Notes: a model not told the origin generated them from the letters alone. Shown: positions 1 to 26,653, counted from the first letter of the stretch. The stretch: 26,653 nucleotides of DNA from an archaeon (GCA_035357435.1 DAOPNM010000004.1:1-26653); one strand, 5' to 3'. Program-made: numbers and translations.

Positions 1-3
1 ATA

Positions 4-75
4 AGCTTCTGGCGGGACTTGAACCCGCGACCTCAACCTTACCAAGGTTGTGCTCTACCACTGAGCCACAGAAGC
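4..75 (-). tRNA. tRNA-Thr (anticodon GGU)
   Basis: The reverse complement folds as a cloverleaf. Acceptor GCTTCTG/CAGAAGC, D-arm GCTC-AGTGGTA-GAGC, anticodon stem CAACC/GGTTG with loop TTGGTAA (GGT at 34-36), T-arm GCGGG-TTCAAGT-CCCGC. CCA is not encoded. Confidence 0.9.
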
Positions 76-121
76 ATTGTTTGTTTTTAATAGTTTGTAA
101 AAACTTTTTTCTTTTTTATAT

Positions 122-141
122 AAAAAAAGAAAAAATTAAAA
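122..141 (-). terminator. oligo-T tract downstream of tRNA-His (candidate archaeal terminator)
   Basis: The minus strand reads CTTTTAATTTTTTCTTTTTTA directly after the tRNA-His 3' end. Archaeal RNA polymerase terminates at T-runs. Confidence 0.35.
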
Positions 142-142
142 G

Positions 143-215
143 GGTCCGTACCGAGATTCGAACTCGGCCTCTGGGGTCCACAGTCCCAGATGCTAACCAC
201 TACACCATACGGACC
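143..215 (-). tRNA. tRNA-His (anticodon GUG) with genomically encoded G-1
   Basis: Reverse complement: G(-1), acceptor GTCCGTA/TACGGAC, discriminator C73, U8, A14, G18G19, anticodon loop CTGTGGA (GTG), T-arm CCGAG-TTCGAAT-CTCGG. The G-1:C73 pair is the His identity element. The anticodon stem has one A31-C39 mismatch. Confidence 0.85.
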
Positions 216-330
216 ATTAGTTTCTGTTTTTAAACCATGACTAAATAAATTAGGTTTAAATATATTTATAAACATTAATTTTTATAACCATTACCTAAAG
301 AATATATAACAAATATACAAAAGTGAAAAA

Positions 331-897
331 ATGATACCAAATAAACAACAAACAATTGAAATTTTAAAAAAATATGTAACTAAAGAAGCAAACATAGATC
401 ATTGTTTATTAGTTGGATATGGAATGTTAGGAATATCTAAATATTTAAACAAACCAGAAAATGAACAAGATTATTGGTTTGCTGTAGGAACATTACATGA
501 TATTGATATAGAACTATTTGGAGAAGATATTAAACAACATACTATAATTGGAGAAAAACTATTAAAACAAGAAAATATAGATCCACAAATAATTGAAGAT
601 ATAAAAAGCCACAATGAAGCAATTTATCCTCAAAGAACAAAAGATATTCAACATGCTTTATTTTCTTTAGATGGATTAACTGGAATAATTAGAGCTTATG
701 TTCTTATGAGACCTGATAAAAACATACAAAATGCAGAAACAAAATCAATATTAAAAAAAATTAAAGATAAATATTTTGCAACAGCAATTAATAGAGAAAA
801 AATTCAATTATGCGAAACAACATTAAATATTCCTTTAGAAAAATTTATTGATATAACATTAACAGAAATAAAATTAAATTGGAAAAAAGAAATATGA
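331..897 (+). CDS. HD-superfamily metal-dependent phosphohydrolase
   Basis: 188-aa ORF with an ATG start. It carries a His...HD...D pattern (IDHCLLVG ... GTLHDIDIE) typical of small HD-domain hydrolases. Its TGA stop overlaps the next gene's ATG (ATGA). Confidence 0.7.
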   Translation: MIPNKQQTIEILKKYVTKEANIDHCLLVGYGMLGISKYLNKPENEQDYWFAVGTLHDIDIELFGEDIKQHTIIGEKLLKQENIDPQIIEDIKSHNEAIYPQRTKDIQHALFSLDGLTGIIRAYVLMRPDKNIQNAETKSILKKIKDKYFATAINREKIQLCETTLNIPLEKFIDITLTEIKLNWKKEI

Positions 898-2012
898 CAA
901 ATATTCTTTTTTGTGTGTGTGGATTGGGATTAGGGCATGTAACTAGAAGCTTGTCAATAATTAAATATTATGTAAACAATAAGAATAACAAAATATTTAT
1001 TTATTCAGAAAAAAATGTTTTAGAATTTCTAAAAAATGAATTCCCAAATTATAAAAACATAATATTAATTGAAAACAAAAATCCATATCCTGATTTGGAA
1101 AGAGGAAAAAATAATTTAGAACAAACATATTATATGATAATTGATGGCTTAAATATGCCAAAAATTATAAAAAAAGAAAACAAAATTATTCAAAAAATTA
1201 TACAACAAAATAAAATAGATACAATTATTTCTGATGGAATATACGGGGCATACTCTGAACAAACACCTTGCTTTCTAATAACTCATCAATTGGAATTTCA
1301 AATAAGTGGATTTCGTAAAATATTTGGGAAAATAAGTGATCCTTATAATCTATCTATTTTTAAAAAATATACAAAAATACTTGTTTTAGATTACAAAGAT
1401 GAAAAAATAAGTATTGCTGGAAAATTAGCAACCTCAAAATATAGAAAAAACAAAAAATTTGTGTATGTTGGGATTTTATCACAATATCATAAAATCAAAA
1501 TAAAAAAAGATATTGATTATTTAGTAATAATTAGTGGATACTTAAAAAAACATAAACAAGAATTTTATAACAAACTCTTAAATGTTTTAAAAAAGAAACC
1601 AGGAAAAAAAGTTTTTATCATGGGAGATTACATTAATGATTATCATAAACAACTTCCTGGAAATATAGAAATATATTCTTCATTTAAAAACTTAGACAAA
1701 AACAAAATATATAATAGAGCAAAAATTATTGTTTCTAGAACAGGATATTCAACACTAATGGATTTAGTGGAACTAAATAAAGATGGAATATTAATACCAA
1801 CACCAAATTGTAGTGAACAAGTGTATCTTGGAAAATATCATTTAAACAAAGGATATTTTAATATAATTTTAAATCAAAAAAATATAAATGAAACAACTTT
1901 TAAACATAATTTCCATAATACATATTTAATTAAAAACACTAATTTACCTAAAACAAAAGATAGTATTAAACTAATAACTCAAACAATTGAAAAATATGGA
2001 AAAAAACAATAA
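894..2012 (+). CDS. GT28/MurG-like glycosyltransferase (MJ1255-type)
   Basis: N-terminal Gly-rich loop CGLGLGHVTRS. C-terminal motif IVSRTGYSTLMDLVELNKDGILIPTP..SEQ resembles the Glyco_tran_28_C nucleotide-sugar binding region. The ORF track starts at a TTG (879). I prefer ATG 894, which forms an ATGA overlap with the HD gene stop. Confidence 0.7.
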   Translation: MTNILFCVCGLGLGHVTRSLSIIKYYVNNKNNKIFIYSEKNVLEFLKNEFPNYKNIILIENKNPYPDLERGKNNLEQTYYMIIDGLNMPKIIKKENKIIQKIIQQNKIDTIISDGIYGAYSEQTPCFLITHQLEFQISGFRKIFGKISDPYNLSIFKKYTKILVLDYKDEKISIAGKLATSKYRKNKKFVYVGILSQYHKIKIKKDIDYLVIISGYLKKHKQEFYNKLLNVLKKKPGKKVFIMGDYINDYHKQLPGNIEIYSSFKNLDKNKIYNRAKIIVSRTGYSTLMDLVELNKDGILIPTPNCSEQVYLGKYHLNKGYFNIILNQKNINETTFKHNFHNTYLIKNTNLPKTKDSIKLITQTIEKYGKKQ

Positions 2013-2730
2013 AGAAAAAAATACTAAACAAGAAGACCTAAATAAATTTGATTTACATATCCATTCTAAATATTCATGGGATGCAAAATCGGATCCTAAA
2101 AAAATAATTAAACAAGCAAAAATAGAAGGACTTACTGGAATTGCAATCACAGATCATGACACTACAAAAGAGTGGAGTGTATTTGAAAAACTTGCAAAAG
2201 AAAATAATCTAGTGTACATTAAAGGAGAAGAAATTACATTAAAAGAAAAAGAAAAAACAACAGGACATGCACTTGCACTTTTTATTAATCAAGAAATCAA
2301 ATCAAAAGAATTATATGAAATTGCAGATGAAGTAAAAGCACAAGATGGAATCCTTATTGCAGCACACCCATTTGAAAGAATGGGACCTCCTTTTTTCTTA
2401 AATGAATTTACTGAAATGTTAAAAAATAAGAAATTTAGAAAAAAAACAATTAATGGTGTTGAAACATTCAATGGAAGAATATTTATACAAAAATATAATC
2501 AAAAAGCAAAAAATATTGCAAACAAATATAAACTTCTACAAACAGCAGGGTCAGATGCACATGAAGTTGATGCAATTGGTAGAGGATATATTACAACATA
2601 TGCAGAAACAGAACATGAACTTATAAAACAAATAAAAAGAAAAAAAAATCTTGTTAATGGGACACCTTCTTCTTTATGGCAGGCGTGTAGATCGTATGTT
2701 TATTCATTAAACTGTATAATGACTAAATAA
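1996..2730 (+). CDS. PHP-domain metal-dependent phosphoesterase
   Basis: FDLHIHSKYSWDA ... GIAITDHDT ... AAHPF ... GSDAHE are the conserved His/Asp clusters of the PHP fold. The ORF track start 1987 is TTG, and the first ATG is 1996. The gene overlaps the 3' end of the glycosyltransferase. Confidence 0.75.
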   Translation: MEKNNKEKNTKQEDLNKFDLHIHSKYSWDAKSDPKKIIKQAKIEGLTGIAITDHDTTKEWSVFEKLAKENNLVYIKGEEITLKEKEKTTGHALALFINQEIKSKELYEIADEVKAQDGILIAAHPFERMGPPFFLNEFTEMLKNKKFRKKTINGVETFNGRIFIQKYNQKAKNIANKYKLLQTAGSDAHEVDAIGRGYITTYAETEHELIKQIKRKKNLVNGTPSSLWQACRSYVYSLNCIMTK

Positions 2731-2770
2731 AAATAGTTAAAAAAACTGCCCAATACATCACAAGTAATAA

Positions 2771-3244
2771 TTAAGAAAATGTAGACAACCAATTACCTAA
2801 ATAATATGTCACAACTATAACTAATACAGTTATGGCAACATGCTCTAAAATAACTTTATATGGTTTAATATGCTGTTTTTTTGCCAAAATGTATGAAATT
2901 ATCCAAATTAATAATAACCCATATATAACAGAAACAATAATTGCAACTGATAAAGAAAACAACAAAAATGGAACAATAAAAGTTAACGCAAAAATAAACT
3001 TAGATAAAAATGTAGAAAATGTTGCTTGCCAAACAGATTTAGGTGTACTTTTTTTTTCATACTCTGATGAAATATGCATACCAAAAGCATCAGAAAGAGC
3101 ATCTGCAATAGCTATTAAAATTATTCCAGTAACTACAATTGTTGTAGAATGCGTACTTGCATCTAAACCAATAATTAAACCTAATGTAGTAATAACACCA
3201 GAAGTTATCCCAAACCCTAAACCTTTCCTATTTGATGAATTCAT
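2771..3244 (-). CDS. VIT1/CCC1-family membrane protein (short, membrane-domain-only form)
   Basis: Sequence GLGFGITSGVITTLGLIIGL...IAIADALSDAFGMHISSE plus further TM helices resembles the CCC1/VIT1 transporter membrane domain. The ORF is open up to 3469, but that extension runs into top6A and is low-complexity. The start is therefore set at the ATG of MNSSNRK (3244). Confidence 0.6.
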   Translation of the reverse strand: MNSSNRKGLGFGITSGVITTLGLIIGLDASTHSTTIVVTGIILIAIADALSDAFGMHISSEYEKKSTPKSVWQATFSTFLSKFIFALTFIVPFLLFSLSVAIIVSVIYGLLLIWIISYILAKKQHIKPYKVILEHVAITVLVIVVTYYLGNWLSTFS

Positions 3245-3372
3245 ATTTTTCGTATAAAGGTACATTAAAATTATTAATATTTTAAAAAAATTATAACAAA
3301 ATAGTTTAAATATGTTTCTTTTTAAGAATAACAGATATAAATAACTGTTGATTAAAAAATATAACAAACAAA

Positions 3373-3389
3373 GTGTCCAAGAAATAATG
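3373..3389. repeat. 17-nt intergenic motif GTGTCCAAGAAATAATG (copy 1 of 3)
   Basis: Matches GTGYCCAAGAWWTAATG, also found at 25305 and 25446. It lies 22 nt downstream of the top6A stop on the minus strand. Confidence 0.6.
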
Positions 3390-3410
3390 ATTTTTTTAAA
3401 AATAAAAAAA

Positions 3411-4574
3411 TTATTCTTCAACAAATTTTTGATTTGCAATTTTCTCAGGAAGATATTTTTTAGCAACAAAATCTAAAGATTTATTTGCTAATGCCTGTTG
3501 CTCTATTCTGATTTTTTTATCAATTGCAATTTTTAATTGGTTTTGCCAAGCTTTACTTTTAAACCAAGGATAATCCATTAGTTCTTTTGCTCTCTTTATA
3601 TCTCCTTCCTTCATTTTTTCTGTAACATTTTGTAGCCCATATTCTTCAACATCTGTTAAGGTCATACCAACATATCTTGCATCAGGGACAGATAAGTATT
3701 TAGAATGTGCAGCTAATGCCATAGATCCACTTTTTATAACTGAATAAATATACCAACCATATGGATCTCCATCTGTAAATACAATTACAGGTAAATCGTA
3801 TTCATAATGCAATCTGTGTATTAATCTTCTAGCACCTCTTGCTGCCTGCCCAGAGGTACCAATTAATATTGCATTATTTTTTTTTGCATAACCTTCTTCT
3901 ATTAATCTACCATACATAGCAGATGTTTCAATAACTAAAAGAAAATCTGCATTTACATCAACAATTTCTACTTCTTCTGGTTCAATTCTTGACATTATAG
4001 ACCAACCACCTCTGCCAAGTTTTGAACAATTAAATTCATCATTTTTATGTTTTAAATCTCTTAATGTTATATCCCCATATAAAGCACCACGTGGTTCTGC
4101 ATTTAATCCCAATTTTTCTCTAATTGTATTTGCAGAATGTTCCAAATCAACAATTACATCATTTGATTCCTCTTGTGCATCAAAGATGTTTTCATTAGTG
4201 CCTTTTATATTCTTTTTAAGTTCATAATAAATTTCTCTAATAGAAGCAGTTTTTCCTTCTTGTAAATATTCATAACATTTAGAATTGATTTCCATAGTTT
4301 GCATAAACTTTCTAGCAGCACCTAAATTTAAAAAATGCCTTGTAACTTGTTTGTCGCCTAATTGAATATATCCATTTTTTTCATCAAAATAAACATTATT
4401 TAAACCTCTTACTTTTGTTGTAAATGTAGGTGGATGTTTATGTTCTATTTGATGAACAACATTTTCTGCAATTCCATATAGTTTCCTTGCAATTTCTTCA
4501 CTTGTTTCTGTTTCATAAGATTCTAATTTTTTAGCTTTTTTTTCTTTTTTATCTACAGCCATAATTAACCACAT
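3411..4574 (-). CDS. top6A: DNA topoisomerase VI subunit A (Spo11-like)
   Basis: 387 aa. The Toprim region has VIETSAMYGRL and VFTDGDPYGWYIY motifs. It sits immediately downstream of top6B, the canonical operon order. An alternative in-frame ATG lies at 4562. Confidence 0.93.
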   Translation of the reverse strand: MWLIMAVDKKEKKAKKLESYETETSEEIARKLYGIAENVVHQIEHKHPPTFTTKVRGLNNVYFDEKNGYIQLGDKQVTRHFLNLGAARKFMQTMEINSKCYEYLQEGKTASIREIYYELKKNIKGTNENIFDAQEESNDVIVDLEHSANTIREKLGLNAEPRGALYGDITLRDLKHKNDEFNCSKLGRGGWSIMSRIEPEEVEIVDVNADFLLVIETSAMYGRLIEEGYAKKNNAILIGTSGQAARGARRLIHRLHYEYDLPVIVFTDGDPYGWYIYSVIKSGSMALAAHSKYLSVPDARYVGMTLTDVEEYGLQNVTEKMKEGDIKRAKELMDYPWFKSKAWQNQLKIAIDKKIRIEQQALANKSLDFVAKKYLPEKIANQKFVEE

Positions 4575-4593
4575 TTATTTTTAATAAAAAAAA

Positions 4594-6339
4594 TTATTCT
4601 TCATCACCCATGTTTTCATCTTCAATCATATATTCTTCTTCCACTACTTTTTCTCCTCTAGCTTCTGCCTCATCTTCCATTTTTAATTTTTCTAGAACCA
4701 TTGTGTCTAGATTTTTTTGTAAAAGCTTAGCATCTGCATTTGTAACTTTCACTAATGCTTCTACAACATATGGAGAATATTTTGCAAACACTTTTCTTTT
4801 TTCTTTCTTTTCTGCTTCCCTTTTTTTCTGAATTAAATAAACACCTAATCTTCTTCCAACATCCATTATTGCTAATTTAATTTCTGAAACAATCTCTTCT
4901 TCATCAGCAATAGCTGTTTTACCTGCAGAAGTATAAGGAATATGCACAGAAATTATATTAACTAATAAAGTTATTGGACTGGTATCAAAATTTTGTATAC
5001 CATATCTTTTCCAATCAACAGAAGAAACAGTTTTTGTAATTGCACAACCACCTGCATCGAATAACAATGGAGCTTTATTTGCATATCTTATGATTTCTGC
5101 AACTCTTATTTCCTTTGATTGTTTTTCATCTAAATTATTTGGTTTTTTTTGAAAAGTGGACAAATCTATAGAAACTAATCTACCAGCATTTCCACCATAC
5201 GCCAAACCAACCTCTACCTGGAATGCATAACCACCTTTATAAACAGATGGCTTTCTTGTATATACAAAACAAAACTCTGGAGAAACCATTTCTTTTAATG
5301 ATTTTTCAATATACTTTTCTTGAATTGGAACTAAACCTTCAGTACTTGGTGCAATAAATTTAATTTTCTTAATTGCATTAACTAGTTGTTCTGCTTCATC
5401 CCAACTTAATTTTTTTGGATCTTTATTAATATCAAAATCAATTAAATTTTTTACATCTTCTACAGCCTTTGTACCAAATCTATCAAATGTTGACATTAAA
5501 AAAGAAGAAACTTTTCTTGCATCTGTATATCTTGCTAAAGTTAACAACTCATCTACGGAAACACCTTTGGGATGTGGTTTTACTTCTTTTGCAAGAGAAG
5601 GTAATTCTTTTACAACCCTTTTATATTCTGTAAGTTCCCCAAATGGATCAGTAAATTTAATTGAAGCATGTGGGTTTGCTAATGCTGTTCTTCTTAAATA
5701 TTCATCAACACTAATTTGCCCTTTTTTATATTGAACTTCTTTAAATTTGGCTTTAACAATTAAGCCCCTAAATTTTTTATCTAAATAATGTTTGTCATAA
5801 ATTTTTGGAGAATTTGTTTTACTATCAATACTTATATCTAAACAATATGTTTTTCCATTAGTAGTACCGGACACAATATGTGTTGGCTTTCCAGTAGTAA
5901 TTTGGGAAAATAAAATAATACCACTAACACCAATACCTTGTTGTCCTCTCATTTGGATTAATCTATGAAATTTAGTTCCAGCTAATAACTTTCCAAGTGC
6001 TTGACCAACTTTATCTTCTGGAATTCCTGGGCCATTATCACTAACAGAAACTTCATAATACTCTTCTCCAATCTCTGATATTTGAACCTCTATATCTGGA
6101 AGAATGCCAGCTTCTTCACAGGCATCTAATGAATTTGTTACTAACTCATGAACAATTGTTGTTAATGTTCTTTGTTTCCCATAAAGGCCTAACATTTGTC
6201 TATTTTTTTTGAAAAAATCAGCAACAGAATGTTCTTTTAATTCTTCAAAAAGTTTTTCTGCACTAATTCCATCTTTTGAAATAGAAGGTTTTTTTTCAGA
6301 ATCTATTTGCTCAACATTAACTTGTTTTTGATCAACCAT
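4594..6339 (-). CDS. top6B: DNA topoisomerase VI subunit B (GHKL ATPase)
   Basis: 581 aa. Bergerat-fold motifs are ELVTNSLDA, DNGPGI and GQQGIGVSG, followed by an acidic C-terminal tail. An AGGAAG Shine-Dalgarno-like element lies upstream. Confidence 0.93.
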   Translation of the reverse strand: MVDQKQVNVEQIDSEKKPSISKDGISAEKLFEELKEHSVADFFKKNRQMLGLYGKQRTLTTIVHELVTNSLDACEEAGILPDIEVQISEIGEEYYEVSVSDNGPGIPEDKVGQALGKLLAGTKFHRLIQMRGQQGIGVSGIILFSQITTGKPTHIVSGTTNGKTYCLDISIDSKTNSPKIYDKHYLDKKFRGLIVKAKFKEVQYKKGQISVDEYLRRTALANPHASIKFTDPFGELTEYKRVVKELPSLAKEVKPHPKGVSVDELLTLARYTDARKVSSFLMSTFDRFGTKAVEDVKNLIDFDINKDPKKLSWDEAEQLVNAIKKIKFIAPSTEGLVPIQEKYIEKSLKEMVSPEFCFVYTRKPSVYKGGYAFQVEVGLAYGGNAGRLVSIDLSTFQKKPNNLDEKQSKEIRVAEIIRYANKAPLLFDAGGCAITKTVSSVDWKRYGIQNFDTSPITLLVNIISVHIPYTSAGKTAIADEEEIVSEIKLAIMDVGRRLGVYLIQKKREAEKKEKRKVFAKYSPYVVEALVKVTNADAKLLQKNLDTMVLEKLKMEDEAEARGEKVVEEEYMIEDENMGDEE

Positions 6340-6583
6340 AATAATCTTCCTGAAATTAAATTTTTAAATAGATAAACAATATTATTTAATAATCTGTTTT
6401 ATATAAAATAATTAAATTAATTTTATAGGATACTATAATATAATATATCTAAATATATTTATAAATAGATTTGTATAAAATAAAAAAATAAATATAGGGG
6501 CCATAATGCTACAAAATAACCACACCAAATATAAGCATTTACACACAATTTAATTAATATAAACACAGAAAAAAAGAAAAATT

Positions 6584-8155
6584 ATGGAAAAAAAATATAT
6601 AGAAAATAAATATTATAAAAATTTAAAAGAAATAAATTATAAACAAATTCAAAAAAACAACAATAATATAGAAATAAATACACAAACTTTTTTGGAAATA
6701 TTTACTAAAATAATTCAAAAAAATACACCTAAAGAGAAATTTGGAATATTATTTAGCGGAGGAATAGATTCTCTATTGATTGCATGTATTTGTAAAAATT
6801 TAAAGCTTAATTTTAAATGCTATTTTGCATATGTTGAAGATTTGGGAAAACCAAAAGATTTAGAGTTTGCAGAGTACGCTTGTGAAAAATTAAATTTAGA
6901 ATTAGTAAAAGTACCAATTAAATATACAGAAATGCCAAAAACGATAAATTATGTTTTATCTCAAATTATTATGGAAAATTATATAGATGTAATTTCTGGA
7001 TTGCCTATCTATTATGCATGTAAACAAGCTTCAAAAGAAAAAATTAAAAAAGTAATTGTCGGGTGTGGTGCTGATGAACTATTTTGTGGATATGCAAAAT
7101 TTAAAGATGCAGAAGATATTAATAGCCTTTCATTAAATCTTTTAAAAAAAATGGAAAAAAATAATTTTTATAGAGATTGGAAGATTGGAGAACTAAATGA
7201 TATTGAAATTATTGCACCATATTTAGAAAAAGAAATAATTGACTTTAGTTTATCTCTTAAAAAAGAACAGAAACTTACAAAAAAACAAAATAAAATTATT
7301 TTAAGGAATGCACTTAAAAAAATCTTGCCTGACAAAAAACTTTATGAACGAAAAAAAACAGCTGCACAATATGGTGGGAATTTTGATAAAGGTGTAGATA
7401 AACTTGCAAGGCAAGCAAGATGCCAAGGAAAATTAGAATATTTAAATTTGCTTAAACAAGAAAACAATTTAAAATTAGGGGCATTATATTCTAGTGGTAA
7501 AGATTCAAATATCGCATTGTGGCATATGCAAAAACAAGGGTATGATATTAAATGTTTAATATCTATTATTCCAGAAACAAATGATTCATACATGTATCAA
7601 AAACCAAATTTAAAAATAATAATAGCACAATCAAAAGCACTAGGAATACCATTAATTATTAACAGAACAAAAGGTGAAAAAGAAAAGGAACTTAAAGAAC
7701 TTAAACAAGCATTAATTGAAGCTAAAAAAAAATATAATATACAAGGTGTCATAACAGGGGCATTAGCAAGTAATTATCAAAGAGAAAGAATTCAAAATAT
7801 ATGCAAAGAACTTAAATTAAAATTATTTGCACCATTATGGGGAATGACACAAGAAAATGAATTATTTGAATTACAAAAAAATAAATTTGAATATATTATG
7901 TGTAAAATTTCTGCTAAAGGATTAAACAAAGAATGGTTAAATAAAAAAATAGATTATAAAGATATTGAAAAACTAAAATTATTTAATACAAAATTTGGAT
8001 TTAATATTGCAGGAGAAGGAGGTGAATATGAAACAATTGTTTTAAATGCACCAAATTTTAAACAAAAAATAATTATTGAAAATTCAAAAAAAATTATGGA
8101 AAACGAATGCACAGGATATTTGGATATAAAAAAAATAAAATTGGAAAAAAATTAA
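6584..8155 (+). CDS. two-domain PP-loop ATP-pyrophosphatase: AsnB-type synthetase domain fused to Dph6/MJ0570-type diphthine-ammonia ligase domain
   Basis: The N-terminal half has SGGIDS, GCGADELFCGY, and the AsnB-like tail KIILRNALKKILPDKKLYERKK. The C-terminal half has YSSGKDS, ITGALASNYQRERI, APLWG and GEGGEYET, typical of the MJ0570/Dph6 family. The reading frame is one uninterrupted 523 codons. Confidence 0.75.
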   Translation: MEKKYIENKYYKNLKEINYKQIQKNNNNIEINTQTFLEIFTKIIQKNTPKEKFGILFSGGIDSLLIACICKNLKLNFKCYFAYVEDLGKPKDLEFAEYACEKLNLELVKVPIKYTEMPKTINYVLSQIIMENYIDVISGLPIYYACKQASKEKIKKVIVGCGADELFCGYAKFKDAEDINSLSLNLLKKMEKNNFYRDWKIGELNDIEIIAPYLEKEIIDFSLSLKKEQKLTKKQNKIILRNALKKILPDKKLYERKKTAAQYGGNFDKGVDKLARQARCQGKLEYLNLLKQENNLKLGALYSSGKDSNIALWHMQKQGYDIKCLISIIPETNDSYMYQKPNLKIIIAQSKALGIPLIINRTKGEKEKELKELKQALIEAKKKYNIQGVITGALASNYQRERIQNICKELKLKLFAPLWGMTQENELFELQKNKFEYIMCKISAKGLNKEWLNKKIDYKDIEKLKLFNTKFGFNIAGEGGEYETIVLNAPNFKQKIIIENSKKIMENECTGYLDIKKIKLEKN

Positions 8156-8158
8156 AAA

Positions 8159-8893
8159 TTATTTGTGTTTTTTAATATAAGCAATAACACTTCTTACTGT
8201 TCCTTTTTCTACTCCAATTACATTTAAAACCCATTCAATTTCATCATAAGATTTATTTGCTCTTTTAAAACCTTGAGCAATTTCTAATGGGCTTGCAGCT
8301 ATTGCTTTCATAGCTTTTCCAATATCGTATGTTTTAGCACCTGCTTCAACCATTGAAACAATTATTTCAGAGACAGGTGTATGCATTTTAGAAAAATTTT
8401 GTGCAATAGATTCTAAACTAACTTTTTCAGCAATTAATAATTTAACAGATTGTTTATCAGATAATTTTAAAGACCTACTAAATTTAATCAACTCAGAAAT
8501 TTGCCCACCTGCTCTGACATATTCATGAAAAATATCTCCAACTTTATAACCTAGTTCATAAATATTATTTAAAGAAAAATTATATTTAAATAAATCTGGC
8601 AAAAATAAAAATTTTTTTGTAAGCTCTTGGGCATTTATATTAAATATTTTTAAGAACTTCCCTGGTTCTTTTGTTTTACTTACTTCTACTAAAAATTCTG
8701 GCAAAGATCTATTTTTTAAGACTTCTAATTTCTTATAAACCTCATGAGGTGTTGGTTTTTTTTGAACATTTTTTGTTTTTGGAAAACTGTACTTTTCTGC
8801 TTTCTTTTCTTTTATTTGCCTTTCTTTCATTTGTGACAATGACCTTTTCTCTAATAGTGCCATAGTTTCACCATTTTTTATAACATAAAACAT
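8159..8893 (-). CDS. hypothetical protein (basic N-terminus, helical-repeat C-terminus)
   Basis: 244-aa ORF. Its ATG abuts the stop of the upstream KH gene (TAAATG), and there is no spacer to flanking genes. I recognise no family motif. Confidence 0.6.
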   Translation of the reverse strand: MFYVIKNGETMALLEKRSLSQMKERQIKEKKAEKYSFPKTKNVQKKPTPHEVYKKLEVLKNRSLPEFLVEVSKTKEPGKFLKIFNINAQELTKKFLFLPDLFKYNFSLNNIYELGYKVGDIFHEYVRAGGQISELIKFSRSLKLSDKQSVKLLIAEKVSLESIAQNFSKMHTPVSEIIVSMVEAGAKTYDIGKAMKAIAASPLEIAQGFKRANKSYDEIEWVLNVIGVEKGTVRSVIAYIKKHK

Positions 8894-9472
8894 TTATTCA
8901 TCAAAAAAAATATCATCTATTGGTGTATCTTGAGAATTTTTAAAACTCTTTTTATCTGTATATATATCTGACTTTAACATTTTAAAAACAGTAGTGTGAG
9001 ACGCTCCTTGCAATATTTTTTCAATAATATCCCTTGTTTTCTTTAACTGATTTTCAGAACCAATAATTCCTATATAATATCCATAAATTGACAAAACACA
9101 TTTTTGTTTTTTTTCAATCAATTCTTTAACTTTACCATTTCTTCCAATAACTCTCCCTTTTATTTGTGCAATTTTTTCTCTATTTCTTATATTATCAACA
9201 TAGTCCCTAATATCAATTATTTCTAAAGCTACATTATCATTTAATAACTGAAGAGCATTTTGTGGAGAAAAACCTTTAGAAATTGCATCAATTATTTTTT
9301 TGGCAACATAAATACCATAATAGGATTTATCAGATGAAATAACTACATCTCCCGTCTTACTATTTATATCAATCAATGTATTTGTTTTTTTTGAAATATT
9401 TGCTTTGGTTTGTCCATTTTGGCCAATTACAATTGGTAATCTGGAAATATTTACTTTAATTGTTTCTTCCAT
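8894..9472 (-). CDS. KH-domain RNA-binding protein (archaeal Dim2/Pno1-like)
   Basis: Two KH-type GxxG loops (IGQNGQT, IGRNGKV). It lies directly downstream of, and overlaps, the RIO kinase gene, a neighbourhood conserved in archaea. Confidence 0.8.
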   Translation of the reverse strand: MEETIKVNISRLPIVIGQNGQTKANISKKTNTLIDINSKTGDVVISSDKSYYGIYVAKKIIDAISKGFSPQNALQLLNDNVALEIIDIRDYVDNIRNREKIAQIKGRVIGRNGKVKELIEKKQKCVLSIYGYYIGIIGSENQLKKTRDIIEKILQGASHTTVFKMLKSDIYTDKKSFKNSQDTPIDDIFFDE

Positions 9473-10214
9473 ATATATCTAATTTCCTAGTTTTTATATC
9501 ATCTAATACTTTAGAATAACTTAAATTTTTATTTTTAAATTTTTTATTTAAAAAATCTGTTATTGAAATAATATCTCTTTTTAAAAAATTTTTTGCATTT
9601 GGATGTTTTTCTGTAACAGCTTGACCAAAATCAATAATAGTTATCTTTTGGGTTTCTGGATTTATCAAAATATTAAATGGAGAAAAATCGGCATGCACAA
9701 TTTTTGCACCATAAAGCATTTTTGCATAATTCTCTATAATTTGATCATAAACACTATCAAAATCAAATGGTGTTTCTGTCAATTTTGGGAATGAAACACC
9801 ATCTGGTGTTCCTATAAATGACATTATTAAAATGTTTTTTTCTTTCGCAATAGGTATTGGACAACTAACTTGATTATTTGAAGCTAATGTTAAATTTTTG
9901 AACTCTTTATCAACCCATAATAAAACAATATCTTTTTTGTCTTTAGGGCAATTTTTAAATCTATAATCCCCATTAATATATTTATCCATATTTTTAAATT
10001 TAGAAGTTTCTATTTTATAGATCTTTGCAACTAATGGTGTATCTTTTAAATGACCAAAAAAGGTAATCGATTCTTTCCCAGAAGATATTGGATATTCAAT
10101 AGAATCTATAACATGATTACTTGAAAGTTTAAAAAGAGCATGTTGTGTAAAATCATCAAAAACATAAGATTCTATTTTATTTTTTTGTTTTGTAAGTTTT
10201 TTTGTTTTTGCCAT
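9456..10214 (-). CDS. RIO-type serine/threonine protein kinase (Rio1-like, no N-terminal wHTH)
   Basis: P-loop-like ISSGKES, catalytic VHADFSPFNILI, metal-binding IIDFGQAV. The 252-aa length fits Rio1 rather than Rio2. Confidence 0.88.
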   Translation of the reverse strand: MAKTKKLTKQKNKIESYVFDDFTQHALFKLSSNHVIDSIEYPISSGKESITFFGHLKDTPLVAKIYKIETSKFKNMDKYINGDYRFKNCPKDKKDIVLLWVDKEFKNLTLASNNQVSCPIPIAKEKNILIMSFIGTPDGVSFPKLTETPFDFDSVYDQIIENYAKMLYGAKIVHADFSPFNILINPETQKITIIDFGQAVTEKHPNAKNFLKRDIISITDFLNKKFKNKNLSYSKVLDDIKTRKLDIYGRNN

Positions 10215-10301
10215 TTTGTATCAGTTCATAATTACTTTTATAATTTTTATAATTTTTTTAAATAAAATATAAACAACATAAAAAAAATTAAAAAAAATAG
10301 T

Positions 10302-10685
10302 TTATTTGTGTTTTGTGTGTTCTTGGAAAATAGTATCCATTTTATGAGTGCCTTTTACATCACCAGTGTGTTGATAAAGTTTATCTAATTCTCCTCTTTT
10401 TTCAAGCTCATTAATTTGATAACCAACATATCTCCAAACAATGTCCCCTTTAGATGGTTGAAAATCCCAAAGTTTAACAATTACAATATCATTTGGTTTA
10501 ACCCAAATATGTTTAAACATTTTTCCAGGGAGTCTACACACTCTTTCAACACCATCTTCACACATTACCTTTAAGTTTTTTACACCTGTAAGTAATGTGA
10601 TTTTTCCATACATCTCTAACTCATTTCTGTTTGGCGTTCTTAATTTTCTTTGTTCAATTTCTTTTTCAGTAACATCAGTTTCCAA
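10302..10685 (-). CDS. translation initiation factor aIF-1A
   Basis: The S1-like OB fold sequence LRTPNRNE..GKI..LKVMCEDGVERVCRLPGKM..IWVKPNDIVIV matches aIF-1A/eIF1A. The start is TTG, because the conserved RTP segment lies upstream of the first ATG. Confidence 0.9.
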   Translation of the reverse strand: METDVTEKEIEQRKLRTPNRNELEMYGKITLLTGVKNLKVMCEDGVERVCRLPGKMFKHIWVKPNDIVIVKLWDFQPSKGDIVWRYVGYQINELEKRGELDKLYQHTGDVKGTHKMDTIFQEHTKHK

Positions 10686-10692
10686 TTTCTCT

Positions 10693-10697
10693 ACCTC
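10693..10697 (-). promoter_or_regulatory. Shine-Dalgarno-like GAGGT, 7 nt upstream of the aIF-1A TTG start
   Basis: The minus strand reads AAAAAGAGGTAGAGAAATTG. Confidence 0.5.
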
Positions 10698-10723
10698 TTT
10701 TTATTTTTTTAAAAAAATATTTT

Positions 10724-11014
10724 TCAAAGTTTATAAATTTGAATATGTGGGATTCCTCCAAAATATATAATTTGATCTTTAGAAATTATTTTATTATCTA
10801 TAAGAAAACTACATGTTTTTTTCCCAAAAACATTAATACTATCTGCTTCATTTATGTTCTTTAAAATTTCTTTTTGAGACATAATAGTTACACCATAAAA
10901 TCCTTCATTAATCTCTATTGTAATATTTTCAAAAGAAATTTTAGTATTTAATAACTCATCATCACAACAAGCAAAGATTATTTGCCCATTGCTTATATGC
11001 TTTTTTCCAATCAT
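10724..11014 (-). CDS. DUF424-family archaeal protein
   Basis: 96 aa. The pattern FACCDDELL...FYG......E......A.S.N.FG......I.....I.....I..GIPH.Q resembles DUF424, which commonly neighbours aIF-2 beta. Confidence 0.6.
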   Translation of the reverse strand: MIGKKHISNGQIIFACCDDELLNTKISFENITIEINEGFYGVTIMSQKEILKNINEADSINVFGKKTCSFLIDNKIISKDQIIYFGGIPHIQIYKL

Positions 11015-11026
11015 TTTTTTTCTAAT

Positions 11027-11446
11027 TTATAATTTTGGTAATGGTGTAATTGCACCACAAGCTGTACATTTAAGAACCTTTATACCATTTTGTGTAATTA
11101 TTTCTGTATCAGGTTTATTACACACAGAACACAAAACAAAAGATTTCATATATTTCATTAAAATTTGATTTAATCTATTTGTATCGAAAACACCATTTAA
11201 AATCAATGAACCTTCTGAAATAACAGACGATGTAGAAATTTCATTCATTACAAATTTATATAATTGTTTTTCATCTCTCTTCAAATATTTTGCGATTTTT
11301 GAAAAATTCTTCCAAATTGTTTGTTTTCCTTGAACAATTGATTCTACAACTGGCAATTCAAATCTGGAATCGCTTAATGTTTTTTCTGGTAATGAGGAAT
11401 ATAATCTGTCTAATAATTCATCAAAATTTAAAGTTTCTTTATTCAT
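11027..11446 (-). CDS. translation initiation factor aIF-2 subunit beta
   Basis: 139 aa with a C-terminal C4 zinc ribbon (CSVCNKPDT...KCTACGA) and a conserved N-terminal helical domain (LLDRLYSSLPE). Confidence 0.88.
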   Translation of the reverse strand: MNKETLNFDELLDRLYSSLPEKTLSDSRFELPVVESIVQGKQTIWKNFSKIAKYLKRDEKQLYKFVMNEISTSSVISEGSLILNGVFDTNRLNQILMKYMKSFVLCSVCNKPDTEIITQNGIKVLKCTACGAITPLPKL

Positions 11447-11513
11447 AATTTTTCTTAACTCAATTTATAATAAATATAATATGGAAACTATTTAAAAACT
11501 TTATTTTTTAAAA

Positions 11514-12365
11514 CTATAAAAATAAAAAAGTAATAATTATAACAACAAGCATAAGAATTGCTTGTGGGGGCAATGCAGGAACTGCTTTTAATTTATATTT
11601 CCCAATTGCATAAAATGTCCAAATCAAACCAATAATAGATGCAATCCATATTCCAATAATTGGAAGAATAGCAATTTTAAATGGAAAAGACCGAATCAAA
11701 ACAAAAAATAAACTTGCACAAATTGTTAAAGGTATAACTAGATCTCCACCACCTAATTGAAATGCACCATTTTTTGTAGGAATTACAAATAAAAAAGAAA
11801 CTTTTTGTTTAGTAAATATTTTTGCTAATTTTACCATATGTTTTGTATAAAAAACAGCAATAATGTCATACAAAGACAATAAAAGTAAAAAAACAATAAC
11901 AGGTAAAATGCCTAAACTCAAGCCAATAATTGCACCTGCTGCACCAATCGCAATAGCTAATAAACAATTATTGTACCAAATAGATAATTTTAAATATCTT
12001 TTTTGAGAAGACAAATAATATTTTAAAATTACTAAAAATAATGAAACAATGGCTGCTAACAGATAAACCAAAAAAATATCTAAAAACAACAAAAGACCTG
12101 CAAACAATGCAAGAAATTCTAAAATAACTAAATAACCACTTTTTTTAGAAAATTTTCTTAAAAATAAAATTATTGCAGTAAGTAATAAAATTTCTAAAAA
12201 AATACCAACTGCATTCCAAATATTATTTGGATCTTTTGTAAAAATTCCTGTAACTAAACCACTTGTTGCATAAGAATTAGCAACAAAAAGGCCAATTGCT
12301 TGAACAACAATAAAAATAAGAAGAAAATAAAGGATAAATTTAAAAGTAATTTTTCTTTTTTGCAT
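11514..12365 (-). CDS. presenilin/signal-peptide-peptidase homologue (A22 intramembrane aspartyl protease)
   Basis: Polytopic membrane protein with the three family signatures in the correct order: LYD (SLYDIIAVF), GxGD (LGGGDLVIP) and PAL (VPALPP). Confidence 0.8.
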   Translation of the reverse strand: MQKRKITFKFILYFLLIFIVVQAIGLFVANSYATSGLVTGIFTKDPNNIWNAVGIFLEILLLTAIILFLRKFSKKSGYLVILEFLALFAGLLLFLDIFLVYLLAAIVSLFLVILKYYLSSQKRYLKLSIWYNNCLLAIAIGAAGAIIGLSLGILPVIVFLLLLSLYDIIAVFYTKHMVKLAKIFTKQKVSFLFVIPTKNGAFQLGGGDLVIPLTICASLFFVLIRSFPFKIAILPIIGIWIASIIGLIWTFYAIGKYKLKAVPALPPQAILMLVVIIITFLFL

Positions 12366-12393
12366 AATTTATATAATACCCTAGTTTTATGGT

Positions 12394-14118
12394 TTATTTT
12401 TTTAGATCATTTTTTGTTAATATTTGTATATTCTTGTCTGATTTTATTTGCGTATCTGGACAAACAATAAATGTTATCTTTTTCTCTTTTGCAATTTTTA
12501 ATAAATCCTCTGTAAGTTCTTGATCAGTAACAATTACATAAACTTTATTTTCTTTAAAATTTTTTAACTTCTTAATAAACCTTTCACCAGATGCACTTGC
12601 AATTTTTTTAAGACTATTATTTAAGATAACTGATTCTTTTTGAAAAATTACATCATCTAATGTTTTTAATAAATTACGTTTTTGTTCTTCATTTAATGTA
12701 TTGCCCTTTATAACATCTTTCTGAGAATCTTTTGAAAAAACATCTTCTTTAGATTTTTCTTGCTTTTTTTGTTCTAGAACAATTGGCTTTTCTGTGGGCT
12801 TTTCTGTGGGCTTTTCTGTATTTATATTATTTTTTATTTCTTGAATTTGATTTATTATTTCTGATGCAAGTTCATTAGAAATGCCCGTGTTTGGTAATTT
12901 TGGTATAGGTGTAATCGTTTGTTTTTGAGCAATTGCACCAACTGCTTCTTTTTGTTTAAAATTATTATTATATTTTCTATTATTTGAAAACTTACTTTTT
13001 GAATTAAAATCACGATGTTGATTATTTTTAAAACTAGACCCACCTTGACTAAACTTATTTCGTGAATCTGTTGCATCAATTTTTTCAACATTAGGAATAT
13101 CTGCAAGCATATTTAAAAAATTAAGATCTTCTACTGATTTATTGCTTGCAGAAGTGTAAACTTTAAACTTATTTTCAGTTATCCCTTTATATGAATCTTG
13201 TTTGTGAGAATTACCAAATTTATTTTGTGGATTTGATGTATAACTTGGTTGTACATGGTATGTTTTAGATGCAACTTCTGATTTCTGAAACTTATTATTG
13301 TAATAATAATCTAACTTAATTTTTCTTCGTAATGCTTGATTAATTTCCTTTTGTGTTAATTCTTCAACTTCTTTGCCATCTGGAGCCTTTGCAATATAAT
13401 CTATTTTTATAGATTTTTTTAATTGCTCTAACTGAATATCTCCACCTCTATCCCCATCTAAAAAAACAGTTACCTTCTTAGATTTACATATTTCTGCAAG
13501 ACTAGGTGGTATTCTTGCACCATTTGTTGAAATAACATTTGTAAAACCATACTTTAACATGTTTAAAACATCAGCTCTACCTTCTACTACAATTAATTCA
13601 TCTGTATTATCTATATCTGGGCCAGCTGGTAATTTATCTGGGCCATAAAATATAATTTCTTTAACTTTAATTGAACTAGAAATATCATTAATTAACTCTT
13701 TTGTATCTGGAATCTCATGTCCAACAACCTTGGTTAAAAGATCAACAGCTCTTTCTTTTATTTGATTTCTTTTTACACTTCGTGTATCTTCTATTTGATT
13801 AATTTTAAAAGTTACATCACAAGGACCAACTTTATCTATTGTTTCAATTGCTGCTGCAATTAATGCAGTTTCCGTCATAGATAAACTACATGGTAATTTT
13901 AGTTCACCTTGTGTTTTATTATCTTTATGATTAATAGTGATTTCAATTCTCCCTATTTTTCCATTTTGTTGAAGCTCTTTTAAATCTAAATCAGCACCTA
14001 ATAGTCCTTCTGATTGACCAAAAATTGCACCAATTACATCTGGTTTTTCAACTAAACCATCTATTTCAAAATTAGCAATAATCATATATTTTGTTGTTTC
14101 TAAATATGTTTTTCCCAT
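12394..14118 (-). CDS. dnaG: archaeal DnaG-type primase / exosome-associated Toprim protein, with a long low-complexity insertion
   Basis: Conserved archaeal DnaG N-terminus (KYMIIANFEIDGLVEKPDVIGAIFGQSEGLLG). Toprim motifs are VVEGRADV and FLDGDRGGD. Residues ~270-470 are N/K/S/Q-rich. Confidence 0.88.
   Translation of the reverse strand: MGKTYLETTKYMIIANFEIDGLVEKPDVIGAIFGQSEGLLGADLDLKELQQNGKIGRIEITINHKDNKTQGELKLPCSLSMTETALIAAAIETIDKVGPCDVTFKINQIEDTRSVKRNQIKERAVDLLTKVVGHEIPDTKELINDISSSIKVKEIIFYGPDKLPAGPDIDNTDELIVVEGRADVLNMLKYGFTNVISTNGARIPPSLAEICKSKKVTVFLDGDRGGDIQLEQLKKSIKIDYIAKAPDGKEVEELTQKEINQALRRKIKLDYYYNNKFQKSEVASKTYHVQPSYTSNPQNKFGNSHKQDSYKGITENKFKVYTSASNKSVEDLNFLNMLADIPNVEKIDATDSRNKFSQGGSSFKNNQHRDFNSKSKFSNNRKYNNNFKQKEAVGAIAQKQTITPIPKLPNTGISNELASEIINQIQEIKNNINTEKPTEKPTEKPIVLEQKKQEKSKEDVFSKDSQKDVIKGNTLNEEQKRNLLKTLDDVIFQKESVILNNSLKKIASASGERFIKKLKNFKENKVYVIVTDQELTEDLLKIAKEKKITFIVCPDTQIKSDKNIQILTKNDLKK
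12785..12819. repeat. 12-nt tandem repeat (GGCTTTTCTGTG x ~2.9) encoding TEKPTEKPTEKP within dnaG
   Basis: Direct reading of the sequence. Confidence 0.9.
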
Positions 14119-14130
14119 ATATCATTTACA

Positions 14131-14167
14131 CCTGTTTTTATTTTTTGTTTGGATTTTTAAAAACAGG
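14131..14167. repeat. 10-bp inverted repeat CCTGTTTTTA / TAAAAACAGG with 17-nt spacer, between the DUF167 stop and the dnaG start
   Basis: Arms at 14131-14140 and 14158-14167. On the minus strand the 3' arm overlaps the dnaG Shine-Dalgarno-like AGGTG. Confidence 0.6.
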
Positions 14168-14192
14168 ATTTTTGAAAAATAGTGAATCTTTT
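14151..14192. repeat. left arm of a ~42-nt imperfect inverted repeat bracketing the DUF167 gene
   Basis: GGATTTTTAAAAACAGGATTTTTGAAAAATAGTGAATCTTTT aligns with the reverse complement of 14480-14521. Collinear blocks GGATTT, AAACAGGATT and AAATAGTG are shared. Confidence 0.5.
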
Positions 14193-14430
14193 ACAAAACT
14201 TCTTTTATTTTAATTAATTTTGTATTAGATTTTTGACCTTTAATTATTTCTATAATATATCCAAGATCTTTAAAATAACTTATTAATTCTTTATTTGCTT
14301 GCCCCTTGACAGGTAATTTAGTTAATTTAACCTTATAACCATTATCAATGGGTAAAATCTCTTTCTTATTAGAGTTAGAGATTATTTGCAAAGTAATAAA
14401 CTCATCTTTTTTAAAATTTAAATCTTGCAT
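14191..14430 (-). CDS. DUF167 (YggU/UPF0235) family protein
   Basis: 79 aa. KLPVKGQANKELISYF....IEIIKGQKSNTKLIKI matches the DUF167 core (P.dGkAN..li.fl......v.i..G..sr.K.v.i). Confidence 0.65.
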   Translation of the reverse strand: MQDLNFKKDEFITLQIISNSNKKEILPIDNGYKVKLTKLPVKGQANKELISYFKDLGYIIEIIKGQKSNTKLIKIKEVL

Positions 14431-14479
14431 ATATTTTTTAATTTAAAAATATTAAATTCAAATAAATCATGGTCTAAAA

Positions 14480-14521
14480 CCATAAAATACACTATTTATT
14501 GAATCCTGTTTATTTAAATCC
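14480..14521. repeat. right arm of the ~42-nt imperfect inverted repeat bracketing the DUF167 gene
   Basis: Its reverse complement is GGATTTAAATAAACAGGATTCAATAAATAGTGTATTTTATGG. About 29 of 42 positions match the left arm, with one 2-nt gap. Confidence 0.5.
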
Positions 14522-14662
14522 ATTTAATAACTGTAAATTTTGTTTTTAAAAATTTACAAAAAACATTTTTTAAATATTATATATAATTAAAGAACCAATA
14601 TATTTTTAAATAGTAAATTCTACCTATATATACAACAAAAACTTCAAAAAAAGAAAAAACCT

Positions 14663-15064
14663 ATGAAAAACAAAGTTAAAGGCTCAAATGCAGAAAGAGA
14701 ACTATTATTTAAGTTATACGCTAATGGATTTGGAGTTGTAAGAGTTGCAGGTTCCGGATCTATCTCTATTCCTACACCTGACATACTTGCTATCAAACAT
14801 AAAAAAGGGTGTGCTATTGAATGTAAAACAAAATCAGGAGAATATCTTAATATTAAAGAGTCACAGATACAAGAATTAAACATTTTTGAAAAAAGAACTG
14901 GTTTTAAATCATACATTGCTTGGAGATTAGAAAAAGATAATTGGTATTTTATTACCCCTGAAAAAATAAATAAAACAAAAAAAGCATATTCTATAAAAAG
15001 AGAAGAAATTAAAGAAAAAGGAATGACCTTTGATAAATTTATATCTTTAATCTCTGAAAACTAA
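14663..15064 (+). CDS. hjc: Holliday junction resolvase Hjc
   Basis: KGSNAERELLFKLYANGFGVVRVAGSG...PDILAIK....AIECKT carries the archaeal Hjc E...PD...ExK nuclease motifs. Confidence 0.88.
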   Translation: MKNKVKGSNAERELLFKLYANGFGVVRVAGSGSISIPTPDILAIKHKKGCAIECKTKSGEYLNIKESQIQELNIFEKRTGFKSYIAWRLEKDNWYFITPEKINKTKKAYSIKREEIKEKGMTFDKFISLISEN

Positions 15065-15207
15065 AAATGTGAAACAAAATGTTAGACTTAGAAGAAATTA
15101 TTCTTTCATTAGAAAAATTAGAAAAAAAAGAAAAAAGTTTATTAAACAAAATTCTTTATGAAAATGCCATAAATAACTTAAGAGAAATCAAAGAAAAAAA
15201 CAAACAA

Positions 15208-15555
15208 TTATAATAATTTATATTTCTTTGTAAAAAGATCTATTTCCTTCTCAGGAATTGGACCAATCCCTAAACAAGTTATATCTGGAGAAGATAACTG
15301 GGTAAGCCCCATATCTTTAATTAAAGCATGTGGAAACTTCTTTTTAATTTGCTCAAAAAGATCTAAAAGTTCTTTTTTAGACTCAATTTTTAAAACAATT
15401 TTTTTTTGACCCTCTTCTAACCATTCAGAAGCGGCATGCGGGTCTTTCTGTTGTGTATCTAAAAAAGATGTAACAGAGGCATGAGCAACTTGTGATGCAA
15501 TTTTTCCTTTTCCTAAATGTAAATCGTTTCTTACAAGTATAACTTGTTTATACAT
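15208..15555 (-). CDS. pth2: peptidyl-tRNA hydrolase, archaeal type (Pth2)
   Basis: 115 aa. The motif VRNDLHLGKGKIASQVAHASV and the C-terminal TCLGIGP are hallmarks of Pth2. Confidence 0.9.
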   Translation of the reverse strand: MYKQVILVRNDLHLGKGKIASQVAHASVTSFLDTQQKDPHAASEWLEEGQKKIVLKIESKKELLDLFEQIKKKFPHALIKDMGLTQLSSPDITCLGIGPIPEKEIDLFTKKYKLL

Positions 15556-15587
15556 TATTTTTCACAACCACTTCTAATCAAAAAAAA

Positions 15588-15905
15588 TTAATCTTCTATT
15601 CCTAAAAAAGTTATTTTATAGGTCTTTTGATGCTTACCCCATTGTGAAGTAATTTCTTTTGTTTCTTCTAAATTAAAGGTTGTTTCAAATTCATAACCTC
15701 TATGCTCATTCTTTACTAAATAATGATGATCATATTCTAAAACAATTCTGTCAGGTTTAACAGAAATTATTTTAAAAATTGCATGATCTCCATCTTCTTC
15801 AAATGGTTCATTCTCATCAACCAAAATTGTTTTTTCTTCATTTGTGTTTCTTCCAGGATGTTCCATATCTATAACTTTTTTTATAATATATAATTTTACT
15901 TTCAT
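15588..15905 (-). CDS. hypothetical protein (small, acidic, probably all-beta)
   Basis: 105-aa ORF filling the gap between kae1 and pth2 on the same strand. No recognisable motif. An alternative start is Met14 (MEHPGR). Confidence 0.5.
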   Translation of the reverse strand: MKVKLYIIKKVIDMEHPGRNTNEEKTILVDENEPFEEDGDHAIFKIISVKPDRIVLEYDHHYLVKNEHRGYEFETTFNLEETKEITSQWGKHQKTYKITFLGIED

Positions 15906-16001
15906 GACAATTCCTCACTTAAAATTTATTTAAATATCATCTAATAAAAATAAGACGGATAAATTTAAATACATTAGTGTTTTAGTTAACCATAATAATA
16001 A

Positions 16002-16988
16002 TTACATCCATGGAATCAAAACTTGGTCCGTTCTATAATTTGGATTAATTATTGTTTCTTCAAATAAATGTTTTTCTCCATTTAAAAAATGTTTTAAACC
16101 TAAATCTGCAATCATTAAACCATTATCTACACAAACATCTTGTGAAGGAATAAACAACTTAAACTCTCTTTGTTCATTTAATCTTTCAAGCATTTGTTTT
16201 AATGCTTGACTAGACGCAACGCCACCAATTACCATAACTTCCTTTTTGTTTGTGTAAGAAAGAGCTCTTTCTGTAACTTCTAAAAGCATAGCATATGCAG
16301 TATGCATAAAAGAATAAACTAGATCTTCTTTATTAACTTTATTAATTAAAGATTCTGCATATGTTAAAAGTCCAGAAAAAACAAGATCCATGCCTTTTAC
16401 AGAATAAGGCATTTCAATATAATTTTTTCCTTCAAAATATATTTTATCTAAAATAGGTCCACCAGGAAAACCATAACCCATAGATCTTGCAAATGAATCT
16501 AAAAGATTCCCAATTCCAATATCTAAAGTTTCACCAATTATTTTATATCTTTGATTATCTAAACCTATAATTTGTGTATTTGCACCAGATGTATAAATAA
16601 CCAATGGATCTTTTGCTTTCAATAATGTTTTACCAATTTCTATATGCGCTACACAATGATTAACACCAACAATTGGTTTATTATACTTTATGGAAAGAGT
16701 CCTTGCTAAAGTTGCCCCTACAGAAAGACAAGGGCCTAAACCAGGACCTTTTGCAAAAGAAATTACATCAATGTCTTTTATAGATAACTTAGACTTTAAT
16801 AATGCTTCTTCTAAAACATCTACTGCATTTTGATAATGGAACTGTGCAACTTCAGAAGGTTTAATTCCTTGTTGTTGATTTGTATATTGTTTTTTATAAT
16901 TTGCAAGAATATTACCTTTATTATCAATAACACCTACCCCAAAAGTGTGTGCGGTAGACTCTATACCTAAACAAACTATTTTTTTCAT
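16002..16988 (-). CDS. kae1: tRNA N6-adenosine threonylcarbamoyltransferase Kae1 (stand-alone, no Bud32 fusion)
   Basis: GIESTAHTFGVGV, the metal-binding NHCVAHIE, and GGVASS in the C-terminus. The ORF-track start 17021 is a TTG that overlaps the upstream gene's 3' end. ATG 16988 (MKKIVCLGIE) fits the family N-terminus. Confidence 0.92.
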   Translation of the reverse strand: MKKIVCLGIESTAHTFGVGVIDNKGNILANYKKQYTNQQQGIKPSEVAQFHYQNAVDVLEEALLKSKLSIKDIDVISFAKGPGLGPCLSVGATLARTLSIKYNKPIVGVNHCVAHIEIGKTLLKAKDPLVIYTSGANTQIIGLDNQRYKIIGETLDIGIGNLLDSFARSMGYGFPGGPILDKIYFEGKNYIEMPYSVKGMDLVFSGLLTYAESLINKVNKEDLVYSFMHTAYAMLLEVTERALSYTNKKEVMVIGGVASSQALKQMLERLNEQREFKLFIPSQDVCVDNGLMIADLGLKHFLNGEKHLFEETIINPNYRTDQVLIPWM

Positions 16989-17013
16989 AAAAATATTGTT
17001 TTTTATTTTAAAA

Positions 17014-20000
17014 TTAATCAAAAGAAGTAAGATAATTTCTTACATGTACAAGTTCTTCTGGGGAATAATAACCTGGTGGTGCAAGGACTACTTTAATTTT
17101 TCTAAAACTTTCTGTATATGCATTTAAACTATACATATATGACTTATTAAGAGCAAGATGTACAAAAGCATCAGACATATCTTGATAATTTCCTAAATAA
17201 AAAATAGCATGACTATAAGGCACGGGTTTACCTCTAAACCTATTTTCACCAACATACACCCCTAAAATTAAACCAGGATATAAATGGTCTAAATTCAAAG
17301 GTTTTCCATCTTCCCAACTCCAAAGAACTTGTGCATCACCTCTTCCTTTTTTTGGTAAATCCCAAGCATTTGCTGATTCCCATTCTATTTTGTTACCAGA
17401 TGAATCAGTACCATAATCATAATATCTATTCCCAAACTTCACTGCAAACCCTGCACAGTGTTTATATCCAACAGGTAAATCCATACATTTTTGTTTAAGT
17501 ATACAATAATTATATTTTGCAATATCTTTTGTTTCAAACAAAGGTGTAGGTACTTTAAAAGGGTATAAATTAAGAGTAAGAGCATGCATTACGGATTTAG
17601 GAAGAACTTCTGTGTTATATATTGTATATGGGTCTATAAATGTTTCCTGAATAATTGCATCATCAAAATTATGCATCATCATTTTATATGTTAAATAATA
17701 AGATAACTTTACAATATCTTGAAATACACCTTCATGTGTTAAATTGCTTGAAATATTAAAAGGTTTATTTTGTGCCAAAAATTTTGTATTAGGATTCCAA
17801 TATTTATAAAATAAAATAAAAGCAGCATCTATTGCCTCATTATTATCATAACTCTCAAACACATTTTTGTCAAAAGTTATTTCTTGTGTATTATTAGATG
17901 GACTTGCTATTAATTTATCTTTATCCCTAGAATACACAGCACCTGCAAACAATACAGATGCATAATTTTTATAATTTATATTTTCTGTTTGTTTCATATA
18001 ATTACATAATGAAACATAATCATCTTTTGTAAAATTACCATCATTAACATCATTTAAAAAACGCATTGGTGTTCTATCCTCTGAAACTAAATAAACTTTA
18101 GGTGCTTCTGTAGAGTCATTGTTTTGAGAAGAAGGTGTTGTTTGATTAGAAGATGAATCAATAATATTAGTATTGTTCAATTCAGAAACTGGCTTAGCCA
18201 AAGATAACAATTTATCTTGTTGGTCCTTAGGCAAACTAGAAAAATCTAAAAAAGAAACATACTTTAAAGAATCTGGAATATCAGAAACAATTTCTGTTAG
18301 AGGTATAATTTTTGAAGAAATTTCTTTTGATAATAATGTATCCTGTAAAATTGGATATTCAATATAACCTATCAAAGGCAACTCAGTATAAATTGTTTGC
18401 TCAGGATCTGTTTGTAATTCTTCTTTTTTAAAAACTAATTCTTGTTCTAAATCAAAAGGATATATCTCATTAAAATTATTATCCGAAAACTTAGCTTTAT
18501 TAAAATAATCTTTTAAACTAATATAACCTTTATCAATTACTTCTTCACTATTACAATAACTCTTCAAATCAACTTGTGCCCAGCCACTATCTTCTTCTTT
18601 AGTAAAACCACCAGTACCATACTCAGAAGTTTGTGCAATTATTGCCCAAAACTGAGCTGTTTCTTCTTCTGTTAACCCATAAAGATTAGCAACATCAAAA
18701 ATAACAGAATTAAAATTAGCTAATTTTTGAAGTTCTTTAGGGTTTGGATTTACTACATATCTCAAATATTTATTAAAATAAATTTCTCTTAAAATATATA
18801 TGTAATACATATCATTATACATTTTATCATAAACACCACCACTAGAAACATGTTTATTAAAAGACAAATTAAATACATCTAAATTTGATAATAAACCACC
18901 TAAATAATCTAAATAAAACTCATCTGTTACTTCTAAATTAACTATCTTTTTTGCAGATCTTGGGCCAATAATATTTCTATAATTTAATGCAAAAGTATCA
19001 TCTTCTGGTAAAAATGTAAAAGGTGTTAAAAACAAATAATCTAGTTCATAATTAGGATTCTGTAAAAATGTATTTTCATCAGCTAAATCATAAAATTTTT
19101 GATTATTAAAACCTGCAGGGCTTATTGGCCCTGTATAATCTAAATGATCTACATTCCCAGCAAATGGTTTATATTGAGCACCTACAATAATAGTAGGAAG
19201 ATTTGTAGGGAAAACTATTTCAACCTTAGAATTAAATTCTTGTAATTTAGAAACTTTAATCTTATACTTATATGGAACAATCTTTGTATTAGAAATACAA
19301 TTTTCATTAACATTTACATCACAAAAATAAATAGTATTTGTATCAATTTCTTTAAAATCAACATCATTTTTAATAAATAAATCTTTTTGCATATATTCTT
19401 TAAAATCAGGAGTTCTAGGTATTCCATAAAAATAAATATAATCTTCTTTATTAAAATCACTATAATTAGAAACCGTTAATATTAACTTTTTAGTATTTGT
19501 TTTTGCCTCTAATGCAAGATTTAATATATTTGAATAATACCCAGGGAAAATCTTTTCAGGAGCTATTGATTCTACAGACAAAGAAAGATCAGATATATAT
19601 GGCTGTATCTTTAATTTAATTTTTTTGTGTGGATCAGTTTTAGAAATTAAAGTTAGAGAAAAACCTTTTGTTAGATCATCAATAGTTATATCCCTTAATT
19701 GCAATGAATTAGTAGGAATAATTGACTTTTTTGCAGATGTGCCAACTAACTTAATATTAAATTCATTTAGGTTTAAAGATACTAAATCATTTTCAGACCA
19801 TTCTAAAGAATCTAAATTCATCTCAAAAAAAGTAAACATAAACTGAAATTTAGAAGAACCTATAGAAGATTTCCCATATAAATTATCAAGTAATATACGT
19901 AAAACAATCTCTTGATTTGCATAATCTACTTCATGGAAATAAGGTAATGTTTTACCTTGAAATAAAATTTCTAAATTAAAATAAACAGGATAATCTAAAA

Positions 20001-20841
20001 CTAAAGATTCATATTGTGGCAATAAATCATTATCATTTATTTTTTTCTTAAAAAAAGAAGCATCTTTATTTGGCTCATCAAACAAATAATTATCCTTTCT
20101 ATAATATTTTCTATCATACTTTAAAAACCCAGACCTTTCAATTTTAGAATATAAAAAATTCTTTTGCAAAACAACATCATTGTTTTCTTTTGCTAGGCCT
20201 GCATAATTTGCATGAGGCGAATTATATTGAAAACCAAATAAATAAAGCGTACCAGGTGCATCAATTACTTTTCCAGGAATTACAAAATCCATATTTGTTT
20301 TTTGTTGAGATGGTGTATATGAAGAAATATAAACATAATTAATTATAAAATAATCTCCTAAAAATAAATCTTGAATATATTTTGAATACTCAAGAGATGA
20401 AATATTAAAAAAATTTGACATTTTTGTTTTATATAAATTATAATAATACATATATTCCTGTTCTGATTCTGCATCTTGGCAACTTTTAATAAGTGAAAAA
20501 ATACCACCTTCTTCAAAATTAGATTTATCATAAACTAAATTAGACAATAATGTTTTAAGTTCAAACTCAGAAACAGACAATTCTTCATCAGCATATGGAT
20601 TATTTGTGTCTTCATCTAATATTGGATAAAATAGTTCATCATCTAAATAAACACCAACTAAATAAAGAGTATTTGTTGTATTTTCTAAACTTAAATTACC
20701 CATAAACACATTTTCTGATAAAAAATAATTTACATCATTTATCTTTAAACCAACATCATCAGATTGTGCAAAAATTGTTGGAAAGATAAATAAAAAAAAC
20801 AAGAAAAAAAACAATGTTTGTATAAAAATATTTTTTTGCAT
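17014..20841 (-). CDS. large secreted protein with C-terminal CHAP/NlpC-P60-like Cys-His hydrolase domain
   Basis: 1275 aa. The signal peptide is MQKNIFIQTLFFFLFFLFIFPTIFA/QSDD. The protein is Asn/Tyr-rich with many N-x-S/T sequons. C-terminal pattern (aa ~1115-1235): YKHCAGFAV...ESANAWDL...PGLILGVYVGE...YSHAIFYLG. Weak SLT-like motif at aa ~715-760: LYGLTEEETAQFWAIIAQTSEYG...GWAQV. Confidence 0.8.
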   Translation of the reverse strand: MQKNIFIQTLFFFLFFLFIFPTIFAQSDDVGLKINDVNYFLSENVFMGNLSLENTTNTLYLVGVYLDDELFYPILDEDTNNPYADEELSVSEFELKTLLSNLVYDKSNFEEGGIFSLIKSCQDAESEQEYMYYYNLYKTKMSNFFNISSLEYSKYIQDLFLGDYFIINYVYISSYTPSQQKTNMDFVIPGKVIDAPGTLYLFGFQYNSPHANYAGLAKENNDVVLQKNFLYSKIERSGFLKYDRKYYRKDNYLFDEPNKDASFFKKKINDNDLLPQYESLVLDYPVYFNLEILFQGKTLPYFHEVDYANQEIVLRILLDNLYGKSSIGSSKFQFMFTFFEMNLDSLEWSENDLVSLNLNEFNIKLVGTSAKKSIIPTNSLQLRDITIDDLTKGFSLTLISKTDPHKKIKLKIQPYISDLSLSVESIAPEKIFPGYYSNILNLALEAKTNTKKLILTVSNYSDFNKEDYIYFYGIPRTPDFKEYMQKDLFIKNDVDFKEIDTNTIYFCDVNVNENCISNTKIVPYKYKIKVSKLQEFNSKVEIVFPTNLPTIIVGAQYKPFAGNVDHLDYTGPISPAGFNNQKFYDLADENTFLQNPNYELDYLFLTPFTFLPEDDTFALNYRNIIGPRSAKKIVNLEVTDEFYLDYLGGLLSNLDVFNLSFNKHVSSGGVYDKMYNDMYYIYILREIYFNKYLRYVVNPNPKELQKLANFNSVIFDVANLYGLTEEETAQFWAIIAQTSEYGTGGFTKEEDSGWAQVDLKSYCNSEEVIDKGYISLKDYFNKAKFSDNNFNEIYPFDLEQELVFKKEELQTDPEQTIYTELPLIGYIEYPILQDTLLSKEISSKIIPLTEIVSDIPDSLKYVSFLDFSSLPKDQQDKLLSLAKPVSELNNTNIIDSSSNQTTPSSQNNDSTEAPKVYLVSEDRTPMRFLNDVNDGNFTKDDYVSLCNYMKQTENINYKNYASVLFAGAVYSRDKDKLIASPSNNTQEITFDKNVFESYDNNEAIDAAFILFYKYWNPNTKFLAQNKPFNISSNLTHEGVFQDIVKLSYYLTYKMMMHNFDDAIIQETFIDPYTIYNTEVLPKSVMHALTLNLYPFKVPTPLFETKDIAKYNYCILKQKCMDLPVGYKHCAGFAVKFGNRYYDYGTDSSGNKIEWESANAWDLPKKGRGDAQVLWSWEDGKPLNLDHLYPGLILGVYVGENRFRGKPVPYSHAIFYLGNYQDMSDAFVHLALNKSYMYSLNAYTESFRKIKVVLAPPGYYSPEELVHVRNYLTSFD

Positions 20842-20919
20842 AAAATTATCTTTTATTTATTTTAAATGTTTTGTTTTTTTGAATTATTTATATTCGAATA
20901 ATATTTAATACATAAAAAT

Positions 20920-20959
20920 ATATTTAATTTAAACCAAAACATATTTAATTTAAACCAAA
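20920..20959. repeat. tandem direct repeat, 2 x ATATTTAATTTAAACCAAA (21-nt period), in a divergent intergenic region
   Basis: Copies at 20920-20938 and 20941-20959, read directly. Confidence 0.85.
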
Positions 20960-21088
20960 TAAATATAATACAAAAACCTTTAAAAAACAATGGTTCATTT
21001 TTAAAAGTGAAATATAATATATGTTTTTTAACAATAATATTTAAATATATAACCTATTACAAATACATTAAACAATTGAGGAAAAAAT

Positions 21089-22528
21089 ATGGTTATAAAA
21101 ATATATAATACACTAACAAGAAAAAAAGAAACATTTAAACCAACAACACCAGGACTATTAAAAATTTATGTCTGCGGATTGACTGTTTATGACAATCCAC
21201 ATATTGGACATGCATTTTCAAATATATTCTATGATGTTCTAATTAATTATTTTAAACATTTCCATAATTACAATATTCTCTACATTAGAAACATTACAGA
21301 TGTAGGGCACTTAACAGAAGAAACAATGGAAGACAAAATAGAAAAAAGAGCAATTGAAAGGAAAATGCATCCAATGGAACTTGTATATATGTATACAAAA
21401 AAAATGTGGGAAAACTATGATGCACTACTATTAGATAGGCCAAACATTGAACCAACAGCAACAGGCCATTTAATTGAAATGCAAGATTGGATAAAACAAA
21501 TGCTTGAAGAAGGATTTGCATATAAAACAAAAAAAGGAAATATTTATTTTGATATATCTAAAGTGCCAGAATATGGAAAACTAGCAAACAAAAAAATAGA
21601 TGAACTAGAAAAAGACACAAGATTTGAAACAGATCCTGAAAAAAAAAATCCACATGACTTTGCATTATGGAAAATTGCAGATGAAAAACATATAATGAAA
21701 TGGAGCTCACCATGGGGGGTGGGGTTCCCTGGATGGCATTTAGAATGCTCAATAATGAGCACAAAATATTTAGATGACAAATTTGATATACACGGTGGAG
21801 CTGTAGACCTTGTATTTCCACATCATGAAAACGAAAGAGCACAAAATTATGCACACTTCAAAAAAGAAGTTGTAAAATATTGGGTACATACTGCACTACT
21901 TACAATTAATGGAAAAAAAATGAGTAAATCTCTTGGAAATTTTATAACTATAGATGAATATTTAAAAAAACATTCACCACAAGCATTAAGATATTTAAAA
22001 ACAAGTGGGCATTATAGAAAACCACAAGATTACAGTGAACAAGCAATAATTGATGCAGAAAAAACATTAGAAAAAATAAATAACTTTATACAAAGATTAG
22101 AAATGGTAGACAATAATAGCTCAACAGAATCATCAATCAAACAAATTTTAGAAACAACAAAAACAAACTTTTCAAATGCAATGGATGACGATTTTAATAC
22201 CCCTGCTGCATGGGCAAACATTCATTTTCTAATAAAAGAGACAAACAAACTATTAGATAAAAATGCATTAACAACACAAGATGCACAAAATATTTTAGAA
22301 TTTCTAAAAAAAATAAATCTTGTATTCAAAGTTTTTACATTTAAAAAAGAAGAAACACAAAACAAACCAAAAATAAAAAAAGAAGAAATAGAAAAACTTA
22401 TAGAAAAAAGAAACAAATTAAGAGAACAGAAAAAATGGGAAGAAGCAGATGCAATAAGAGCAAAATTAAGTGAAAAAGGAATTATTTTATTTGATGACAA
22501 AAACAAAACCACATGGACATATGCATAA
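21089..22528 (+). CDS. cysS: cysteinyl-tRNA synthetase
   Basis: Class I signatures HIGHA and KMSKS, the WHLEC zinc/cysteine-binding region, and a GAGG Shine-Dalgarno ~9 nt upstream of the ATG. Confidence 0.95.
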   Translation: MVIKIYNTLTRKKETFKPTTPGLLKIYVCGLTVYDNPHIGHAFSNIFYDVLINYFKHFHNYNILYIRNITDVGHLTEETMEDKIEKRAIERKMHPMELVYMYTKKMWENYDALLLDRPNIEPTATGHLIEMQDWIKQMLEEGFAYKTKKGNIYFDISKVPEYGKLANKKIDELEKDTRFETDPEKKNPHDFALWKIADEKHIMKWSSPWGVGFPGWHLECSIMSTKYLDDKFDIHGGAVDLVFPHHENERAQNYAHFKKEVVKYWVHTALLTINGKKMSKSLGNFITIDEYLKKHSPQALRYLKTSGHYRKPQDYSEQAIIDAEKTLEKINNFIQRLEMVDNNSSTESSIKQILETTKTNFSNAMDDDFNTPAAWANIHFLIKETNKLLDKNALTTQDAQNILEFLKKINLVFKVFTFKKEETQNKPKIKKEEIEKLIEKRNKLREQKKWEEADAIRAKLSEKGIILFDDKNKTTWTYA

Positions 22529-22553
22529 ACACATATTAACAAATATTGTGTTT
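22527..22553. terminator. hairpin between convergent cysS and asnS (candidate bidirectional terminator)
   Basis: In AAACACATATTAACAAATATTGTGTTT, outer stem AAACACA/TGTGTTT plus 4 more pairs with one bulge. A- and T-runs follow. Confidence 0.35.
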
Positions 22554-22583
22554 AAAAAAATTATAAAAAAAATAAATTCAAAC

Positions 22584-23888
22584 TTATGGTTTATATCTAA
22601 TCATTGTTCTTGGAAAAGGAATTGCATCTTTTATTGAATCTGTACCTAAAATATATGCAACTAATCTTTCTACACCCATACCATAACCTGAATGGGGTAC
22701 AGAACCATATCTTCTAGTATCTAAATAAAATTCATAGTTTTGTGGATTTTCACCCATCTCTATTAATCTTTTTGTAATTTTATCTATATCTGCTTCTCTT
22801 TCACTTGCACCAATAATTTCTCCATAAGCCTCAGGAGCAATACAGTCAAATCCTAAAACAACATCTGGATTTTCTGGATCTTCCTTCATATAAAATGCTT
22901 TTACCTTTTTTGGATATTTTGTAATTATTATAAATGTATCAAAAAGTTTAGAAAGTTTATCTTCTTCAATAGTTCTTAAATCTTTCCCCCATGGTATTGA
23001 AATATTATATTTTTGTTTAAGCAGATTTAATGCTTCATCATATGTAATTCTAACAAAAGGTTTTGAAATTGCAGTTTCCAACTTATTAATATCTCTTTTC
23101 CAATTATCTAAATCTTCTTTATTATTCTCTAAGACTTTAGAAATAACAAACTTAAGTAAATCTTCTGCATAATCTTGAAGTTCAGTAAACTCCATCCATG
23201 CAGCTTCCATCTCAGCATGCCAAAATTCTGTTAAATGTCTTGCAGTTTTTGATCTTTCTGCTCTAAATGATGGAGAAATAGTATATATTTTTTCTAATGC
23301 AAAAATTGCTGGTTCTGCATACAACTGCCAAGTTTGAGCAAGGAAAACACCTTTCTTTTCAAAATAAGGAACTTCAAATAATGTAGAACCACCTTCACAT
23401 TGAACACTTTGTAAAATTGGGGAATGATATTCATAAAAGCCTCTTGACCTATAAAACTCATGGATTGAATTAAAAACTGTTGATCTTATTTTTAACATAG
23501 ATGTCATTTTTCTACTTCGTAACCATAAATGTCTAACATCTAAAAGAAACTCTTCAGAAAAATCTTTAGAAATTGGATAATTTTCACTTTTACCTATGAC
23601 CTTTAAATCACTTACATCCAATTCATAACCTTGTGGTGATCTTTCATCTTTTCTTAAATTACCTAAAACCTCAATAGAAGATTCTATTCCTAAAGATTGA
23701 GCAGCATCATATACCTGCTTTGAAACTTTCGATTTATCTATAACCAACTGTAAAATACCAGAAGAATCTCGTAAAACTATAAATACAATATCTTTTTGTT
23801 CTCTATATCTATACACCCACCCTCTTAAATTAGAGACACTTTCACCTTTAGCTATTGCATCTTTTATTAAAGAAAAATTGTTTTGCAT
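22584..23888 (-). CDS. asnS: class IIb aminoacyl-tRNA synthetase, most likely asparaginyl-tRNA synthetase
   Basis: N-terminal OB fold (LRGWVYRYREQKDIVFIVLRD). Motif 2 is FRAERSKTARHLTEFWHAEME and motif 3 is GYGMGVERL. The C-terminal YLDTRRYGSVPHSGYG...IPFPR resembles AsnRS more than archaeal AspRS, but I cannot exclude AspRS by eye. Confidence 0.7.
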   Translation of the reverse strand: MQNNFSLIKDAIAKGESVSNLRGWVYRYREQKDIVFIVLRDSSGILQLVIDKSKVSKQVYDAAQSLGIESSIEVLGNLRKDERSPQGYELDVSDLKVIGKSENYPISKDFSEEFLLDVRHLWLRSRKMTSMLKIRSTVFNSIHEFYRSRGFYEYHSPILQSVQCEGGSTLFEVPYFEKKGVFLAQTWQLYAEPAIFALEKIYTISPSFRAERSKTARHLTEFWHAEMEAAWMEFTELQDYAEDLLKFVISKVLENNKEDLDNWKRDINKLETAISKPFVRITYDEALNLLKQKYNISIPWGKDLRTIEEDKLSKLFDTFIIITKYPKKVKAFYMKEDPENPDVVLGFDCIAPEAYGEIIGASEREADIDKITKRLIEMGENPQNYEFYLDTRRYGSVPHSGYGMGVERLVAYILGTDSIKDAIPFPRTMIRYKP

Positions 23889-23979
23889 AAATTATCCTTA
23901 TTCAAATATTTTTTTATTCTAAAAGTTATAAAATAATATATAGAGAAACAATTTTTAATTAAGATGGTTTTTTAGAAAA

Positions 23980-24975
23980 TTAAAAATCTAAAATAGTTCT
24001 TTGTGAAAGTTCTTGTAAAGATTTTGCATTAATACCTAACTCTTTTTCAACACTATGAGCAAACTCTCTAGCAAAGCCATGTACAGTATATACCTGCTTA
24101 GGATTTACTTGAGAAACAAAATTAAGTAAACTACGATAATCACCATGTGCAGAAATAGGAACATTATTTACACCTCTTGTATAATTCCAACCAGTAAAAA
24201 CATATGCTGAAACATTTCTATCTAATTGTAAACTTAATGTATGGACAAGTGCTTTATTTACTAAAGAAATTGGTAAAACTAAAAAATTATTATCGCGTAA
24301 ATTCCCATCTAATAATTCATAATCTAAACTATAACCATATTTTTTATAAACCTCAGAATAACTAAACGTCTTTGGATCAACAATTGGTTTTTCTTTAAAA
24401 AAATTATTTATAAAAAAAATTAGTTCTTGATTTTTACCTAAACTATAACCACCAAACACAATAAAATTATTATTTGCTAAATCATATTTTATTTTCTTAA
24501 CTAACGTATCATAGGTTTCAAAAAGATCTGGAAAAGAAAAATTTGGTCTTCCAAAAGTAGACTCAATTACTAAAATATCAGCATGAACTGGTTCTGCACC
24601 TTTCAAAAGCAAAGAAGTATTTGGGTTAAAATCACCAGTATATAAAAGAGTTTCACCGTCTCCTTCAAAAAAATACATGGTACTACCTAAAATATGACCT
24701 GCATTTAATGGCGTAACAAAAAGATTATCTGAAAGCTTAATTTTTTTACCATATGCCAAATCATTAAAACTAAAATTATTTTTAGGGAAAATATTTTTAA
24801 TAATTGAAATTGTTTCTGAACTTGCAAATGCTTGTTGAGGTGTATTTACTATATGGTCAGAATGGGCATGTGTAATTAAAGAACAATCTTTATCCTGTGT
24901 TTGTTTTGTTTGATCTAAATTTATTTTTATATCTGAATCGAGAATTGACAAAAAAGATGTATATTGTAATTTCAT
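23980..24975 (-). CDS. metallo-beta-lactamase fold beta-CASP family nuclease (short COG1236-like form)
   Basis: HAHSDH (motif 2), NAGHILGS (motif 3), YTGDFN (motif 4), then beta-CASP motifs VIESTFG, SAHGD and TVHG, in the correct order. Confidence 0.8.
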   Translation of the reverse strand: MKLQYTSFLSILDSDIKINLDQTKQTQDKDCSLITHAHSDHIVNTPQQAFASSETISIIKNIFPKNNFSFNDLAYGKKIKLSDNLFVTPLNAGHILGSTMYFFEGDGETLLYTGDFNPNTSLLLKGAEPVHADILVIESTFGRPNFSFPDLFETYDTLVKKIKYDLANNNFIVFGGYSLGKNQELIFFINNFFKEKPIVDPKTFSYSEVYKKYGYSLDYELLDGNLRDNNFLVLPISLVNKALVHTLSLQLDRNVSAYVFTGWNYTRGVNNVPISAHGDYRSLLNFVSQVNPKQVYTVHGFAREFAHSVEKELGINAKSLQELSQRTILDF

Positions 24976-25130
24976 AAATTATCAAACATATATAATTATA
25001 TAATTTGTAGTTTTGCAGTTAAACCCGTTATCTAAACTAATTGTTAAAGAAAATATATAAAAACAAATGCTTTTTGATAAGACATTTGCTAAAACTAAAA
25101 AAAAATTAACAATTTATAAACATTTAGGAA

Positions 25131-25139
25131 TAATATATA
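25131..25139 (+). promoter_or_regulatory. TATA-like box upstream of tRNA-Trp
   Basis: TAATATATA centred about 23 nt upstream of the tRNA 5' end. The whole spacer is AT-rich, so specificity is weak. Confidence 0.3.
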
Positions 25140-25157
25140 CTTACAAATTTTCACAAA

Positions 25158-25230
25158 GGGGACATGAGGCAACCAGGCAACCTTGCTGGCTCCAGACCAG
25201 CGTATTCGGGTTCAAATCCCGATGTCCCCA
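25158..25230 (+). tRNA. tRNA-Trp (anticodon CCA), intron-less
   Basis: Acceptor GGGGACA/TGTCCCC, discriminator A, U8, A14, G18G19, anticodon stem GCTGG/CCAGC with loop CTCCAGA, T-arm TCGGG-TTCAAAT-CCCGA. Confidence 0.9.
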
Positions 25231-25237
25231 TAACCTA

Positions 25238-25244
25238 TTTTTTT
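25238..25244 (+). terminator. T7 run immediately downstream of tRNA-Trp
   Basis: TAACCTATTTTTTTGGG. An oligo-T tract is the usual archaeal termination signal. Confidence 0.5.
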
Positions 25245-25304
25245 GGGTCTGATTGTTTTGGTATAAAATTACTGACATTAAAAGAGGTACAAAGTGGGTT
25301 CCTG

Positions 25305-25321
25305 GTGTCCAAGATTTAATG
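25305..25321. repeat. 17-nt intergenic motif GTGTCCAAGATTTAATG (copy 2 of 3)
   Basis: Differs from copy 3 at one position and from copy 1 at two. Confidence 0.6.
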
Positions 25322-25445
25322 TGTTCTCGAAGGATAGAAAATATTACCCATATAAACAAACTAAAAAGCAAGATTTGTTGGGCAACAACAAGAAACTTTG
25401 GCAGACATAATATTAAAATAGAAGAAAGAAAAAAGAGATTTAAAA

Positions 25446-25462
25446 GTGCCCAAGATTTAATG
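25446..25462. repeat. 17-nt intergenic motif GTGCCCAAGATTTAATG (copy 3 of 3)
   Basis: Lies 4 nt beyond the stop of the minus-strand repeat protein and 141 nt from copy 2, in the same orientation. Confidence 0.6.
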
Positions 25463-25466
25463 CGTT

Positions 25467-26653
25467 TTATCTTTTAGAGGCTTTAGAAATATCTGATTTT
25501 GAAGAGGATATAGTTGGAGTGGTATCACTTGATGTTGCCTGTAAAACTTTTAAACCATTGCTGTCTTTGATAACTATTGGAACTGGAGAAATATCTGTGT
25601 GTATTGGAACATTTGGCTTTTTTATTTTAATTTCTGATTGAGAAGGAGTTACAGACATTCCTTTTATTGTAATTGTTGAGGTGGCAGTGGATTGCAACAA
25701 AGTGGTTGAATCTTTTATCTTTAAAGTAATGACTCTTGTCTTTGGAGTTAAACTTGTTAAACCTAGTTGCTTAGGAGTTGCTGTGAAATTACATTGCTCA
25801 GATATTGGGTTTGTTTGATTGTCTGAATACCATTTACAAGATATATTACCAACATTGTTTATGTAACCTGCTGTGAAGGCAATTGGTTCTGTTTGATTAA
25901 ATATAGAACCAGATATTGGGGAAGATATATAAGCTGTTAAAAATCCTTGTGGATCTATACCTACACCATAATCTATAATAATATTTACAGAATCTGATGC
26001 TTCATGATAACTGTCTGTTAGTTTCAAAGTGATTGTATGGGAACCTACTGACATGTTTAGATGTTCAGGGGTTCTCTGAAATGTACATAGGGAATTAAAT
26101 GGGGTTGTTGAATCATCTAAATACCATTTACAACTATATGAACCAACTGCGTTTTGATGAGTTTCTGTAAAGCTTAATATTTGGTTTCTTGGATAGATCT
26201 CTCCTTCGTGGGGAGATGTTATTTGTACTTCTAATGGATATTCTATAATGTTTACATCACTTACACTTGTTATTACTTCTCGTCCTAGAGAATCTTTTAG
26301 CTTTAATGTGATTTCTTGTATACCTTGTGAAATACCTAAATTATATGGACTATTTGTAAAGTTACATGCTTGAGAAATTAGATTACCTTGATAATACCAA
26401 TTACAATCTACATTTCCAACATTGTTGTTATGAGTTTCTGTAAAAGAAATATTGCTATAATAATTATAAGTGTTTCCTGAAATAGGTGATGTGATTTGTA
26501 CTTCTAATGGAAGTGGAAGAACTTCAATAGTTACTTGGGCTGTTGATGTTTGATTGGAATATTCATCTTTCACTGTTAAGTTTAAAGTAACATTACCTAC
26601 TGGAAGATTAAGAGCTTGAGGAGTATTTGTAAAATTACAATCTGTACTTATGG
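25467..26653 (-). CDS. surface/secreted repeat protein, 5'-truncated by the window edge (Ig-like ~91-aa repeats with a conserved Cys pair)
   Basis: The frame stays open from the GTG listed at 26573 to the window end, and the upstream residues (CNFTNTPQALNLPVGNVTLNLTVKD) continue the repeat. There are three full repeats plus one partial. Each has (L)EVQITSP.xG, SFTETH.N.VG..xC.WY, C.F...P..L and ITLKLxD. The 18-nt string ATTTGTACTTCTAATGGA recurs at 26221 and 26494, 273 nt apart. Confidence 0.8.
   Translation of the reverse strand, partial: ISTDCNFTNTPQALNLPVGNVTLNLTVKDEYSNQTSTAQVTIEVLPLPLEVQITSPISGNTYNYYSNISFTETHNNNVGNVDCNWYYQGNLISQACNFTNSPYNLGISQGIQEITLKLKDSLGREVITSVSDVNIIEYPLEVQITSPHEGEIYPRNQILSFTETHQNAVGSYSCKWYLDDSTTPFNSLCTFQRTPEHLNMSVGSHTITLKLTDSYHEASDSVNIIIDYGVGIDPQGFLTAYISSPISGSIFNQTEPIAFTAGYINNVGNISCKWYSDNQTNPISEQCNFTATPKQLGLTSLTPKTRVITLKIKDSTTLLQSTATSTITIKGMSVTPSQSEIKIKKPNVPIHTDISPVPIVIKDSNGLKVLQATSSDTTPTISSSKSDISKASKR

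Follow-up and report, generated by a model that had tools for sequence, protein, structure and literature searches.

A predicted secreted, rapidly diversifying DPANN protein combining a divergent lysozyme/SLT-like module with an NlpC/P60-like Cys-His domain

The largest gene in a 26,653-nucleotide stretch of archaeal DNA (GCA_035357435.1 DAOPNM010000004.1:1-26653, hereafter the window) has no housekeeping explanation, as an earlier sequence-only reading had pointed out. The gene is an ATG-to-stop ORF of 1275 aa, indeed the longest in the window, and an open frame of such length would arise by chance at the base composition with a probability of ~1e-48. A 98%-identical twin flanked by the same neighbours occurs in two other assemblies.

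17014..20841, minus strand: complete CDS of the 1275-aa protein, predicted to be secreted (ORF list and translation; stop codon at 17014-17016)
20767..20841, minus strand: predicted Sec signal peptide, aa 1-25, the sole strongly hydrophobic segment (cleavage presumed)

The window has a GC content of ~25%, and the neighbouring genes are archaeal housekeeping genes, those for Kae1, PTH2, Topo VI A and B, a RIO kinase, a DnaG-type Toprim protein, Hjc, a presenilin-type SPP and diphthamide synthase. Relatives of the protein were found in archaeal MAGs, one of them a Candidatus Iainarchaeum MAG. Both the neighbour genes and these relatives support the small-genome archaeon suggested previously, and the source organism is a DPANN archaeon of an Iainarchaeota-like lineage with a tiny genome. 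Hydropathy analysis showed that aa 1-25 (MQKNIFIQTLFFFLFFLFIFPTIFA, followed by QSDD) form the only strongly hydrophobic stretch of the protein, laid out as MQK, a 20-residue hydrophobic core and P-T-I-F-A ahead of QSDD, which places Pro, Ile and Ala at positions -5, -3 and -1 relative to the predicted cleavage site. All full-length relatives have equivalent N-termini, several of which end in (V/I)(F/Y)A. The hydrophobic segment at aa 1-25, recognised earlier as a signal peptide, thus recurs in the relatives, and the protein is predicted to undergo Sec export with signal-peptide cleavage.

The whole 1275-aa protein gave no sequence match in Pfam (searched to E <= 10), NCBIfam or PDB, and the HMMER comparison with Pfam CHAP, NLPC_P60 and SLT that had been proposed for it likewise returned nothing at E <= 10. 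Exhaustive HMMER searching to map homologues, another proposed check, was productive and identified about 10 distant relatives, archaeal MAGs being among their sources, which define two modules in the C-terminal half; the remainder is a long body.

18802..20766, minus strand: hypervariable N-terminal body, aa 26-680, without recognisable domain
19015..19293, minus strand: short conserved patch, aa 517-609, including FLQNPNYELDYLFLTPF, common to two relatives (phmmer)

The body had no match in Pfam, NCBIfam, PHROG or PDB and, aa 517-609 apart, resembled none of the positional orthologues' bodies. The statement that some 700 N-terminal residues match nothing thus holds for most of this region but not for the patch, which phmmer matched to one relative (P0010, E = 6e-13) and to residues 399-431 of a positional orthologue (P0003). 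Between strains, the body differs at 10 nonsynonymous sites and 1 synonymous site. The Asn/Tyr-rich character described earlier was confirmed, Asn and Tyr making up 8.4% and 7.8% of the protein versus 6.2% and 4.4% of the window's other 23 ORFs; N-glycosylation sequons, however, showed no excess, with 13 seen against 12.8 +/- 3.3 expected from composition-preserving shuffles, so the apparent sequon richness is simply compositional.

The first of the two modules is related to lysozymes and lytic transglycosylases.

18460..18801, minus strand: N-lobe of the lysozyme/SLT-like module, aa 681-794 (A1 and A4 family alignments, profile searches)
18037..18459, minus strand: lineage-specific insertion of ~140 aa, aa 795-935, missing from all relatives
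17617..18036, minus strand: C-lobe of the lysozyme/SLT-like module, aa 936-1075 (matched by phmmer in 7 relatives)
18628..18630, minus strand: codon of Thr738, at the family's catalytic-Glu position (family alignment)

The N-lobe contains EETAQFWAIIAQ-T-SEYG ... GWAQVD, and the AQFWAIIAQTSEYG...GWAQV block falls within nt 18562-18699, where it had been placed before; the module itself is much longer than the aa 715-760 then proposed, spanning aa 681-794 and 936-1075. The C-lobe carries the motifs YASVLFAGAVY ... AIDAAFILFYKY ... KLSYYLTYK, with Tyr, Phe and Lys columns invariant in alignment A4. In all relatives the two lobes are contiguous, while in the window protein they are split by the insertion, which includes a Ser/Asn/Thr/Gln-rich linker and was modelled with pLDDT below 50. 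Searching PDB with the A1/A4 profile matched C-type lysozymes (E = 0.004-0.012) with the family's ES aligned to Glu35, and the same profile matched 259-261 distinct C-type lysozyme/lactalbumin sequences and essentially nothing else. The three Pfam families matched by the largest number of members were Lys (best 3e-4), SLT and Phage_lysozyme2, all of the lysozyme clan. Profile-profile alignment (hhalign) with a 9-sequence SLT/GH23 reference scored 38.0 (P = 5.9e-5, probability 65%, 0/150 shuffles), controls scoring 11.5-13.8 and shuffles no higher than 16.5. In Pfam SLT (PF01464) itself the window protein had no match, and 3 of 13 family members matched below threshold (best E = 0.017). The AlphaFold model of aa 681-1075 was of low confidence (pLDDT 43, pTM 0.47), and the only two matches that Foldseek returned for it, at E = 5-10, were to the catalytic domain of the Ralstonia A-471 chitinase. 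These profile comparisons support homology to SLT proteins and lysozymes at the superfamily level, not membership of Pfam SLT.

The catalytic column of this module, which corresponds to hen lysozyme Glu35 and to the SLT ES motif, holds Glu in 13 of 15 distinct family modules and Thr only in the window protein and its 98% twin. Where relatives read AQ-E-S, the window protein reads AQ-T-S (Thr738-Ser739), a variant seen in three independent assemblies, all of the window lineage. Because the catalytic Glu is replaced, the window copy is probably glycosidase-dead, although Glu740, two residues downstream (T-S-E), might conceivably replace the lost residue. The SLT-like assignment made from the sequence alone therefore survives as a superfamily relationship, without Pfam SLT membership and without the catalytic Glu.

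The second module lies at the C-terminus.

17017..17559, minus strand: divergent NlpC/P60-like papain-fold Cys-His domain, aa 1095-1275 (conservation, model topology, Foldseek, hhalign)

The motifs reported for this region, HCAGFAV, ANAWD, PGLILGVYVGE and YSHAIFYLG, are all present as described, and carry Cys1129 (HCAGFAV), Trp1160 (ANAWD) and His1211 (YSHAIFYLG). The proposed triad consists of Cys1129 (17455-17457), His1211 (17209-17211) and His1228 (17158-17160). As had been required of a genuine papain-like site, Cys1129 and His1211 are invariant in 8/8 aligned family sequences that share only 23-29% identity; a third polar residue follows the His by 17 positions (column H/N/D/D/H/H/N/N), being His1228 in the window protein, and Trp1160, Gly1190 and Tyr1209 are also conserved among the eight. 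In the AlphaFold model of the domain (pLDDT 67, pTM 0.75), a helix starts at Cys1129, a beta-strand at His1211, and His1228 ends the next strand, so the predicted arrangement, with the conserved Cys, His and third polar residue, follows the papain-like/NlpC-P60 layout at the fold level. Among the top four Foldseek matches in PDB, the CHAP endolysin Ly7917 came first, followed by NlpC/P60 entries, and the best matches in BFVD were endolysin, NlpC/P60 and CHAP proteins. The probabilities reached 0.92-0.99, but the TM scores of 0.25-0.39 and best E values of 0.0046 (BFVD) and 0.021 (PDB) stayed short of significance (Foldseek E < 1e-3 or TM > 0.5).

Sequence profiles distinguished the two candidate families. 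With a 10-sequence NlpC/P60 reference, hhalign scored 23.8 (P = 0.0042, HH probability 8%, 0/400 shuffles) and placed Cys on Cys, His on His and His1228 on the third His, while a 9-sequence phage-endolysin CHAP reference gave 13.2 (P = 0.31) and no link. Searches to E <= 10 with the full-length protein, with its last 200 or 300 aa and with 8 family members found no match to Pfam CHAP (PF05257), and neither Pfam NLPC_P60 (PF00877) nor the PDB sequences matched the window protein or these members. Taken one by one, the tests of the Cys-His domain all fall short of conventional significance; the sequence comparison supports a relationship to NlpC/P60 at the superfamily level, not family membership. 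Of the CHAP/NlpC-P60 alternatives offered previously, the NlpC/P60 superfamily link stands, whereas CHAP and any Pfam membership do not. With its intact-looking triad, the domain would be catalytically active as an NlpC/P60-like peptidase. Standalone homologues (P0011-P0013) lack signal peptides and adjoin a helicase and an arginase, so that wall hydrolysis is not an inherent property of the Cys-His domain.

We further compared the genomic position of the gene among its relatives. In six related DPANN loci, one of which is named Iainarchaeum, it lies in a slot with CysRS on one side and Kae1 on the other. Flanking proteins there are mostly 59-75% identical, whereas the modules share 23-37% identity and the bodies cannot be aligned. 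The slot shows shuffled architectures, some with an LRR or an FGE-sulfatase-like domain and some lacking a peptidase altogether, and the lysozyme-like and Cys-His modules are found together in either order or on neighbouring ORFs. The positional orthologue P0003 has a canonical NlpC/P60 domain after its lysozyme-like module (hhalign probability 96%, P = 1e-9), the motifs of which recur in L015. No family member was found on viral contigs. Between strains, the gene shows 21 nonsynonymous to 7 synonymous differences versus 1:10 in six neighbours (Fisher p = 2.6e-4), a contrast drawn from 39 substitutions. It evolves far faster than its neighbours within a conserved slot, as expected for a protein in contact with a host or prey.

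We favour, with a probability of about 0.6, a model in which this is a Sec-exported, rapidly diversifying DPANN surface or extracellular protein that engages the peptidoglycan-type wall of another cell. The signal peptide would export the protein; the ~650-residue hypervariable body would serve as a stalk or adhesin; the lysozyme/SLT-like module, with Thr738 and its 140-aa insertion but with the other invariant family residues kept, would act as a targeting module that binds glycan strands rather than as a glycosidase; and the NlpC/P60-like domain, through Cys1129-His1211-His1228, would cut an amide bond in peptide stems as an endopeptidase or amidase. Since the catalytic Glu is lost, a bifunctional SLT plus CHAP hydrolase, the earlier proposal, is probably not the chemistry of this protein, and a binding module with one peptidase is more likely. 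The substrate would be bacterial murein, and the protein would help the cell to attach to, feed on or kill a host or neighbour. Against this reading, most known DPANN hosts are archaea that have no murein, GH23-like folds act on chitin too, and papain-fold domains include transglutaminases and acyltransferases.

The target might instead be an archaeal envelope, whether the pseudomurein, glycosylated S-layer or other sugar-peptide polymer of an archaeal host or the envelope of the cell itself as it divides or attaches. The peptidase would then work as pseudomurein endoisopeptidases do, and the inactive lysozyme-like module would bind glycan. Such endoisopeptidases, PeiW and PeiP, are indeed Cys-His-Asp thiol enzymes, loss of the glycosidase Glu would be tolerable where glycan is bound and not cut, and a gene universal at a fixed locus in the lineage would suit a core cell-biology role; cultivated DPANN, in the available text of PMC8204110 and PMC11537232, are episymbionts of other archaea. 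We nevertheless regard an archaeal target as rather unlikely, given that in sister proteins the beta-1,4 muramidase/transglycosylase-type module still has its catalytic Glu and orthologues carry a canonical bacterial-type NlpC/P60 domain in the same slot. Pseudomurein beta-1,3 links, moreover, resist lysozymes, and the extreme divergence and nonsynonymous excess fit an antagonistic or partner-specific interface better than housekeeping remodelling.

Other readings doubt the enzyme rather than the target. The absence of the Glu, the 140-aa insertion, the predominance of an unalignable, fast-evolving body and the free shuffling of slot architectures (LRR, FGE-sulfatase-like, or without peptidase) would all suit a purely adhesive or surface-coating protein whose two enzyme-like modules are relics that bind but do not catalyse. 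This is improbable, because conservation of Cys1129, His1211, the H/N/D residue, Trp1160, Gly1190 and Tyr1209 in 8/8 sequences at 23-29% identity is hard to explain without catalysis, and 13/15 family lysozyme-like modules retain their Glu. Equally small is the chance that the Cys-His domain performs another papain-fold chemistry on a surface protein, whether transglutaminase-like cross-linking, acyltransfer or small-molecule amidase activity, for example on a polyamine conjugate. The CHAP domain of glutathionylspermidine amidase is a case of the same fold acting on polyamine amides; the signal-peptide-less standalone homologues have an arginase/agmatinase gene beside them and genes for deoxyhypusine synthase and Orn/Arg decarboxylase nearby, and the domain belongs by sequence to neither Pfam CHAP nor NLPC_P60. 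In secreted proteins, however, it invariably comes fused to or next to a lysozyme-like module, or else takes the place of a canonical NlpC/P60 domain, and its best structural neighbours are endolysins.

The murein-directed model has parallels among bacterial and phage modular peptidoglycan hydrolases that join a glycosidase (SLT or lysozyme) to a CHAP or NlpC/P60 peptidase, such as staphylococcal LysK-type endolysins, phage tail lysins, T7-like gp16 and SPbeta-type giant wall hydrolases. The logic is the same, a glycan-directed module and a papain-fold Cys-His peptidase on one polypeptide, and endolysins are the nearest Foldseek structures to the window domain. Unlike these enzymes, the window protein has no sequence membership, an archaeal host, a glycosidase predicted to be inactive, a ~650-aa hypervariable body, and a Sec signal instead of holin or virion delivery. 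NlpC/P60 proteins (PF00877), exemplified by E. coli MepS/Spr and Bacillus LytF/CwlS, share the order Cys ... His ... His/Asn/Asp, with hCaGFa in the window family for DCSGF and PG-ilG-y ... YsH-a-yLG ... fvH for PGDLvFF ... HVGIYlG ... iHA. The window domain lacks the N-terminal Y-x-G-x-PY-x-WGG, having a DAW motif and longer insertions instead, and its His-to-third-residue spacing is 17 in the family versus ~11 in the NlpC/P60 reference alignment.

Small-genome DPANN are already known to encode large extracellular murein-transglycosylase-like proteins, which have been read as binding or degrading bacterial walls, as far as the available text of PMC8204110 and PMC9723730 describes them. Like the window protein, these (fam00969, PMC8204110, 2021; GH23, Vigneron et al. 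2022, PMC9723730) are very large, have a signal peptide, which in the window protein is a predicted one, and a lysozyme/SLT-superfamily module, are mostly unannotatable, and are proposed to bind or degrade foreign walls. The window family, by contrast, occurs in an Iainarchaeota-like lineage, and in the window copy the catalytic Glu is gone and an NlpC/P60-like domain has been added, of which the available text of the two papers makes no mention. Since Pfam SLT misses the window protein and detects its relatives only below threshold, the window family, compared with fam00969 by description alone, is probably separate and more divergent. Experiments have shown that some archaeal peptidoglycan hydrolases kill bacteria (PMC12352652); as described in the accessible part of that report, they are, like the window protein with its predicted export, secreted archaeal proteins of bacterial wall-hydrolase ancestry with a possible antagonistic use. 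According to the accessible part of a primer (PMC12356512), they were found by a homology-based approach, whereas the window protein has no Pfam or NCBIfam match and comes from an uncultured DPANN lineage.

Upstream of the gene, a repeat search and reading of the sequence identified one further element.

20915..20956, no strand assigned: two tandem 21-nt direct repeats

The repeats sit 74-115 nt upstream of the start codon, inside a 247-nt divergent intergenic region, and are possibly a duplicated promoter or operator.

The giant open reading frame (17014-20841, minus strand) is genuine, as the sequence-only reading had proposed: it begins with ATG, encodes 1275 aa and is the longest in the window, where the base composition (about 25% G+C) predicts a stop about every 12 codons and the chance of a 1275-codon open frame is near 1e-48. 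The motifs quoted in that reading were all found at their codons in the protein. The N-terminus consists of MQK, a 20-residue hydrophobic core and P-T-I-F-A/QSDD, and contains the only strongly hydrophobic segment of the protein. An earlier claim that the body is rich in N-glycosylation sequons was not borne out, the 13 N-x-S/T sites comparing with 12.8 +/- 3.3 in shuffled sequences; Asn and Tyr contents are higher than in the other ORFs of the window. The giant gene lies among genes of archaeal information processing, which encode Kae1, PTH2, Topo VI A and B, RIO kinase, a KH/Dim2-like protein, a DnaG-type Toprim protein, Hjc, a presenilin-type signal-peptide peptidase, diphthamide synthase, CysRS and AspRS. 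Two tandem 21-nt direct repeats, AAAA(T/C)ATATTTAATTTAAACC, 95% identical, occupy 20915-20956 in the intergenic region from which the giant gene and CysRS diverge, and might be duplicated promoter or operator elements.

Searches of Pfam, NCBIfam and PDB sequences with the whole protein and six sub-segments returned zero matches, even at E <= 10, and PHROGs gave a single weak and irrelevant match to a nudix hydrolase (E = 0.03). A word-indexed search of 5.8 billion proteins retrieved, with the full-length query, only P0001, a 98%-identical twin on a syntenic contig, and with alignments as queries only three proteins each. Exhaustive phmmer with residues 76-1275 against 1.84 billion cluster representatives yielded 10 matches at E <= 1e-3 (best 3e-19), one of which, the LamG-repeat protein P0004, was discarded because its six matches, all to aa 277-330, are an artefact of composition or repeats. 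Local re-alignment delimited four conserved pieces in the window protein, aa 517-609, 687-794, 936-1069 and 1110-1273. Because the second and third are contiguous in every relative, the roughly 140 residues between them (aa 795-935) are a private insertion.

The two interrupted pieces belong to a lysozyme/SLT-like module (aa 681-794 and 936-1075), whose relatives share the motifs EETAQFWAI-AQES--G ... G-AQIN--W, followed by YASV-FG-AIY ... KDAIDAMFA-GYKY ... KL-YYL-YK. Searched against PDB, the family profile retrieved 259-261 distinct C-type lysozyme/alpha-lactalbumin sequences and essentially nothing else (best E 0.004), with the family E-S aligned to the Glu35-Ser36 region of hen lysozyme. 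When 13 module members were scanned singly against Pfam, the top three families were Lys (4/13, best E = 3e-4), SLT (3/13) and Phage_lysozyme2 (2/13, best 4.4e-4), all from the lysozyme clan and none reaching its gathering threshold; no match to these three models came from the window copy. We further compared the family profile by hhalign with an SLT/GH23 reference alignment of nine phage proteins retrieved by tblastn, and obtained a score of 38.0 (P = 5.9e-5, probability 65%), with AQES falling on the catalytic ES of SLT and G-AQIN on GLMQ. Unrelated profiles scored 11.9-13.8 and the reversed target 11.5, and none of 150 column shuffles exceeded 16.5. The suggestion of an SLT-like module thus holds at superfamily level, on the lysozyme profile matches, the Pfam clan matches and the hhalign result. 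The AlphaFold model of the module reached a pLDDT of 43 and gave just two Foldseek matches, at E = 5-10, to the catalytic domain of the Ralstonia A-471 chitinase, which carry no evidential weight.

The catalytic-Glu column holds Glu in 13 of the 15 distinct family sequences and threonine (Thr738, AQ-T-SEYG) in the window protein and its twin P0001; the 98%-identical locus L010 adds no further distinct variant there. The other invariant family residues are kept by the window copy, and we infer that it persists as a folded, probably glycan-binding module that would no longer cleave glycosidic bonds, although Glu740 might conceivably rescue the loss.

In an alignment of the C-terminal Cys-His domain (aa ~1095-1275), eight highly diverged sequences, which share 23-29% identity with that of the window, have Cys1129, Trp1160, Gly1190, Tyr1209 and His1211 (window numbering) as invariant residues. 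Seventeen residues past the His, the eight sequences carry H/N/D/D/H/H/N/N, the residue in the window protein being His1228. Members scanned one by one had no Pfam match, and the family profile found in PDB sequences nothing except a spurious flagellin match (E = 0.08-0.56). An AlphaFold model from a six-sequence alignment was of moderate quality (pLDDT 66.9, pTM 0.75); in it a helix begins at Cys1129, a beta-strand begins at His1211 and the strand after that ends at His1228, which, as modelled, is a papain-like arrangement. Foldseek with this model ranked the CHAP endolysin Ly7917 at positions 1-4 in PDB (E = 0.02, probability 0.92), followed by NlpC/P60 entries (3m1u, 4hpe, 3h41, 2im9), PlyC, staphopain and a phage CHAP domain; in BFVD the leading matches were an endolysin and an NLP/P60 protein, together with further proteins of the endolysin, CHAP and NlpC/P60 kinds (E = 0.005-0.07, probability <= 0.99). 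With no match at E < 1e-3 in either database and TM-scores of 0.25-0.39, these results are consistent but sub-significant. The family was also aligned by hhalign with references of nine phage CHAP endolysins, among which the LysK sequence was confirmed at 100% identity, and of 10 phage NlpC/P60 hydrolases.

Profile comparisons (hhalign) of the Cys-His family, with controls
Cys-His family against CHAP: score 13.2, P 0.31 (negative)
Cys-His family against NlpC/P60: score 23.8, P 0.0042
Negative controls (reversed or unrelated profiles): scores 9.5-15.7
400 column shuffles (200 per profile): maximum score 21.7
CHAP against NlpC/P60 (known remote relatives): score 40.6, P 2.4e-6

In the NlpC/P60 alignment, to which HH-suite assigned a probability of only 8%, His1211 falls on the catalytic His and His1228 on the third His (IHA), and extending it sets HCAGFAV on DCSGF. 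The earlier guess of a CHAP/NlpC-P60 domain therefore survives as a superfamily-level link to NlpC/P60, but the domain is a member of neither Pfam family. We read it as a new family within the NlpC/P60 (papain-like) superfamily, very strongly diverged, nearer NlpC/P60 than CHAP and with an intact-looking triad. At ~180 aa, with its predicted Cys-His-His triad, it is small enough to be expressed and assayed. Standalone homologues of ~200 aa, without signal peptides, are encoded at L005 5316-5903, L018 2728-3327 and L006 328-915 (P0011-P0013). At both L005 and L018 a DEAD/ResIII helicase gene lies upstream of the homologue; at L005 an arginase/agmatinase gene comes after it, with genes for deoxyhypusine synthase and Orn/Arg decarboxylase nearby. 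These proteins may act in the cytoplasm as amidases with a tie to polyamine metabolism.

Scanning GTDB genomes and metagenomes for the EETAQFWAI motif recovered 11 loci, the named ones all archaeal and one a Candidatus Iainarchaeum MAG (phylum Iainarchaeota, DPANN). Viral contigs scanned with the lysozyme-like motif contributed none of the 11 and revealed no relatives, and a prophage or viral origin was rejected on this ground. All six long loci share the gene order AspRS - CysRS - [giant protein(s)] - Kae1 - orf105 - PTH2 ... Hjc - DnaG. Compared with the window's proteins, the flanking ones are mostly 59-75% identical (range 44-81%) and the two modules 23-37%, and the N-terminal bodies are unalignable. 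The content of the CysRS-Kae1 slot varies as follows (P, related proteins; L, loci).

Architectures found in the CysRS-Kae1 slot
Lysozyme-like module plus Cys-His domain: window protein, P0002, P0006
Cys-His domain first, then lysozyme-like module in an overlapping second ORF: L007, L008, L009, L004
Lysozyme-like module plus canonical NlpC/P60 (hhalign probability 96%, P = 1e-9) plus LRR: P0003
Lysozyme-like module plus FGE-sulfatase-like domain: P0007
Lysozyme-like module alone: P0005, L017
Tandem paralogues: L012, L013, L015, L017

L015 has NlpC/P60 motifs like those of P0003. In P0007 (L013 4453-7539), residues 785-914 form an FGE-sulfatase-like domain (formylglycine-generating enzyme fold; Pfam E = 2.6e-7) where the peptidase would be. 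At L012 (4189-11224) the slot holds two giant paralogues in tandem: P0006 (1023 aa; 1034 codons from stop to stop) with lysozyme-like module and Cys-His domain, and one of 1303 codons, likewise from stop to stop, with the Cys-His domain only, ending in ...YLTSFD as does the window protein. At L007 (2198-5463), and likewise at L008, L009 and L004, the positional orthologue is split into a 783-aa ORF (signal peptide, body and Cys-His domain) and a 309-aa lysozyme-like ORF in another frame, overlapping by 16 nt and without its own signal peptide. These second ORFs (P0008, P0014, P0015) are divergent, and the start MWESL/MWLTL recurs in all three; the arrangement could reflect translational coupling or programmed frameshifting. 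We do not count P0008, P0014 and P0015 as independent single-domain genes, since each is the second half of a positional orthologue that is split in two.

Between the window strain and that of L001, the giant gene differs by 21 nonsynonymous and 7 synonymous substitutions (10 to 1 in the body alone), and six neighbouring genes (5.4 kb) by 1 and 10. This contrast (Fisher p = 2.6e-4), though on small counts, fits a surface protein on which selection is relaxed or diversifying.

Taken jointly, we give a probability of about 0.3 to the reading that the slot is a dedicated hypervariable host-interface locus, that the Cys-His domain founds a new DPANN-specific NlpC/P60 family and that the window transglycosylase has turned into a non-catalytic targeting domain. 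The locus may encode a secreted giant protein continually rebuilt from SLT-like, two kinds of NlpC/P60-like, LRR and FGE-sulfatase-like modules, and the Cys-His family would comprise secreted forms and cytoplasmic forms, the latter possibly linked to polyamine genes. As to activity, substrate and partner, we infer that the giant protein would be exported by Sec, its hypervariable body would serve as a stalk or adhesin, the catalytically disabled lysozyme-like module would bind glycan as a targeting domain, and an active NlpC/P60-like cysteine peptidase would cut peptide stems, so that the protein would open or grip the murein wall of another cell, whether partner or prey. If true, the locus would offer a tractable molecular handle on how a DPANN archaeon recognizes and breaches a bacterial partner.

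There are three main rivals. The target could instead be an archaeal envelope, pseudomurein or S-layer; the lysozyme-like module is repeatedly paired with an NlpC/P60-type peptidase, which may stand before or after it and comes from two different families, and this speaks for a common, murein-type substrate. The giant protein could have a purely adhesive role, for which the threonine at the catalytic-Glu column of one module speaks and against which the conserved, intact-looking triad of the other speaks. Finally, the Cys-His domain could perform a different papain-fold chemistry, as is suggested by the cytoplasmic standalone homologues encoded after a helicase gene, in one case with arginase and other polyamine genes alongside.

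Large extracellular proteins with murein-transglycosylase-like domains, read as binding or degrading bacterial walls, are already described for small-genome Pacearchaeota and Woesearchaeota (PMC8204110; PMC9723730), and it has been demonstrated that archaea secrete peptidoglycan hydrolases able to kill bacteria (PMC12352652). The concept of archaeal wall-targeting secreted proteins is therefore not new. The new elements are a family that Pfam and NCBIfam do not see, found in an Iainarchaeota-like lineage; a divergent family of NlpC/P60-like domains matched by no Pfam model; the loss, in nature, of the glycosidase Glu, whose Glu-to-Thr variant can be compared with Glu-bearing orthologues; and a fixed, hypervariable genomic slot. 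The idea that some DPANN prey on bacteria has so far rested on annotation alone, and the locus supplies concrete, testable parts. Moreover, Pfam and NCBIfam miss the modules completely, and surveys of archaeal peptidoglycan hydrolases may undercount them; the slot provides a fixed genomic address for finding the interface protein in related genomes and studying its diversification.

Several other features of the window merit mention. A 368-aa ORF at 25467-26573 (minus strand) has weak, sub-threshold matches to Big_7, PKD and PKD_3; it probably encodes another surface protein, whose true N-terminus may be cut off by the window. At 25158-25230 (plus strand) ARAGORN predicts a tRNA-Trp(CCA) that, unlike the two tRNAs at 4-214, falls below the Rfam tRNA gathering score. 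A single 523-aa ORF at 6584-8155 (plus strand) joins an Asn_synthase-like (PP-loop ATPase) N-terminal region to a diphthamide synthase domain. At 879-2012 (plus strand) this archaeon encodes a glycosyltransferase with a GT28/MurG-type C-terminal domain, which could be an Alg13/14-like N-glycosylation enzyme or be tied to wall-polymer synthesis.
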